A stretch of DNA of 64,000 bases from an uncultured bacterium (GCA_943787795.1 CALSNU010000004.1:448001-512000); one strand, 5' to 3'. Positions 1 to 64,000 are shown, numbered from the stretch's first letter. Translations and numbers: made by a program. The notes: generated from the sequence alone by a model not told the origin.

Positions 1-1478
1 TCGCGGGGGAGCGAAGGGACCTGCGACTCGGCGAAGATCTGATCGAAGAGCACGAGCCGATCGTCGTAGGTGGAGAGCAGGTCGTCCTGCATGTTGGAGT
101 ACGGGAACCCACGAACGAGCAGCGTCGATGGCGCGTAGTTGAGCTGCATCACGTCGAGCGAGACCCGGCCGCGCGGCCGCGGATCCGAGGGGTCGCCATG
201 ACAGCCCGCGCACTCGGCTCCATAGATGACCTCGCCACGCTCGATAGCCTCCAGGTCCCCCTCCGGCGCTTCGGGCGCGCGCAGCTCCTGCGTGTACATC
301 GCCATCGTCTGCAGCGCGTACTCATCGAGGCGGCGCCCGAAGGGATACGCGGCCGTCCCCGTCACTGGACCGAGCGTCGCATCGATGTAAGGAAAGCCCC
401 CTGGCGGCGGGGTGACGCCCGTCTCCGCGAAGATGCTCGCCGTCTCGTTCGAGATCTGCGCCCCGATGCCGGGCGCGAACCCGTCGAGGAAGGCCTCTCC
501 GGGGGCGTCGAGCACGACCGAGGGATCGAGGGCGACGATCGCGCTGAAGTTGATCTCGTCGACCAGCCGGTTGAACTCGCCTGCGACGCCATACGGCGCA
601 GCCGGCCGCACCTCGTACACCCCTGGGATGGTCACGGGCGCACCGATGCCATCGTAGAGGAGGTCGACCTGGCCGATCGGGTACGCGTCAAGATCAAGGA
701 GCAGCGCGTCTACATCGGCCTCGGACGCCGTGAACGGCGCGAACGCGCCAGTGCGGCCGATCGGCGCCCCGCCGATTGCGGTGAGCGACAGCGGGAGCTG
801 CGGATACATCACACGCGAGTTCCGCCCGACGGACAGCAGCAGGCCGTAGTCGAGGTCGAGGTTGCCTGGGCCGTCGATTCGCGCGCCGATCGAACCTGTG
901 AGCGGGCCGCCTGAGCCTGGCCCGTCGAAGACGGTGCGATCGGCGAGCGAGTGGCACAGCGCACACGAGAAACCGAGCGTGTCCTCATCGTCACCGTCGA
1001 GGAACATATCGCCATCGGCGTCGTCGGCGACGAGGCCGATGAAGGCGTTGCGCGTGAGCAGCTCCTGAAAGAAGAGCGGATCGTTGAGCAGCGGCGCACT
1101 CGCCTGGGAGAGGTCCGTCCCGAGCTCCGCGACCAGATCGTCGGTCTCGGTTGGGTCGAGCGCCAGAGCGTCAATCTGGAGGCCCGCGCCGAGCGCGTCC
1201 TTCGTGGTGAAGTCGACCTCCGCGAGGCCCTGCGGGAGCTGCGCGGCCATGGTCCAGAACCCCTCGTTGCCGAACGTCGCGTCGCGGAAGAACCCGCGTC
1301 CGTCCTCGATGTAGTCCAGCCCACCGCCGTCGCCGCCGCTGTAGGTGCTGCCCTCGCCGTCGCTGCTGCAGGACGAGACGCAGAGTCCGAGCGCTATCGC
1401 GGCGGCCCATGAGCAGGCCTGCCGCGGCAAGAGCAGCGGGATCACACGGGGGCGGGCGGGCGTGTGGTGTGCAGACAT
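1..1478 (-). CDS. Di-heme c-type cytochrome lipoprotein (3'-partial, runs off the left edge; absent from the ORF track)
   Basis: Manual translation from ATG 1478 (GGAGAGG upstream) gives MSAHHTPARPRVIPLLLPRQACSWAAAIALGLCVSSC..., with a lipobox-like Cys. The frame stays open to base 1. Two CxxCH motifs: CALCH (~951-965) and CAGCH (~198-212). Confidence 0.8.
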   Translation of the reverse strand, partial: MSAHHTPARPRVIPLLLPRQACSWAAAIALGLCVSSCSSDGEGSTYSGGDGGGLDYIEDGRGFFRDATFGNEGFWTMAAQLPQGLAEVDFTTKDALGAGLQIDALALDPTETDDLVAELGTDLSQASAPLLNDPLFFQELLTRNAFIGLVADDADGDMFLDGDDEDTLGFSCALCHSLADRTVFDGPGSGGPLTGSIGARIDGPGNLDLDYGLLLSVGRNSRVMYPQLPLSLTAIGGAPIGRTGAFAPFTASEADVDALLLDLDAYPIGQVDLLYDGIGAPVTIPGVYEVRPAAPYGVAGEFNRLVDEINFSAIVALDPSVVLDAPGEAFLDGFAPGIGAQISNETASIFAETGVTPPPGGFPYIDATLGPVTGTAAYPFGRRLDEYALQTMAMYTQELRAPEAPEGDLEAIERGEVIYGAECAGCHGDPSDPRPRGRVSLDVMQLNYAPSTLLVRGFPYSNMQDDLLSTYDDRLVLFDQIFAESQVPSLPR

Positions 1479-1607
1479 GGAGCGATTCACCTCTCCGAAA
1501 GGGGACCATGCTCCGGCGCCCCTCGCATCGAATCTGCGCACTCGAGACCAAAATCGCTCGCAAGGGACGCCCACGGAGCGTCGCGCCGCCTCGGTTCGAG
1601 GCACCCC

Positions 1608-1687
1608 GGAGGCCCGGAGGCCAAGATGGCGGGAGGCCCGGAGGCCAAGGAGGCGGGAGGCGAAGAGGGCTGGAGGGCAGGAGGCGT
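1608..1687 (+). repeat. Degenerate 8-bp tandem repeat (about 10 units, GGAGGCcc-like; 24-bp higher-order unit) in a divergent intergenic region
   Basis: ggaggccc/ggaggcca/agatggcg/ggaggccc/ggaggcca/aggaggcg/ggaggcga/agagggct/ggagggca/ggaggcgt. Confidence 0.75.
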
Positions 1688-1814
1688 CGACCTCAGCGCG
1701 GACCTCAACACGCTCGCGACCGAGTGTCCCAGGGCGGAGAGAAAGCCGCGCACACGCCGCCCTGCGGCGCGCCCCCTGACGGCTTGGGCCGCTACGATCC
1801 TTGGGCCCTTCCCC

Positions 1815-3644
1815 ATGACCATGACGCCCTCCCTCCTTCGACTCGCCGCCGTTGCCGTCACCCTCTTCCCGCTGCTCACCCAGGAGGCCATCGCCCAGGC
1901 CTTCGGACCGGCCCAGATCGTGACCTCAGCCGTCGACTTCCCGGACGGCATCCACGCCGCTGATCTCGATGGCGACGGGGACGAGGATGTGATCTCCGCG
2001 AGCCACGATGACGACAAGGTCGCCTGGTACGAGAACCTCGGGAACGGGACGTTCGGACCCCAGCGGATCCTCTCCGACACCTCGGAATACGCCCGTGAGG
2101 TGTTCGCCGCGGACCTGGACGGGGACGGCGACCTGGACGTCCTCTCAGCCAGCTACCTGGACGACGAGGTGGCCTGGTACCCCAACCTTGGGGCTGGGGC
2201 GTTCGGTCCGATGCAGCTCATCTCCCTCCAGGTCGACGGCCCGGGCGGCCTCCACGCGGCCGACCTCGACGGCGACGGGGACGCCGACGTCCTGGTGGCC
2301 AGCGAGGGCGACGACGAGGTCGTCTGGTTCGAGACCCTGGGCGGCGGCGCCTTCGGGCCGAAGCGGGTCCTCACCACCGAAGCGCGCTTCGCCACGTCCG
2401 TGTACGCGGCCGACCTCGACGGGGACGGCGACCTCGACCCGCTCTCGGCGAGCCCCGTCGACAGCAAGATCGCCTGGTATGAGAACCTCGGCGCCGGCGC
2501 GTTCGCCGCCCAGGAGGTCATCTCCACCGCTGCCGTGACCCCCCGCGCCGTGTACGCCGCCGACCTGGACGGCGACGGCGAAGTCGACGTGCTCTCCGCC
2601 AGCGCCTCCGACGATCGGATCGCCTGGTACCAGAACCTGGGGGGAGGTGCCTTCGGCCCGATCCAGACGATCACCACTGACGCCAACTTTGCCCAGTCCG
2701 TCTTCTCCGCCGACCTGGACGGGGACGGGGACCAGGACGTCCTCTCGGCGAGCCCCTTCGACGACAAGGTCGCCTGGTACGAGAACCTGGGGCTGGGCGC
2801 CTTCGGGCCCCAGCAGATCATCACCGACGCCGCCGATGGCGCGTCGAGAGTGCTGACCGCTGACCTCGACGGGGACGGAGACCCGGACGTGCTTGCGTCG
2901 AGCGTCAACGACGACCAGATCATCTGGTTCGAGAACTTCCTGATGCCGCCGGACTGCAACGGGAACGGCATCCCTGACTTCGAAGACCTGCTCGCCGGCA
3001 CGAGCGACGACTGCAACGGCAACACGATCCCCGACGAGTGCGAGCTGCTGTCAGGAGCGGCGGCTGATTGCAACGGCAACGGCGTCCTCGACAGCTGCGA
3101 GATCGCCGCAGGCGCCGCCGACTGCGACGGAGACGGACGGCTAGACAGCTGTGACATTGCCACAGACCCCACCCTGGACCTGGACGTCAACGGGACGCTC
3201 GATCGCTGCGAGGCGGTCGGGACCACCTACTGCAACCCTGCGGTCCCGAACTCCACGAACCGCTCGGGGGTGATGACGCTCCTGGGCAGCGCCATCGCCT
3301 CGCAGAACGACCTGGAGCTCACCGCCCGCGAGCTCCCGCCCTCGACGTTCGGCTACTTCATCGTGTCGACGACCCCGGCGGCGATCGCCCCCATCCCGAA
3401 CAGCGTCGGGACCCTCTGCGTCACGGGGAGCGTCGGTCGCGGCGTGGGCGGCGGCGTCCTCAGCTCGGGCGCCAATGGCGTGTTTCGAGGCGTCGTGGAT
3501 CTCACCGCTATCCCCCAGCCCACCGGCCACGTCCCGGTCCAGCCCGGTGAGACCTGGCACTTCCAGGCCTGGCATCGGGACAGCCTCCTGGGCGGGCTGA
3601 CGACGTCCAACTTCACCGACGCCGTCTCGGTCACGCTCCAGTGA
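1815..3644 (+). CDS. Secreted FG-GAP/VCBS beta-propeller protein with Cys/Asp-rich Ca-binding repeats and a conserved C-terminal domain
   Basis: Signal peptide MTMTPSLLRLAAVAVTL...AIAQ. Seven ADLDGDGDxD repeats exactly 150 bp apart (1962, 2112 ... 2862), then five DCNGNG.xD.CE-type repeats and a C-terminal ...FQAWHRD...TSNFTDAVSVTLQ. Confidence 0.9.
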   Translation: MTMTPSLLRLAAVAVTLFPLLTQEAIAQAFGPAQIVTSAVDFPDGIHAADLDGDGDEDVISASHDDDKVAWYENLGNGTFGPQRILSDTSEYAREVFAADLDGDGDLDVLSASYLDDEVAWYPNLGAGAFGPMQLISLQVDGPGGLHAADLDGDGDADVLVASEGDDEVVWFETLGGGAFGPKRVLTTEARFATSVYAADLDGDGDLDPLSASPVDSKIAWYENLGAGAFAAQEVISTAAVTPRAVYAADLDGDGEVDVLSASASDDRIAWYQNLGGGAFGPIQTITTDANFAQSVFSADLDGDGDQDVLSASPFDDKVAWYENLGLGAFGPQQIITDAADGASRVLTADLDGDGDPDVLASSVNDDQIIWFENFLMPPDCNGNGIPDFEDLLAGTSDDCNGNTIPDECELLSGAAADCNGNGVLDSCEIAAGAADCDGDGRLDSCDIATDPTLDLDVNGTLDRCEAVGTTYCNPAVPNSTNRSGVMTLLGSAIASQNDLELTARELPPSTFGYFIVSTTPAAIAPIPNSVGTLCVTGSVGRGVGGGVLSSGANGVFRGVVDLTAIPQPTGHVPVQPGETWHFQAWHRDSLLGGLTTSNFTDAVSVTLQ

Positions 3645-3701
3645 CGGCGCCACAGGCGCCTTGCCGGCCCTCAAGATCGACGGCGTCGCCGTGACGGACG
3701 G

Positions 3702-5624
3702 CTAGCGCCTGTAGATCTCAACCGTGGGTCCAAAGGACTGCGCCTGGAACAGGTCGAAGAACGTCAGCTTGTAGCCCGGCTGCGGGCGTTCACGGTGGAG
3801 GCCGTTGTGGATCGTCTTCACGCGACGCCACTCCGCGTCTCGATTGAGCGCGTCGAGCCACGCGTCACGGATCACGCCGAACGGGACCGGACGCACGTTG
3901 TATTTCTCGGAGACGGGGAGGACGGCGACCCGGGCGCTCGTTCGCTCCAGCATCTCGGACGCGACCGTCGCCCGCTCGGGCAGCGTCACCATCTGGTAGA
4001 TCTCCTTCGTCGTCGTCTGGTGCAGGTTGAACCCGAGACGCTCCGCCGGTTCGTCGTCCCGCTCCGTGAACTCGCCCGTCCGGCCGGGAAAGCCGCGTGC
4101 CTTGGGGTGCAGCAGCAGCCACTGGTACGTGTCCCATGGGCCGCGGGACCATGAAGAGCCGGCGTCGAGCACCTCGGGCCGTCCGAAGATCGGGAGGGCG
4201 TAGCTCGCGGTGGCGTGCACAGACGTCTCTCGGCCGACGTTCTCCTCCATCCAACGGGCAGCCTGGGTCAGCGTGTCGGGGCGGAGGCGGAGGCGAGTCG
4301 CCTGAAGCGACGCCACTAGCGCCACCGCGAGGCAGCCGCCGCCCGCGACCATCAGCACAGGCCCCACCCTCGGGAGCCCCGCCAGCCAACGGAACCCAGC
4401 CACCGCGCACAGGCAGGTCGCTGGCTGTAGCACGAGGTAGAACCGGGCATAGCTCAGGTCGTACGCGCCAAACAGCAGGAACGTCGGCGCCGCGAAGCCC
4501 GCGACGATCCAGAACGCCGGCGGCGCTCGCGAGGGACCGATCAGCACGAGGGCAAGGACCCCAAAGAGGGCCAGCCACAGGAGGAGCGGGTCGTACTGGC
4601 CGAGCGCCCTCCAGGCGACGCCAAATCCGTCCCCGGTGAACCTCTCCAGCGGGATCTCATGCCCGGAGATCTTGAGGTCGGCCTTGCCGCGCTTGTCGCG
4701 GACGGAAGCACGCCACTCCTTCAGGCGTTCATCGACGCGCGCGTCACCGACGGTGCCTTCGCGCTGCGCCTTGGCCTTGGCCACGGGCTGCTCCTGTCTG
4801 CCGTGCCCCTCATCAGCACGGACGTAGAACCAGGCGGCGCTCATGGCGACCAGCCCCGCGACGAGGCTGAGGTGCCAGGCCGTTCGCCCAAGCCGCCGAA
4901 GGGTCGTCGTATCGCTCTGCCGCCGGATCACGACGATGGCCGCGACACCGACAGCACCGAGCACGGAGAAGCCGGTGTGAAGCGTCCCAACCGAGGCCGC
5001 GCACGCGAGGCCCATCAAGGCCGCGCGGGAAACCGTCGGTCGTTCCGACCAGCGGATCGCGAGCCAGATGCCAAGCATCACGAACCCGGAGACCGGACCG
5101 TGAGGTCGCGCCTGTGCCGAATAGCAGAGGTGAAGGAGGGAGATGGCGACCATGAGCCCGCTGAGGGCGGCCCACCGCAGCCCTATGAAGCGCAGCGCGA
5201 TGAGGAACGTCATGGGGACCGCGAGCGCCGACAGCAGCGCAGCGATGACGCGCGTGCGTACATGCAGCCAGCGCACGGCTTCCAGGTGGGCCTCGAGAGG
5301 CGCACCGGCACCAGGGCGCTCCACGGCCGGGAGCGGCAGCGCGGCCACGATCGTCGCCACGAGGTGCGGGTACTTCCAGCCTGCGCGGTGGCGATCGGTG
5401 AGCCCCGAGCGGACCATCTCATCCGCCTGATTGACGATGTACGTATCGGGCTCGGGAGCATGGGGCAGACCGTGGTCCGCGCCGAGGACCCGGACCAGGC
5501 TCGCGAAGACGAACAACCCGAGCGCCCAGATCACGACCGCGGGGCGGCCAGGCTGCCCACCGCGGCGGTCTCCGCCGGCTCGCGGCGCGTCGACGGGCGG
5601 GTCCAGTTCAGCCACGCTTCCCAT
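3702..5624 (-). CDS. ArnT/PMT-like (GT39/GT83, GT-C fold) integral membrane glycosyltransferase
   Basis: Many TM segments; N-terminal 'DHGLPHAPEPDT', 'YPHL', 'RVIAALLS', 'YSAQARPH', typical of PMT_2-family proteins. Confidence 0.7.
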   Translation of the reverse strand: MGSVAELDPPVDAPRAGGDRRGGQPGRPAVVIWALGLFVFASLVRVLGADHGLPHAPEPDTYIVNQADEMVRSGLTDRHRAGWKYPHLVATIVAALPLPAVERPGAGAPLEAHLEAVRWLHVRTRVIAALLSALAVPMTFLIALRFIGLRWAALSGLMVAISLLHLCYSAQARPHGPVSGFVMLGIWLAIRWSERPTVSRAALMGLACAASVGTLHTGFSVLGAVGVAAIVVIRRQSDTTTLRRLGRTAWHLSLVAGLVAMSAAWFYVRADEGHGRQEQPVAKAKAQREGTVGDARVDERLKEWRASVRDKRGKADLKISGHEIPLERFTGDGFGVAWRALGQYDPLLLWLALFGVLALVLIGPSRAPPAFWIVAGFAAPTFLLFGAYDLSYARFYLVLQPATCLCAVAGFRWLAGLPRVGPVLMVAGGGCLAVALVASLQATRLRLRPDTLTQAARWMEENVGRETSVHATASYALPIFGRPEVLDAGSSWSRGPWDTYQWLLLHPKARGFPGRTGEFTERDDEPAERLGFNLHQTTTKEIYQMVTLPERATVASEMLERTSARVAVLPVSEKYNVRPVPFGVIRDAWLDALNRDAEWRRVKTIHNGLHRERPQPGYKLTFFDLFQAQSFGPTVEIYRR

Positions 5625-6064
5625 CCGAGTGCCGGCCCCCCTTTCGCGGAAGTCCCGCGCGGCTGGAGGACGTCACTGGCTCCGGCTTGGCCGAGTTGAA
5701 CGCCGAGTCCATCGTCTCGTCACTGGCCATCACAGCCGTGTCATTGTCGGGGGCGAGTTCCAAGGTCGGGGCACCGTCAGCTCCGCGCTTGAGCTTACCG
5801 AGGAAACCCGGCAGCTCGGCCCCACGGGTCCATTCCATCGACGGGGCCTGGGGGGAGGTGACCCGTGGAGGGATTGCGAGGACCCGCTGCCTCCGGACCG
5901 ACCCTTGCAAGCTCCGGCGCTCCCGCCGTTGGGGAGACAGGCCACCGGACTGGGCGTGCAGCCCCAGCGCCAAGATGAGCACGGCCCCCGCAGATACCGG
6001 TCGAGGCGCAAACGAGGCCGCCAACGCCCCCTCCCCCACAGGACGAGGTCAGGCTTGACCGGGG

Positions 6065-7642
6065 TCAGTCGTCATCGATGTAGCCCAGGGCCTTCAGGCT
6101 CTGCAGCTCCTGGGCCGAGATCCCCTGCAGGCCAGCGCCCTTCTCGGTCGACCTGGCCGCGACCGCGCGCAGCTCGAGCCACCGCCTCCTGGCGACCTCG
6201 GTCAGCCGCGCGGTGAGGTCCGGATGATCCGCTGCGACGTCGCTGCGCTCTCCGGGGTCAACCTCGACGTCGTAGAGCTCAAGCGTTCCCAGATCCTGGT
6301 TCCAGATGGCCTTCCAGGGTCCAGAGCGCAGCGCGAGGTTGCGGTCGCCGCGCGCCTTGAGGGCGACGTGTAGCCGCTTGCTCGTGTTCACTCGCGTGGA
6401 GACGACGCGCGTCAGGACCTGCTCGGCGTTGCCGTCCGTGAGGTCGTCGAACCAGTCTCGGCCCTGGAGCTCGTCCATACCCTGAAGGGACGGTCCTGAG
6501 ATCCCGAGGTACCCGATGACGGTCGGCGCGATGTCGACGATGGAGGACGCCTCCTTGATACGAGTGCCTCCAAACTGACCGCCAGGGAACCGCATGAGCA
6601 TGGGCACGTGAACCATCTCCTGGTAGAGAGAGTGGTCGTGCTGCCAAGCACCGTGCTCGCCGAACTCGTCACCGTGGTCAGCGACGACAATAAGCAGCGT
6701 TTGGTCCCACCGGCCGCGCTCCCTGATCGCGTTGACGATCGAACGCAGGCGCCGGTCGGCCTCGGTAACGCTGAGCTCGTACAACGAGTAGATGTCCGCT
6801 TGCCGATCGATGAGGCGATCCAGGAACTTCTGCTGCTCCTCGGCGAAGTCCACCGGGGGACCCGACCAGTTGTCCTGGTAGCTCTGGCGCGCGATCGCGC
6901 GGAAGAACTTCATCTGCCGGTCATACCACCGGCAGAGTTCGACCGACTCGCTCGAGGCGTTGGGGCCAGACAGGGCGGGAAGCCGCTGCGGGTCGTGGGG
7001 CTCCGTCGTGTGGACGTAGAGGAACATCGGGAGCCCCGGCTCCAGCCCGCTGATCCAGTCACGAATGTGCTCCGGGTCAGGCTGGTTGGGGCAGTGGACG
7101 CTCGACTCGTACCCGCGGTCGAGCCCGGCCAAGGGCCCCGCAAAGGGGTTCTTGTAGCGCGCCCCGGTCTGGAAGCCATTGGCAGCCAGCCCGGCAGCGA
7201 GCGTCGGGGTCGAGCTCCGAAGTCGATCATCGTGGTCGACGATGCCGTGTGCGGCCACGTGCAAACCCGTGACCAGCGACGCAACGGAAGGCAACGTCCA
7301 GGGCCCAGCCGAGTACGCGTTCTCGAAGACGACCGCGTCCTCGCTCAGCTCACGCAGGAAGGGCGTCGGGTCTCGCTCATCCTCGCGATCCACGAGGCTG
7401 GTGAAGTCCGCGCGCAGGGTATCGACGAGCAGAATCACCACGTCCATGCTCCGACGGGCCTCCGCGGTCGGCGCCGGAGTGGCCCCGGGAACCGGAGCGG
7501 ATCGACCGTCAGCACCGCAGCCGGCGAGGACGGGGAGGACGGCGAGAGCCTGGGCCGCGAACCGGCCCGCGGGTAATCCGCCCCAACGGGGCCTTGGGGT
7601 GGGAAGGGGCGGGGTCGATCGGCGCTTCGGTACGTAAGTCAC
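6065..7642 (-). CDS. Sulfatase-fold (alkaline phosphatase superfamily) lipoprotein
   Basis: Lipobox VLAGC; motifs DTLRAD, SAGPWTLPSVASLVTG, EPHDP, ADHGDEFGEHG, HVPML, ELYD...DPGE; C-terminal LKALGYI. Confidence 0.85.
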   Translation of the reverse strand: MTYVPKRRSTPPLPTPRPRWGGLPAGRFAAQALAVLPVLAGCGADGRSAPVPGATPAPTAEARRSMDVVILLVDTLRADFTSLVDREDERDPTPFLRELSEDAVVFENAYSAGPWTLPSVASLVTGLHVAAHGIVDHDDRLRSSTPTLAAGLAANGFQTGARYKNPFAGPLAGLDRGYESSVHCPNQPDPEHIRDWISGLEPGLPMFLYVHTTEPHDPQRLPALSGPNASSESVELCRWYDRQMKFFRAIARQSYQDNWSGPPVDFAEEQQKFLDRLIDRQADIYSLYELSVTEADRRLRSIVNAIRERGRWDQTLLIVVADHGDEFGEHGAWQHDHSLYQEMVHVPMLMRFPGGQFGGTRIKEASSIVDIAPTVIGYLGISGPSLQGMDELQGRDWFDDLTDGNAEQVLTRVVSTRVNTSKRLHVALKARGDRNLALRSGPWKAIWNQDLGTLELYDVEVDPGERSDVAADHPDLTARLTEVARRRWLELRAVAARSTEKGAGLQGISAQELQSLKALGYIDDD

Positions 7643-7648
7643 CGCAAC

Positions 7649-7657
7649 AGCCTAGCA
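7649..7657 (-). promoter_or_regulatory. Putative extended -10 element (TGcTAGGCT) for a leaderless sulfatase-fold transcript
   Basis: TGnTAnnnT with the -12 T exactly 12 nt before the GTG start at 7642; no Shine-Dalgarno sequence. Confidence 0.45.
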
Positions 7658-7988
7658 AGCCACCTGGCGTGTCTGCCGGCGGAGGCCAAGCTGTGGCGCC
7701 TCGGCCGGTGTCATTCGCGTGACCTCGCTCGCAATGAGGCCGTATCACCGCTGGCCTCACCGCATCTATGCGCTTGGCGCGCGCGTGTTCCAAGCGGCGA
7801 GGTCCACTCGGACCGAAGATGCACGGGGGAGCAGATGGCGCCAAGCTGGCCCGGGGAGTGTGCCTGGGTCGGGCGAGACCCTCGCTCCTCCCGAGCGGCC
7901 CCTCGCCGCTGGCAGCGCGCAGTGGGAGCGACATCCGGGCTCCCCCACCCTCCGGATCTCCGGCCATCTAGCTCCCTAGGAGCCCCTT

Positions 7989-8300
7989 GTGCCCCTGCCC
8001 CTCGTGACGGCCAACGCCGTCCAGCTCCGCTCCCGTGGCGTCGACCTCGGCATCGCCGATCAGGTCGCCTATTACGCAGCGGCTCTCCTCGTCTGTTGCA
8101 TGTGCTGCCGATGAAAGCTCTCCAGGTCCCGACCCGCGTCCGACCAACTGATGCTCTGCCTCCTCGCCACCTCCCTCGACAGCGCCCTGGGTGGGCTCAT
8201 TGTCGCCATCGTCGCACGAGCGCTCTTGAAGAACCTCTGTGTGCTGACCATCCGGCTAGTCGACTGCAAACTACTGCTCGGCGCTGTCGTCACTCCGACA
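7989..8300 (+). pseudogene. Internal remnant of a fused MFS/spermidine-synthase-like membrane protein gene
   Basis: Frame reads QVAYYAAALLVCCMCCR*KLSRSRPASDQLMLCLLATSLDSALGGLIVAIVARALL. This resembles the family motif CCMxCHGELxRxRP...LTxFYL..S.GGALGG.FVA.VAP. In-frame TGA at 8112; both termini missing. Confidence 0.6.
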
Positions 8301-8604
8301 GGTCGCGTATGGGCAGCCCCTGCCCAGACCTGGGTATCCCCGCCGCGCCGCAGCAGGGACCGCCTGGGTCATCGGAATCCCCGTGACTCCGACCACGACC
8401 GTGCTCCTCTTCCGGGAGGATATCTGGCTGGACGACCCCAGCTCCAATGAGCTCGGGGCCTTCGAGACCCGGCGACTTCAAGTCCACCATCTTCAAGGGC
8501 ACCATCTCGCGTCCCCACCTCGACTCCCGCTCACACGAACGGATCGCCGGCCTGGCGGCGGTCAGCTGGACCTCGCCGGCTGCCCGAGCGAGCGACCGGC
8601 GGTC

Positions 8605-9978
8605 TCAGCGGCCGCGAGCCAGCCATCGCTCGACCGTGCTGCGCTCGACGCGCACCACGTCTGGAAGAAAGGCGATGAGCTCCTCGTCCTCGCCGGCGCG
8701 ATGCGGGCTGACGAACTCCCACACCACCGCGCCCTCCGCCGTCACCTCGACCGCGCGCCCGGCGGTTGACTCGATCACGAGCGTATTGCCATTCGCGAGC
8801 CGCTGACAGGAGCCGCCCACGGGCGAGTTCAGGCCTCGAGCGCCCGCGCCGGCGTACTCCCAGGCGATGGCTCCGTCACGCGGCTCGACCTCGACGACGC
8901 GTGAACGCCCGCGCACGCCAGAGCGGCGTCCGCCCTGGTTGTCGAACACCAGAATGCGACCGGTCGGCAGCGGCACGGCCTCGTGCTGCATCTGCCACGA
9001 CCCATCCAGATACCAGCGCGCGATGGCCCCATCGCCCTCGATCTCTAGCGCGATGAGCGCGTTCATCTCGCGCACGGAGAGCAAGAACCAGCCGGCTTCG
9101 AGGCCGTCGATGGCCGCCGCGACCTCCTCGCTGACCACCCGCACGCTGTTCGTATGGAAGACGTCGCCGGTGAATCGGAAGCGCTCCAGGAGCGCGGGGT
9201 CCCTGGCGATCTCCTCCGCGTAGCGCTCGCGCGTCTTCGCGCGCAGCGCGACGATCTCGTCAATCTTGGTGCGGATGTAGCTCCGCGTCCGCTCCGCGAA
9301 CGGCGAGCGCATCAGCGCCCCCATCAGCGAGACCTGCTGCAAGACCTCGCCCTCGGGCGAGAAGATCGTGATGCGGTCGTCGAGCAGGAGCCTCTCGGGG
9401 TCGATGCTCGCGAAGATGCGCGCCTCGCGGTCGAGCGAGAAGACCCGTCCGTCCGGCAGGACCCCGACGTCGTGATGAGCGGGCCCGTCGTACGACCAGC
9501 GCACGTTCGAGTCCCGGTCCAGACAGACGAGACCCTTGCCCTCGAAGATGGCCAGGATACCGCCGTCGTCGAGCAGCCGCGCCTTGCGAAAATACCCGAA
9601 CCCCAGGTCCGCTCGCTCCGGCCAGATTGTGAGCGGGCTGCGCTCCCATCGGTGCACGAGCGTGCCGTCCATCTCGACCAGCCGCGCCTCGGCCCCGTGA
9701 CCGGACACGTAGAGGTTCAGGCCGGGCTGCGCGCGCGTCGCGTCATGGGCGAGCACGCCGAAGCGCGAGCTCCCCTCCTCCATCCCGGAGGCGTAGCCGA
9801 TGCTCTCCAGCGCCCGCGCGGCCTCGGCGCGCTCATCGATCGCTCCCGCGTCCTGCGACTTGTACCAGTGCCCACGGGGCGCCTTCGCCCCGGCTCCAAG
9901 CCCGGCCGCAGCTCCGCCGGCAGACGGTCCTCCATTGGGCTCACCACAGGCGGCAAACACGAGTCCAGCGAGGACCAT
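8605..9978 (-). CDS. Arylsulfotransferase (ASST, PAPS-independent) family lipoprotein
   Basis: Motifs HHDV, GDVFHTNSV, QHEA, ILVFDN, SRVVEV, CQRLANGNTL; lipobox LVFAAC after ATG 9978. The ORF extends to TTG 10083, so the start is uncertain. Confidence 0.85.
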   Translation of the reverse strand: MVLAGLVFAACGEPNGGPSAGGAAAGLGAGAKAPRGHWYKSQDAGAIDERAEAARALESIGYASGMEEGSSRFGVLAHDATRAQPGLNLYVSGHGAEARLVEMDGTLVHRWERSPLTIWPERADLGFGYFRKARLLDDGGILAIFEGKGLVCLDRDSNVRWSYDGPAHHDVGVLPDGRVFSLDREARIFASIDPERLLLDDRITIFSPEGEVLQQVSLMGALMRSPFAERTRSYIRTKIDEIVALRAKTRERYAEEIARDPALLERFRFTGDVFHTNSVRVVSEEVAAAIDGLEAGWFLLSVREMNALIALEIEGDGAIARWYLDGSWQMQHEAVPLPTGRILVFDNQGGRRSGVRGRSRVVEVEPRDGAIAWEYAGAGARGLNSPVGGSCQRLANGNTLVIESTAGRAVEVTAEGAVVWEFVSPHRAGEDEELIAFLPDVVRVERSTVERWLARGR

Positions 9979-10457
9979 CGAGCCAGCCCAGCGCGCGCGC
10001 GCCGCGACCGGAGCGGTCCAACTCTTGAGGGTAGCGAGCACGCGATGAGGTGGGATCAGGGCCGCAACAAGCCGCGACGCCAAGACTCTAACGCTCCTGG
10101 TGACTCACCACCGGCGCGTTCTTCCATCCCCTCCGATCCACGCTCCCCTCCCTTCTCTCCCTCCCGCCCGCACGGGACCTGCAAGTTGACGCCGCGACCG
10201 CCGCGCCGCTCTGGCTCCCCGGACCGTCGCGCGGCCTGGGGTCGCCCACCAGCATCCCAGGCCGGCGAGCGCGACGGCGCCCCCCCAGGCATCTCACCTT
10301 CACGGATCGAGTCCGAGCTTCACGGCCGCCGGAGGACGTCCAGCGGCAGGCTTCGACGCTGGGGGCCGCCGCGCGGCCATGAGGGAGGCCGAGGCCTCCG
10401 CTTGCAACCGTCGGGCTCAATTGGGATAAACCGCGCGAGGCGGGGCCTCCCAACACC

Positions 10458-11378
10458 ATGCAGGAAACCAACGAGACCGGAGAGGGGGAGCTGGCGGAGT
10501 ATCAGTCGCGGCTGTCCGAGGCAGGGATCGAGTCGGACTACCGGGCGGTGCTCGTGCGCGGGGTCCCGCAGAACCCGATGTTTGATATCCGGGCGTTTGA
10601 AGCCGTGATCGACGGCTTTCGGGCGAAGGACGAGGACGTCTTCGTCGCCACCTATGTGAAGGCCGGGACGACCTGGGTCCAGCAGATCCTGCACGGCCTC
10701 CTGCGCGGCGGAGAGAGCGGCGGCAGGTACGGAGAGTCCGTCCCCTGGCTGGAGGCGTGCGCCTCCTCGCCCGAGGTCATCGGTCCACGGGAAGCACCGG
10801 GCTGGACCATGGAGGAGATCAACGCGGCTCCGGGTCCGCGGTACTTCAAGACTCACGCGAAGGTCGAGGATCTACCGCGCGGAGACGCGCGGCCGCGAGT
10901 GATCTGCGTCGCGCGAAATCCCAAGGACACCGTGGTCTCGCTCTACCACCACGCGCGCAACAAGCCGGAGTTCGGCTTCAGCGGCGACTTCGAGACCTTC
11001 CTGAGGATCTTCCTCTCGGACCTCGCGGAGAACGGGAGCTGGTTCGATCACGTCCTCGGGTGGTACCAGGAGTGTCGCCGCCACCCCGAGACCCACCTCT
11101 TCCTGAAGTACGAAGACCTCCACGACGACACGGCAGCGGTCGTGCAGCAGCTCGCGGCGTTCCTGGGCCTGCCGATCAACGAGGAGATCCTCAGCGGCAC
11201 GCTGAGAGTGGCCAGCCTCGAGGACATGAAGCAGAACGCCTCCATCGGGATGAACCACCTCCGGAAGGGGGGCTACGGCGGGTGGCGAGGGGTCTTCACC
11301 GACGCGATGAACGAGCGCTTCGATCGGCTCTATGCACGCAAGATGTCGGCCAGTGACCTGACGTTCAGGTTCGAATGA
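10458..11378 (+). CDS. PAPS-dependent sulfotransferase (Sulfotransfer_1, SULT-like)
   Basis: 5'-PSB loop TYVKAGTTW, KTH, 3'-PB RNPKDTVVS, GSWFDHV, YEDL, C-terminal RKGGYGGW. Confidence 0.92.
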   Translation: MQETNETGEGELAEYQSRLSEAGIESDYRAVLVRGVPQNPMFDIRAFEAVIDGFRAKDEDVFVATYVKAGTTWVQQILHGLLRGGESGGRYGESVPWLEACASSPEVIGPREAPGWTMEEINAAPGPRYFKTHAKVEDLPRGDARPRVICVARNPKDTVVSLYHHARNKPEFGFSGDFETFLRIFLSDLAENGSWFDHVLGWYQECRRHPETHLFLKYEDLHDDTAAVVQQLAAFLGLPINEEILSGTLRVASLEDMKQNASIGMNHLRKGGYGGWRGVFTDAMNERFDRLYARKMSASDLTFRFE

Positions 11379-11391
11379 CGGGAGGCCCTGT

Positions 11392-11434
11392 CGCGAGTCC
11401 TGCCCGCGAGTTCTGCCCGCGAGTTCTGCCCGCG
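11392..11434 (+). repeat. 13-bp tandem repeat x3.3 (CGCGAGTYCTGCC) just after the sulfotransferase stop
   Basis: cgcgagtcctgcc cgcgagttctgcc cgcgagttctgcc cgcg. Confidence 0.8.
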
Positions 11435-11509
11435 GGGCCGGACTGAGTGGCAGCCGGCCCCGCGGACTGGCGATCGCGAGCGCCCTCCGCCGCGGCGCAC
11501 GCCTTGGAC

Positions 11510-11716
11510 CAAACCTGCGGCCTGGAGCGCCTCCAGCAGCGCGTCCGCGACGCCGACCGACGACGCCGGGTTCTGTCCGGTGATCAGGAGGCCGTCCACG
11601 ATGACGAACGGCGTCCAGTCATCGGCCTTCTCGTCCCTTCCGCCGAGTTCAACCAGGCGGTCCTCCACGAGGAATTGGACGACCCGGGTGAGCCCCACCG
11701 CAGCCTCTTCCGAGTC
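11510..11716 (-). pseudogene. C-terminal fragment of a DJ-1/PfpI (type 1 glutamine amidotransferase-like, Hsp31-type) gene
   Basis: SEEAAVGLTRVVQFLVEDRLVELGG...DDWTPFVIVDGLLITGQNPASS matches the family C-terminus. The catalytic N-terminal two thirds are absent. Confidence 0.8.
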
Positions 11717-11834
11717 GCGGTCCAAGCGGCGCGTGGGGCTGAGGCCGATGAAGAGGCGAAGGGGGCGTGCATCGGGATGGCAAGCCTGGCCGCCCTCCCC
11801 CATCACCAAGCCGCCGATGATCGAGGTGCGGCGC

Positions 11835-14099
11835 CTAGCGGTCCTCGAGCAACAAGCCCTCGGCGTCGGCCTTGCGCATGGGCCTCGTCTGCCAGGAGTC
11901 GAAGGGTAGCAGCACCCGGCGGGCGCGCGCCGCGTGGTCGATACGGCGGATCCATCCGGTCGGGATCGAGAGCGTGCCGAGGTCGTCGTGCTCGAAGACG
12001 AGGCGGCCGCCCTCAGAGCTCAGCGCAGCGCCGTGGAGCACCGCTCCCCCCACCAACGGTCCGCCGCTCCGCCCCTGCGCACCGAGAGTGACCTGCCACG
12101 CCCCATCCACCAAGACGGCGTCCGGCTGGGGGTCACGGTCCACCCGCACCCAGCCCGCGAGCCGCTGGAGGGGCACGCTGATGCCCGCGGTCGCGCCGCC
12201 GACCAGGCGCGCCTGAGCGTCCGCAAGCCCCTTGAGGTCCGCGCGGATCAGGTCGCCATTGCGAGCCAGGAAGAGCTGCTCCCCCGGGCTCGCGGCCTCA
12301 CTCCTCGGGATCGCGAGCGCCCAGGACAGCCGAAGAGCGTCCCCATCACGCGTCATCCGGGAGGGCTTGAGTGAGAGGTCCATCGCCTCTCCCGCGAAGG
12401 ACCGGCGCTTGTAGAACGGGTGCTGCGTGAGCTTCATCGCCTGGTTGATGAGGAGGCCTGGCGCGAGCAGGACGGCCTTGATCCGATCCTGCGAGATCTC
12501 GACCTGGCCCTCGCCCAGCGGCGTCTCGACGGTGACCGACATCGAACTCGCCCGGACGACGCGCGCTGGAAAGCGCTGACCATCCACGAGCACGAGGATG
12601 TTGGGGAACGCCCGATCACCGGCGGGGTCCTCCGCCGACCGCCTCGTGAGGCTGAAGGGCACGCCACTGGGGACCGCGATGGGCTCCTTGAAGCCGAAGA
12701 CCTGAAGCCGGGGCTGCGGCCGGCCATCCACCACCTCGAAGCCCGCGAGCTTCACGTTGACCGCGGCTCGACCCTCGAGCTCGAGGCTGGCGGCAGGAGC
12801 GCTGTCGAAGCCCGTCGTCGATCGCCGCCGGAAGTGCCACAGCTCGCCGAGGGGGAGGACCACCGGGGTCTCGGCCCAGCGGGGAATGAACCGCAGTCCG
12901 CCCGGGACAAAGCTGAGCTCGCGCCCCTCGACGGACTCGCCGTCCCGGCAGGTCACTCGATACCAGCCCTCCTCGGGCTCAGAGGCCTCCAACGCATCCC
13001 GATCCGGACCCACCGCGGAGCGGAGCCCCTGAGACCGGTCAAAGTCCACGGTCCCCCCCTCCAGCTCGAAGGTCCGAACCTCGGGGTCGAACCCGCGGAC
13101 GCGGTCCAGCATGATCGCTCGCTCCACCGCGAGCCGGCCCGGCTCGGGCCTGGCGGCCATGGCGACCTCGGCGCGCAGGATCTTCATGGGCGCGCCGAGC
13201 GACGTCACGAGCACGGCGTCCCGTCGGCTCGGCCGGTCCAGCGCCGCGCCGATGACCGAGACTCGACCCGAGGGCTCCTCGACGCTCGCGAGCCGAACAC
13301 GCTCACCGCCGATCTCGAACTGGAGGACGATCGAGCTGTCGTCGGAGAGCTCGAGCCCGGTCTGCCTGAGGTTCAGATCTGCCCCGTCAAAGGTGTAGAG
13401 CACCAGCTCGCCCTCCCAGGGCTCCACCACGACGCCCCCGAAGGTCTCTCGGCGGTGATCCCCGCCCAGGTGGATCCGAAACTCGGGCGCACCCTCCCAG
13501 GAGAGCTCGAGCAGCAGCCGATCTCCGTAGTCGAGGCAGCGACGCGCTGCCACCGCGCCGCGGGTCGTGAGCAGGAGGGCGGCGTCGTTGCTCTGAACAT
13601 CCTTCGCGCCCTCGTTGCGATCCATCCACGGTCCCCAGAGGGGGCGCGCGGGCCCGTCGGTGTCCGCCAACGCCGGCGGCAAGAGGTCGCCGCACTCCCT
13701 AACGGGCACGCTGAAGGACCCCAGCCGCGAGCTCTCGAACCCGATGAAGCCTCCCCCCACGGACGTCACGCGGCCGCGCAGGCTCTGGCGCCGCTTCAGG
13801 GTGAGCAGATCCCGCCCCGACTCGGGAGCGAGCGGGAGCCTGAGCCCCTCGGGAACCGTGACCAGCGAGGTGATCGCCTCGAGGTCCAGCGTCGCCGGCG
13901 CGTCGTACGGGTCCACCTCCAGTCGGAGTTCTCCCGACCCGGAGACCGTCGCCGGCCCGACGTACTGGGAGTCGTCCGCCAGCAACACCGAGATCGGGAG
14001 GACCTCACCTCCGGTCTCCTGGCTCGCCGCGGCGGGCGCAGCCAGCGCGAAGAGACCGGCGGTCGCCACCGCACTCAAGATCCAACGGCCCACGCTCAT
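11835..14099 (-). CDS. Secreted hypothetical protein with repeated L/V-x-x-x-(D/N)G-x-x-L-x-G beta modules; last gene of the DUF58/BatA operon
   Basis: ATGA overlap with the upstream stop at 14096-14099; signal peptide MSVGRWILSAVATAGLFALAAPAAASQ. Confidence 0.75.
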   Translation of the reverse strand: MSVGRWILSAVATAGLFALAAPAAASQETGGEVLPISVLLADDSQYVGPATVSGSGELRLEVDPYDAPATLDLEAITSLVTVPEGLRLPLAPESGRDLLTLKRRQSLRGRVTSVGGGFIGFESSRLGSFSVPVRECGDLLPPALADTDGPARPLWGPWMDRNEGAKDVQSNDAALLLTTRGAVAARRCLDYGDRLLLELSWEGAPEFRIHLGGDHRRETFGGVVVEPWEGELVLYTFDGADLNLRQTGLELSDDSSIVLQFEIGGERVRLASVEEPSGRVSVIGAALDRPSRRDAVLVTSLGAPMKILRAEVAMAARPEPGRLAVERAIMLDRVRGFDPEVRTFELEGGTVDFDRSQGLRSAVGPDRDALEASEPEEGWYRVTCRDGESVEGRELSFVPGGLRFIPRWAETPVVLPLGELWHFRRRSTTGFDSAPAASLELEGRAAVNVKLAGFEVVDGRPQPRLQVFGFKEPIAVPSGVPFSLTRRSAEDPAGDRAFPNILVLVDGQRFPARVVRASSMSVTVETPLGEGQVEISQDRIKAVLLAPGLLINQAMKLTQHPFYKRRSFAGEAMDLSLKPSRMTRDGDALRLSWALAIPRSEAASPGEQLFLARNGDLIRADLKGLADAQARLVGGATAGISVPLQRLAGWVRVDRDPQPDAVLVDGAWQVTLGAQGRSGGPLVGGAVLHGAALSSEGGRLVFEHDDLGTLSIPTGWIRRIDHAARARRVLLPFDSWQTRPMRKADAEGLLLEDR

Positions 14100-15130
14100 C
14101 GCTCGTAGACCGGCAGGAGGGTGTACTCGAGGGCTCCGGAGAGGAGCAGCATGGCCGTCTGATAGGCCGGCCCCTGGAATGACGCCGCGATGACGATCCG
14201 GCCGTCCTCGCCCTGTCGCAGGATCAGGTCGTTGGTGTTCTTTGCGCTCCACGCGCGCCACGCAGCGTGGTCAAGCTGGAAGAGCGCCTGCGAGACGTAG
14301 TAGCGGGAGTAGCACGGGTGGGCCGAGCGGGTGGATTCCACCGAGCGCGATATGACGTAGCTGCGCAGCGCGTCGTCCGCCAGCGGCCGCTTCGCTACGG
14401 ATCGGCACAGCGCGACGATCGACGACCGCGCGAGCGAGTCTCCGTACCCGCCCGTCCCCGAGTAGGAGACGGTCCCCGACTCCGAGGTCATGGTCTCGAG
14501 GTATCCAAGGGCGCTCTCGATCGACTCGTCGGGGACCGGCACGCCCGCGTTCCGAGCACCGAGCAGACCCATCAAGATCCCGCCCGTGACCGAGGAGTCC
14601 GCGTCGGAGGAGCTCGGCGAGTAGCGCCACGCCTTGAAGGGGTTCTGCTTCTGCGAGGTCACCGCGCAGCGCACGGCCAGCCGCAGGGCGTCCCCGATCG
14701 AGCGCTCCAGCTCCAGGTCCTTGTCCTCGAAGAGCCGCTCATCCACGGCGCCGAAGCAGTCCGCGAGGCAGAGCATCGCGAACCCGTGCTCGTACATCCC
14801 GCTCCCGATCTGTCCCGAGGAGCGGCTCTGCTGGGCGATGAGTGAGCGGAGGCCCCGGCGGATGCTGTCCGCGTACTTACCGTGGTTCGGATCTTCACCG
14901 GAGGCGAGCAACGCCATGATGCAGATTCCGCTGACCCCAGCGCTGCTCTCCCAGGAACCCCCGTCGGCCTGCTGGCCGACGATGAAGTCAGCGCCTCGCG
15001 CGTGAAGCCGGCGGTGGGCTGGCGGCACAGGCGCGCCCGTGCGCACCTCCTGCCCAAAGGACGGCGTGAGCACCGAGATGAGGAGGGCCAGCGCGGCCGC
15101 TATGCGGTTGATTCGTTGTCGACCCATCAT
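14096..15130 (-). CDS. Prenyltransferase/squalene oxidase repeat (alpha-alpha barrel) secreted protein
   Basis: ATGA overlap at 15127-15130; QQADGGSW, MYEHGFAMLCLA, WRYSP...DADSSVT, QGEDG; C-terminal LLPVYER. Confidence 0.85.
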   Translation of the reverse strand: MMGRQRINRIAAALALLISVLTPSFGQEVRTGAPVPPAHRRLHARGADFIVGQQADGGSWESSAGVSGICIMALLASGEDPNHGKYADSIRRGLRSLIAQQSRSSGQIGSGMYEHGFAMLCLADCFGAVDERLFEDKDLELERSIGDALRLAVRCAVTSQKQNPFKAWRYSPSSSDADSSVTGGILMGLLGARNAGVPVPDESIESALGYLETMTSESGTVSYSGTGGYGDSLARSSIVALCRSVAKRPLADDALRSYVISRSVESTRSAHPCYSRYYVSQALFQLDHAAWRAWSAKNTNDLILRQGEDGRIVIAASFQGPAYQTAMLLLSGALEYTLLPVYER

Positions 15131-16494
15131 CGTCCACTCTCCTCGACGCCGAGCGCCTTCAGCTGATCCGCCGAGAGGACCTGTCGCAGGTCCGTCATGA
15201 AGGCAGCCCGGGGCTGCACCTTGGCTCTGGTCTGGACGCCTGCCCCGACGCCGTTGGCGCTGACAACTTGCGGCAGCCCTAGAGCTCTGAGGAGCGGCCT
15301 CGCCCCGATCGCCCCGAGGCCCAGGGCCCCCCGGTCCACCTCCCGGCCGACCTCGCGCTGAAGCGCCGCGCCCAGCGCCTCGCGCCGGCCGTCGTCCAGC
15401 AACAGCAGCTGGTCGAGGTGTTCGAGCATGAGCCGGCCACGGGCGCCCACCAGTACGCCCCGGTCGCCATCGCGCCAGGGGCCGGGCGCCGCACCATCGA
15501 CCGCATGGCGCGCCTCCTCCCGTCGCACGAGCGCCTTCCAGAGGAGCTGCTGATCCAGGTCGACCACCGCTCGGAGCAGGTTGCGTTCGCCGGTACGGCG
15601 CGGCTTCCAGCGGTCGCGGCGAAACTCCCGGCCCATCGCCGTCGCGCCCCGGGTGAGCAGGGTCGCCTGCTCTTCGCTCCACCCGTGATAGGCCGCCAGC
15701 GCCAGCGCCTCGAGCACGAAGTCATCCTCGGGAAAGCGTCCACCGCCAAGGGCCCTGGCGCCGCCGCGGCCTGAAGACCGGCCGGCTGCGGACACGGCGC
15801 GCATCCGCACGAGCCGGTTGACCTGCTCCCGGGCGAGAAGCGTTCGGACCGGCTTGAAGGTGACCACGGCCGCGGTCAGGTCAGTCGAGGTCGCGCGATC
15901 TCGCCGCCAGCGCGGATCCTCGAGCCAGGCCATGACCGGCTCGCGGAGCGCATCGGCCTGCGCCTCCCGGAGCCGCAGCTCCACGGTCAACGCCCGGAGG
16001 AGCACCTCGCCCGAGGCCGCCTCCAGGCGAGCCTCACGCGAGGCACGATCGGCCTTGAGGGCGGTCTGCTGCTCGACGTTGAGCCCGCCCTCCCAGGCCG
16101 AGGTCCACTCGCTGGACGTGAGCAGAGCCTCCCAGGCAGACTCGACCCAGTCGGGGTCTCGCGCCTCCGCCATGCGCCGAGCCTCGACGACCGCTTCCTC
16201 GACGAGGTCATCGAGGGCGACGCTCAGGCGCTCCACCTGGTCCCCTGATGAGCCGGCGACGCGGGCGATCCAGTCGAGGTACGCGGCAGCGAGCCCCTCG
16301 AGACGGGCTCCCTCCCCCGTGATGTCCGTGGGCGCAGTGGACCCCACCTCCACGGGCTGACCTTGATCCAAGGACACGATCGGGCCTGCCCCGGCGGGCG
16401 CCAAGACGTGCAGCGCCGGCATGGCCGCCAGGATTCCAAGCGCCCTCCAGGGCGAGCCGCGATGCCCGCGTTGATGACCTCGCTTGATGCTCAC
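15127..16494 (-). CDS. Hypothetical alpha-helical protein (operon member)
   Basis: Overlaps of 4 bp with both neighbours; N-terminal hydrophobic stretch. Confidence 0.65.
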   Translation of the reverse strand: MSIKRGHQRGHRGSPWRALGILAAMPALHVLAPAGAGPIVSLDQGQPVEVGSTAPTDITGEGARLEGLAAAYLDWIARVAGSSGDQVERLSVALDDLVEEAVVEARRMAEARDPDWVESAWEALLTSSEWTSAWEGGLNVEQQTALKADRASREARLEAASGEVLLRALTVELRLREAQADALREPVMAWLEDPRWRRDRATSTDLTAAVVTFKPVRTLLAREQVNRLVRMRAVSAAGRSSGRGGARALGGGRFPEDDFVLEALALAAYHGWSEEQATLLTRGATAMGREFRRDRWKPRRTGERNLLRAVVDLDQQLLWKALVRREEARHAVDGAAPGPWRDGDRGVLVGARGRLMLEHLDQLLLLDDGRREALGAALQREVGREVDRGALGLGAIGARPLLRALGLPQVVSANGVGAGVQTRAKVQPRAAFMTDLRQVLSADQLKALGVEESGR

Positions 16495-19400
16495 CTTCCG
16501 GCCTCCAGCGCCTCGAAGTAACGCTCCAGCGACTCCTGGAATTCCACCGGGATCTTGGAGGGCTCGCCGCGGGCGGCGCGCTTCATACCCCGCTCATCGC
16601 CCTGCTCCTTGTCCCCCACCGAGCGACCGCTGAGCGCCAGCGCAGCAGAGGCCTTGGTCCCGCCATTCCCGCCTCCGGGCGACGCGCTGCTCTTCCCCCC
16701 GCCCCCGCTGCTGCCGCCGGCACGGCGCGACTGAAGGAGTAGCTCGATGGCCTCGGTCTCCGCCGCCAGGGTCTCACGGCCAGTCTCCGCCACCGCCATC
16801 AGCTCCGCCGCCTCCACCATCGCCCGCCGCGCGGTCGCCATCATTCGAATCTCCGTCCCGAACGTCCGAGATCCATCGGGCAGCTTGCGCATCCGGTTCA
16901 TGACATCGTCGAGACGGTCCGCCAGGTCTCCTTGCTGACCGGAGAGCTCCGTGGACCTCTCACGGTGCCCCGCCTCTTCGAGCGCCGACTTCGCCTGCTC
17001 CGCTTCGCGGGTCTTGTCCCGCAGGATCATCTCTCCCTCGGTGATCCGCAGGACCTCCAGGATGATCTCGGGCGGAAGGCTCTCGTCGTTGGTGCCGCCC
17101 TCTTCCTCCTGGTCCTCCGGGGGCGCCTCGGCCGGCGGTACGAGCTCGTCGCCCCAGCGATCGAGGCGATCCGAGAGGTAGCCTGCGAGCATCACGGCCT
17201 GCCCAGGGCGGCCCGCTGCAGCGCTCGCGGCGACCTCACCGGCCAGGAACGCGGGCCGTGTTCGGGTCCACTCCGCCACGACCCTGAGGAGCCGCGGCGC
17301 GCCCTCGTCCCCGCGGTAAGTGAGCCGGTCGGCATAGGCGTCAAGGTCCGTGAAGAGCGCCTTGAGTCGCCGGCCCTCCAGCGCCTCGAGGGCGCCGAGC
17401 TCCTCGTTAGCCACCGCGACAGCAGGACGCTTCAGGGAGCCTGTGGACCCAAAGGCCTGCGCCACGGGCAGCGTCAAGCGCTCCACTCCCTCCGCCTGGG
17501 CGCGGCTTGCCATCTTCATGCGCTTGACCAGGGTGCTGGCCTCCAGGCGCGCGAGGAGCTCCTGGAAGGGGAGCGCCAGCTCATTGAACGACTCCACCAG
17601 CTCGCGCTGCGCCGCCACAGCCTCGGCGAGCTGCTGGGCCGTCATGCTGCGCGAGCTCTTCTCCTCGACCGGCTGCTCCTCCTCCGGCGTCGGCGGGTCG
17701 CCCCCGCCGCTCGCCCCGGGCACCGTCGTCCCGACCAGGCCCAGCGAGCCGGGTCCGCTCGGCGCGTCGGTCGGACCGGGCTCCGCCGACTGGGGACTCT
17801 CCTCGCCTTCCGCGAGGCTCGACTCCACGTCAAGGAGGGTGGGGGTCGGGTCGAACGGCGACTCCTCCTCGGCTCCAGCAGCCTCGGCCTCGTCCTCGCT
17901 CGGGGGAGCCGCGCCGCCGCTCCCACCCGCCCGGATCACCCCGGCGGAGCTCGCCTCGCGTCCTCCCGGCGTATCCGCGGTGGCCGCCGCCTGGGCGGCG
18001 CTGGCGAGCAGCTCAGAGACGGCCTCCATGTCCTTCTCCGCGAGCTCTTCGAGCCCCTCTCGAGCATCGGACCACATCTTGAGGTCAGCCGCTTCAACAG
18101 ACTCGTTCAGGGCCGCCTCGTCGAGCAGCTCCCCGCCTTCGGCGACGAGCGCGCCGAGCTTGGACTGGTTCCGGCGCTCCGCGACGACCTGGTCTTCGAG
18201 CATGGCCTGGACTTCGGCCGAGCCCAGCTCCGCGTCGGTCATGGCCAGCAGGGTCTCGTTGGTGGCCAGCAGCTCCAGCTCGCGGTCGCGGATCTCTGCC
18301 GCCTCCTCGATCCAACGGTCCATCCTCCGGCTCACCCACTTCAAGTGCTCCGCCTCGTCCATGACCGTGAGCTGGACCGGCGCAGAGTAGACCCGCTCCC
18401 GGCCGGGGAGTGAGTCCATGGCCCACGCCCGCAGCTCCAGGGCGCCGGGCTCGATGCCCAGGTCCACGGGGCTCAAGGTCGCGAAGGCCTCCGCCCGCGG
18501 CTGCCCCGGCTCCTGAGCCAGCAGCACCTTCTCGCCCAGCGAACGGGGCTCGGCTCCCGGCTCCGCAGCGGGCTCGAACCACTCGAGCCCACAGCGGTCC
18601 ACGCCGAGATCATCCACCACCAGCACGTCAAAGGTGAGCGCTCCGAGCTCGAGCAAGACCGGATCGGGCTCGATCCCAACCATGGAGACCTGGGGCGGGG
18701 CATCCACCACGGGTCGCACCGAGAAGCGGAAGGGGCGCGGCCCCACCAGGCCAAACTCATCCACCCAGGAGATCTCCTGGACCACGGACTCGCCCGCCGC
18801 GACGCAGGCGAGGGGTTCGCCCTCGAGGCGCAGCCTCACGGTGTCGGTCTCGGCGTCGACCGCGCGCGAATCACGGCTGAAGTCGAGCTGCAGCCTCACC
18901 TCGCTCCCCACCACGGCAGAGAGCGCGCCGCCGCTCACGTCTCGCTCCAGCGGCTCCGGGATCCCGAGGTATTCGGGGAGGTGCACCCTCGCCGTCGCGG
19001 CCACCACCTCGGGCCGAGGCAGAGGGCAGAGCAGGACGCGCCGGCGCAGGTCGCCGATGACGAGCAGCGCTGACTGCTCCCCGGCGAGGGGAGGCACCTC
19101 GAGGGTGTAGCCGCCGGCGACCCGCGCTCCTTGGAGGGTCTCCCTTTCGAGCCGCAGCTCCGCCCGGTCCGGGCGCGATCGAGTGTCCTCGGCCAGCTCG
19201 AGGCGGACCGGCCACGCCTCCTGGATCGGCAGCACCCAGCGCCCCTGCGCCCCATCCACCCGGGTGAAGGTGAAGCGCTCCACCTCACCGAAGGGCAGCG
19301 CCCAGCGCTGGAGTGCGTTGAGACCCACCTCGGGGAGTCGCACGAAGAGCGCGAGCATCACGGTGACCGGGAGCAGGAGCCAACGCGTGAGGAGCTGGTG

Positions 19401-19916
19401 CCGGGAGACGGGGAGCGCGTGGGCCAGGGACTTGCCCCCTAGGTCGCGCTCACCGCGGCGAATCGCGGCGCGGACGAGCTCCGGGCTCCGCCGGAACTCC
19501 TCGGGATCCGTCGCGAGCTCGAGGATGCCGAGCAGCCGGTCTCCCGTGCGCGGGTCCCGGGTCGCGACCTCACGGGCGATCGAACCGACAGTGCGGTGTC
19601 GCAGCACCCATCGGGTCAGCGTCCGGGGAAGAGCGGCCGCGAGTGAGCCACACGCGACGAAGAGGAGCGCGGCTCGGAGGAGCGACGGCGTATCGAAGAG
19701 TCGATCGATCCCCGCGGCGGTCAGGAAGGAAGCGCCCCCCACGAGCCCGCAAAGGGCAGCAGCCTCCCACAGCTTCTCCCGTCGCATCCGGGCGCGGAAC
19801 GCCCGAAGCGAGCGGTCGATGCCCTCGGGGAAGGGAGGGCCGCTGCCGTCGGAGATCATGGGTCGGTCGTCGCGGGGCGGATCGCCGCCCGCGTGGACAT
19901 GTTGGCTGGGCTCCAT
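16491..19916 (-). CDS. Large membrane-anchored Ig-like/coiled-coil protein (DUF4175-like) of the BatA/vWA operon
   Basis: TAATG overlap at 19914-19918; 3 TM segments, DRL...LEL, P.YLG, acidic low-complexity linker, C-terminal IPVEFQESLERYFEALE. Confidence 0.75.
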   Translation of the reverse strand: MEPSQHVHAGGDPPRDDRPMISDGSGPPFPEGIDRSLRAFRARMRREKLWEAAALCGLVGGASFLTAAGIDRLFDTPSLLRAALLFVACGSLAAALPRTLTRWVLRHRTVGSIAREVATRDPRTGDRLLGILELATDPEEFRRSPELVRAAIRRGERDLGGKSLAHALPVSRHQLLTRWLLLPVTVMLALFVRLPEVGLNALQRWALPFGEVERFTFTRVDGAQGRWVLPIQEAWPVRLELAEDTRSRPDRAELRLERETLQGARVAGGYTLEVPPLAGEQSALLVIGDLRRRVLLCPLPRPEVVAATARVHLPEYLGIPEPLERDVSGGALSAVVGSEVRLQLDFSRDSRAVDAETDTVRLRLEGEPLACVAAGESVVQEISWVDEFGLVGPRPFRFSVRPVVDAPPQVSMVGIEPDPVLLELGALTFDVLVVDDLGVDRCGLEWFEPAAEPGAEPRSLGEKVLLAQEPGQPRAEAFATLSPVDLGIEPGALELRAWAMDSLPGRERVYSAPVQLTVMDEAEHLKWVSRRMDRWIEEAAEIRDRELELLATNETLLAMTDAELGSAEVQAMLEDQVVAERRNQSKLGALVAEGGELLDEAALNESVEAADLKMWSDAREGLEELAEKDMEAVSELLASAAQAAATADTPGGREASSAGVIRAGGSGGAAPPSEDEAEAAGAEEESPFDPTPTLLDVESSLAEGEESPQSAEPGPTDAPSGPGSLGLVGTTVPGASGGGDPPTPEEEQPVEEKSSRSMTAQQLAEAVAAQRELVESFNELALPFQELLARLEASTLVKRMKMASRAQAEGVERLTLPVAQAFGSTGSLKRPAVAVANEELGALEALEGRRLKALFTDLDAYADRLTYRGDEGAPRLLRVVAEWTRTRPAFLAGEVAASAAAGRPGQAVMLAGYLSDRLDRWGDELVPPAEAPPEDQEEEGGTNDESLPPEIILEVLRITEGEMILRDKTREAEQAKSALEEAGHRERSTELSGQQGDLADRLDDVMNRMRKLPDGSRTFGTEIRMMATARRAMVEAAELMAVAETGRETLAAETEAIELLLQSRRAGGSSGGGGKSSASPGGGNGGTKASAALALSGRSVGDKEQGDERGMKRAARGEPSKIPVEFQESLERYFEALEAGR

Positions 19917-22255
19917 TACACCCTCCCCGCCGCCTTTCGGCCGATCCAGAGCGCGGTCATCAACACCGCCGCTGCGAGGCCAAAGAGCGGGTGACCCCAG
20001 AGTCGCACGCGAGTGACCAGGGGCGCAGGCGTCGGCAGGTCCGAGAGCCGCGCGCCGATCGCGCCGGATGAGAGCTGCTCGAGAACGTCGCCGCCGCTGA
20101 TCCGCGCGACCTCCGCCAGGACATCGGGGCGCGCGGGCCGCCCCACCCGCTCCCGCGGACGCGCGGTCACCGAGATCTCGGCCTCGAGGGTCGAGTCCGT
20201 CTCTTCGCACCGGAGCAGCACCTGGTGGCGCCCCCCCTCGACCGGCCGCCAGCTCGCAGAGTACAGGCCCCAGGCCGGCTGGTCGCCCGCCCTGGACGGC
20301 TGGGTGAACCGGATCCGCTCGACCTTCCCGGACGGCGACTCGATCCGCGCCGTGACCGCCGCTCCATCGATGGGCCCGCCCCCCTGCGAGTCCATGACGT
20401 TGGCGTTGAGGGCGACCGTCGTCCTCGCCTTCGGCCGGTCGGGCGCGAAGAACAGCCGCATGGACTCCCCGACGTTCATGTTCCGCTGGTACGCCATCCA
20501 CCGGATGACCTGGCCCCAGAAGCGGTAGTGGTAGAGGTCTTCAAAGCCCTCGCGCCAGCGCCACGCGCCGTCGGTCCCCATGAAGAGCACCTTCCCCGTT
20601 CGGGCCGGGCGCGTCACGAGGAGCTGGCGTCGTCCTGTCCTCCCGATGCTGTCGGGGTGGACGCCGAGGACCTGAGCGCCCGCGCGCGCCCGCTCGACCG
20701 CGGCGTACCACTGGAACCCGGGGAGCTCTGACCAGAGGTAGGTGTTGGCCACGGTCTCGGGGATCAGCCGCGTCAATCCGCTGCTCAGGCCCGCCGTCGT
20801 CAGCCGGAGCCGCGCCGGCGTGGCCGCGCCGTAGCCCCTCGGCCGCGAGGAGTCCAGGTCCACGGGGTAGAGCTCCCCGAGCGCGCTCTCCTGGAGTTCG
20901 AGGTGCCCACCACCAAAGCCAGGCATGAGGATCAGCCCCCCCGCCTGGTCACGCACGACCCCCGCGATGTTCTCGCACTGCTCCAGCGTCAGGCCGTCCG
21001 GGCCGAGCCCCACGTCACCGATGAAGATCACGTCGTACTCGCCGAGCAGCTCCTTGGAGGGGAAGGCCTCGAGGTAGTGCGGCCCGCCACCCCTGGTGGG
21101 CATGCCAGGCAGCGTGAGGTAGCAGTCCACCTCGACGCCAGGGTCCCGCACGAGCGCGTTGCGGAGGTAGCGGTACTCCCAGCGCGGGAAGCTCTCCACG
21201 AGCAGTACGTCGAGGGACTCCTCCCGGACGTCGAGCTCGATCGTGCGCGTGTTGTTCTCCAGGTCCAGCTCGCCGGGGACGGGGTCCACGGTGATCGTCA
21301 GCGAGACCCGGCCCGGCACCGTGGGGAGGAACTCCAGGATCTCCGTCGTGATCCGGCGCGCGGGCAGCGCGATGCCCCTGGACTCCACGAGGCCATCCGG
21401 TCCGGCGAGCGAGATCCTCGCGGGGACCTCACGCGGCATCGCGCTCTCCAAGGAGACCGGGATCTCGAGACGGCGGCCCACGATCGCGAACGCTGGGGGC
21501 TCCACGGGCTCGAGGGCCACGTCCGGCTGCTGGTCCTGGCTCCCCACCGTCGAGGTGAAGATCGGCACGTCCGCGAGCCGGTAGCGGACGGCCGCCTCGA
21601 ACGGGCTCTCACCCTCCGTCCAGTCGCCGTCGGATGCGAGGAGCACCACCCGCAGGGCTGGATTGTCGAGCAGCCGGTCCAGGGGACCGGCGAGGTCCGT
21701 CCCGCGCTCCTCCGCGGAGACGTCCCCATCGACAGGGTCCACCACCGCCGACAGCGGCGTGACGATCAGGTCGAAGCGGCCTCCAGCCGAGGCCTCAACG
21801 GCCGCCGCGCCGCTCGCCTCGAGCTCGGCCACGGTCCTGGCCAGCGCGTCGGCCCGGCTCATGAGCCCCGCCTCCCCGGAGGCGCCCCCCGCGGTCGCGG
21901 TCCCTGCCGGGGTATCTCCCCCGAGCACGTCGACCGTGTCTTCCCCAAGCACGACCGCCGGGTCTCCCCCAGGCACGTCCACCGTGGCCATGCTCCGGGA
22001 GTCATCCCACAGCACAGCCACCAGGGCGCGCTCCGACGGGACCTGGCTGCGGACCCACTCGGGACCCAGCAGGGCGAGGAGCACGAGCGCGATGAGGGCC
22101 GTCCGGATCACCTCCACAAAGAGCACCGCGGGCCGGCCCCCGCTCCGCCTCCAGGCGCGGACGCCGAGGGCGGCCACCACGAGCGTCAACCCGATGCAAC
22201 CCCCGACCAGGACCGGATCGGTGACCTGGAATTGAATCCCCGTCGACACGTTCAC
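19916..22255 (-). CDS. vWA-like plus glutamine-amidotransferase-like domain membrane protein
   Basis: GTGA overlap at 22252-22255; DDSRSM (MIDAS-like), GTDL, SDG, PRWEYRYLRNAL, YDVIFIGDV, TDGAWRWR, RFWGQVIRW. Confidence 0.85.
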   Translation of the reverse strand: MNVSTGIQFQVTDPVLVGGCIGLTLVVAALGVRAWRRSGGRPAVLFVEVIRTALIALVLLALLGPEWVRSQVPSERALVAVLWDDSRSMATVDVPGGDPAVVLGEDTVDVLGGDTPAGTATAGGASGEAGLMSRADALARTVAELEASGAAAVEASAGGRFDLIVTPLSAVVDPVDGDVSAEERGTDLAGPLDRLLDNPALRVVLLASDGDWTEGESPFEAAVRYRLADVPIFTSTVGSQDQQPDVALEPVEPPAFAIVGRRLEIPVSLESAMPREVPARISLAGPDGLVESRGIALPARRITTEILEFLPTVPGRVSLTITVDPVPGELDLENNTRTIELDVREESLDVLLVESFPRWEYRYLRNALVRDPGVEVDCYLTLPGMPTRGGGPHYLEAFPSKELLGEYDVIFIGDVGLGPDGLTLEQCENIAGVVRDQAGGLILMPGFGGGHLELQESALGELYPVDLDSSRPRGYGAATPARLRLTTAGLSSGLTRLIPETVANTYLWSELPGFQWYAAVERARAGAQVLGVHPDSIGRTGRRQLLVTRPARTGKVLFMGTDGAWRWREGFEDLYHYRFWGQVIRWMAYQRNMNVGESMRLFFAPDRPKARTTVALNANVMDSQGGGPIDGAAVTARIESPSGKVERIRFTQPSRAGDQPAWGLYSASWRPVEGGRHQVLLRCEETDSTLEAEISVTARPRERVGRPARPDVLAEVARISGGDVLEQLSSGAIGARLSDLPTPAPLVTRVRLWGHPLFGLAAAVLMTALWIGRKAAGRV

Positions 22256-24285
22256 TCCTCGACCCCCCTGGGCGCGCTGCCCTCCGGGGCGCAGAGCAGC
22301 AGCTCCGCGATCAGGGCGCCGAGCACCAGGAAGAGGAAGATCCTCCACACCTCGTCCAGCAGGGAGCCGCCCGCGGTGGCCGTCCGGGTCGTGGTCACCA
22401 CCACGTCGAGCGGCGCGAGGCTCTCGGTCAGGGCCTCCTCCGGCAAAGAGCGTGAGGCGTCCTCGGCCAGCGGGCGATTGAGGGCGACAAAGGCCTCGCC
22501 GTCGGTGAGCACCCCCGCCCTGCGACCCCGCTCGGCGAGCGAGTCGGGCCGGTCGCTCGCGGCAACCGACCAGCGCTCCTCGAGCCAGCGCTTGTCCGCG
22601 CTCGCGACCTGCTGCTCCTCGGACCCGAGCGCGGCCGCGGCCTGATCGAGCGCGCGGTGCACCACCGCCATGAAGACGATCCCCTGGGTGGCGAGGTCGC
22701 TGGACCTCGACTCGGGCAGGGTCCCCATGAAGTACGCGGCGCCGCGCCCCAGCGCGGACTTGGTCATCAGGGCCTGGCCGCCGTCCAGCCCAGCGATGGG
22801 GATCCGGGCCACGGGAGCCTCCCCCACCGCTCGAATCGAGCACACCCGGCGCAGCGTCACCTCTCCCACAGGGAGCGGCGTCCCGTCCGCGCCCGACGCG
22901 AGCAGGTCAGCGTCCGCGCGCCAGGTCTTCACCGCGCTGTCGCGAGCCTCCTGTTCCACGAGGCCCCACTGGCCCCAGCCCAGGCCAGCAAAGGACCCAC
23001 CGGCGGGCACAGGGGGCGGGAGGAAGAGGACCACCCCGCCGGCCTCACAGAAGCGCTTCACCTCCGCCGCGGCCTCCCCCTCGGGGAGCGGTGCCTGCCA
23101 CGCGAGGAACGTCACGCCATCAAGGTCCACGTCGGCCTCCAACCCGGAGGCGAGCTGCCGGACCTCGTGGATCACGTCCGGACCCGCCGGCGACTTCGCG
23201 GCCACCGAGACGACGGCTCCCACCGCCGGCGACTGTGCGAGCACCGCCGTCTCGATCACCGGCGTGCTGCCGAAGGAGAACCAGAACCGATCGTCGCCAG
23301 CCCGCCGATCTGCGGGGAGGGCCACCGCGCCGTAGCCCGATTCCAGCTGCGGGTCGATGGCGACTCGGTGCCCCACCAGCCGGCCCTCTTTTCCCGTCAG
23401 CTCGACCTCCACGGTGGTCCGGGCGCCGCCCACCTCGATGGCCACCGGCACCCGCATGGCGGTATCGCCGCTGGCGTCGGTGGCTGCGGCCCTGGTGACC
23501 ACCAGGTCCAGCACCAGCGCAGCGGCCTCGCCCTCCGACTCTCGGCGGACGCTCACCACCCGGATCGAGAGGTTGTCGCCTGCGACCTCCGGGAACGTCG
23601 TGAGCCGCACCCGAGCCCCGCCCCCGCCGCTGACACCCGTGAGTTCCTGCGCCACGGCCTCCCACCGGCCGTCCTCAGGGCTCCAGTCCTCCCGCTGCGC
23701 ATCGGTCAGCGCCCAGACCTCGGCCCGTCCGGCGCCCGCCTCCTCGATGTAGCCCGCGGCGGTCTCGAAGGCCGCCACGAGCTCGCTGCTCGCCGACGTC
23801 GCCTCGTTGAAGCCAAGCGCCGACAGGGCATCGATGCTCTCGGGGCGCAGCACCTCGCTCGGCCGCGTGGCGTCGATCACGATGAGCTCGCGGGGCGACG
23901 CGACCGCGAGCGCGTCACTGGCGCCGCGCAGGCCAAACGCCAGCTTGGTCTCGGGGAGCCCGCCCACCTCCTCCCCCATGCTGCTCGAGCGATCGACGAT
24001 GAGGACCACCTGGTCGAGCCGCTCGCCCGCGACCCGGGCGGCCCACCCGCCGGCGATGGGCCGTCCGAGCGTCAACAGCAGCGCGAGCACCGCGAGTGTC
24101 CTGGCCGCCAGCAGCAGGAACTCCCGGAGCCGCTGCCGCCCGCGGGAGGAGCGCTCGCCGTCGAGCAGGAACATCATCGCGCCCCACTCCACGACGCGGT
24201 GACGCCGACGATGAAGGAGGTGCACGACGACCGGCAGCGCCACGAGCGGGAGGGCGAAGAGCGCGATGGGCTGAAGGAGGTTCAT
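22252..24285 (-). CDS. BatA N-terminal domain plus vWA-like protein
   Basis: MNLLQPIALFALPLVALPVVVHLLHRRR...WGAMMFL is the BatA signature; DRSSSM, TDAQ; ATGA overlap with the DUF58 gene. Confidence 0.88.
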   Translation of the reverse strand: MNLLQPIALFALPLVALPVVVHLLHRRRHRVVEWGAMMFLLDGERSSRGRQRLREFLLLAARTLAVLALLLTLGRPIAGGWAARVAGERLDQVVLIVDRSSSMGEEVGGLPETKLAFGLRGASDALAVASPRELIVIDATRPSEVLRPESIDALSALGFNEATSASSELVAAFETAAGYIEEAGAGRAEVWALTDAQREDWSPEDGRWEAVAQELTGVSGGGGARVRLTTFPEVAGDNLSIRVVSVRRESEGEAAALVLDLVVTRAAATDASGDTAMRVPVAIEVGGARTTVEVELTGKEGRLVGHRVAIDPQLESGYGAVALPADRRAGDDRFWFSFGSTPVIETAVLAQSPAVGAVVSVAAKSPAGPDVIHEVRQLASGLEADVDLDGVTFLAWQAPLPEGEAAAEVKRFCEAGGVVLFLPPPVPAGGSFAGLGWGQWGLVEQEARDSAVKTWRADADLLASGADGTPLPVGEVTLRRVCSIRAVGEAPVARIPIAGLDGGQALMTKSALGRGAAYFMGTLPESRSSDLATQGIVFMAVVHRALDQAAAALGSEEQQVASADKRWLEERWSVAASDRPDSLAERGRRAGVLTDGEAFVALNRPLAEDASRSLPEEALTESLAPLDVVVTTTRTATAGGSLLDEVWRIFLFLVLGALIAELLLCAPEGSAPRGVEE

Positions 24286-25211
24286 CGGCGCCCCCCCTTG
24301 CCCGCTCTGGCCAGCAAGTAGGCCGCGACGCCGCTCGCGATGTCCTGGTCCAGGAAGGTCTCCCGAAGGTCGACGTCCGCGGCGAGCGCGATGGAGGCCA
24401 GGGCGCTCCGGTGGCGACGCCAGGCGGCCAGGTACCGCGAGGCCACCATCGACGGGTCTGCGAGGACGGGCGCACCGCCTTCGGGGTCCACAAAGCGCGT
24501 GGCCTCCTCGAAGCGAAACTCCGACTCGTCGCGGTCGACGATCTGAAATGCGCTCGTCTCGTGCCCCCGATAGCGGAGGTGCTGGAAGGCGTCGCGGAGA
24601 CCTCCGGGATCCATGAACAGGTCCGAGAAGACACAGACCAGGGCCCGCCGCCCCGTCCGCTCGGCCACATCGTGGAGCACCTCCACGAGGCGGGTGGGCC
24701 CACCAGGCTCGATCCTGGCCATCTCGCCGGCGAGCACCCGCAGGTGCGAGGGCCTTCGGCGGGATGGGATGCGGACGGTCTCGCCCTCCGCGGCGATCGT
24801 CACCCCCGCGGCGTCCCCCTGCCGAATCGCCAGCTGCGCGATCGAGGCCGCCAGGCGGCAGGCCAGCTCGTACTTCGTCAGCGGCCCTGCTCCGTGTTGG
24901 CCGGAGTAGCGCATGGACCCGCTCCCATCGATCACGAGAACAAGCCGCAGGTTCGTGTCCGCCTCGAACTCCTTTACGAAGTGTCGATCCGACCGCCCGT
25001 ACACGCGCCAATCGAGCCGCCTGAGGTCGTCCCCGGGCACATAGTCGCGGTACTCCGCGAACTCGACGCTAGAGCCGCGGTGCGGGCTGCGGTGCCGGCC
25101 GGACACCGACCCGATCTTCGCCCGCCTCGCCACGAGAGGGATCTGGCCGACCCGCGCGAGCACGGCGGGATCAAGCATCGCGGCGAGCGCCGCGGCTTCC
25201 TTCGCGCTCAT
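24282..25211 (-). CDS. DUF58 family protein (usually MoxR-associated)
   Basis: GRHRSPHRGSSVEFAEYRDYVPGDDLRRLDWRVYGRSDRHFVKEFE, DGSGSM, FSD. Confidence 0.93.
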   Translation of the reverse strand: MSAKEAAALAAMLDPAVLARVGQIPLVARRAKIGSVSGRHRSPHRGSSVEFAEYRDYVPGDDLRRLDWRVYGRSDRHFVKEFEADTNLRLVLVIDGSGSMRYSGQHGAGPLTKYELACRLAASIAQLAIRQGDAAGVTIAAEGETVRIPSRRRPSHLRVLAGEMARIEPGGPTRLVEVLHDVAERTGRRALVCVFSDLFMDPGGLRDAFQHLRYRGHETSAFQIVDRDESEFRFEEATRFVDPEGGAPVLADPSMVASRYLAAWRRHRSALASIALAADVDLRETFLDQDIASGVAAYLLARAGKGGRR

Positions 25212-25510
25212 CTGCAGGATCCCTCCGACACAGGCCGCGCGACCGGTTCAAGCGAGCTACGGAGGAAGGTCATGCGCTGGAGGGAGGACGGCTCCCCGAT
25301 GGCTATTAGACGAGAAGTCCGCCCATCGAGGCACGTCCGTCCCCGCGGAGCGGCCCGTTTGCCCAAGGCTGACCGAGCCCGCTGCCGGCCCCTCAGGGGG
25401 GGCCAGCCGTGTCGATTCGAGTCACTCCGCGAAACGGGCCGCCGCCGCTCAAGCTCGGGGCCCCGGCTGACCGTTCTCTCCAGCGGCGCCGACCTACGGC
25501 CCAGACCGCC

Positions 25511-26215
25511 ATGAAGTACTCCGATCGAATCAGCCTGCTCTCGCTCCTCGTCGCCCCCCTTGCCGCCTGCCAGTCGAGCGGGTACATGTCCTCGGTCGCG
25601 CTGACCGGCGCGCAGAGTCGCCAGCACGTGGTGGAGGCCATCAGCGAGGGCGTCACGGAGCAGGGGATGGCCAGGGACGAGTTCGTCTCCGCGGGGCGCA
25701 TGCTCGCGAGCATCCAGACCGCCAGCGAAGCAGCAGCCTCCGAGCTCTACTCCGAGTACCTCGACCAGATCGATCTCTGCGCCCGCCGCGTTGAGAGCTT
25801 CGAGGACCAGATCAAGGTCGTCCAGTCCGGCGCGGAGGAGCTGTTCGTCGACTGGGAGGCCGAGCTCGAGCAGTTCACCAGCGAGGCGATCCGAGAGCAG
25901 AGCTCTCGCCGGCTCGACGCCGCGCGCAGCGGCTTCGCGCTCCTGCACGATGAGCTCACGGGCGTCCACGGACAGATGATTGCCAGTCTCTCCACCCACA
26001 AGGACTACGCCCTGTACTTCAACCACAACCTCGCCGGCTCCAGCAGGGAGCTCCTCGGCAGCGAGAACGGTCGCTTCAAGGCGACGATCGCCGCCATGAG
26101 CAAGGACTGCAAGGTCGTGGAGGCCGACGCTCAGACCTTCAACGAGCGACTCTCCGGCGCACCTGAAGCGGCCCCCGAACCCGCCACGGCCGCGGCGCCC
26201 GAGAGCACGCCCTGA
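25511..26215 (+). CDS. DUF2959 family lipoprotein
   Basis: Lipobox LAAC; AEELFVDWEAELEQF...IREQS, LYFNHNL. Confidence 0.8.
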   Translation: MKYSDRISLLSLLVAPLAACQSSGYMSSVALTGAQSRQHVVEAISEGVTEQGMARDEFVSAGRMLASIQTASEAAASELYSEYLDQIDLCARRVESFEDQIKVVQSGAEELFVDWEAELEQFTSEAIREQSSRRLDAARSGFALLHDELTGVHGQMIASLSTHKDYALYFNHNLAGSSRELLGSENGRFKATIAAMSKDCKVVEADAQTFNERLSGAPEAAPEPATAAAPESTP

Positions 26216-26228
26216 GCGGCGCGCGGGT

Positions 26229-29200
26229 CTAGAGGCCGAAGAAGCCGAAGACGCGCCCGAAGAACCCCTTGCGCGGCGTCCCCGCCCGAGTCCTGACGTC
26301 GACCCGGCTCTGCTGCGCCTCGGAGCCGGCCTCGGGCGGCTGGTACCTGGGACGCTTGAGGTTGACCCGGCTCTGATCCACCTGCTCCCGGATCAACGCC
26401 CGCATCAACGCGTCCATCCGGGCCTGCGCGAGCTCCAGGGCCACCCGCCTGCGACGACGCTCCGCCTTTCCGGCCGCGTTCCGGCCCAGGAGCCCGGCGA
26501 CCTGGTCCACCCGGGTCTCCACCTCCCCGAGTTCGCGGGAGATCTGGACGAGAGCCGCCTGCGCGTCCTCAAAGGCGCTGATCCGCGCCAGGGTGAGGTG
26601 CGATCGGGCCGCCGCGGCGACCTCACCGCGCTGGCGAGCGAGGACGTCGCGCTCACGCCGCAGCGACTGGAGCAGCTTCACCGCCACGTCACCGTCGGGG
26701 TTGGCGAGCTCGCGCGCTCGCTCGATGTCCCCGAGCCCGAAGTGGTGCGTCCCCTCCAGCTCGAGGAGCGGGTCCTTGGCCATGGCCTTCACGATGGCCT
26801 TGAGCGCGGGAGGCAACTCGCTGTCCACGTGGGCGCTCCCGACCGCGAAGTCGACGGCGGCCTCCATCCCCGCGTACTTCGGCGTCCGGTCCCGGCCTCC
26901 GATCAGGCCGCCAAGACCGACCACGTCGGTCACGGACCCGACCGCTCGCAGCGGAGCCGCGGCGAGCGCGGCGGTGACGAGGCGCAGGAACGCCGCCGAG
27001 GCCTTGGCCGAGATCTCCGCCATCCCCATGGAGGACCCGCCGCCGAAGTCGAAGGACAGGGGCAGGCGGATCTCACCCTGCTCGTTCTTCAGGACAAAGA
27101 CGACGGTGTCCAGGGGCGCCGGGAGCTTGAGGAACCGCGAGATGGGTCCGCCCTCCGGCTCCGACAGTGAGAGGTGAGCGAAGCTCACGGTCGAGTCGAC
27201 GTGTCCGCCCCGCTTCCCGGCCAGGCGCGACCTGGAGTTGATGTCGAGCACGCCGTCGCCGATGTCGATACCGGATGCGATCGCCGCCCCTCGTAGGGCG
27301 GTCAACTCGAACCCCTGGATCGCGCCCTGAACCCAGCCAGACGTCGAGGGGTAGAAGGTCAGCTGTCCGGACGAGACCAGCTCCTTGAAGAGCGGGCGGT
27401 CCTCGTACTTGACGACCTCCGCCTCGCGGGAGGACATGGCGCCCGCCACGCCCTCCGCCACGCCGCGGAGCACAGAGGTCTGCTTGAGCCGCACGGGGAG
27501 GGAGACGTTCCCGCCGCCGAGCGAGAGCGAGAACCTCAGCGGACGCGGCTGCGTGAGCATCCGACTACTCAGCCCGCGGACCTCGGCGTCCATCGCCACG
27601 AGGGGAATCGAGAGCGTCGGCGTCACGGTCAGGTCCTCATAGAGGAGGTCCAGGTCCCGCAGCAGGAGGTCGTCGATGGTCACGTTCGCCGAGGGCCCTC
27701 CCGATCGGGCAGGCTGCGCCGCGCCCGCCACGCCGTCCCCCTGGGAACGCTCGGGCGGACCATCGCTCGCCTTCCCAGGCGCTGCACTCTCCTCGGCCGC
27801 GAGGACCTCCGCCACGTCGGCCTCTGCCCCAGCGTCCGTTTCGCTGGCCGAAGAGGCCGGCCCGGGCTCCGTACCGGGGGGCGCCGCCGGGTCCATCTTG
27901 GGTGTTGATTCGAGCTCAGCCGGCGAGTTCGCCACCGAGCTCGCCGCCGAGCTCGGATCAGAGTCCGCGGCCTCGTCCGTGTCCGCTGCGACCAGCATGC
28001 CGGCGATCTCCAGCCCGCCCTTGACCCTCCGCACCACCCCCTGGGGGTTCTCGATCTCGACCCGCCGAAACTGGTAGCGCCCGGAGCGCGGCGAGATATT
28101 CGCGGCGTCCAGGGACAGCAGGTCGAGCCCGAGGGTCACGGGACCGCCGGCCTTGCTACGGAGCGCGAGGTCGTTCACCTCGAGACCGAGGCCGAAGCCC
28201 CCCCTCAGGTCGAAGTCCAGGGGTCCGCCACGCCTCCACCTGAACTGACTGTGGATCGCCGCCGAGAAGCTGCCGCCCTCGAAGCCGGACTCCGCGCTGG
28301 CGACCTGACGCTCCGGGAAGACGGAGCGGAGAAAATCGCCGTCCAACCCCTCGATCTGGATCTTGGCGTCGAACTCCGGCTCGTTGTCGAAGGGAGTGAG
28401 CGCGAGATCCAGGCTGAGGCTGGCGCCGCCGGGCTGGGCGCTCGCGGTGATCGCGACCTCAACCGGCGGCGCTTCCTCCATGAAGTCCTCGGCCCCGAAC
28501 TCCACGGCGTCCTTCAGCGCGACCCGCGAGGTCACCACGAAGGGGTCGGCGCTGGCTCCCTCTGTGGACAGGCGGAGCTCCTTCAGGTCGAGGTCCAACG
28601 CTCCCAGGCGGACGCTGCGAAGACGTCGCCGCGCGGCGGGCTGGGGCGCCTCGCCCCCGCTGCTCGCGACCTCGCTGGCTCGGCTTGTACCGCCGGACTT
28701 GACTGCGCCGCTGGGCTCAACTGCGCCGCCGGGTGGATCTGTGCCGCCGGGTGGATCTGTACCGCCGGGCTCACTCCCGTCGCCAGGTTCAGGTGAGACC
28801 AGGTCGACGCCCGCGACCCGGAGGCCCCCATCGGACAGCCGCACGACCTCGAGCGCGAGGTCCTCGGCGGTCACCTCACCCACGTCGATCACCCCGCTGG
28901 CTCCGTCGAGGCGAGGCGCCGTGAACTTCAGGCTCGACGCCCCGAGGAGAGGCCGATCGGCGCCCCGTTCGCGCAGGTCCAGGTCATCGACCTGGATCGT
29001 CAGCGCGTCACCGCCCTGCTCGGGTTGGCTCCAGCTGCCGCGCACCCGCGCGCGCGCCACGCCGTCCGAAAAGCTCAGGGCCACCCCCTCGGGAAGAAAG
29101 CGCTCCAGCGCCTCTTCTCCAACCCCTTCCACGGCGAGCGCGAGCTCAAGCGAGGGTGCTGCCGGGTCCGGCCGAAGACTCCCTGAAGTGGACCACCGCG

Positions 29201-32107
29201 CTCCCCCCACCGCGAGCTGCGCGGAGCACTCAGCAGGCTGCGCTCCCGCGCCTGGCGCGAGCCCCTGTACCCCAAGGGAGGCGTTGAGGATGAGCGGCGG
29301 CTCCGCCGCCTCCCCGAGATCCACGAGCGTGACGCTGGCGCCGTCGACTCGGCCATCGTTGAGCGACAACCACCCCGATGGCGTCGGGAGGGCGGGCGCC
29401 ACATCCGGCTGGGTCCCCCGGGTCGGAGCCGGGCCCACCGCTGACTCCGGAGGGAGGACGTGCATGCCCAGCGCAGTCCATCCGCCGGCGGCATCTCTCT
29501 CCAGGCGGAGACGGGGCTCGGTGAGCCGCAGCGACTCGATGGCTGCGGTGACGTCTCCGCCGATGCGCATGCCCTCCACACGCAGCTCCTTGAGGTCGAG
29601 CCACTCCTTCACCTCGGAGCCGGCCTGGTCCGCCAGGCGCACAGGCCCCACGGCAAGGGCGAGCTCCGGGCGTCCCTCGACCGCACGGACGCCCAGCTCG
29701 AAGCGTCCATCCAGCGCACCATCCTGGAGCTCGGGCTCGACCCCCAGGAGCTCGAACCACTCCTTGACCGGGTCCAGGTTGAGTCCCCGCGCTGCGGTCG
29801 ACCCCCGGACGCGAAGGCCACCGTCCTCCAAACCGTCGAACCGAACCGAGGCGGAGAACTCACGCGCGACTCGAACCGTCCCGCTGGCCGAGGCCTCGAA
29901 GGACTCAGGGCCGGCGTCCGCGCCGTCCACGCGCCCCGCCTTCACGGTGATCGGACCGATCGAGATCGGCACCTCGCTGCTCTGGTCGCTGAAGAGATCG
30001 AGGCGCTCGAACTGGAGGTCGAGGCGTGGGAGCCAGACCTTGGGGACCACGAAGGGCTCGCTCGGTGCCGTCGTGGGCGCAGATGGAGCCGTCGCGACAG
30101 GTTCCCCGGTGATCGGGGCGGCAGTCTGCGCCGTCGTCGGCGCCGAAGGCCCGGAGGCCACGTTGAATCGCAGACCGACCGCCTCGACGGAATCATCGAG
30201 GCGACGGCGAACACGGCCACGGGCTCCGCCGAGGGAAGCCCGGATGCCGTCCTTGCCGCCCACCACGAACTCAGCCATGTCCATCGCCGCGAGCTCATCC
30301 CCCCCATCCGTCACCCTCAGCCCGCGAGCCGCGAAGGTGAGCCCGTCCACGTCGATCTTGTCGACCTCGAACGTTCCGCTCTCGAAGGCCGGCTCCATCC
30401 CCGCCATGGCGAGGTAGGGCGCCAGCTCCTCCGGGGTGAGTCCGGCGATCTTGATGCCGCCGCTCGCCTGGAAGCGCGGCGCGATCGACCCGATGGACCC
30501 GTCGACCCTGAGCTCCTCCGCGACCCCGGGGATGGTCGCCGAGAGTCGAACGGGGGACGGCGGCGCTCCCTCCTCGGACGAGATCGGTCCGGCGCTGATG
30601 GAGCCCAGCAGCGCGGTGATCCGGTGCCCCTCGCTGAGGTCACGGTCACTGAAGGACAGCCGCGAGTTCTTGAGCTCGGCGCGACTCAGCGACCATCGCA
30701 GAGGTGCCGCGCGGCCTGCCGCTGAGGGGCCTGCAGTTGGGGCGACGGTTGGCGTCTTGGCAGCGGCCGATGGCGGATCCGGCGGGGCTGGATTCGATGG
30801 GGCTGGTTCGATGGGGCTGGCTTCGATTGAGCCGACGTCGTCTGGCCCCCGGCAGCCGGCCCAATCCCCGCGAAGGTGAGTGTCCCATCGGCCTCGAGCG
30901 CGGCCTCGGCCAGGAGCCCGTCGATCAGGATGGAGTCGACGTCGAAGACGCCCTCCCCCAGGGTGTCCACCTTCACCTCGAAGTGCTCGAGACCAAACGC
31001 CTCGGTCTCGTCGGCGCGGACTGCGACGCGATCCAGGGTCAGCAGGGCGTCGAGTTGATTCGGGTTCGCCTCGAGGGGGCTCGCTTGCAGCTGCAACCTC
31101 GCCGCGCCGTCGAGGCGCTCCGCCCGCGGGTCGATCCCGGCCGCAGCGAGGAAGCCGAGCGCAGCCCCCGGGCGCAGGCCCGCCACGGTCAGCTCCAAGG
31201 ACAGATCGGCGCCTTGTGAGGAGAGCGCGCCGGTGCCGCGGAGACGGAGGAGGTCCAGGCATTCGGCGGAGACCGTCCGTAGATCGAGAGCGGCGGGCTC
31301 GCCCTCTGCCCCGACCCCGGTGAGGGTGAGCGAGGTGGTGCTGGTCAGGTCGACCGGCGGAAGCGCTTGGAGGTCTCGAACCCGCAGCCTGAAGTCCTGG
31401 ATCCGCACCTGGTCGACTTCGAAGGGCAGGTCGAAGAGGAGAGGCCCCGGCACGGATGGCTCAGGAGGCGCGGCTGGCGCTCCGCCCCCCGCGAACACGG
31501 CGAAGTTCCAGTCGCCTTCCGCGCCGCGATCCAGGTTCACGGCGGCTCCCTCAAGCACGAGCCGCTCCACGCGGAGGGCGCCCTTCAGGAGCGAGCTCAC
31601 GTCGAGGTCCAGCACCAGGGTCGACGCCGCGATCATGGGCTGAGCGTCCAGCGCGGTGACGCTCCCCCCATCCTCCGGGTCATCCTTCGGCGTCACGCTC
31701 AGTCCCTGGACCTCCACGCGTCCATCGACGAGCTGGAGCTGGAGGGAGGACCAATCCGCCTTCACCCCGCCCGCCGAGAGGGCCGCGCGCAGGGCCGGCT
31801 CCAGGCCGACACCGAGGACGACTCGCATCGCGACCACCAGCGCCGCGACCTTGAACAACCGGCGGCGCCAGCGGCCAGGCCGCTCGACCTTGGCTGCAGA
31901 GGCCCCCTCTGTCGCTGACCCAGCTGAGGGAGATTCGGCAGATCGAGACTTAGCCGGCGGGAACTCAGCCGAAGGGGACTCGCCGGCGGCCTCTTCCGCC
32001 GCAGCCGCCTCCGCAGCCGAGGACGGCTGAACAGCCGCGTCTCGGTCAGGGGCTCCTCGCCCGGACGCCGCGCCGTCGGCAGCGCCCTGATGGGTCGGTT
32101 CGCTCAC
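26229..32107 (-). CDS. Giant AsmA/DUF748-like envelope protein (~1960 codons), split by one frameshift at ~30806
   Basis: The N-terminal ORF 30686..32107 (TM anchor, LRVERLVLEG...DRGAEGDWNF) and the long ORF ending at 26229 join if 1 nt is restored in a 15-bp tandem repeat. Repeated beta-taco-like segments; C-terminal 'LKNEQGEIRLPL' and 'VDFAVGSA' OmpA-like part. Confidence 0.75.
28686..28770 (-). repeat. 18-bp in-frame tandem repeats encoding a (P)GGTDP/GAVEP linker
   Basis: ccgccgggtggatctgt repeated; protein EPGGTDPPGGTDPPGGAVEPSGAVKSGG. Confidence 0.7.
30783..30826 (-). repeat. 15-bp tandem repeat x3 whose middle copy is 14 bp (frameshift site)
   Basis: Minus strand: TCGAAGCCAGCCCCA / TCGAA-CCAGCCCCA / TCGAATCCAGCCCCG. 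Confidence 0.85.
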
Positions 32108-33679
32108 CGCTCCCCTCCCCCCGGCTGGGATCCGGCGTCGACCGGCGACCGCGCCTCGGACGTCGTGGGCGCCGCGCCGCGGGCGGCTGGCGCGTCGTTG
32201 GGCCCTGCCGCGCTCGTCCCTTCGGCCGCCGACATCCAGCGGCGGAGGGCCTGTCGGCGCTCCGGAGCTGGGCCCAGGGGGTCATACCCCGGCACGGTCA
32301 CCGAGAGGGTCCGGAGCCAGTCCGCCGCGCGAACCCGAGCTGCGGAGCTGGAGGACTCGAGCGCGATCTTGTTGTCCTCGATCATCCGCGACCGGAACGT
32401 GGCGATCGAGGTGCTGGCGACGATGGCGTCCTGCACCACGCCCAGTTGGCGCCCGGCGTCGCCAGTGAACTGGAGCAGCAGCGCGCTGTATTCCTCGCCG
32501 AGGGTGCCCTCTTCCAGGCCCTCCAGGAGCTCGATCAGCACGTCCCGCTCGAGGCGCCAGGCGAGCTCGTCCTTTTGACTCGCGAGGGCTCGCAGGACCT
32601 GCCGGTCCACGACCAGTCCATCCGTGAACTGCTTGAGCAGCCCGTCGTCGGCCAGCAGCGCGAACTCACCCGCGAGCTGCGAATTCGTGCTGCTCGCGAG
32701 GTTCATGAGCGCTGCGCGACTCGTAGCAGGGTCCGCGAGAGCATCGATGCTGTCCTGGAAACGGATCAGCTGGCGCTCCTGAAGCCGCAGCACCTGCCGG
32801 CGCTGGGTCCCCTCCAGCGCGGCGTCCCGGACCTCCGCGCGGACCCTCTTGACCTGATCTTCGAGGCCCGGCTCGGCCCCCCCCATGGGCTGCGCCTCGA
32901 GGATGAGCGCGATCCGGACATCGCCCTCGAGCTTGAAGGCCGGCTCGGTCATCAAGACCAGCGGGCTCCCGTCCAGGGGAAGCGCCTTGTCGAGAACCAG
33001 CACCTCGTCCCGCTGGACCTGGGTCACCTGCAGCTGGCCGCTGGCCCCATCGGAGAGGATGGTCTCCACCTGGTCCTGCACCGCGAGAGCCACCGAGAGC
33101 CCCGCCGTGGCGTCGCGGCCCTGCCACAGCTCGACCCCGAACTGACGGTCCACCAGCGCCTCCTGATGGAACTCGATCCCCCGAGCAAAGACGGAGTTCA
33201 TGCGCGTCGTGACCCCGGGCATGGAGATGCCGTTGAGGCGCGCCGTGCTCGCGCTCTGGGCCGGCGGGAGCGCCCTGAGCTCCTTGACGACTCGAGCCCC
33301 TTCCTCGCCTCCCAGGAGACGCGCGCCGAGCAGCACCTTGGGGTGAGCACCGACCGGCTCCGGCCCGTCGCTACCCAGGATCAACCGGACGTGCTGCGGG
33401 AGGGGTTCGGCCGTCTCCGGGATCGCCGCGCTGGTGATCAGGATCTCCAGGGAGACTCCCACGGCATCCCCACGTCGCAGAGACATGGAGACCGCCGCCC
33501 CCTCGTCCATGGGGCCCGCCACGGGGTCGCCGCCGTAGTAGGTGACAAAGGAGATCAGCTCAGGCTGTGGCAGCGGCTCCCCCGAGGCGGCGCAGCCGAC
33601 CCCAACGGCCCCTGTCGCCAGCACCAGAGCGGCCAGCGCTGAGTTGACGAGACGAGGGAGGAGAGAGGGGGGAGGTCAT
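32104..33679 (-). CDS. Hypothetical lipoprotein coupled to the AsmA-like gene; probable +1 frameshift near its start
   Basis: ORF from GTG 33624; the frame continues upstream as LPRLVNSALAALVLATGAVGVGC (signal peptide plus lipobox). ATG 33679 is off-frame by 1 across the G6 run at 33667-33672. GTGA overlap with the downstream gene. Confidence 0.7.
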
Positions 33680-33727
33680 GGTCGCGTGGCTGAACATAGC
33701 CGGGCCTCCCGCCAAGCGCCGACGAAG

Positions 33728-35220
33728 TCAGCGCTTCTCCAGCGACCGCCACAAGCCGGTCGCAACTTCCTTCGCGCTCTCCTCCTCGGAGAGCTTGTCG
33801 AGCCCGGCGCGGAGCGAGCGAGCGGCGACGGGAAGCAGCTCCTCTGCGACATCCGCGTAGACCCGTCGAACCAGGCTTGCCTCCGACGCGGGCTCCGGGC
33901 TGAGGGCTCGCACGAGGGACGCCTCGCGCCGAGCGCGGTGCTCCAGGTAGCGGTCCAGGAGCGCCGGCCCGTCGCTGACCACCGGCCCGTGAGCCGGGTG
34001 CATGACCTCCCCCGACCCCATGAGGTCTCGAACCCGCTCCAGGCTCGTGAGATACGTCGCCAGGTGCCCGTCCGGTGGATCGATCACGATGGTGGAGACC
34101 GTGGAGACGAGGTCTCCACCCAGGACCGCGCCGTAGCGCGACTCCCGGAAGACCAGGTGGCCGCGGGCGTGCCCCGGCGTGTGGAGCGCCGTCAGGACCC
34201 ACCCGGGCTCGCCGTCGGGGGCCTCGCCGAGGGGCAGTTCCACGCCGTCGCCGAGGGCCCTCGTGTTGTCCACCGCCAGGGCGAGCCGTGAGAGCGTCTG
34301 CTCGTGGGCGAGGACCGGGACGTCATAGCGGCGAGCGGTGGCCTCCACGGCCCCCCACGTGGTCAGGGTGGTGGTGCGTCACCAGAATGCCCACCAGCTC
34401 AGCGCCCGCTGCGCAGCGCTCGTCGATCAGGTCGAAGAGCCGCTGCTGCTCGGCCGGGTCGGTCGGCGCGGGGTCCACCACGTAGAGGCGCCGCTCCCCC
34501 ACCAGGTAGGCGTTGGTGGTCGTGGCCGGAGGCAGAGTACGCGTCGCCAGCGGCGCCATGAGGATCCCGGGGACGTTCCGGATCGGGTGCAGCCTGCCGC
34601 TCTCAAGCTCGCGGCTACGGCCCTCCATGGCCTCCAGGAAGCCCTCCAACCCGAGCTCGAGCAGCTGCTCGAGCATGTAGAGGACCGGCGGCGCCACCAA
34701 CCGCTCCCCGCGCCTCCAGGACGCCAGGAGGTCCGCGGGGCGCTCGAAGGCACCGTCGACGAGCTCTCCCTCCAGGATCACGGGCTCGAACCCATCGGGC
34801 GCCTCCACATGGAGGAAGCGTGTCCGATAGAGGACCGGGGCGAAGGGCGGCGTGGTGAGCCTCGCGAACGGGCGCGCAGCGAGGAGCACCCCGGGCGAGC
34901 GATCCAGGATCGCCCGGACGCGATCACCCGCCTGGTCGTCGGCTCGATCGAGCAGGGCCGGCACGCTCCGCCATGGCAGCCTCAGCCCCCGCCGGCGCGA
35001 AGCCGACCTCCTCGACCAGCTCACGGAGGGCGCAGCGCCGATGGGCGTCGTCGTGGTCCTCATCACCGTCGTGGTCACAGGGATCGACCACGCCACCGGG
35101 GAACGCCCAGTAGCCGCCGAAGAAGCGCAGCTTGGGCGAGCGGCGAACCACGAGGACCTCTGGATCGTCCTCTGGACCTCGCGTCACGAGGACGGCGGTG
35201 GCGATTCGAGTCCGTTTCAT
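33728..35220 (-). CDS. NUDIX + metallo-beta-lactamase (LACTB2-like) fusion protein, broken by two +1 frameshifts
   Basis: Three ORF pieces: FPGG...RELVEEVG (Nudix box); TRTLPPATTTNAY...THHHPDH; HTPGHARGH...GDLV...PAHG. Junctions at the G3 run 34955-34957 and the C6 run 34351-34356. Confidence 0.85.
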
Positions 35221-35229
35221 GGGCCGAGG

Positions 35230-35239
35230 AGTCTACGAT
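35230..35239. promoter_or_regulatory. Putative bidirectional promoter: back-to-back -10 hexamers TACGAT (+) and TAGACT (-)
   Basis: Only 27 bp separate the divergent ATGs at 35220 and 35248; the two TAnnnT hexamers share the central TA. Confidence 0.45.
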
Positions 35240-35247
35240 CAGCCGCC

Positions 35248-36438
35248 ATGCGCCGCGCCGCCCCTCGCCGATCCGCGCTCCGCTCTCCGCGGAGCGGCGC
35301 GGTCCTCCGCAAGGTCCTGCTCGCCCTCGTCGGGCTGGCGCTGATCTTCGAGACGGTTCCCCGCTGGTTCTCGATCCCTGGGCTCACACGGATCGAGCTG
35401 AACCCTCCCTACCTCGACAGCGCCGAGGACCGCGCGTTCGCGCCGCACCCCTACCTCCTCTACGCGCCCAAGCCCAACTACGGGCGCAGGGCTGACCCGG
35501 CGAGCCCGGGAGCCCGCAGCTTCGAGCACGGACCCCTGGGCTTTCGCGCCCCCGAGGTGACCCTCACCAAGCCGGAGGACACCCTGCGAATCGCCTGCGT
35601 CGGCGGCTCGAGCACCTACGGAACGGGTCCCTCCCGGGACGAGGCCACCTGGCCAGCCCGCCTCGGCGCCGCCCTCGCCGCAGGGCCCACGGGAGCCGTG
35701 GAGGTGCTCAACGCCGGCGTCCCCGCTTGGACGAGCTTCGAGTGCCTCACCGGCCTCGCCTTTCGCGTCCTCCCGATGCAGCCCGACGTGGTGCTCTTCT
35801 ACCTCTCGACGAACGACGCCGAGAGCGCCCTGTGGCCCGACCCTGTCGCGGACAACGTCCACTATCGGAGGGTGTGGCCGACCTTCCGCCCCTCGCCCCT
35901 CGAGTCCACCCTCGAGCGCAGCGTCCTGTACCTCGTGTGGCGCAGGTACTTCACCGATCACCTGCAGCAGCGGGCAGACCTTGGCTTCCAGTCGAAGCGC
36001 CTGCCCGAAGGCAGCGCTGGCGAGCGGCTGGCGCGCTACGAGGCGCCGGCGGTGGAGGGGCCCCTCCCGGACCAGGGCTTCGACAACTTCAGGCGCAACC
36101 TCCACTCCATGGTCGCCATGACCCGGGCCCACGGTGCCCGCCCAGTCCTGCTGACCCAGGCGATCTGGTCCGATGACCCCGACTCGAACCGGCTGCTGGA
36201 CGGCGCCCTACGGCTGCGCGCCCACCGCCGCATGACCGATGTTGTCCGGACCGTCGCCGCGGAGACCGGGGCGCCCCTGATCGAGGTCGCCGAGCACATG
36301 GAGGCGGCCGCCCGCGCCGAGGTGGACGCCACGGGGAGCCAGCAGATCTTCTCCGCCAACGTCCACCTGACCGACGCAGGCGCGGGGCGCCTTGCTGACC
36401 TCCTGGCCCTGGAGCTCGCGCGCCTCGGCCTGCTCTGA
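35248..36438 (+). CDS. SGNH/GDSL hydrolase family membrane-anchored protein
   Basis: TM anchor, PHPYL, GFRAPE, block I GGSSTYG, NAGV, TND; block V is ANVH (Asp of DxxH replaced). Confidence 0.8.
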   Translation: MRRAAPRRSALRSPRSGAVLRKVLLALVGLALIFETVPRWFSIPGLTRIELNPPYLDSAEDRAFAPHPYLLYAPKPNYGRRADPASPGARSFEHGPLGFRAPEVTLTKPEDTLRIACVGGSSTYGTGPSRDEATWPARLGAALAAGPTGAVEVLNAGVPAWTSFECLTGLAFRVLPMQPDVVLFYLSTNDAESALWPDPVADNVHYRRVWPTFRPSPLESTLERSVLYLVWRRYFTDHLQQRADLGFQSKRLPEGSAGERLARYEAPAVEGPLPDQGFDNFRRNLHSMVAMTRAHGARPVLLTQAIWSDDPDSNRLLDGALRLRAHRRMTDVVRTVAAETGAPLIEVAEHMEAAARAEVDATGSQQIFSANVHLTDAGAGRLADLLALELARLGLL

Positions 36439-36443
36439 ACGAT

Positions 36444-36476
36444 CCCTGAATCGGGAGCGACCTGCCCGATTCAGGG
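36444..36476. terminator. 12-bp perfect hairpin between the SGNH and GT4 genes
   Basis: CCCTGAATCGGG-N9-CCCGATTCAGGG; no clear U-tract. Confidence 0.45.
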
Positions 36477-36495
36477 GTGAATCAAGCTCGCACCC

Positions 36496-37593
36496 GTGCC
36501 ACATGAGCCCATGCCTGAGGCCATCGCCAGCGTCCGCGTGCTCCACCTGCTCCCCCACCAGGGCGTCGGGGGCCTCCAGCGCTCGGTCATCGACTTCGTG
36601 CGCCACGAGCGCATGGACGGCGCCACCGACGAGATCGTCCTCACGGAGCGGGCCCTCGACACCGACGGCGACTTCATGGCGCCGGCGACCCCCGTTCACT
36701 TCCTGGGGCTCACCGATGCCCGCCTCGCCGTCCGAGCCGCTCGCCTCGCCGACCTCGCCGCCTCCCGCGGCGCGAGGACCATTCACGCCTACACCTCGGC
36801 CGACCTACTGATCGCCGCGGCCGCTTGCAGCAGCCCAGGCGGGCCCCGGCTCATCGCAACCCTCTTCGAGCGGCCCACCGCCCAGGGCTTCCTCGACCGC
36901 CGACGGCTCCGCCGCGCCGTCCAGGCGGCCGACAAGCTGTTCGTCCCGACCCCGGCGCTCCGCGAAGACTGGCGCAGCCTTGGCCGTGAGCCCGAGGTTC
37001 GGCTCGCCGCCGTGGACATCCAGCGCTTTCACCCGCAGTCGTCCGAGGGCGCATGGAGCGGGGTCTTCCTGGAGGACCCCGAGACGCTGCTGGTCGGCTC
37101 ACTCATGCGCGCCACCCAGGACAAGGCCCCGGAGGTGCTGATCGAGGCCGTCGAGCGCCGGCAGGCCGCCGGGCGGCCAACGGCCCTGATGCTCGTCGGT
37201 GACGGCCCCCGTTTCGAAGCACTGAAGGCGCGGTCCAAGGGCTCCTCGACGCTCCACGTGCGACGACGAGTGCTCGACGCCCCGGGCTTCTTCGGACGCA
37301 TCGACGTCTTCGCGCTCCAGTGCCCCGACGAGCTCGTACCCGTGAGCCTGGTGGAGGCCCTCGCTTGCGGACGGCCCGCCGTGGTGGCCGACTCCGGTCC
37401 GGTGGCCGAGCTGGTCGGCGCCGATGTGGTGGACCTCGTCCCCCACGGCGACGTGGAGGCGGTGGTCAAGGCTCTCGACGGCCTGCACCTGCTGAGCCAG
37501 CGGAACGAGCGCGGCTTCGCCGCCCGTCAGCGCGCCGTGGAGCGCCACGCCCTCGGCAGGCTCCGGTCCGAGCTCAGCTCGGCCTACACCTGA
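36496..37593 (+). CDS. Glycosyltransferase family 4 (GT-B)
   Basis: VLHLL...GGLQR, IHAY, VDIQRFHP, LVGDGP, ELVPVSLVEALACG. Start at 36496 or 36511. Confidence 0.85.
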   Translation: MPHEPMPEAIASVRVLHLLPHQGVGGLQRSVIDFVRHERMDGATDEIVLTERALDTDGDFMAPATPVHFLGLTDARLAVRAARLADLAASRGARTIHAYTSADLLIAAAACSSPGGPRLIATLFERPTAQGFLDRRRLRRAVQAADKLFVPTPALREDWRSLGREPEVRLAAVDIQRFHPQSSEGAWSGVFLEDPETLLVGSLMRATQDKAPEVLIEAVERRQAAGRPTALMLVGDGPRFEALKARSKGSSTLHVRRRVLDAPGFFGRIDVFALQCPDELVPVSLVEALACGRPAVVADSGPVAELVGADVVDLVPHGDVEAVVKALDGLHLLSQRNERGFAARQRAVERHALGRLRSELSSAYT

Positions 37594-37797
37594 GCCCGGG
37601 CACCCGCTTCACGGGCCAGGGCGCAGGCTCGCCCATCCGGCGACGCACGCCCCCATGCGTGCCGCGTGCCCCCTCAAGCCGACCGCTCGGTTGAGGGGAC
37701 CGGCCGGAGCGGCGGCGGGTCATGCCGCGAGCCCATGGGATCAGCGAGGCGCTCTCCGGCGAACCCAGAAGCGATGGGGCAGGCGACGAGCGAAGGG

Positions 37798-40700
37798 TCA
37801 GGCCACGAGCGAGGGCGCGTCCGCGGTTCGAGACTCAGCCGACACGGTCAACAGGTCAGCCACCGCGTCGACTCCCAGGCCTCGAAGCGCCGCGAGTTCA
37901 CCCTCGGCTCGCCAGATGTGGGCGAGTTCGGTCAGGTACTCGTGCAGCTGTCTCGAGCATGGCCGTCGCGAGCTCCACGCCCTCTGCACCAGTGCGCTCG
38001 AACGAGCCGATGTGCACCTGGCTCAGCTCTTCTGCGAAGCCCTCGGCCCGTGCCCTGTCAGGCAGAGTCTGCACCACGAGGTCGTCGTGCAGGCCGACTG
38101 TGCCAGCCAGGCGATCCCGCCAGATCCGATGTCGACCGGCCGCAGGGTGGGCCGCGACGATCTGGAGTTCGCTCGCAGCGCGCTCTCGAGTCCATTGACG
38201 AAGGCCCTCGAAGGTCCACTCCTTGTGGTGCTCGACATGTGCTTCGTCCCGATGGACCACCCGCACTCCGGCGAGGTCCTGAAGACGGAAGCCCAGCTCG
38301 AGGTCGACGCTCCCCGCGAAGCACTCCTCCTCGGCAACGCCACCGACCTCGAGGACGGCGCGACGGGAGACGCTGGCATTGCACAGGCGGAAGGCCGTCC
38401 AGTCGTGGAGGCGTGTGACGTCGAGAGGGGCGGAGAGCGAACCGAGGTCCTGCCCCTCGAGCGAGCGCATCAGCGCGTTGCTGCCCGTGGCAGGGGCCCC
38501 CGTCACCGCGCCGACCACGGCCCGATCCGGCCCCGTCTCGTCGTGTGCAACGAGGTGGCGCTGGACGAGGTCCGGGGCGGCGGCGGTGTCCCCGTCAAGG
38601 AAGAGCACCAGCTCGGCGCGCGCTGCGCGGAGCCCGGCGTTCCAGGCTGCCGGCGCCGAGGCCCCGGCGAGCTGAATCCGCTGAACGGGGATGATCGGTG
38701 ACCAGGAGTCAAGCCAGGCGCCGCCTTCAGCGGAGGCGCCGTGGTCCACCAGCACCACCTCGAACCGGCCGGCCGCCGTCTGATCTTCGAGCGACCTCAT
38801 GCAGCGGCGGAGCGCCTGGGCGCTGCCCTCTGCACAGACAATGACGGAGAGCGCAGGTTGGACCTGCTCTCCTTCCCCGTGGACCTCCGGGCAGGTGACC
38901 GACGGACCGTCGCAGCCCGCTCGCTCGCAGAGCTCTCGGTAGGTCTCCGTGATCGAGGCCCTGACGGGGACCTGGACCTGGCTCCGCGGGGACCCGGTCA
39001 CTGCACGGAGCGGCGACGGCTGGAGCTGCTGGCCGACGAACGCCTCGAGGCGCGCGCGGCCCTCTTCCGAGTCCAGCTCATCCGCGTGGATGAACAGCCA
39101 CTCCCCCTCGCCGGAGTGCTCATCGAGGATCCGGCGGTAATTCTGAGCCCAGATCTCGGTGGCCCCCTCGAAGTCGAGGGTGACCCCGCCGTACTCGGGC
39201 ACGCGGACCAGGGCCCTCAGGGCCTCATCGGCCGCAGCCGCAGGGTCGTCGAAGACGCAGACGAACTTCGCGTCCCCGAGGGAGGGCCGCCAGGCGGAGA
39301 GCGTGTGGCAGAAGCGGGGATCCCCCTCGACGGGGCGGCCCTCGGCCAGGAGCCGGTCCATGCGGTCCCGAAGATCGGACTCGACGTTGAACTGAAGCGC
39401 CCCTTCCGCGCGGACGAAGCGCTGCTGAAGGCGCGCCATGGGCTCCCCGTCGCGGACCGCGTCGCTCAGCAGGAACTCGTTGATCGCGACCGTCTCTGAC
39501 ACCGCCTGCGGGGCGCTGGGCGCCGGGCCGAAGAGCAGGGCGTGGGCGGCCCCCAGCGCATCGTCCGAGGCTCCGACCACCACGAGGGGCCGTTCGAGAG
39601 TCGGCGGCGCAGGCGAGTGCGACGCCTCTCGGGGCTGTTCCCGGGGCGCCACGCGGGCCGCCTCCTCGCTCGGTGCGGGGGAGGGCTGGTGCGCGACGTT
39701 CGAGCCCGCTCCGGCCGGCGTCGCTGCCGGCTCCGAGGCAGCCAGCGCCGGATGCTCCGCGCCAGGCCAAGTCGGCGGCGCCGCGTCAGGTGCAGGCAGA
39801 TTGAAGCGCAGCTGCGACTCGGTGGCCTCACCGAGCTGCGGGAGCTGGACTCTTGAGTAGTCGAAGAGCGGCGCGTCGCCGGCTGCGGGGCTCCACTTGG
39901 CCAGGAACGCGCGCCAGTTTTGCTCCATCCAGCCGTTGTGGCGCTCCACCTTGGCGGGGCCGTCGTAGAAGGCGTGATAGACGAAGGTGTCCCGCGCCAC
40001 CCGGTTCCGCCACCCCGAGAGGCGGACCCGCAGCGCGATGTCGTCGTCCTCGAATCCCCAGGGAGAGAAGGCCTCGTCGAACCCTCCGATGCGGTCCAGG
40101 ACCTCTCCCCTCACCAGGACGCCCAAGGACGTGAAGAGGACCGAGTCCATTCCCCGTCGCGGCGCCGAGTCGAAGTGGGTGTCGGCGAATCGCTGGAGCT
40201 CCTGCTGCTCGTCGGAGCCGTGGTACTCCACCACCTGGTGCTTGGAGGCTCGGTTCGCGCAGAGGGGGATCGAGCCGACGGCCGGATCCACTGCGCCGTG
40301 GTAGAGGGCCCGGTCGAGCCAGCCCTCCGGGACGAAGACGTCATTGTCCAGGAAGGCGACCCACTCTCCCTGAGCGTGACGGATCGCCTGGTTCCTCGCG
40401 CGCGGCGCGCCGAAGTTGAAGGGGTTGCGAATGAGCGTGATGTCCGGCTGCGCCTCCAACCACTCGGCGCTGCCGTCCGTCGAGCCGTTGTCCACGATGA
40501 GGATCTCCTGCGGGTAGCGGGCGTCGGCGCCACGGCGCAGGGACTCGATGCAGCGCTGCGTGTTTGCCAGGGCGTCGCACGAGACCGCGATGATGCTCAC
40601 GCTCGTCCCTTCGGGCGCGCTATCCCGGCTGACCACCCGGAAGTCGACGCCCGTGTGCTCGAAGTAGAGGCCGCACAGTCGGGGGAACTGCGCCGCGGCC

Positions 40701-41647
40701 GAGACCACGGCGGCGAGCTCTGTGATCTGCTCAGGCGTGAGGTCCGTGCCGGCCGGCTGGGCATCGAGCTGTTCGAGCAGGTCTTGGTTGAGCTCTGACG
40801 CCTCACGCTGCTGCTCGAGGAGATCGATGAAGTCTGGCCGGAGCCCGTCTGCCGTCACGGTCCCCTCATCAAAGAAGACGTCCGGGGCGCCGACCTTGCT
40901 CCCGAGGCGCAGCTGATAGCGGCCCAGCTCGAAGGCCCGCTCAAAGAAGCTCTCGGCCGTGATGACGTGGTCGTGGTGCGCCACGCAACTCGCGCTGTGG
41001 ACCACTTGCACGCCCTGCTCTTCGAGGCGCAGGCCCAGGTCGAGCCCCTCGCAGATCGGCTGGTCGAAGTTGACCTCGTCGAATCCTCCGACGGATACGA
41101 AGGTCTCGGTGGGTGCGCTCAGGTTGGACGTCCAGAAGAACGGCCACCCGTAGCGTTCCCCGTCCTGGAGCGCGGAGAAGTGCTGGAAGAGGTCGGTCTC
41201 ATCGAGGAGGCGGGTGAAGGGGGCCTGACGCGCCTCCTCCGAGAAGCGGAACGAGCCGAGCACCGCGCAGGCCCCATCGAGCTGAGCGTGCGCCGCCACG
41301 TGCTGCTCGAGCAGGTTGGGCGCGGGGACCGCGTCATCGGTGAGCAGCAGGACGAGGGGTCCGGCGGCGAGGGCCAACCCGACGTTGCGAGCCGAGGCCG
41401 GGCCTCCCCATGCTTGGTGGGTCACGCGGCAGCGGTACGGGACGCTGTTCAGGTCGAACGCGAGCGCCGGCTGGCTGCCATCATCAACGACGATGACCTC
41501 GAAGGCCTCCGCGGGGAGCGTCTGCTCGGCGAGCATCCAGAGGAGCCGCGTCGCCGACTCGGGCCGCCCGTGGGTCGGCACGATGACGCTGATCTGGAGC
41601 ATGGCGGGGAGGGCGGAAGCGGACTCGTTCAAGCGCTCGTTCTTCAT
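37798..41647 (-). CDS. Multidomain glycosyltransferase: GT2-GT2-(degenerate sulfotransferase-like)-GT2; frameshift at ~37951
   Basis: ISVIVPTH/VDDGS/TDDAV; VDNGSTDGS/FLDNDV/GFEDDD; LSVIV/FLDGD. The ORF as written stops at 37898, but a protein-like tail QLHEYLTELAHIWRAEG...SLVA* lies in another frame ending at 37798. Confidence 0.85.
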
Positions 41648-42026
41648 GATCGGTGATTCGAGGGGCTGGCGGGGGTGCCGGGGCCCTCGGATCGAGCATC
41701 GAGCGAATGTGCGTTTCCCTTGAGCAGCTTCCGGCAGGTTCCTCGCCTCCCCCCTGGGAACGCTCCCCCTCCGTGCCTCCCCCTACCTCCGCCGGCCCCT
41801 CGTCGACCCGGCCCATGCGCCAGGCGCCCCGAGAGCCCCTCTGGGCTCCCTGGGCCCCTCAGGCGGACCGTTGGAAGCTGGCCTGGGCTTCGAGGGCATC
41901 GATCGCTGGCCGGTGCGATGCCGTCGGGAGCACGCGCCTCGCGCCAGCCGGCGCCCATGGGTCCATTGGTCCGGCGCTCGGTGGCCCAGCGGTCCAGCGG
42001 CCACCGCTCAGGGTGCGCCCTCGAGT

Positions 42027-43820
42027 TCAGCGCAAGGTGACGGCGACGGCCTCGGTGAGGTTGCTGGTCGCCCCGCCGCCCAGCTGCACGTCGCGGTACC
42101 AGGCCTGGAAGTAGAGGGTCTCTCCAGGCTCCGGACGGCCGCTGGCTCCCCACCCGGGCAGGTCCATGAGGTCGACCTGCAGCGCGGCGACCCCGGCGGC
42201 GCTCGCGGGACCGGCCTCACCGGCCCCGAGGAAGCGTGCCACGGCGCCCCCCAGGCAGAGTTGCCCCTGACTCCCTCCGGGTTGGAGCACGAGAGCCGGC
42301 ACCCGGCTCACCATGAAGACGGCGCCCGCCCCAGGCGGAAGACCCGTCGCCCGCAAGCTCAGGTCGTTGGTGGCGAGGACGTTCGAACCCAGAGCGATCA
42401 ATCGCGCCCCCTCCCCGGTGGAATTGGAGATGCCGCTGCAGATCACCGAGCCGAGACCGGGGTCCAGGGCCAGACGCAGAAGGGCCTGGCCCTCCCGCGC
42501 CCCCGAGGCGCTGCGCAGCGTCACGACGACGAGGAGGTCCAGGGCGTCGGTGAGCAGCAGGTCCTCCTCTCCGAAGGAGTCAATATAGAGCCCGTCATTC
42601 GCCCAGCCGTCGCCATCGAGGTCGACCCCGTCCCCCTCTCGCGCCACGACGTGGCTTCCGTTCAGGACCGCCACGGTGTCGAACTCCGGTTGGAGCTGAT
42701 CGGTGGTTCCGATGACCACAACATCACCCATCCGGTTCCCGGCCACACCGACAAACCCATCCGCCAGCCGTGAGTCATCCCAATGCTCCATCGCCCCCGG
42801 CACGACGGGGCCCCCCGTGGCGCAGAGCAGCGCGGGCCCAGCTCCGCTGCCGATCGCAGGTGAGCCGCTGACCACCCAGTCATCCCCCGTCGCGGCGTTC
42901 GAGCCGCGCGCGAACCAGCGGCCTCCTCCATCCATGGAGGCCCCGTGAATCCCGTTGGTGGCGATGGGCTCCGCGAAGCCTGAGTCGGGTACCGCGCTCC
43001 CCTCCTGGAGCACGACCCGGCCATCCACAAGCACAACGTCATCACGCCCGGTGGGCCCCTCGAGGTCCCCCAGGACCAGCCAACTCGATCCATCGAGCGC
43101 GGCCCAGAAGTCGCCGAGGTCCAGGTTCTCCAGGGGATGCTGCCCGTTCATCGACTGCCCCTGAGGGACCGACACGCCCTCCTGCAGGAGCAGCTCATCG
43201 CCGAGGATGAGCACCTCGTCCTCTCCGGTGGAAGCGACGCCGTCGATGCCATCGGCGGCGTATCCGACCCGTCCATCGTCCAGGACCACAGGCGAGTCGA
43301 TCGCGTCGTCAAGGCGTGCGTGAGCTAGCCCTGGGACGGGGTCGCCCTCCCGTGCGGCCACCTCCCATGCGCCAGCGGCCCAGCGCACGGGCAAGTAATC
43401 GTCGAGGGCGCTCGCGGAGGTGTTGGTGGCGAACACGAGGTCGCCTCTCCCGTTGATGGCGCAGCGACGGTCCAGAGTCCCGCACCGCTCCCCTCCCTGG
43501 GCCCAGGGCGCGACGTCCCCCTCTCGAAGCACGAGCTCTCCGTCAGCGATCAGGCACTCGTCCTCCCCGGAGGGCAGGTCGGCGTGGGCGGTGAGGATCC
43601 AGTGCCCGGCGGGGTGGCCGTAGATGCGGTCGAAGTGCCCCGTGCCGGTCCCCGGCTCGAACACCGTCCCGGGAAGACCAGGAACTTCGGAGCGAGAGGC
43701 CCCCACGATGTTGGTCAGCAAGACCTCGGGGACCGCCCCTTGGGTCGGGAACGCCGGGATGGCGAGCGCGGAGGAGGCGGAGAGGACGAGGGTAGCGAGG
43801 GTCTGGAGGGCGCGGTGCAT
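42027..43820 (-). CDS. Secreted beta-rich repeat protein with the same conserved C-terminal domain as the FG-GAP protein
   Basis: Signal peptide; repeated (L/A)(R/Q)EGD..P motifs; C-terminal GSVICSGISNSTG...FQAWYRD...TSNLTEAVAVTLR. Confidence 0.8.
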   Translation of the reverse strand: MHRALQTLATLVLSASSALAIPAFPTQGAVPEVLLTNIVGASRSEVPGLPGTVFEPGTGTGHFDRIYGHPAGHWILTAHADLPSGEDECLIADGELVLREGDVAPWAQGGERCGTLDRRCAINGRGDLVFATNTSASALDDYLPVRWAAGAWEVAAREGDPVPGLAHARLDDAIDSPVVLDDGRVGYAADGIDGVASTGEDEVLILGDELLLQEGVSVPQGQSMNGQHPLENLDLGDFWAALDGSSWLVLGDLEGPTGRDDVVLVDGRVVLQEGSAVPDSGFAEPIATNGIHGASMDGGGRWFARGSNAATGDDWVVSGSPAIGSGAGPALLCATGGPVVPGAMEHWDDSRLADGFVGVAGNRMGDVVVIGTTDQLQPEFDTVAVLNGSHVVAREGDGVDLDGDGWANDGLYIDSFGEEDLLLTDALDLLVVVTLRSASGAREGQALLRLALDPGLGSVICSGISNSTGEGARLIALGSNVLATNDLSLRATGLPPGAGAVFMVSRVPALVLQPGGSQGQLCLGGAVARFLGAGEAGPASAAGVAALQVDLMDLPGWGASGRPEPGETLYFQAWYRDVQLGGGATSNLTEAVAVTLR

Positions 43821-43959
43821 CGGAGCGTGGGTCAGAGAAGGAGGGGAGCAGGCCCCGGTGCCAACTCCCCTCCCTGGTGTCCGAACGAGCGGCGCCGCGG
43901 TTACTCCCTTCCCACGAGATCCCGACGCTCACGCTCCGGCCCTCGCCGCAGCCGCAGCC

Positions 43960-44673
43960 TCAGAAGGGGTTGGTGGCGAAGACCGAGAACTCGGGGACGA
44001 AGCCCCGGGCGTCGGTGCGCAGTACCCCCACCACCGCCTCGGCGATGTCCTCGGGGATCAGCTTCTTCGGCGACGCCTGCTGGTTGCCGCCGGCCCGGCG
44101 GGAGAAGTCCGTCAGCACCTCGCTCGGGTTGCAGAGCATCACGCGCACATCGTGGCGCCGGAGTTCATCCCGCCAGCACTCCGTCATCCCCCGCAGCGCG
44201 AACTTGCTGGAGGCGTAAGCCGTCCCGCGCCCGAAGCCCTTGGCGCCCGCGGTCGAGGAGATGTTCACGATCGAGCCCGAGCCTTGCTCGACCATCTTGC
44301 GGGCGGCGGCGCGGCCCACCAGGAAGGCCCCGAGCACATTGGTCCGCCAGACGCTCTCCATGTCGTCTGCGGTGGTCTCGAGGAGTGGGGCGAAGCGACC
44401 GAAGCCGGCGTTGTTGATCAGGATATCGATGCCCCCGGCGGTCTCCACCAACGTGTCGACCATGCGCTCGGCGTCGGCCTCGACGCCCACGTCCCCCTGG
44501 ATCGCCGTCACGCCAAGCTCACCGGCTGCGCGCTCGAGCGCGTCCGCGTCCCGTCCGCTGATGGCGACGGTCACGCCGAGGTCCACCAGCGAACGCGCGA
44601 TGGCGTGGCCGATACCGCTGCTCCCCCCGGTCACGAGGGCCCTCTTTCCTTTCAGTGCGTTGGATTCAGTCAT
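43960..44673 (-). CDS. Short-chain dehydrogenase/reductase (SDR)
   Basis: TGGSSGIG, NNAG, NISS, YASSK. Confidence 0.92.
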   Translation of the reverse strand: MTESNALKGKRALVTGGSSGIGHAIARSLVDLGVTVAISGRDADALERAAGELGVTAIQGDVGVEADAERMVDTLVETAGGIDILINNAGFGRFAPLLETTADDMESVWRTNVLGAFLVGRAAARKMVEQGSGSIVNISSTAGAKGFGRGTAYASSKFALRGMTECWRDELRRHDVRVMLCNPSEVLTDFSRRAGGNQQASPKKLIPEDIAEAVVGVLRTDARGFVPEFSVFATNPF

Positions 44674-44683
44674 GGTCTCAAGT

Positions 44684-47245
44684 TCATCTCCGCCGGCGCC
44701 GCCTGGGGCGCGAGCTTGGGCGGGCCGAGAGGGCATCCTCCGGCCAATCATGCTTGGGGTAACGCGTGCGCAAGTCCTTACGCACGTGGTGGTAGGCGTC
44801 CTTCCAGAAGCTCGCGAGGTCGTCCGTGACCTGCTGCGGGCGGCCGTTGGGCGCGAGGAGATGGAGCAGCACCGGGACCTTGCCGCGGGCCACGCGCGGG
44901 GTCTCGGGGAGCCCGAAGATCTCCTGGATCCGGACCGCGAGCACGGGCGCCCGCTCGCCGTCATACAGGAGCCGCAGCCGCGAGCCGCTGGGGACCTGGA
45001 CGCGCTCGGGCGCGTGGGTGTCGAGGCCCACGCGCTGCGCGTGGGTGAGGCCACCGAGCAGGACGTCGACGACCGGGGCCTTCTGCAGGTCCGCGAACGA
45101 GCGGCGCCCCGGGACGAGCATCGGGAGCAACGCTTCGAAGGCGGCAGCGTCTGGTTCGGGGAGCTCGAGCTCAGGGGCGTGGACCCGGAGGAAGCGGATG
45201 CGCTCCACGACCCCGCTCACCTCCTCTCGGTCGAGGCCGAGCGCCGCGCTCAGCTCCTCCCGCGCGGCCTCCATCAGCACCGCCTCAGCAGCCGGCGCGT
45301 CCTGCACCGGGTGATCCGACTCCGCGAGCAATAGGGGCCCGAGCAGCTCCCGGCGGCGCCCGACGACCCGGCGCAGCCGCGCATCAAAGACGGGCACCGT
45401 CTCCACGCGCACCTCGCCGCCGTCGACCCACTCGCGCTCCACGGCCGAAGCCATGCGCACCAGGTCCTCGTCGCCGCGCCGGAACCCGGCCGTGACCTGG
45501 ATCGCGACGAAGAGCTCGGCCTCGGTCACGCCACACTCCCGCGCCAACCGCACGCCACGGCCGCCGGCCATCACCGCGCGCTCTCCGTCATCGGTGCGGC
45601 GCCGACAGAGCCGGTCGGAGAACGCCACGTGCACGGCCCGAGCGAGGGCCTCCTCGGCCCCGTGGGCGTCGAGCGCCTCCCCTCCCGATGCGCCGCGGAC
45701 GCGCCTCAGAATCTGATCCCTCGCGCGCAGGACCTGGCGCGCCCCCCCCTGGATGAGCTCCCCCACTGGCGTGGACGTCCGGCGGCTGGACTCGAAGGCG
45801 TGCAGGGCTGCCACCCGCTCGAACAGATCGGACTCGGTGGCGTCGGGGCGCGGAGCGTGGGGTCCCCGGGCCGTGCGGAACGGGTCGCGCTCCGAGAGCA
45901 TCGCCGCCGCCAGCGCCGCCTCCTCGGCGACCCCCAGCTCGGCGCCCTCGTGCACGAGGGCAGCCAGCCGCGGGTGGAGGGGCAGCCGCGCCAGCGACCT
46001 GCCGCGACCCGTGATCTGTCCCCGCCGGTCGAGGGCGCCGAGGGCGGCCAGCAGCTCCAGGGCCCGGGCCGTCGCGTCGGGGCGGGGCGCCTCGAACCAC
46101 GGGAACGAGCTCACGTCTGACTCCCCCCAAAGGGCGAGCTGGAGCACGGCTCCCGCCACATCGAGGCGGCGGACCTCTGGCTCGAGGGCGGGCTCCAGAT
46201 TGCGATCGTCGACGGCGCTCCAGAGACGCAGGCAGAGCCCCGGCCCCAGGCGTCCGGCGCGGCCCGCTCGCTGATCTGCCGCCGCGCGGTCGATGCGCTC
46301 CACCTTGAGCCGGTCGATTCCGGCGCCGGGCTCGTGTCGCATGACCCGAGCCTCCCCGCTGTCGACCACCGCCCGAACTCCCGCCACCGTCACGCTGGAC
46401 TCGGCCACGTTGGTGGAGAGCACCACCCGACGGCGCGGCCCCTCACGCAGGGCGGCGTCCTGCTTCTCCGGCGGGAGGTCACCGTAGAGCTCGACCACGT
46501 CGACCCCCTTGATCGATCCCAGCGCCTGACCGCAGCGCCGGATCTCCCCCACCCCCGCGAGGAACACGAGCACGTCGCCCTCGGAGCGCTCGAGGGCCTG
46601 GCGGACGGCGCGGTTCACGTGGGTGGCCAGCGCCTCCCGCCCGTCCCGGCTCCCCGCCGCGCCCCGCTCGGCCGGGACGAAGTCGACCTCGACGGGGAAG
46701 AGCCGTCCCTCGCTGGTGATGATGGGCGCGGGGCCCGTCGCGCCGCCGAGAAAGGCCGCGATCGGCTCGGCCTGGAGCGTCGCGGAGGTCGCGATCAGCC
46801 GCAGATCCTCGCGCGCCTCCTCCCGGACCCGACGGGCCATGGCCAGGGCGAGGTCGGCTTCGAGGCTGCGCTCGTGGAACTCGTCGAAGACGATGCAGCC
46901 GACGCCCTCGAGGAACGGGTCGTCCTGGAGCCGCGCGAGGAGGATCCCCTCGGTGCAGAAGAGGACCTGAGTCTTGGGGCCGGCCTTACGGTCGAAGCGG
47001 ACGTGGTAGCCCACCTCTTGCCCCAGCTGCCACCCGTTCTCCTCGGCCACCCGGCGCGCGGCGGCGCGGGCGGCGATGCGCCGCGGCTCGAGGACCACCA
47101 CCGGACCCAGACCCGCCCGCAGCAGCGCCGGCGGCACGCGGGTGGTCTTGCCCGCCCCCGGCGGGGCGACGAGCACCGAGACGCCGCGGTCCCGGGTGGC
47201 GGTCAGGACATCCTCGAGGACGTCCTCGATCGGCAGCTCCGCCAT
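44684..47245 (-). CDS. hrpB: ATP-dependent RNA helicase HrpB
   Basis: APPGAGKTT, EPRRIAAR, DEFHERS, SAT, STNVAESS, QRAGRAGR; C-terminal LLAPNGRPQQVTDDLASFW...RYPKHDWP. Confidence 0.95.
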   Translation of the reverse strand: MAELPIEDVLEDVLTATRDRGVSVLVAPPGAGKTTRVPPALLRAGLGPVVVLEPRRIAARAAARRVAEENGWQLGQEVGYHVRFDRKAGPKTQVLFCTEGILLARLQDDPFLEGVGCIVFDEFHERSLEADLALAMARRVREEAREDLRLIATSATLQAEPIAAFLGGATGPAPIITSEGRLFPVEVDFVPAERGAAGSRDGREALATHVNRAVRQALERSEGDVLVFLAGVGEIRRCGQALGSIKGVDVVELYGDLPPEKQDAALREGPRRRVVLSTNVAESSVTVAGVRAVVDSGEARVMRHEPGAGIDRLKVERIDRAAADQRAGRAGRLGPGLCLRLWSAVDDRNLEPALEPEVRRLDVAGAVLQLALWGESDVSSFPWFEAPRPDATARALELLAALGALDRRGQITGRGRSLARLPLHPRLAALVHEGAELGVAEEAALAAAMLSERDPFRTARGPHAPRPDATESDLFERVAALHAFESSRRTSTPVGELIQGGARQVLRARDQILRRVRGASGGEALDAHGAEEALARAVHVAFSDRLCRRRTDDGERAVMAGGRGVRLARECGVTEAELFVAIQVTAGFRRGDEDLVRMASAVEREWVDGGEVRVETVPVFDARLRRVVGRRRELLGPLLLAESDHPVQDAPAAEAVLMEAAREELSAALGLDREEVSGVVERIRFLRVHAPELELPEPDAAAFEALLPMLVPGRRSFADLQKAPVVDVLLGGLTHAQRVGLDTHAPERVQVPSGSRLRLLYDGERAPVLAVRIQEIFGLPETPRVARGKVPVLLHLLAPNGRPQQVTDDLASFWKDAYHHVRKDLRTRYPKHDWPEDALSARPSSRPRRRRRR

Positions 47246-47300
47246 CGGTCCCCTCCCTCGCTGCCGCTGATCGTCCTGTTGACCCATCTGGGAGCAGGCC

Positions 47301-47759
47301 TCAGTTCATCGCCGCCTGGAACGCCGCGCGGATGGCCTCCACGCGGCGTCGGTTGGCCCCCAGGTCGGAGTACCCAAGCCGGGACGCCGAGCGGACCTGG
47401 ATCACCCCGGCGTCCGCGTCGAGCCGCGCCTCGAAGTCGTCGCGGAAGCGGAGCAGCCGCGTCTTGAACACCGCGTGCACGTACTGGGGTTCACGGGTCT
47501 CGAGGGTCGCCTGCGCCCCGAGCACCTCCGTGAGGGCGTCGAACGCGCTCTCCGGATCGACGCCCGCCGGGATCGACAGGGGCTCCACCCGCGATGCGTC
47601 CCCCTGGGCCGCCTCACTTGAGACGCAATTCGGCGACCCTGGACACGCTCGGAGCGCCCCCCCCTCGAGACCGACCGCGGGCCCCACGCAGCTGGTGGCG
47701 ACGAGCAGGAGCAGGCCGGAGGCGAGCACGGCGGTGGCGAGCATGGCGCGGAGGGTCAT
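47301..47759 (-). CDS. DUF1499 family lipoprotein
   Basis: CPGSPNCVSS, FRDDFE, VRSASRLGYSDLGANRRRVE. Confidence 0.9.
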   Translation of the reverse strand: MTLRAMLATAVLASGLLLLVATSCVGPAVGLEGGALRACPGSPNCVSSEAAQGDASRVEPLSIPAGVDPESAFDALTEVLGAQATLETREPQYVHAVFKTRLLRFRDDFEARLDADAGVIQVRSASRLGYSDLGANRRRVEAIRAAFQAAMN

Positions 47760-47921
47760 CGGAGAAGAGCGTGTCCCTCGGAGTCTCGGAGAAATCGGGC
47801 CCCAGGGGAACCTGTGACTTCGCGCCCGTCGGGCACCCGAGGCAGGAAACTCACCGCGCAGGTCGGTAGGATCGGGGCCGTAGGGGGAAGAGGGGCGCGT
47901 TCCGCACCCTGCTCGAACATC

Positions 47922-50615
47922 ATGATGGGTTTTTGTCACCTGGAGCTGCTGCTCCACGCGAACACGACGTGGGTCCTTGGGCTTGTGCCTGCCGGAGGGA
48001 CGAGCGTCCTGGAGAAGCTGCCGCTGATCCTGGGCGGCGCGATCATCGGCGGGTTTGTGGCCTGGTTCCTCGCCAAGCGGCAGAGCCTGACCCAGCACCG
48101 GGTTCAGCAGGAGCTGTGGGACCGCAAGTTCAGGCTCGCCGAGGCGGACCGCGAGTCCGCGGTCACGTCGCTGAACCAGAACAACATCGACGTCAAGCGC
48201 GTCAAGGGGACGTACGAGGCCCACGTGCAGCGCATCACGGGGCTGCAAGCGGAGCTCGCGTCCGAGCGCGCCCACGTGGATCAGCTCCGGGCTCGCATTG
48301 ACGAGCAGGACGAGGCCACTCAGGGGCTGCTTGAAGCCCGCGACTCGAGCGACGCCGCCGCCAGCGCGGCGCGGTCTGAGGCGGAGCAGAAGGCCAGGGG
48401 CCACCGGGAGGTCTCGCAGGAGCGTGACGAGCTCGTCGCCCGCGCGGAGGCGCTGGAGTCCGAGCTCGAGCAGGCGCGAACAAAGATCGCCGAGGACACC
48501 CAGTCCTTCCGCTCCTCCATCGCCGAGCGAGATGAGCAGATCGCAGAGTGGCAGCGCCGCCACGCCGAGGATCAGGAGTCCACCAGCGCCACGCTCACCG
48601 GCCTCGAGGAGCGCATCCTCGAGCTCGAGCCGGCGCCCGCGCTGCTCGAAGAGACCCGGCTCGAGCTCGACGAGTCCCGAGCTGAACGCGCGCGACTCGC
48701 CCGCGACAACGCCAGGGCCGTCGAGGAGATCGAGGCGAAGACCGCCGAGGAGCTCGAGGACCTACAGCGCGCCCACGACGAGACTCAGCGCACCGCGGGC
48801 GCCGAGGCCGCGCGGGTTCAGGCCGAGCTGCGAGAGCGCCTGGCGGAGCTGGAGCCGCTCCCCGAGCAACTCGAGGCCGGCCGCGTCGAGCTGGAGCTGG
48901 TCCGGGCAGAGCTCACCGCCCTGCTGGAGTCGAGCACCGCCGAGAAGGAGGCCGCGACCGAGGAGCTGGAGGCGCTGCGCCGCTCCAGCCAGGAGGCGCG
49001 CGAGACGGCGTCGTCCGAGGCCGGCATCATCCAGGGGCAGCTCCAGAGCCGCCTCGCTGCGCTCGAGCCCCTCCCGGAGAAGCTCGAGGCCAACCGCGTC
49101 GAGCTGGAATCGGTGCGGGCCGAGCTCGCCTCGCTCCTCCAGTCGAGCGCCACCGCGCAGGACGCGGCGGCGGCAGAGCTTGCGACCCTGCGCCGCTCGA
49201 GCCAGGAGGCACGAGAGGCCGCCTCCGCCGAGTTCGGCGTCATCCAGGGAGAGCTCCAATCCCGTCTCACCGCGCTCGAGCCTCTGCCCGAGCAACTCGA
49301 GGCCACCCGCAAGAACCTCGAGACGGTGCGAAGGGACCGGGACACCCTGGCCGAGTCGACGGCCGCCGAGATCCTCGACCTGAAGGGGCAGATCCAAGAG
49401 CTGCTCCCGCTCGAGGGATTGCTCACAGGCAGCCGCAGCGAGGCAGACAAGCTCCGCAGCGAACTCGCGAACCTCGAGGCAACCTCCGCCAACCACGAGT
49501 CCGAGCTGCGAGAGCGCATCGCCGAGCTGGAGCCGCTCCGGGAGCAGCTCAGCGGCGCGCAGAGCGACCTGCGGAACTCGCGTGACCGCGTCTCCGAACT
49601 CGAGCCGCTGGTCTCCCGTCTCGCCCGCGTGGAGACGGAGCTCTCCGCCGCCGGAACAGAGAACAGCTCGCTGAAGACCTCGAGCAGGGAGGAGATCGAC
49701 GCTCTCGAGGCGAAGGTCGAAGAGCTCGAGCCCGTGATCCTCGAACTGGCCCGCCGCGAGGGTGAGCTCACGGTCATGCGCGAGCGCATGTTGACCCTGG
49801 AGCCGCTGCCCGCACAGCTCCGCGACCGGGAGGCCGAGCTCGAGTCGCTTCGCGCGGGCTCGGAGCAGCGCGAGGAAGGCGCACGGTTGAGGGAGCGTGA
49901 GCTCGAGCAACGCTTGAAGCAGCTCGAGGGCATCGAGGACGAGTTCCTCGCGACGCGCAAGGAATTCGGCGACTTCAAGAAGACCGCGGCGCGCGATGCG
50001 CGGGCCTCGGAGCTCGACGCCAAGCGCCTCGCGACAGCGCTTGAGGATGTGTCCGCACGGGCAGCCGAGGTCGAGACACTCCGAGGGCGCCTGACCGAGC
50101 TTCAGGCCTCGCAGAAGGCCGACCAGCGTGAAGCGCACCAGCTCCGGGGCCAGTCCACGAAGCTGGAGACTCGACTGACGAGCACCAAGCTGAAGCTGGA
50201 CGAGCATGCCGCCCAGCTGAAGGAGGCTCGAGCCGAGCTCACCAAGCTCCGCCGGGTCGCGGCTCGGGCCGAGGCCAAGGAGCAGACCGCGGCTGCCAAG
50301 GCGGCTTCAAGCAAGGCCGCAGCCGCGCCGAAGAAGGCCGCCGCCAAGCGCTCTGGCACGAAGGAGAACGTGAAGACCCTCCAACCCGCGCCTCGTCGCG
50401 GCCAGGACGACCTGACCGCGATCAGCGGCATCGGCCCCAGCTACGAGAAGGTGCTGAAGAAGGCCGGGATCCACCGCTTCGAGCAGCTGGCGACCTTGAC
50501 CGCGCCCAAGCTGTCTGCTCTGGCCGAGAAGATCGACATCCCGGTCGACCGGATCAAGAAGGACCGCTGGATCCAGAAGGCCAAGGCGCTGCACCAGAAG
50601 AAGAGCAAGTCGTAG
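47922..50615 (+). CDS. Membrane-anchored long coiled-coil protein with a C-terminal helix-hairpin-helix domain
   Basis: One TM (LILGGAIIGGFVAWFL), about 750 aa of heptad-rich sequence, Lys/Ala linker, DDLTAISGIGP...AGIHRFEQLA...WIQKA. Start uncertain. Confidence 0.8.
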   Translation: MMGFCHLELLLHANTTWVLGLVPAGGTSVLEKLPLILGGAIIGGFVAWFLAKRQSLTQHRVQQELWDRKFRLAEADRESAVTSLNQNNIDVKRVKGTYEAHVQRITGLQAELASERAHVDQLRARIDEQDEATQGLLEARDSSDAAASAARSEAEQKARGHREVSQERDELVARAEALESELEQARTKIAEDTQSFRSSIAERDEQIAEWQRRHAEDQESTSATLTGLEERILELEPAPALLEETRLELDESRAERARLARDNARAVEEIEAKTAEELEDLQRAHDETQRTAGAEAARVQAELRERLAELEPLPEQLEAGRVELELVRAELTALLESSTAEKEAATEELEALRRSSQEARETASSEAGIIQGQLQSRLAALEPLPEKLEANRVELESVRAELASLLQSSATAQDAAAAELATLRRSSQEAREAASAEFGVIQGELQSRLTALEPLPEQLEATRKNLETVRRDRDTLAESTAAEILDLKGQIQELLPLEGLLTGSRSEADKLRSELANLEATSANHESELRERIAELEPLREQLSGAQSDLRNSRDRVSELEPLVSRLARVETELSAAGTENSSLKTSSREEIDALEAKVEELEPVILELARREGELTVMRERMLTLEPLPAQLRDREAELESLRAGSEQREEGARLRERELEQRLKQLEGIEDEFLATRKEFGDFKKTAARDARASELDAKRLATALEDVSARAAEVETLRGRLTELQASQKADQREAHQLRGQSTKLETRLTSTKLKLDEHAAQLKEARAELTKLRRVAARAEAKEQTAAAKAASSKAAAAPKKAAAKRSGTKENVKTLQPAPRRGQDDLTAISGIGPSYEKVLKKAGIHRFEQLATLTAPKLSALAEKIDIPVDRIKKDRWIQKAKALHQKKSKS
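48849..49310 (+). repeat. Internal 213-bp (71-aa) tandem duplication in the coiled-coil gene
   Basis: LEPLPE(Q/K)LEA units start at 48849, 49062 and 49275; LRRSSQEARE is duplicated. Confidence 0.85.
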
Positions 50616-50667
50616 GGCGCAACGCCGCCCCTCAGAGGCCGCCGCATCAGACGCCGCCCCATCGGAC

Positions 50668-50707
50668 GAAGAGCCCGGCTGTCCAAGCAGCCGGGCTCTT
50701 CTCTGTT
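50668..50707 (+). terminator. Rho-independent terminator after the coiled-coil gene
   Basis: GAAGAGCCCGGCTG-tccaag-CAGCCGGGCTCTTC followed by TCTGTT. Confidence 0.7.
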
Positions 50708-50740
50708 CGCAGCGGCGCGCGACCGGCCCACAATGGGGCG

Positions 50741-51469
50741 ATGCCCGCCCGCCCTCCGACCACCGCTGAACGACCGCGCGAAGCCCGGCCCCCCCAGGCG
50801 CCCGGACCCGATCGGTACGGCCTGGCCGCCTGGGTCTACGACGTCGCGACCGCTGGCTGGAGCGGGGGAGCGATCTGGCGTACGAGGGCCCGAGCGCTCG
50901 AGCACTCCGCTCCTGGCTCGACGCTGCTGGTCCCCGGGCCGGGCACCGGACGGCTGGTCGTAGAGGCCGCTCGTCGCGGCCTCAAGGTGACCGCCGTGGA
51001 GCGCTCTCCACGGATGCTCTCGCGCTGTGAGCGGCGCGCCGCTCGCGGCGGCCTCCAGGTCCAGGTTCAGCTGGGGGATGCCCGCGACCTCCCGGCCGAG
51101 CCGCTCTATGACACCGTCGTCCTGGAGCACTTCCTCAACGTGTTCCCGCCCGACCAGATGGTCCACGTACGGGACCAGATGATCGCGCGGGTACGCCCCG
51201 GGGGCGTTCTCGCCGTGGCGGACTTCACGCCACTCGATCCGCAGGCCTCAGGGCTCGCAAGGATGGCCCAGCGGCTCCATCATGTGACCCCTCTGGGAGG
51301 CTGCGCACTGCTCACGGGGAACGCCATGCACCCGATCTACGACCACGGCCACGACCTCGAGGGGCGGCCAGACCTCTCCCTGGAGGCGATCCACGACGAG
51401 CGCAGCTTCGGCTACGGGCCCGCCTGGTTCCGGTGCTGGATCTTCCGCCGGCGGGAGGCGAGCAAGTGA
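50741..51469 (+). CDS. Class I SAM-dependent methyltransferase
   Basis: LVPGPGTG motif I, VERSPRML, GDA, YDTVV, RPGG.LAVADF. Confidence 0.85.
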   Translation: MPARPPTTAERPREARPPQAPGPDRYGLAAWVYDVATAGWSGGAIWRTRARALEHSAPGSTLLVPGPGTGRLVVEAARRGLKVTAVERSPRMLSRCERRAARGGLQVQVQLGDARDLPAEPLYDTVVLEHFLNVFPPDQMVHVRDQMIARVRPGGVLAVADFTPLDPQASGLARMAQRLHHVTPLGGCALLTGNAMHPIYDHGHDLEGRPDLSLEAIHDERSFGYGPAWFRCWIFRRREASK

Positions 51470-52644
51470 CCGCCCCCGCTCCGTCCATTGCCCGCGCCAC
51501 CGCGGTGGCCCTCGCCAGCGGCACCCTGTTGCTCGTCGCCTTCGTCGTCCTCGGATGGCGCGACCTCGACGCCGCCTGGGCCGGGCTGGACTTCAACGCA
51601 GCGCTCTTCGAGGACTTCCTGGGCCCGTACTGGCAGACAGCCTCGGCCTTCGCCGCCGGAGACTGGGAGCCCGCGAAGGGCTACCTCTACCCCGCCTTCG
51701 GCGCGTGGCTCCTCGCGCCCCTCACCGTTCTCGGCGACGCGGCGGCCTCCTGGGGCTGCGCGGCGGCCATGGGCGGCGCCGCCTGCCTGCTGCTCGCGAG
51801 CCTCTTCACCCTGCGCCCGCCGTCGAGCTCCTTGGAGGCCGCAGCCGTGGGGGTCGCGGCGCTGCTCGCCCACCCGGTCGTCCACGGGGCGTACTGGGGC
51901 CAGGCCGCCCTGCCGGTAGCCGCCCTCACCCTGGCCGCCCTCGCCGCGTGGTCCCGCGGCCATGCGGTCGCTGGAGGCGCCCTCCTGGGGATCGCCGCCG
52001 CGATCAAGCTGACGCCGTTGGTCTTCCTCGCGGCTCCCCTCTTCAGCCGAGATCAGCCCGGCCTGCGGCGCGCCCTCGCCTGGGCCGTCGGCTCGTTCCT
52101 GACCTGCGCGGTCCTCCTCCCTCTCATGGCCATGGGCCCCGCCGGGTTCCTCGAGTTCCACGTGGAGGCCGCCCGGAACCTGCGGGCCCTGGCGAGCGAG
52201 GCCTCGACCGCGGCTGGCGGGCGAGGGAGCCAGGACCCCGGCGCGCTGCTCGCGCGGTCCGCCGGCCAGGGAGCGTTCTGGGTCGGCAAGGCCATCGGGC
52301 TCGCCGTGTCGATCCTCCTCATCCACGGAGCTCGAGCCGAGCTCCGTGGACCGGCGCCGCGCTGGGACCTCGTGTTCGTCCTCCTCGCGGCGCTCCCCTG
52401 GCTCCTCGTCACCCCCACCTGGACCCACGGCCTCATCTGGATCGTGGTCGCGTGGCACGCAGGGTGGGGTGGCAGCCTCGCCGGCCGAGGCCTGGTCCTC
52501 GCCTCCCTCGCCCTGGGCTCCCTCCCGCTCCTCCGTTGGACCGATGACCCCGTCCGTCACGCCGAGCTCGGACTCCCCGCCGCGGCGGCGGCCCTCGCGC
52601 TCGCCGCTGCGCTCCTCGCCAGGCGGGAGCCTGCCGCAGATTGA
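51466..52644 (+). CDS. GT87/DUF2029 membrane glycosyltransferase (GT-C)
   Basis: GTGA overlap with the methyltransferase; DF..Y, YLYP, WGQ, GIAAAIKLTP, PTWTH; many TM segments. Confidence 0.8.
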   Translation: MTAPAPSIARATAVALASGTLLLVAFVVLGWRDLDAAWAGLDFNAALFEDFLGPYWQTASAFAAGDWEPAKGYLYPAFGAWLLAPLTVLGDAAASWGCAAAMGGAACLLLASLFTLRPPSSSLEAAAVGVAALLAHPVVHGAYWGQAALPVAALTLAALAAWSRGHAVAGGALLGIAAAIKLTPLVFLAAPLFSRDQPGLRRALAWAVGSFLTCAVLLPLMAMGPAGFLEFHVEAARNLRALASEASTAAGGRGSQDPGALLARSAGQGAFWVGKAIGLAVSILLIHGARAELRGPAPRWDLVFVLLAALPWLLVTPTWTHGLIWIVVAWHAGWGGSLAGRGLVLASLALGSLPLLRWTDDPVRHAELGLPAAAAALALAAALLARREPAAD

Positions 52645-52728
52645 ACCGGCGGACGGATCCGGCTGATCCGTCGGCCACCTGAACGGATCGAGGCTGCTGG
52701 GCCGGCCTGCTGGGCCGGCCGCTTGGAC

Positions 52729-53514
52729 CTAGCGCCCGGGGAGCTCGCTCGCCGGAGCGGGCCCGCGCCTGAGGCGCTGCTCCGCCGCAGCCTCGACCGC
52801 ATCCAGGGCGGCCCCCATGCGCTCCACGGTCTCCGGTGACTCGGTCATCGCCATGATGGGCTCGAGCTCGATGGGCTCCCCCACCTCGATGGCGACCCTG
52901 CTGAAGGGAAGCGGGACCAGCAGGCGATCCCAGGTCCGGAGCTTGAGGCCCCACGAGCAGGCGAAGGAGAGCGGCACCACGGGGCTCCCCGAGAGGCGCG
53001 CGAGCATGATCGCTCCGGGCTTGAATTCGTGCGGCGGCCCCTTCGAGCCGTCCGGCGCGATGAGGGGCGAGAGGTTCGCCTCCTTGATGGCCACGTACAT
53101 GTCCCGCATGGCGAGGGCACCGCTTCGGCGGCCGGAGCCGCGAACGGCGGTCACGCCCAGCTTGTCCAGCAGCCGCGCCCCCAGCTCGCCGTCCTTGGAC
53201 GGGCTGACCAGCGCGCCGGGCACGACGCCCCGAGCCTGAAGTCGGCGCACATAGGCCACCCCCATGATCTGGCGCTGGTGCCAGATGCAGGGGATGAACC
53301 GCTCTTCTCGCTGGAGCAGCGGTTCAAGGTGCTCCTCGCCGTGCACGCGAATGCGCAGCGACGCCCAGTAGAGGCGTAGCGCCTGGGCGAGCAACCACGC
53401 GAAGCGAGGGAAGAGCTCGGTCCGCCACCGCGGCATCGGCTTCTGGGCGCGCGGTGCTCCGCGCTCACGATCGGGGAGCGCCGGCTGGTCGGACTCGGTC
53501 TGCGATCCACCCAT
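52729..53514 (-). CDS. DUF374 lysophospholipid acyltransferase family protein (LpxJ-like)
   Basis: IWHQR, LVSPSKDGE, VRGS, APDGSKGP, G.IMLA, TWDRLLVPLPFS. Confidence 0.85.
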   Translation of the reverse strand: MGGSQTESDQPALPDRERGAPRAQKPMPRWRTELFPRFAWLLAQALRLYWASLRIRVHGEEHLEPLLQREERFIPCIWHQRQIMGVAYVRRLQARGVVPGALVSPSKDGELGARLLDKLGVTAVRGSGRRSGALAMRDMYVAIKEANLSPLIAPDGSKGPPHEFKPGAIMLARLSGSPVVPLSFACSWGLKLRTWDRLLVPLPFSRVAIEVGEPIELEPIMAMTESPETVERMGAALDAVEAAAEQRLRRGPAPASELPGR

Positions 53515-53519
53515 CGGGT

Positions 53520-55535
53520 TCAGCTGCTACCGATCTTGCCGGCCTGAATACGCTCCGAGAGGATCACGGCGAGCCCGCGAATTGTGGGCTGGTCGAAGAA
53601 GTCGCGGATGTCGAGGCCGCCGGGATAGCGGGCCTCGATCAGCCCGTGGATCTCGGCGAGGTCGATAGAGCTCATCCCCTGCTCGAAGAGGTTGTCCTCC
53701 GGGCCGAAGCGCAGCCCGTCGAGCACGTCAGCGCAGAAGCCGCACATCATCGCTTCGATGTCCACCGGGGCACCCGAGCCACCGGGCGGCTCCGGGCTGG
53801 CCTCCTGCGCGCCCGCCGCGGCAGCATCCGCCGCGGCAGAATCCGCCGCGGCAGAATCCGCCGCAGCGGCCGCCGGCGCCTCCGACGGCGGCGGCGCGAG
53901 GACGGCGAGCGCCTCGTCGAAGTCCCCGGCGAGCAGGTCCGCCGCGAGCCGCGCCCGCTGGACCTTGCCGCTCGTGGTCCGCGGGATCTGCTGGACCGGA
54001 ACCACGAGGTCGACGCCGATGCCGTAGACGTCCGACAGGTGCTGCCGCGCGGCGACCGCGGTGTCCGCGAAGCTCGCCGGGTCGCCCCGGTGCACCATGA
54101 ACACCGCCGCCTCCTCGGCGGCCCCCGCGCGCTGGACCGCAGCCACCGCCACCCGCAGGGCGTCCACGCCCAGCGCCGATTGGAGGCTCTCTTCCAGGTC
54201 GTGCGGGTACAGGTTCTGGCCGTTGACGATCACCAGGTCCTTGAGACGCCCGGTGATGTGCAGGGCGCCGTCTCGCATGAAGCCCAGGTCCCCGGTGTCG
54301 AGCCAGCCCTCGCCCTGCAGCGCCGCGGCCGTGGCCGCGGGGTCATCGAGGTACCCCTCGGTGACGTTGTCACCACGGATCCAGACGCGGCCGACGTGGT
54401 CCTCAGGGAGGCCTCCACCGTCTGCGCCCGTGATCCGAACCTCCACCCCGGGGAGCGGCCGGCCACAGCCCACCGTCACCATGGCCTCTTCTCCGCCCGT
54501 CTCCTGGACCCGATCTCCGAGCCCTGAGGCCTCGCGGGCCAGTCGGATGCCCTGGATGATCTCGCCGGCGGCGGGGAAGGTGACCGCCAGGGTGGCCTCG
54601 GCCAGGCCATAGACCGGGAAGATGGTCGAGCGGGCCAGGCCGACCGGCGCGAGGCGGTCGAGGAACTCCTCGGAGAGGGCCAGGGAGATGGGCTCCGCGC
54701 CGTTCATGATCAGCCGCACGCCGGAGAGGTCCACGCCCTCGGGGATCCCCTTGCGGGCGATCGACTTCAGGGCATGGCGGTAGCCGAAGTTCGGGGACGA
54801 CAGGATGGTCGACCCGAGGGCCGCGGCGTCCTGGAGCCAGACCAGCGGGGTGCGCGCGAAGGCGGAGGTCGGCATCAGCGCCTGATCAGCTCCCCAGCGC
54901 AGGGGCGCGAGGTGGAACCCGACGAGCCCCATATCGTGGGAGAGCGGCATCCAGCTGAACGTCCGGTCGGCCGCGCCGAGCCCGATCCCCTCGCCGATGG
55001 AGCGCAGGTTGGCGAGGGCCTGGCCCTGACGGATCATGACGCCCTTCGGCGCCCGGGTGGAGCCCGAGCTGAACTGGATGAAGGCGAGCTCGTCCGACTC
55101 ACGCGGTACCTCCTGCCCGGGGACGCCGCCACCGACGGGCCAGGTCCAACGCTCGGCGAGGTTCGCCTGGTCGAGCAGCCCGAGCCCGGCCTCCTCGATG
55201 ACGAGCGCCGCGCCCGCGCGTCGCTCGAGGATGTCGACGATCTTCGACCGGCTCGACTCGTTGGAGGGCGGCGCGAGGGGCACCGCGATGAGCCCGCCGA
55301 GCTGGCACGCCCAGAAGATCTCAACAAACGCGGCGGGGTCATCCACGGGCATCACGACCTCCTGACCGCGCGTGATCCCCGCGCGCTGGAGGTCTCCGAG
55401 CCGCTCGAGCGCGGCATCCCGCAGCTCGTCGACGGTCATCCATCGGTACTGGCCAGGCTTCTCGAAGAAGCCGAGCCGCTGCTCCCCGCTCCGCTCGGTG
55501 CGGAGGAGGTCGACGAGGGTCTTGGGTTCGGACAT
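53520..55535 (-). CDS. Fatty acyl-AMP ligase (FAAL)-acyl carrier protein didomain
   Basis: FIQFSSGSTRAPKGV, SWMPLSHDMGL, SPNFGY, NGAEPI, YGLAEATLAV, TGDLGF, GRLKDLVI, PRTTSGKVQR; Ala/Pro linker; ACP NLFEQGMSSI...FFDQPTIRGLA. Confidence 0.9.
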   Translation of the reverse strand: MSEPKTLVDLLRTERSGEQRLGFFEKPGQYRWMTVDELRDAALERLGDLQRAGITRGQEVVMPVDDPAAFVEIFWACQLGGLIAVPLAPPSNESSRSKIVDILERRAGAALVIEEAGLGLLDQANLAERWTWPVGGGVPGQEVPRESDELAFIQFSSGSTRAPKGVMIRQGQALANLRSIGEGIGLGAADRTFSWMPLSHDMGLVGFHLAPLRWGADQALMPTSAFARTPLVWLQDAAALGSTILSSPNFGYRHALKSIARKGIPEGVDLSGVRLIMNGAEPISLALSEEFLDRLAPVGLARSTIFPVYGLAEATLAVTFPAAGEIIQGIRLAREASGLGDRVQETGGEEAMVTVGCGRPLPGVEVRITGADGGGLPEDHVGRVWIRGDNVTEGYLDDPAATAAALQGEGWLDTGDLGFMRDGALHITGRLKDLVIVNGQNLYPHDLEESLQSALGVDALRVAVAAVQRAGAAEEAAVFMVHRGDPASFADTAVAARQHLSDVYGIGVDLVVPVQQIPRTTSGKVQRARLAADLLAGDFDEALAVLAPPPSEAPAAAAADSAAADSAAADAAAAGAQEASPEPPGGSGAPVDIEAMMCGFCADVLDGLRFGPEDNLFEQGMSSIDLAEIHGLIEARYPGGLDIRDFFDQPTIRGLAVILSERIQAGKIGSS
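53812..53866 (-). repeat. 15-bp repeats encoding an (AAADS)n linker between FAAL and ACP
   Basis: ccgccgcggcag(a/c)at repeated about 3.5 times. Confidence 0.7.
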
Positions 55536-55547
55536 CGGAGGCGTTCG

Positions 55548-56885
55548 CTATCTGCGCGTGACGCTCAGCGGGATGGGGTCCCGCGCCCGGAGGTTGACGC
55601 CGGGCTCGATGGCCGGCGCCTCGGGGGTGAGCGCGTCGAGATGGTAGCGGGAGGACGCCCAGACGAGATGCTGGACCGTGGCGTTCAGGGCGAAGCCGTC
55701 CCCGGCGCAGCGGCGCGGCCCGGAGGAGAACGGGATATAGGCCCCCCGGACGGGGGCGATGCCGGACGCCGGGATCCGAGAGGGGTCGAAGCGCTCGGGG
55801 CTCTCCCAGTACGCCGGATGGCGATGCAGGATGTAGGGGGTGATCAGGATCTGGGTGCCCGCCGGCACCGGGTGCCCGGCGAGGACGTCGTCCTTGAGGG
55901 CCTTGCGCGTGAACATCCAGACCGGGGGATAGAGGCGCAGGGTCTCGTGAATGACCCGCGAGCCCAGGTCGTAGCGGCCCTGGACCATCTTGCCGTCCAT
56001 GATCGCAGGCCCGGCCTCGTCCACCTCCTCGGCGAGGGCGAGCTGGACGTCCTGGTGGCGGGCGAGCAGGGACCAGGCCCAGGCGGTGGTCGCCGCCGTG
56101 GTCTCGTGACCCGCGACCAGCAGCGTCATCAGCTCATCCACCAGCCCCTCCATGTCGAGGGGCTCCCCGGAGTCACGGTCCCGCGCGGCGAGGTAGCGCC
56201 CGAGGAAGTCCTCGGTCTCTCCGGCCGCCCCGCGGGCGCGGCGGGCCTCCACCAGCTCGCGGACCACCGGCCAGAGCTGGCGGAAGCGCATGGCGAACAT
56301 CAGGTCCCGCTGGACGGTGTCCACCACGAGGTTGAAGGGGTTCCCGCCCTCGCGCGCGTCGAGCGCCTCGAGGTCGTCTCCGAAGACCGAGCGGAGGATG
56401 ATCCGCAGGCCAAGGCGGTTGGCCTCATCCACGATGTCGAGCGGCTCGCCGCTGTCCGCGTGCGCTTCCCAGATCTCGGCGCGCTCCTCGATACAGCGGG
56501 CGATGAGCCCCCCCATGGCGCCGACGCTCGGTCGACTGAACGCGGGCTGAAGCATCTTGCGTCGCGTGCGCCAGTGATCGCCGTCCGACACGATGAGCCC
56601 GTCCCCCAGCAGCATCTTCACGCGCTCGAAGCCGACGCCCTTGCCGTAGTCGGGCTGCCGCCGCGTCAGGATCTCATGGATCGCCTCGGGATCGTTGAGG
56701 ACCCAGACCGGCAGGCCGCCGTCCCCGGCCACGTTGTCGGCGCCACCCTGCGGTGGAATGGCCCAGATGTCCCCGTACTCCGCGAAGCCTCGCTGGAGGA
56801 AGTCCAGGGTCTCCTGGTTCGCGTCGAAGGCGAAGGACGACCCGGGGCCAGGCATGGCGGCGTTGGATCGCGGCGTGGAGGTCAT
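55548..56885 (-). CDS. Cytochrome P450
   Basis: I-helix AGHETT, K-helix ETLR, PERF, heme ligand FSSGPRRCAG. Start at ATG 56885, because the longer ORF start lies inside the tRNA. Confidence 0.93.
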   Translation of the reverse strand: MTSTPRSNAAMPGPGSSFAFDANQETLDFLQRGFAEYGDIWAIPPQGGADNVAGDGGLPVWVLNDPEAIHEILTRRQPDYGKGVGFERVKMLLGDGLIVSDGDHWRTRRKMLQPAFSRPSVGAMGGLIARCIEERAEIWEAHADSGEPLDIVDEANRLGLRIILRSVFGDDLEALDAREGGNPFNLVVDTVQRDLMFAMRFRQLWPVVRELVEARRARGAAGETEDFLGRYLAARDRDSGEPLDMEGLVDELMTLLVAGHETTAATTAWAWSLLARHQDVQLALAEEVDEAGPAIMDGKMVQGRYDLGSRVIHETLRLYPPVWMFTRKALKDDVLAGHPVPAGTQILITPYILHRHPAYWESPERFDPSRIPASGIAPVRGAYIPFSSGPRRCAGDGFALNATVQHLVWASSRYHLDALTPEAPAIEPGVNLRARDPIPLSVTRR

Positions 56886-56929
56886 GGCGTGCGATCCGGC
56901 TCTGGCTGGTGCGTGCGCGGACGCGGGGT

Positions 56930-57006
56930 TGGTGGGCCCTGAAGGACTCGAACCTTCGACCAAGCGATTATGAGTCACCTGCTCTAACCGACTGAGCTAA
57001 GGGCCC
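56930..57006 (-). tRNA. ileX: tRNA-Ile2 (anticodon CAU, lysidine-modified type)
   Basis: GGGCCCTTAGCTCAGTCGGTTAGAGCAGGTGACTCATAATCGCTTGGTCGAAGGTTCGAGTCCTTCAGGGCCCACCA: full 77-nt cloverleaf with encoded CCA; closely resembles enterobacterial ileX rather than tRNA-Met. Confidence 0.9.
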
Positions 57007-57028
57007 GTTCGCCGCGTTCGGCGTCCAG

Positions 57029-57038
57029 AGGGTAACCT
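57029..57038. promoter_or_regulatory. Putative bidirectional promoter: TAACCT (+) and TACCCT (-) sharing TA
   Basis: Predicted + strand start falls on the A of the DinB ATG (57045); the - strand start is 16 nt before the tRNA 5' end. Confidence 0.5.
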
Positions 57039-57044
57039 CTCGAC

Positions 57045-57587
57045 ATGCCGTCCACAGAGATCGATGTCCGGGGAGAGTTCACCCGCTTGCACGAGGCGTT
57101 TGACGCCTTCGAGTCCATCCGCCAGGAGGGCGAGGCCGCCTGCCGCGCCCGGGCCCCAGAGGTGTCCGGCTGGAGCGTCGAGCAGCACCTCTACCACATC
57201 GCCCTGGCCACCGATCTGGCGTTCCGCCACGTGAAGTCGCTGGTGGCCCGCAAGGGGCGCCTGATCCAGGAGGAGGGCGCGATCAAGGAGCGCGCGGCCC
57301 AGGTGCTGGAGAACGACGCCACGCCGCGCGGCGAGGCCCAGGCCCCGCGCATGGTCACCCCCGACGAGACCGTGGAGCCCCGCTTCCTCGAGATGGAGCT
57401 GGGCGGCAACCGCGAGGCCCTCGCAGGACTCGAGGCCATCGCCGACGAGATCTCAGCCGCTCCGTCCTGGATCCCCCACCAGGAGCTCGGCCCCCTGTCC
57501 GCCGCCCACTGGCTCCGCTTCTCGGCGCTGCACGCCCGCCACCACTGGGCCATCGTCCGGGACATCCGCTCCGCCCTCCAGAGCTGA
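57045..57587 (+). CDS. DinB/YfiT family putative metalloenzyme
   Basis: WSVEQHLYHI, PH..LG, HARHH. Confidence 0.8.
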   Translation: MPSTEIDVRGEFTRLHEAFDAFESIRQEGEAACRARAPEVSGWSVEQHLYHIALATDLAFRHVKSLVARKGRLIQEEGAIKERAAQVLENDATPRGEAQAPRMVTPDETVEPRFLEMELGGNREALAGLEAIADEISAAPSWIPHQELGPLSAAHWLRFSALHARHHWAIVRDIRSALQS

Positions 57588-57605
57588 CCCACTTCGCTCC
57601 CCATC

Positions 57606-58772
57606 ATGCTCGCCGCGCTCCTCGCCTCGCTGACCCTCGCCCCCCAGCTCCCGTCCCAGCCCAGCGTCGCCTCGAGCAGCGACAAGGTCGACGTCTGGAC
57701 CAGCGGCGAGGCGGGCTACCACACCTATCGCATCCCCGCCGTCCTGCGAGCCCCTGACGGCGCGTTGCTCGCCTTCTGCGAGGGTCGCAAGGGCGGGCGC
57801 GGCGACACGGGGGACATCGACCTGCTCATGAAGCGCTCCGAGGACGGCGGCGCCACCTGGGGCGAGCAGCGCGTCCTCTGGGACGACGGAGACAACGTCT
57901 GCGGGAACCCATGCCCCGTGCTCGACCGGGACACGGGGATGATCTTCCTCTTCCTCACCCACAACCTCGGCCACGACCACGAGAGCGAGATCATCGCTGG
58001 CACGTCCGAGGGCACCCGGACCGTCTGGGTCATGACCAGCGCGGACGGCGGCGCCGAGTGGTCCCAGCCGCGCGAAGTGACCGCCTCGACGAAGCGGAAG
58101 GGCTGGACCTGGTACGCCACCGGGCCCGGCGTGGGCATCCAGCTCGAGGTCGGCCCCCACGCGGGCCGGCTCGTCATTCCCTGCGATCACATCGAGGCCG
58201 ACTCCCGGCGCTACTACAGCCACGTCCTGCTCTCCGACGACCACGGCGCCACCTGGCGCATCGGCGGCCGCTCCCAGCGCGATCAGCTGAACGAGTGCCA
58301 GGTCGCCGAGCTCGACTCCGGTGAGCTCGTCCTCAACATGCGGAACTACAACCGCCAGAAGCGGGCCCGCGCCGTGGCGCGCTCGAAGGACGGCGGCGAG
58401 AGCTTCGGAGAGGTGACCTGGGACGAGGCCCTCCCCGAGCCCATCTGCCAGGCGGGGATGGTGACCGTCCACGCGTCCCGCGGCGGCGGGGTGGTCGAGC
58501 GCTGGGTGGCCTTCTCCAACCCGGCCTCCCCCGACCGGCGCGAACGAATGCTGGTGCGCGTGAGCTACGACGGCGGGCGCAGCTGGAACACCGCGGCCCT
58601 GCTCCACGGCAAGGCCGCGGCCTACTCCTGCCTGGTGGACCTCTCGGAGGGCAGCTCCAACGCCGTGGGGTGCCTCTACGAGCGCGGCAGGGAGAGCCCC
58701 TATGAGCGGATCACGTTCCAGCGCGTGCCGCTGTCGCCGCCGCGCCAGCCGGCGCCCGGCGCGGCGCGCTGA
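57606..58772 (+). CDS. Exo-alpha-sialidase (GH33)
   Basis: Signal peptide, YRIP motif, five Asp boxes (SEDGGATW, SADGGAEW, SDDHGATW, SKDGGESF, SYDGGRSW), AYS, LYE. Confidence 0.92.
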   Translation: MLAALLASLTLAPQLPSQPSVASSSDKVDVWTSGEAGYHTYRIPAVLRAPDGALLAFCEGRKGGRGDTGDIDLLMKRSEDGGATWGEQRVLWDDGDNVCGNPCPVLDRDTGMIFLFLTHNLGHDHESEIIAGTSEGTRTVWVMTSADGGAEWSQPREVTASTKRKGWTWYATGPGVGIQLEVGPHAGRLVIPCDHIEADSRRYYSHVLLSDDHGATWRIGGRSQRDQLNECQVAELDSGELVLNMRNYNRQKRARAVARSKDGGESFGEVTWDEALPEPICQAGMVTVHASRGGGVVERWVAFSNPASPDRRERMLVRVSYDGGRSWNTAALLHGKAAAYSCLVDLSEGSSNAVGCLYERGRESPYERITFQRVPLSPPRQPAPGAAR

Positions 58773-58778
58773 TCTCCC

Positions 58779-60221
58779 TCAGGCCTGGTCGGCGGCACGG
58801 GCCACGATCATGGCGACGCAGGCGGTCAGCCGCTCCGCCATCTCGAGGTGCAGGAACTCGTTGGGCCCGTGGGCGTTCGAGCCCGGCCCCAGCACCCCGG
58901 TGATGACGAACTGCGCCTCCGGGAACGACTCGCCCAAGAGCCCCATGAGCGGGATGGTCCCCCCCTCCCCCAGGGACACGGCGTCCTTGCCGAAGAACTC
59001 GCGGCTCGACTCCTGGATGGCCCCGTCGAGCCAGGGAGCGAACGGCGGCGCGTTCCACCCCGTCGCGCCGTCGGCGTTCTCGAAGGAGACCTGGGCGCCG
59101 TAGGGGGGGTCGGACTCCAGGGCCTCCTTGACCGCGGCGAGCGCGGCGTCGGGGTCGGTGGTCGGCGCGGTCCGGAAGCTGAGCTTGAGGGCCGTCTCCG
59201 GGCGCAGCACGTTCCCGGCGTGCTCGAGGGGCGGCATCCCCGCCGCGCCCGTCACGGAGAGCGTCGCGCGCCACGTGCGCGCGATCACGCGCGACGTCGC
59301 GTCGGCGCCCATGGGCTGCACCCCGGGCTGAAACGGGTACTTGTCGTGCACGGTGTCCCCGAGCACGCCCGCAGCGGCCTCGGCTTGGGCCATCCGGTCC
59401 GCCGGGACCTCGGCGCGCAGCGCAGGCAGGATCACCTCGCCGGTGTCGGCGTCCTCCACCCGGTCAAGGAGCCGCCGCGCCACGCGGAAGCTCGACGGCA
59501 CCACGCCGCTCGCGTCGCCGGAGTGGATCCCCTCGGAGACGGTCGAGACCCGGAGGTCGCCGTTGACGTTGCCGCGCAGGGAGGTGCACAGCCACATCCG
59601 CTCGTAGTCTCCCGCGCCGCTGTCGAGGCACACCACGAGCCCCGGCGTCCCGATGCGCCCCTTGAGGTGGTCCACGTAAGCGGCGAGGTCCGGGCTCCCG
59701 CTCTCCTCGCTGGTCTCGATCAGGCAGACGCAGCGCGGGTGTGGCGCGCCCTGATCCTGCAGCGCTTCAAGAGCGCCGAGGGATCCGAACACGGCGTACC
59801 CATCGTCCGCCGCCCCGCGACCGTAGAGCTTGCCGTCCTCGACCACGGGCTCCCAGGGACCCTTGTTCTCATCCCAGCCGGTCACCTCGGGCTGCTTGTC
59901 CAGGTGGCCATACATGAGGATCGTGCCGCCGTCCGCGCCGGCCGGCATGCCAAAGGCGGGCACCTCCACGAGCAGCGTCGGCGTCAGGCCCTCGAGGCGG
60001 ATGATCTCGACGGTCATACCCGCGAGCTTCCGCTCGCGGCACCAGGCGGCCGCCAGCTCGACCGCGTCGTCCAGGAAGCCGTTGGCCGCCCAGTCCGCGT
60101 CGAAGGCCGGTGACTTGGCCGGGATACGGATGAAGTCGGAGATGGCAGGGAGGATCGAATCCCGCCAGGAGCGGGCGACGTGGTCCCGGAGCGCAGCCGG
60201 GTCGAGCGTGGCGGAGGTCAT
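58779..60221 (-). CDS. M20/M25/M40 family metallopeptidase
   Basis: YGHLDKQP, GRGAADDG, EESGS, AHGPNE. Confidence 0.92.
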   Translation of the reverse strand: MTSATLDPAALRDHVARSWRDSILPAISDFIRIPAKSPAFDADWAANGFLDDAVELAAAWCRERKLAGMTVEIIRLEGLTPTLLVEVPAFGMPAGADGGTILMYGHLDKQPEVTGWDENKGPWEPVVEDGKLYGRGAADDGYAVFGSLGALEALQDQGAPHPRCVCLIETSEESGSPDLAAYVDHLKGRIGTPGLVVCLDSGAGDYERMWLCTSLRGNVNGDLRVSTVSEGIHSGDASGVVPSSFRVARRLLDRVEDADTGEVILPALRAEVPADRMAQAEAAAGVLGDTVHDKYPFQPGVQPMGADATSRVIARTWRATLSVTGAAGMPPLEHAGNVLRPETALKLSFRTAPTTDPDAALAAVKEALESDPPYGAQVSFENADGATGWNAPPFAPWLDGAIQESSREFFGKDAVSLGEGGTIPLMGLLGESFPEAQFVITGVLGPGSNAHGPNEFLHLEMAERLTACVAMIVARAADQA

Positions 60222-60241
60222 GACGCTAGTGTGCAGGGAAC

Positions 60242-62353
60242 ATGGTCCCCCGTCACCCCGCACGTCGCTGCGCCCTCGGGCTCCTCGCCCTCACGGCCGC
60301 CTGCGGCGGAGGCGACCTCGAGGAGCCCGAGGTACCGAGCCAGAGCCCCAATCCCGATCCCCCCACCGCCCGTTGGGGCCAGGTCGAGCAGTTCCAGGCG
60401 GACCTGCTCGCCCCCCGCCACCCCTCCGATGGCAAGGGCCTGGTCCGCGTGATCCGCGCTCCCGATCGAGTCGTCGCAGGCGGCGTTGGACGGTGGACGT
60501 TCGAGTTCGAGGTCGCGGAGACAGGGATCGCCCCGGGCGGCTCGATCCACTTCATGCCGGAGCCCTTCTGGGGCTGGTCGACGCCTCAGGTCCAGCGCGC
60601 GGAGCTGCCGGGCTACACCAACGTCGCTGTCAGCCGCGCGGAGACCACCCTGGCGGCCGAGACCTTCGGCGGCCAAGACTCGGGCCTGCTCATTCTCACC
60701 GTGGGCGGCGAGGGACTGGAGGGCGGCGACCTGGTCACCATCGACTACGGCGCCGGCCCCGCGGGCTCGAGGGCGGACCGATATGCGGGCCGCGACGCCC
60801 GGCTCTGGTTCTCGGTGGACGGCGACGGCGACGGGGTCCGGGCCATCCTTCCGGCCTCACCTTCGGTGGACGTTGCGCCGCGAGCACCTGAACGCGTGGT
60901 GGTGCTGGGCCCGAGCACCGCTCGACCGGGAGAGGTCCTGCGGTTCCACGTGTCGGCGCTGGACGGCTGGGCCAACCGAGCCCCGGAGGTGGATGGCACG
61001 CCGTGGATCGGCCGCGCCACGCTCAAGGTCCTGGGCGCTCTCTCAGGGGACGTCCCCCTGCCCGAGACCGTGGAGCTAGACGAGCAGGGGTTCGCGACCT
61101 TTGAGCTCATCGCCCCTGCGCTGGAAGCGCCGGAGGTCCTGCGGGTCGAGGCGGCGTTGACGCTACCGGACGGGTCCATCGCCCGATCCGTCTCCAACCC
61201 GCTCCTCGTCGACCTCGAGGCCCCCCGCATCCTCTGGGGCGATCTCCACGGTCACACGGGCCGCTCGGACGGGACCGGGGCCGTCGAGGACTACTTCCTG
61301 TACGCCCGGGACACCGCCCGCCTCGACGTCCTCGCCCTCACGGATCACGATCACTTCGGCCCCCGCTTCCTCGACGAGGTGCCCGCGTGGCAGGAGGAGA
61401 TGCGGGAGGTGACCGAGCGCTTCAACGCCCCCGGAGGGCTGGTCACGCTCCACGGCTACGAGTGGACCAGCTGGATCCACGGACACCGGCACGTCCTGCG
61501 CTTCGACGCTGGCGGCCCGATCCTCTCGTCCATGGACCCTGCGACGGACACGCCGGCAGAGCTGTGGGCTGCCCTCGAGGGCCAGCCGGCCATGACCATC
61601 GCACACCACAGCTCCGGGAACCCGATCCCCGTGAACTGGACGTACACGCCGGATCCGCTCATCGAACCCGTCACCGAGATCGTCTCCGTCCACGGCTCCA
61701 GCGAGGCGCGGGACGCGCCCCAGGTCGTCGCCGGCAGCCGAGACGGATGGTTCGTGCGGGATCAGCTCGATCGAGGCCTCCGCCTCGGCTTCATCGGCTC
61801 TGGAGACTCGCATGACGGACACCCCGGGCTCCCGCACCTGTCGCCCACCTACGGGTGGCGTCCGGCGACAGAGCGATCGGGGGAGGTCCCTGGCACCGGT
61901 GGACTGGCGGCGATCCTCGCCCCATCAGGCGGCCGGGCAGCAGTGATGGAAGCGCTCCGAGCGCGGGCCGCCTATGCCACGAGCGGGCCACGCTTGATCG
62001 CCCTCGTCGAGCGCTCTCCCGATGCCTCTGAAGGGAGCTCCAGGGTCAAGATCCGATTCCACGGCACGGCTCCATTGGACCGAATCGACCTCGTCCTGGG
62101 CCCGTCCATCGAGGGGGCTGCGGGGTCCGAGGTGCGCACCCTGCGCCCTGGAGCCGGCGGCGCTGATCGCCCTGATACGCAGGCGATGAGCCTCATGGAC
62201 GCCGCCTTCGAGGTCGACCTCCCCGAGACGCTCAGGCGCCGCTACTTCTACCTCCGGGTCGTCCAGGTCGACCGCGCGACCGCGTGGATCGGACCCTGGT
62301 GGCGAGACGGCCTCTCTGCCGGCGACCCTCAGGCCGAGCGGCGATCAGACTGA
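60242..62353 (+). CDS. DUF3604 / PHP-like metallohydrolase lipoprotein
   Basis: Lipobox LTAAC; WGDLHGHT..SDG, TDHD, GYEWT..GHRHV, GDSHDGHPG, YATSG.R. Confidence 0.82.
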   Translation: MVPRHPARRCALGLLALTAACGGGDLEEPEVPSQSPNPDPPTARWGQVEQFQADLLAPRHPSDGKGLVRVIRAPDRVVAGGVGRWTFEFEVAETGIAPGGSIHFMPEPFWGWSTPQVQRAELPGYTNVAVSRAETTLAAETFGGQDSGLLILTVGGEGLEGGDLVTIDYGAGPAGSRADRYAGRDARLWFSVDGDGDGVRAILPASPSVDVAPRAPERVVVLGPSTARPGEVLRFHVSALDGWANRAPEVDGTPWIGRATLKVLGALSGDVPLPETVELDEQGFATFELIAPALEAPEVLRVEAALTLPDGSIARSVSNPLLVDLEAPRILWGDLHGHTGRSDGTGAVEDYFLYARDTARLDVLALTDHDHFGPRFLDEVPAWQEEMREVTERFNAPGGLVTLHGYEWTSWIHGHRHVLRFDAGGPILSSMDPATDTPAELWAALEGQPAMTIAHHSSGNPIPVNWTYTPDPLIEPVTEIVSVHGSSEARDAPQVVAGSRDGWFVRDQLDRGLRLGFIGSGDSHDGHPGLPHLSPTYGWRPATERSGEVPGTGGLAAILAPSGGRAAVMEALRARAAYATSGPRLIALVERSPDASEGSSRVKIRFHGTAPLDRIDLVLGPSIEGAAGSEVRTLRPGAGGADRPDTQAMSLMDAAFEVDLPETLRRRYFYLRVVQVDRATAWIGPWWRDGLSAGDPQAERRSD

Positions 62354-64000
62354 CGGCCGCTGGCAGGATCAGGCGCAGTACCCGCGCTACACACCCTGTT
62401 CCGGCCCCCTTCCTTGGCCTCGTACAGAGCCTCATCCGCGGCCTTGATCAGGTCATCGAACGTCTCCATCTCTGGCGTGGCGATCGCCACGCCGAGGCTC
62501 ACGGTGACGGACTCATGGAAGTCCCCGTGGTGGACAGCCTTGGCCTCAATCGCCGCCCGCAGGCGCTCCGCGGCGAGCGACGCTGTCTCGGCCGTGCCGC
62601 CAACGCTGAGCACGATGAACTCCTCACCTCCCAGCCGGCAGAGGACATCTGAGCCCCGGGTGTGAGACTGAAGATGGAGCGCGACGGAACGAAGGACGGC
62701 GTCACCAGTGTCATGGCCGAACTGGTCGTTCACACGCTTGAAGGCGTCGATGTCGACGATGGTGACCGCCAGCCCGCGCCCGTTCCGGTGCATCCCCTCC
62801 CACTCCTGCTTGAGCCGCTTCATCGCGTAGCGGCGGTTGGGCAGGTGGGTGAGCGCATCGGTGAGCGCGGCGGCACGCAGCTTCCGGGTCATGATCCCGA
62901 GCTCAGTCACCTGGCGCAGGCGGGCGCGCTCCGCGGCCTCTGCGCGTTCGCGTAGCTGGATCGCGCGCTCCGCGGCCCCCACACGCGCGAGCAGGATCCG
63001 GGGGTTGAAGGGCTTCCCTACGAAGTCATCCACCCCCGCATCGAAGGCCTCGACCACCTGCTCGTCGTCCCCGCATGCGGTGACGAGGATGAGGTACATG
63101 CGCGAGCCTGCCTGACTCCTACGGAGGGTTCGACAGAGATCGACGCCGCTCATCTCTGGCATCATCCAATCCGAGATCACGATCTGGGGCGTGTGCTCGA
63201 GCGCCATCGAGAGCCCGTCCGAGCTCGAACTCGCCGTCATCACATCGAAGTTCTGACGCTTCAAGTGATGCGCGAGGAGGCGCAGCATCTGCGGGTCATC
63301 CTCGACGACGAGGATGCGCGAGGGAGCCTGCCCATCGCTGCTGAAGCTATCCAGCGGGAGCAGCGGACGGTCCAGGTCCTCCTGGAACACGCTCGGCTCC
63401 GCCGCCTCCTCGGCAAAGTCGACGCCGATCTCGAAGGTGGTCGAGATGAGCGCAGACCGCATGCCTCGCCGCTCCATCTCCGCGGCGATGTCCTGGAAGC
63501 TCCCGGCCGATGGAACCGGGAGATCGATCAGTCGACCCCAGTCCTCGAGGCTCGGCACGATGGCGTCACAGATCGAGAGCAGGGCGTCAGGGTCCATGGC
63601 GAGCTCTTCGCCCACGTGCTGCAGCGACAGGAAGAGGCCGCGCCAGCGAGCATCCTCGATCTCCCAGCTCCCGTTCATCACCCGGGCGATCTGGCGCCCG
63701 CTCCGGACAAGGTCCAGGAGCTCGGGCGGCCCTCCTACGTCCACGAGATCGTCATCCGAGGGGTCGGGGTCCATGGCGCGCAGTAGCGCCACCTCCTGGA
63801 ACTCTCCAGGGAGTCCCCAGTGCTCCATCAGCTCGGAGGTCACCTCGAAGTGATCGATGCCAAACTCGCGCGCCTCGACCTTGGCCAGCGCGAGGTCGGG
63901 AGCCCCTGTGTTGGCCTTGATGATGGCCGAGTAGCGCTCCGGGTGGACGCAGGCCAACGCGAGCTTCCCCACGTCGCACAAGAGGGCGCACGTGAAGGCC
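62329..64000 (-). CDS. HDOD-REC-GGDEF diguanylate cyclase (5'-partial)
   Basis: AFTCALLCDVGKL (HDOD); REC VEDD...DWMMP...KPF; TDALT.LPNRR, DIDAFKRVND, I-site RGSD and GGEEF. The frame is open to the right edge. Confidence 0.9.
   Translation of the reverse strand, partial: AFTCALLCDVGKLALACVHPERYSAIIKANTGAPDLALAKVEAREFGIDHFEVTSELMEHWGLPGEFQEVALLRAMDPDPSDDDLVDVGGPPELLDLVRSGRQIARVMNGSWEIEDARWRGLFLSLQHVGEELAMDPDALLSICDAIVPSLEDWGRLIDLPVPSAGSFQDIAAEMERRGMRSALISTTFEIGVDFAEEAAEPSVFQEDLDRPLLPLDSFSSDGQAPSRILVVEDDPQMLRLLAHHLKRQNFDVMTASSSSDGLSMALEHTPQIVISDWMMPEMSGVDLCRTLRRSQAGSRMYLILVTACGDDEQVVEAFDAGVDDFVGKPFNPRILLARVGAAERAIQLRERAEAAERARLRQVTELGIMTRKLRAAALTDALTHLPNRRYAMKRLKQEWEGMHRNGRGLAVTIVDIDAFKRVNDQFGHDTGDAVLRSVALHLQSHTRGSDVLCRLGGEEFIVLSVGGTAETASLAAERLRAAIEAKAVHHGDFHESVTVSLGVAIATPEMETFDDLIKAADEALYEAKEGGRNRVCSAGTAPDPASGRQSDRRSA

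Follow-up and report, generated by a model that had tools for sequence, protein, structure and literature searches.

The operon analysed here lies in a window of 64,000 nucleotides from a planctomycete genome that is 84.9% complete. Its three genes and the features at both ends are as follows.

52640..52735, minus strand: two GC-rich hairpins, possible terminator region (z = -2.27; 8 of 200 shuffles fold equally well)
52729..53514, minus strand: DUF374/LpxJ-family acyltransferase (PF04028), 261 aa, second copy in the genome, from a cassette-linked clade
53520..55535, minus strand: FAAL-type adenylation domain, Ala-rich disordered linker and ACP (PF00501 and PF00550), 671 aa
55548..56885, minus strand: cytochrome P450 (PF00067, E = 8.7e-57), 445 aa, no fused redox partner
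56930..57006, minus strand: tRNA with CAT anticodon (ARAGORN call Met), probable insertion site of the cassette

The first-pass annotation had described three co-oriented genes separated by 12 bp and 5 bp, and the open reading frames bear this out: all three run on the minus strand, arranged as described, and have Pfam matches over the cut-offs. It had also seen no PKS, NRPS or thioesterase nearby. This agrees with the scan of 9 + 2 neighbouring proteins, in which the gene-by-gene part covers the window right of about 37.9 kb. The hairpins lie between the end of the operon and a gene for a GT87 membrane glycosyltransferase, which is convergent with the operon in 10 loci including the window. 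This gene and a methyltransferase gene were considered as core members and dropped, since they occur only within the planctomycete group (10 and 9 loci). The tRNA, which we take to resemble tRNA-Ile2, lies 44 bp upstream of the P450 start on the same strand. Of 19 related loci tested, 14 have a tRNA(CAT) upstream, several of them with extra genes between it and the P450. Metatranscriptome contigs (four marine runs of one study) cover operon and flanks alike at low depth, with DNA carry-over possible, and give no signal of expression or co-transcription.

The P450 carries the heme ligand Cys393, the ExxR motif (E314, R317) and AGHETT at 258. Its predicted structure (pLDDT 89) superimposes on P450s with a Foldseek TM-score of about 0.8. 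Three arginines, R88, R193 and R202, are invariant in all 38 relatives aligned; presumably they sit in the B' helix and the F-G region, segments lining the P450 substrate entrance. This basic signature is mostly missing in lower-scoring P450s. Against these the family forms no single clean clade (score-rank split, 6 changes), so that its outer boundary is not fixed. The first reading had invoked P450BioI (CYP107H1), to which no close kinship was seen: BioI is neither among the 9 PDB sequence matches at E ≤ 1e-30 nor among the Foldseek matches to rank 50. The neighbours in sequence and fold are instead CYP184A1, CYP97, CYP170A1-type, BM3 and CYP3A4 entries, and no carrier-binding P450 is among the top matches of either kind. 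Carrier-dependent P450s comprise P450BioI and the OxyD, NovI and P450sky types; like them the cassette P450 is genetically locked to a carrier protein, but its neighbours are others than BioI and its carrier binding is putative. The comparison with P450BioI should be taken as an analogy only. The P450 of a genome of the same family (G026, 37% identical) was set aside as a different system, with a classical FAAL and an ACP-thioesterase.

In the predicted model of the ligase-ACP the adenylation part spans residues 1 to about 550 and the ACP about 590 to 664, with the disordered Ala-rich linker in between. The phosphopantetheine attachment site Ser623 is kept in 38 of 38 relatives and PF00550 scores over its cut-off. 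The best PDB sequence match is the E. coli FAAL 3PBK (E = 1.5e-69). Residues W195, M202 and F250 correspond to W224, M231 and F279, which block the CoA pocket in the E. coli enzyme, and are kept in 38, 37 and 38 of the 38 relatives. The alignment to 3PBK further places a FAAL-specific helix at residues 223-228, and residues 330-355, approximately, align with the region of the FAAL-specific insertion in the E. coli enzyme. At the alternative pocket, P90, P197 and T223 match three of the four E. coli residues (T83, P107, P226, T252), whereas Asp66 stands in place of T83; 25 of 38 relatives have Gly instead of P90. The ligase misses the NCBIfam FAAL cut-off PRK09192 (362.9 against 600 bits) and belongs to another subfamily than the AasR-type ligase, which passes it. 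In Foldseek the A-PCP protein McyG ranks first and keto-acid-selecting A domains take ranks 3 and 5-8, although the TM-scores of FAALs (0.66-0.70) equal or exceed that of McyG (0.64). Thus the identification as FAAL-ACP stands in most of its marks and in the intact carrier serine, and is weakened by the missed cut-off, the one differing pocket residue and the top fold match. Since the fold is equally near to McyG or keto-acid adenylation domains and to FAALs, a fatty acid substrate is likely but uncertain.

The acyltransferase was correctly assigned to the LpxJ family. It has all six residues essential in Rickettsia LpxJ, W78, H79, D108, D155, W195 and D196 corresponding to W60, H61, D86, D132, W172 and D173; this mapping uses the mutagenesis primers in PMC6148475 and not an alignment of the Rickettsia protein. 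The WH pair is present in 94 of 94 cassette enzymes. All 17 other genomes of the genus have at least two DUF374 matches, and among 23 other relatives one copy is found in 19, two in 3 and none in 1. In the trees the window enzyme joins the cassette enzymes of Gammaproteobacteria (SH-aLRT 98). The AU test rejects its grouping with the housekeeping copies of planctomycetes (p-AU 0.0022), and we accordingly reject a duplication in situ. Of 20 further gammaproteobacterial DUF374 proteins encoded away from the P450, 3 fall into the cassette clade, precisely those with a PPTase or ligase-ACP gene adjacent. Two genomes have a cassette-clade DUF374 and the PPTase while the ligase-ACP was not found; the clade is therefore not strictly tied to this donor.

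We examined the gene neighbourhood in a metagenome set, the best 80 of 588 confirmed matches with many close kin among them, and in 401 evenly sampled genomes of Gammaproteobacteria, 18 of which have the P450 and which gave 17 new loci. A ligase-ACP gene directly follows the P450 in 78 of these best 80 loci, the remaining two ending at a contig edge, and in 17 of 17 evenly sampled loci. Wherever flanking DNA exists, it is thus directly downstream (95/95), usually within a few tens of bases, and in two phyla. An LpxJ- or LpxL-family gene stands beside the pair in 66 of the best 80 and in 16 of 17 loci. DUF374 alone lies within 2.6 kb in 59 and 12, LpxL-family genes are near the pair in 21 and 4, and both families occur in 14 of the best 80. 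Restricted to loci with full flanks, 30/32 and 14/15 have an LpxJ-family gene, an LpxL-family gene or a sphingolipid block, and 2/32 and 1/15 have no acyltransferase, as have 5 of 79 ligase-anchored loci within the available sequence. Representative partner genes were confirmed by Pfam, and two weak LpxL labels (L032 and L208; 37 and 32 bits, custom HMM) were not counted. The partner genes stand in several orientations. DUF374 occurs in 14 of 18 P450-positive against 38 of 383 other gammaproteobacterial genomes, related genomes not being independent here.

Conservation of the trio elsewhere, on which the proposal of a three-gene system depended, was found: 19 of the 79 ligase-anchored loci have the same trio in the same order, in one of them with the P450 cut by the contig end. 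The conserved core is, however, the P450/ligase-ACP pair, which also occurs with LpxL or in a sphingolipid locus. All 17 other genomes of the genus have the P450, and among 43 other relatives a single one has it, at an unrelated locus. Saltatorellus ferox Poly30 is one of the carriers of the cassette. Several genomes keep ligase-ACP and acyltransferase without the P450, and 5 of 5 genomes tested with a ligase-ACP lacking its P450 gave no P450 match. In some loci LAB_N/GT2/PMT_2 and GT9 genes are co-oriented with DUF374, and in many other lineages a PPTase gene is a member of the cassette. No redox partner is conserved among the cassette neighbours. FabF/FabZ-type elongation genes are absent from the recurring neighbours, which include only a FabH, in Woeseiaceae loci.

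A different arrangement is seen in Burkholderiales, where in 31 of the 79 ligase-anchored loci the pair adjoins an AasR-type ligase, an ACP and Spt, with no LpxJ or LpxL gene in the locus. The pair is therefore not specific for lipid A. Like the ceramide locus spt/acp/acps/bcerS of Caulobacter (PMC9393093, PMC11087976, bioRxiv 10.64898/2026.04.12.717747), these loci have Spt (over the NF047599 cut-off), ACP and a PRK09192 ligase over cut-off, as well as a bCerS-like GNAT, a CDP-alcohol transferase and LptF/G. Beyond this set they contain another ligase that brings an ACP of its own, the P450 and a PPTase. The genome of the window has no such locus: single queries gave no match for the bCerS-like GNAT and only a 173-residue match (43%) for Spt in the roughly 85% complete genome, and on these grounds we dismiss ceramide as the acceptor in this organism.

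The host has lipid A pathway genes (LpxC, LpxK, KdtA and two LpxL-family genes), and a PPTase gene is present elsewhere in the genome. A genome-wide search of the 84.9% complete assembly gave no condensation domain and four ketosynthase matches, whose open frames measure 440-498 aa and none of which is PKS-sized. PF05118 (LpxO-like) gave no match in the host genome, in a search whose positive control gave no signal either. Mutual exclusion with LpxO would favour C2 hydroxylation; among the gammaproteobacterial genomes an LpxO-like match occurs in 1 of 18 P450-positive and 18 of 382 others, which tells nothing either way. Our searches found no paper on the lipid A structure of this planctomycete genus. 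PMC4041242 gives 2.7% C12:0 2-OH for Steroidobacter agariperforans, which we do not count as evidence on the cassette.

We suggest that the cassette probably serves to supply an oxidised acyl chain specifically for the secondary acylation of lipid A. A PPTase would prime Ser623. Judging from what is known of the FAAL family and from the sequence marks above, the ligase would then make acyl-AMP and acyl-ACP without CoA, and the P450 would hydroxylate the chain with ferredoxins encoded elsewhere. Oxidation on the carrier, which the gene coupling and the invariant arginines support only indirectly, seems only slightly more probable than oxidation of the free acid before loading. The oxidised position is a guess, with even chances for a sub-terminal or terminal carbon, lesser ones for C2/C3 and small ones for any other. 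Finally, the extra DUF374 enzyme may esterify the chain to a 3-hydroxyacyl group of the lipid A precursor, beside the housekeeping LpxJ and LpxL enzymes. In Burkholderiales the same pair would supply ceramide synthesis. The cassette probably entered the genus once, in an old horizontal transfer targeting the tRNA gene.

The same load-oxidise-transfer chemistry could serve another envelope lipid such as a lysophospholipid, a glycolipid or an amino lipid, and we regard this as unlikely. In its favour, Burkholderiales have the pair within a sphingolipid locus, so that it can serve more than one lipid; a housekeeping DUF374 and two LpxL-family genes are present in the host anyway; and the convergent GT87 gene would fit, but GT87 is missing from the other lineages. 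PF03279 also includes enzymes outside lipid A synthesis, for instance PatA. On the other hand, the alternation or joint presence of two late-acyltransferase families at the pair, which are unrelated and both act on lipid A (PMC6148475), points to lipid A, as do the complete set of LpxJ-essential residues, the invariant WH pair and the LPS-type genes adjoining DUF374 in some loci. It is less likely again that the ligase activates a 2-hydroxy, 2-oxo or aryl acid, on which the P450 would act at the carrier, giving an unusual non-FAS acyl group on lipid A. The McyG and keto-acid fold matches would suit such a substrate. So would His208, an invariant residue of the acyl-pocket segment common to 6ULW and not to E. 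coli FAAL, and those relatives which form the beginning of NRPS-like genes in Bacillota and nest within the ligase tree. Yet the best sequence match, the CoA-blocking residues, the helix and the insertion are those of the E. coli FAAL, its HDMG motif aligns where 6ULW has another motif, FAAL TM-scores equal or exceed that of McyG, and acyltransferases of the LpxJ and LpxL families use fatty acyl chains.

The ligase-ACP might also be a fatty acid salvage donor for lipid A, with the P450 a hitch-hiker or acting on a finished lipid or a secreted small molecule. The genomes that keep ligase and acyltransferase without the P450 and the want of a conserved redox partner would be explained; the invariable ligase-ACP downstream of the P450 in two phyla and the family-specific arginines in the B' and F-G segments make this very improbable. 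That the genes are chance neighbours or a fragment of a secondary-metabolite cluster is hardly credible and already largely refuted by the synteny counts. Public annotations of relatives ('non-ribosomal peptide synthetase', 'PksJ', 'pentalenene oxygenase') would suggest it, but the cassette is conserved across phyla amid changing flanks and throughout the genus, and the genome lacks condensation domains and PKS-sized ketosynthases.

The donor for lipid A acylation that we favour resembles several known systems in part. According to PMC6148475, LpxJ is characterised in four species only, of Helicobacter, Campylobacter, Wolinella and Rickettsia, where it carries out 3'-secondary acylation as a housekeeping substitute of LpxM adding C14/C16 chains; the window enzyme shares the Pfam family, the six essential R. 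typhi residues and a host lipid A pathway, but is an additional copy from a separate clade and tied to a private ligase-ACP and P450. The E. coli FAAL (3PBK) and the FAAL-ACP loading modules, as treated in PMC8460268, have in common with the cassette ligase the fold, the CoA-excluding residues, the insertion and the fused ACP. The cassette ligase differs in that no PKS, NRPS or thioesterase follows and its product appears bound for a membrane-lipid acyltransferase.

Such loading modules include MycA, TamA and AmbG. In rhizobia a dedicated carrier and a late acyltransferase, AcpXL and LpxXL, place a special hydroxylated very-long chain on lipid A. The likeness to this system drawn in the first-pass annotation holds for a carrier beside a late lipid A acyltransferase and fails for a stand-alone AcpXL accompanied by elongation genes of FabF/FabZ type; the cassette has its carrier fused to an adenylating ligase, would rely on the P450 for hydroxylation and, in the window, has a transferase of LpxJ type. 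LpxO (NF033391), an Fe/2-oxoglutarate enzyme, 2-hydroxylates assembled lipid A. The end product, a hydroxylated secondary chain, may be the same, but in the cassette oxidation would precede transfer. The first-pass annotation did not know the combination as a described system, and our literature searches likewise found no paper on it; they were partly swamped by unrelated papers and covered few subscription papers, and loci of this kind may be listed in the supplements of the FAAL survey PMC12820801.

On the usual view, lipid A acyl chains derive from FAS II carriers and are hydroxylated in FAS or later by LpxO. If our reading is true, a private carrier charged by a ligase and working with a P450 would add a third way. 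We further put forward, at somewhat less than even chances, that one portable pair makes an oxidised acyl-carrier outside FAS II and has come to feed three acyltransferase systems that are unrelated to each other (LpxJ, LpxL and the ceramide locus). The same new hydroxy-acyl donor would then build lipid A both in Gammaproteobacteria and in the planctomycete genus, and hydroxy-ceramide in Burkholderiales; a cytochrome P450 would thereby take part in making lipid A, and scavenged fatty acids would be written into the outer-membrane anchor. The proposed route predicts an undescribed ceramide in cultured strains of Variovorax, Acidovorax and Diaphorobacter. It also offers a function open to testing for an orphan P450 family and for a ligase-ACP that annotations currently label NRPS or PksJ, and the version in the window, three genes in one operon, would be the simplest to express for lipid A engineering in laboratory E. 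coli.

The three genes share the minus strand, where the P450 comes first, the ligase-ACP second and the DUF374 third, with spacings of 12 and 5 bp, in agreement with the first-pass annotation. The features, in window positions, are as follows.

55548-56885, minus strand, cytochrome P450, first gene of the operon
53520-55535, minus strand, adenylation domain plus ACP (FAAL-type ligase fused to its carrier), second gene
52729-53514, minus strand, DUF374 acyltransferase, third gene
56930-57006, same strand as the P450, tRNA(CAT), 44 bp upstream

The operon is host-like both in GC content (71.5% against 69.6% for the genome) and in GC3 (0.89-0.93). The trio had been described as having no PKS or NRPS module nearby. 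Across the 84.9% complete genome condensation domains are absent, and the ketosynthase matches number just four, all in frames of 440-498 aa. The ligase-ACP is thus without a visible NRPS or PKS partner. A PPTase-like match sits on a different contig of this genome, and proteins behind six 2Fe-2S domain matches elsewhere could supply electrons to the P450. Convergent with the operon lie genes for a methyltransferase and a GT87 membrane glycosyltransferase (window 50741-52644), which adjoin it in 9-10 loci, only within the planctomycete group. The window also encodes a 933-aa coiled-coil-like protein with a C-terminal helix-hairpin-helix domain (47814-50615) and a protein of 1249 aa that contains three GT2 domains (37898-41647).

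The P450 has the heme Cys393, the ExxR and the AGHETT motifs, and its predicted structure is confident (pLDDT 89). The closest solved structures are CYP97, CYP184A1, BM3 and CYP3A4 at 21-28% identity; one CYP184A1 structure contains oleate. BioI, the acyl-ACP-oxidising P450 that had served as an analogy, is missing among the structural and sequence neighbours shown, and the protein does not count as a relative of BioI. All 38 aligned relatives share R88, R193 and R202. These arginines fall within the B' and F-G segments that in P450s line the substrate entrance, and an acidic carrier may dock there. Of 150 listed representatives of 50% clusters, the 125 with lengths of 400-500 aa were counted; at least five of the six signature residues occur in 30 of the 34 top-scoring ones versus 4 of the 91 lower ones.

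The top sequence match of the ligase is the E. coli FAAL. From the diagnostic FAAL features set out in PMC8460268, the ligase has the residues W195, M202 and F250 and the FAAL-specific helix; of the four Pro/Thr pocket positions it keeps three (P197, P90 and T223), with Asp66 at the position of FAAL T83. It falls under the PRK09192 cut-off, and its fold neighbours are McyG, FadD32, keto-acid A domains and FAALs, intermingled. The carrier Ser623 is invariant across aligned relatives.

In the third protein the catalytic residues are intact: W78, H79, D108, D155, W195 and D196 are counterparts of the six essential residues of Rickettsia LpxJ, where, according to PMC6148475, mutating them abolished activity. 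As judged from its sequence the protein is a member of the DUF374/LpxJ family. It is an extra copy. Each of the 17 other genus members has two or more DUF374 matches, and in 23 relatives beyond the genus the number is one (19 genomes), two (three genomes, one match under the cut-off) or none (one genome). Two trees were built, one from 131 of the 197 collected rows and the other from 62. The window protein clusters with gammaproteobacterial cassette-linked enzymes (SH-aLRT 98), and the housekeeping copies of planctomycetes fall elsewhere. A quick tree of the smaller set under LG+G4 rejects a grouping with those copies (p-AU 0.0022). The housekeeping copy of the window's genome (L001:1216-2011; G000:C2 about 535.9-536.7 kb) is split into two frames at a seven-G run just past the catalytic WH motif, likely an assembly error since the frames of its relatives are open.

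Record titles place the nearest loci in Planctomycetota. The trio recurs in Saltatorellus ferox Poly30, where the best segments are 60-75% identical. Every one of the 17 other genus members has the P450, compared with 1 of 19 genomes from the rest of the family and none of 24 from other families. We rejected the lone same-family match as a cassette; it belongs to a separate locus (L227:3460-7749) with a P450, a classical FAAL and an ACP-thioesterase, whose predicted product is an oxidised acid in free form. The tRNA stands upstream of the cassette in 14 of 19 loci and this, together with the placement in the DUF374 tree, suggests that the cassette entered the ancestor of the genus in one old transfer. 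Varying genes lie between tRNA(CAT) and P450 in four loci (L011, L013, L015, L020), so that the 3' side of the tRNA looks like an insertion hotspot. One locus titled Paracoccaceae (L014) is probably a mis-binned contig, as all three proteins nest in planctomycete sequences beside S. ferox. In L017:3750-9770 a housekeeping-clade DUF374 and an LpxL-family gene flank the trio, giving three late acyltransferase genes round the donor.

The first-pass annotation had proposed a search for the same synteny in other genomes, and the P450 and ligase-ACP indeed prove to be coupled. Gene labels come from HMMs made from the collected loci, with representatives checked by Pfam. Taking the best 80 of 588 confirmed P450 matches in metagenomes, the ligase-ACP is the next gene in 78, and the other two loci stop at contig ends. 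Within 2.6 kb there is a DUF374 in 59, an LpxL in 21 and both in 14; sphingolipid genes occur in 2 and a PPTase in 20. Among 401 evenly sampled genomes of class Gammaproteobacteria, 18 have the P450 (E<=1e-120); the 17 new loci all have the ligase-ACP next to it, with a DUF374 near in 12 and an LpxL in 4. DUF374 occurs in 14 of the 18 P450-positive genomes versus 38 of the 383 others (including G104). The 79 loci anchored on the ligase, which derive from the top 80 among 138 confirmed matches, show how the partner is swapped: P450 and DUF374 in 25 (one with LpxL too), DUF374 without a full P450 in 2 (one cut by the contig end), P450 and LpxL in 5, LpxL only in 1, an AasR-type ligase downstream in 31 (Spt seen in 29, P450 in 28), the pair alone in 5, and neither in 10, mostly NRPS-like starts from Bacillota and Bacteroidota. 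The partner may be upstream and divergent, downstream and co-oriented or downstream and convergent, with kin among these loci not independent, and along the ligase tree the LpxL label switches at least 10 times.

Several neighbours recur. In soil-type Gammaproteobacteria GT2, LAB_N and PMT_2 (ArnT-like) genes adjoin the cassette (L141:1-5306, L135, L137, L142, L145, L196, L205, L219), and a GT9 gene does so in L175, L178 and L183. The gene immediately after the cassette DUF374 encodes a PAS-GGDEF-EAL protein in L151:336-2936 and many of the metagenome loci L127-L204, and a Fur-family gene is near in 16 loci; this possibly reflects regulation, or shared ancestry only. In one gammaproteobacterial clade (L056, L069, L078, L126) a CDGSH iron-sulfur protein is encoded just 5' of the P450 or ligase (L078:5408-5824) and is a candidate electron donor.

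We suggest, with somewhat more confidence than doubt, that the cassette loads an acid, oxidises it and transfers it to lipid A. The ligase would form acyl-ACP without CoA, as is known for its family, the P450 would act on the ligase's substrate, presumably a fatty acid, and the DUF374 protein would perform the LpxJ-type transfer familiar from its family, with lipid A as putative acceptor. Lipid A is the better candidate acceptor in the window's genome, because LpxC, LpxK, KdtA and two LpxL-family genes are present, a bCerS-like match is absent and the Spt match is partial. The DUF374 clade is not strictly dedicated to this donor. Three of 20 DUF374s away from the P450 in the gammaproteobacterial sample fall in the cassette clade; a PPTase adjoins two and a ligase-ACP one, and neither gene lies within 3 kb of the remaining 17. 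No ligase-ACP match turned up anywhere in the genomes of the two PPTase-adjoined members (L251, L252); two LpxO-like genes are present in one of these genomes, G116.

The P450 might tailor the carrier-bound chain, or the ligase might be specialised for a pre-made hydroxy acid. The two are nearly balanced. On-carrier tailoring fits slightly better, because the ligase-ACP persists without the P450 (5 of 5 such genomes tested lack a P450 match) but never the reverse (95 of 95 loci have both). Pedobacter hartonius (L049:6001-8701) has ligase-ACP and LpxL without P450, and its sister locus L197 retains the P450, which makes a natural with/without pair in what is probably a third phylum. The structural neighbours of the P450 take long hydrophobic chains, which would favour sub-terminal or terminal attack, while the modification that lipid A and ceramides have in common is the 2-hydroxy chain. 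An LpxO test pointed to neither position: LpxO-like matches occur in 1 of 18 P450-positive genomes and in 18 of 382 others.

The comparison with the AcpXL/LpxXL route stands for the similar working. Membership does not, since the cassette is without elongation genes and has a fused ligase-carrier and a P450. Our literature searches found no description of P450, ligase-ACP and acyltransferase in combination; the main text of the FAAL survey PMC12820801 mentions neither P450, lipid A nor sphingolipid, and that of PMC11334938 does not mention P450. If the chemistry is as we infer, specialists would be surprised to find lipid A assembly drawing on a P450 and a non-FAS donor, and to find this donor system reused in a ceramide locus. 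The three-gene operon is directly testable.

This reuse concerns Burkholderiales, where the order is LptF/G, CDP-alcohol transferase, GNAT, two nucleotidyltransferases, PPTase, P450, ligase-ACP, a second ligase that passes the PRK09192 cut-off, ACP, and an Spt that passes the one of NF047599. The GNAT is annotated 'dATP pyrophosphohydrolase', as is Caulobacter bCerS. The locus matches the Caulobacter gene set as described in PMC9393093, PMC11087976 and bioRxiv 10.64898/2026.04.12.717747. In a family sample of 201 genomes, which may overlap with loci already counted, 3 have the P450 and 4 have Spt; each of the three P450s adjoins Spt, and the fourth Spt locus is without the pair. Both Spt-linked P450 genomes checked have no DUF374. 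The ligases of this variant make one clade and thus trace to a single recruitment. Spt already owns a ligase and an ACP, so the simplest role for the additional pair would be to supply the N-acyl step. Downstream of Spt, Variovorax-type loci (L035:11457-13913 and five or six similar ones) have genes for two Pfam-less proteins and an ELM1-family gene, possibly head-group enzymes.
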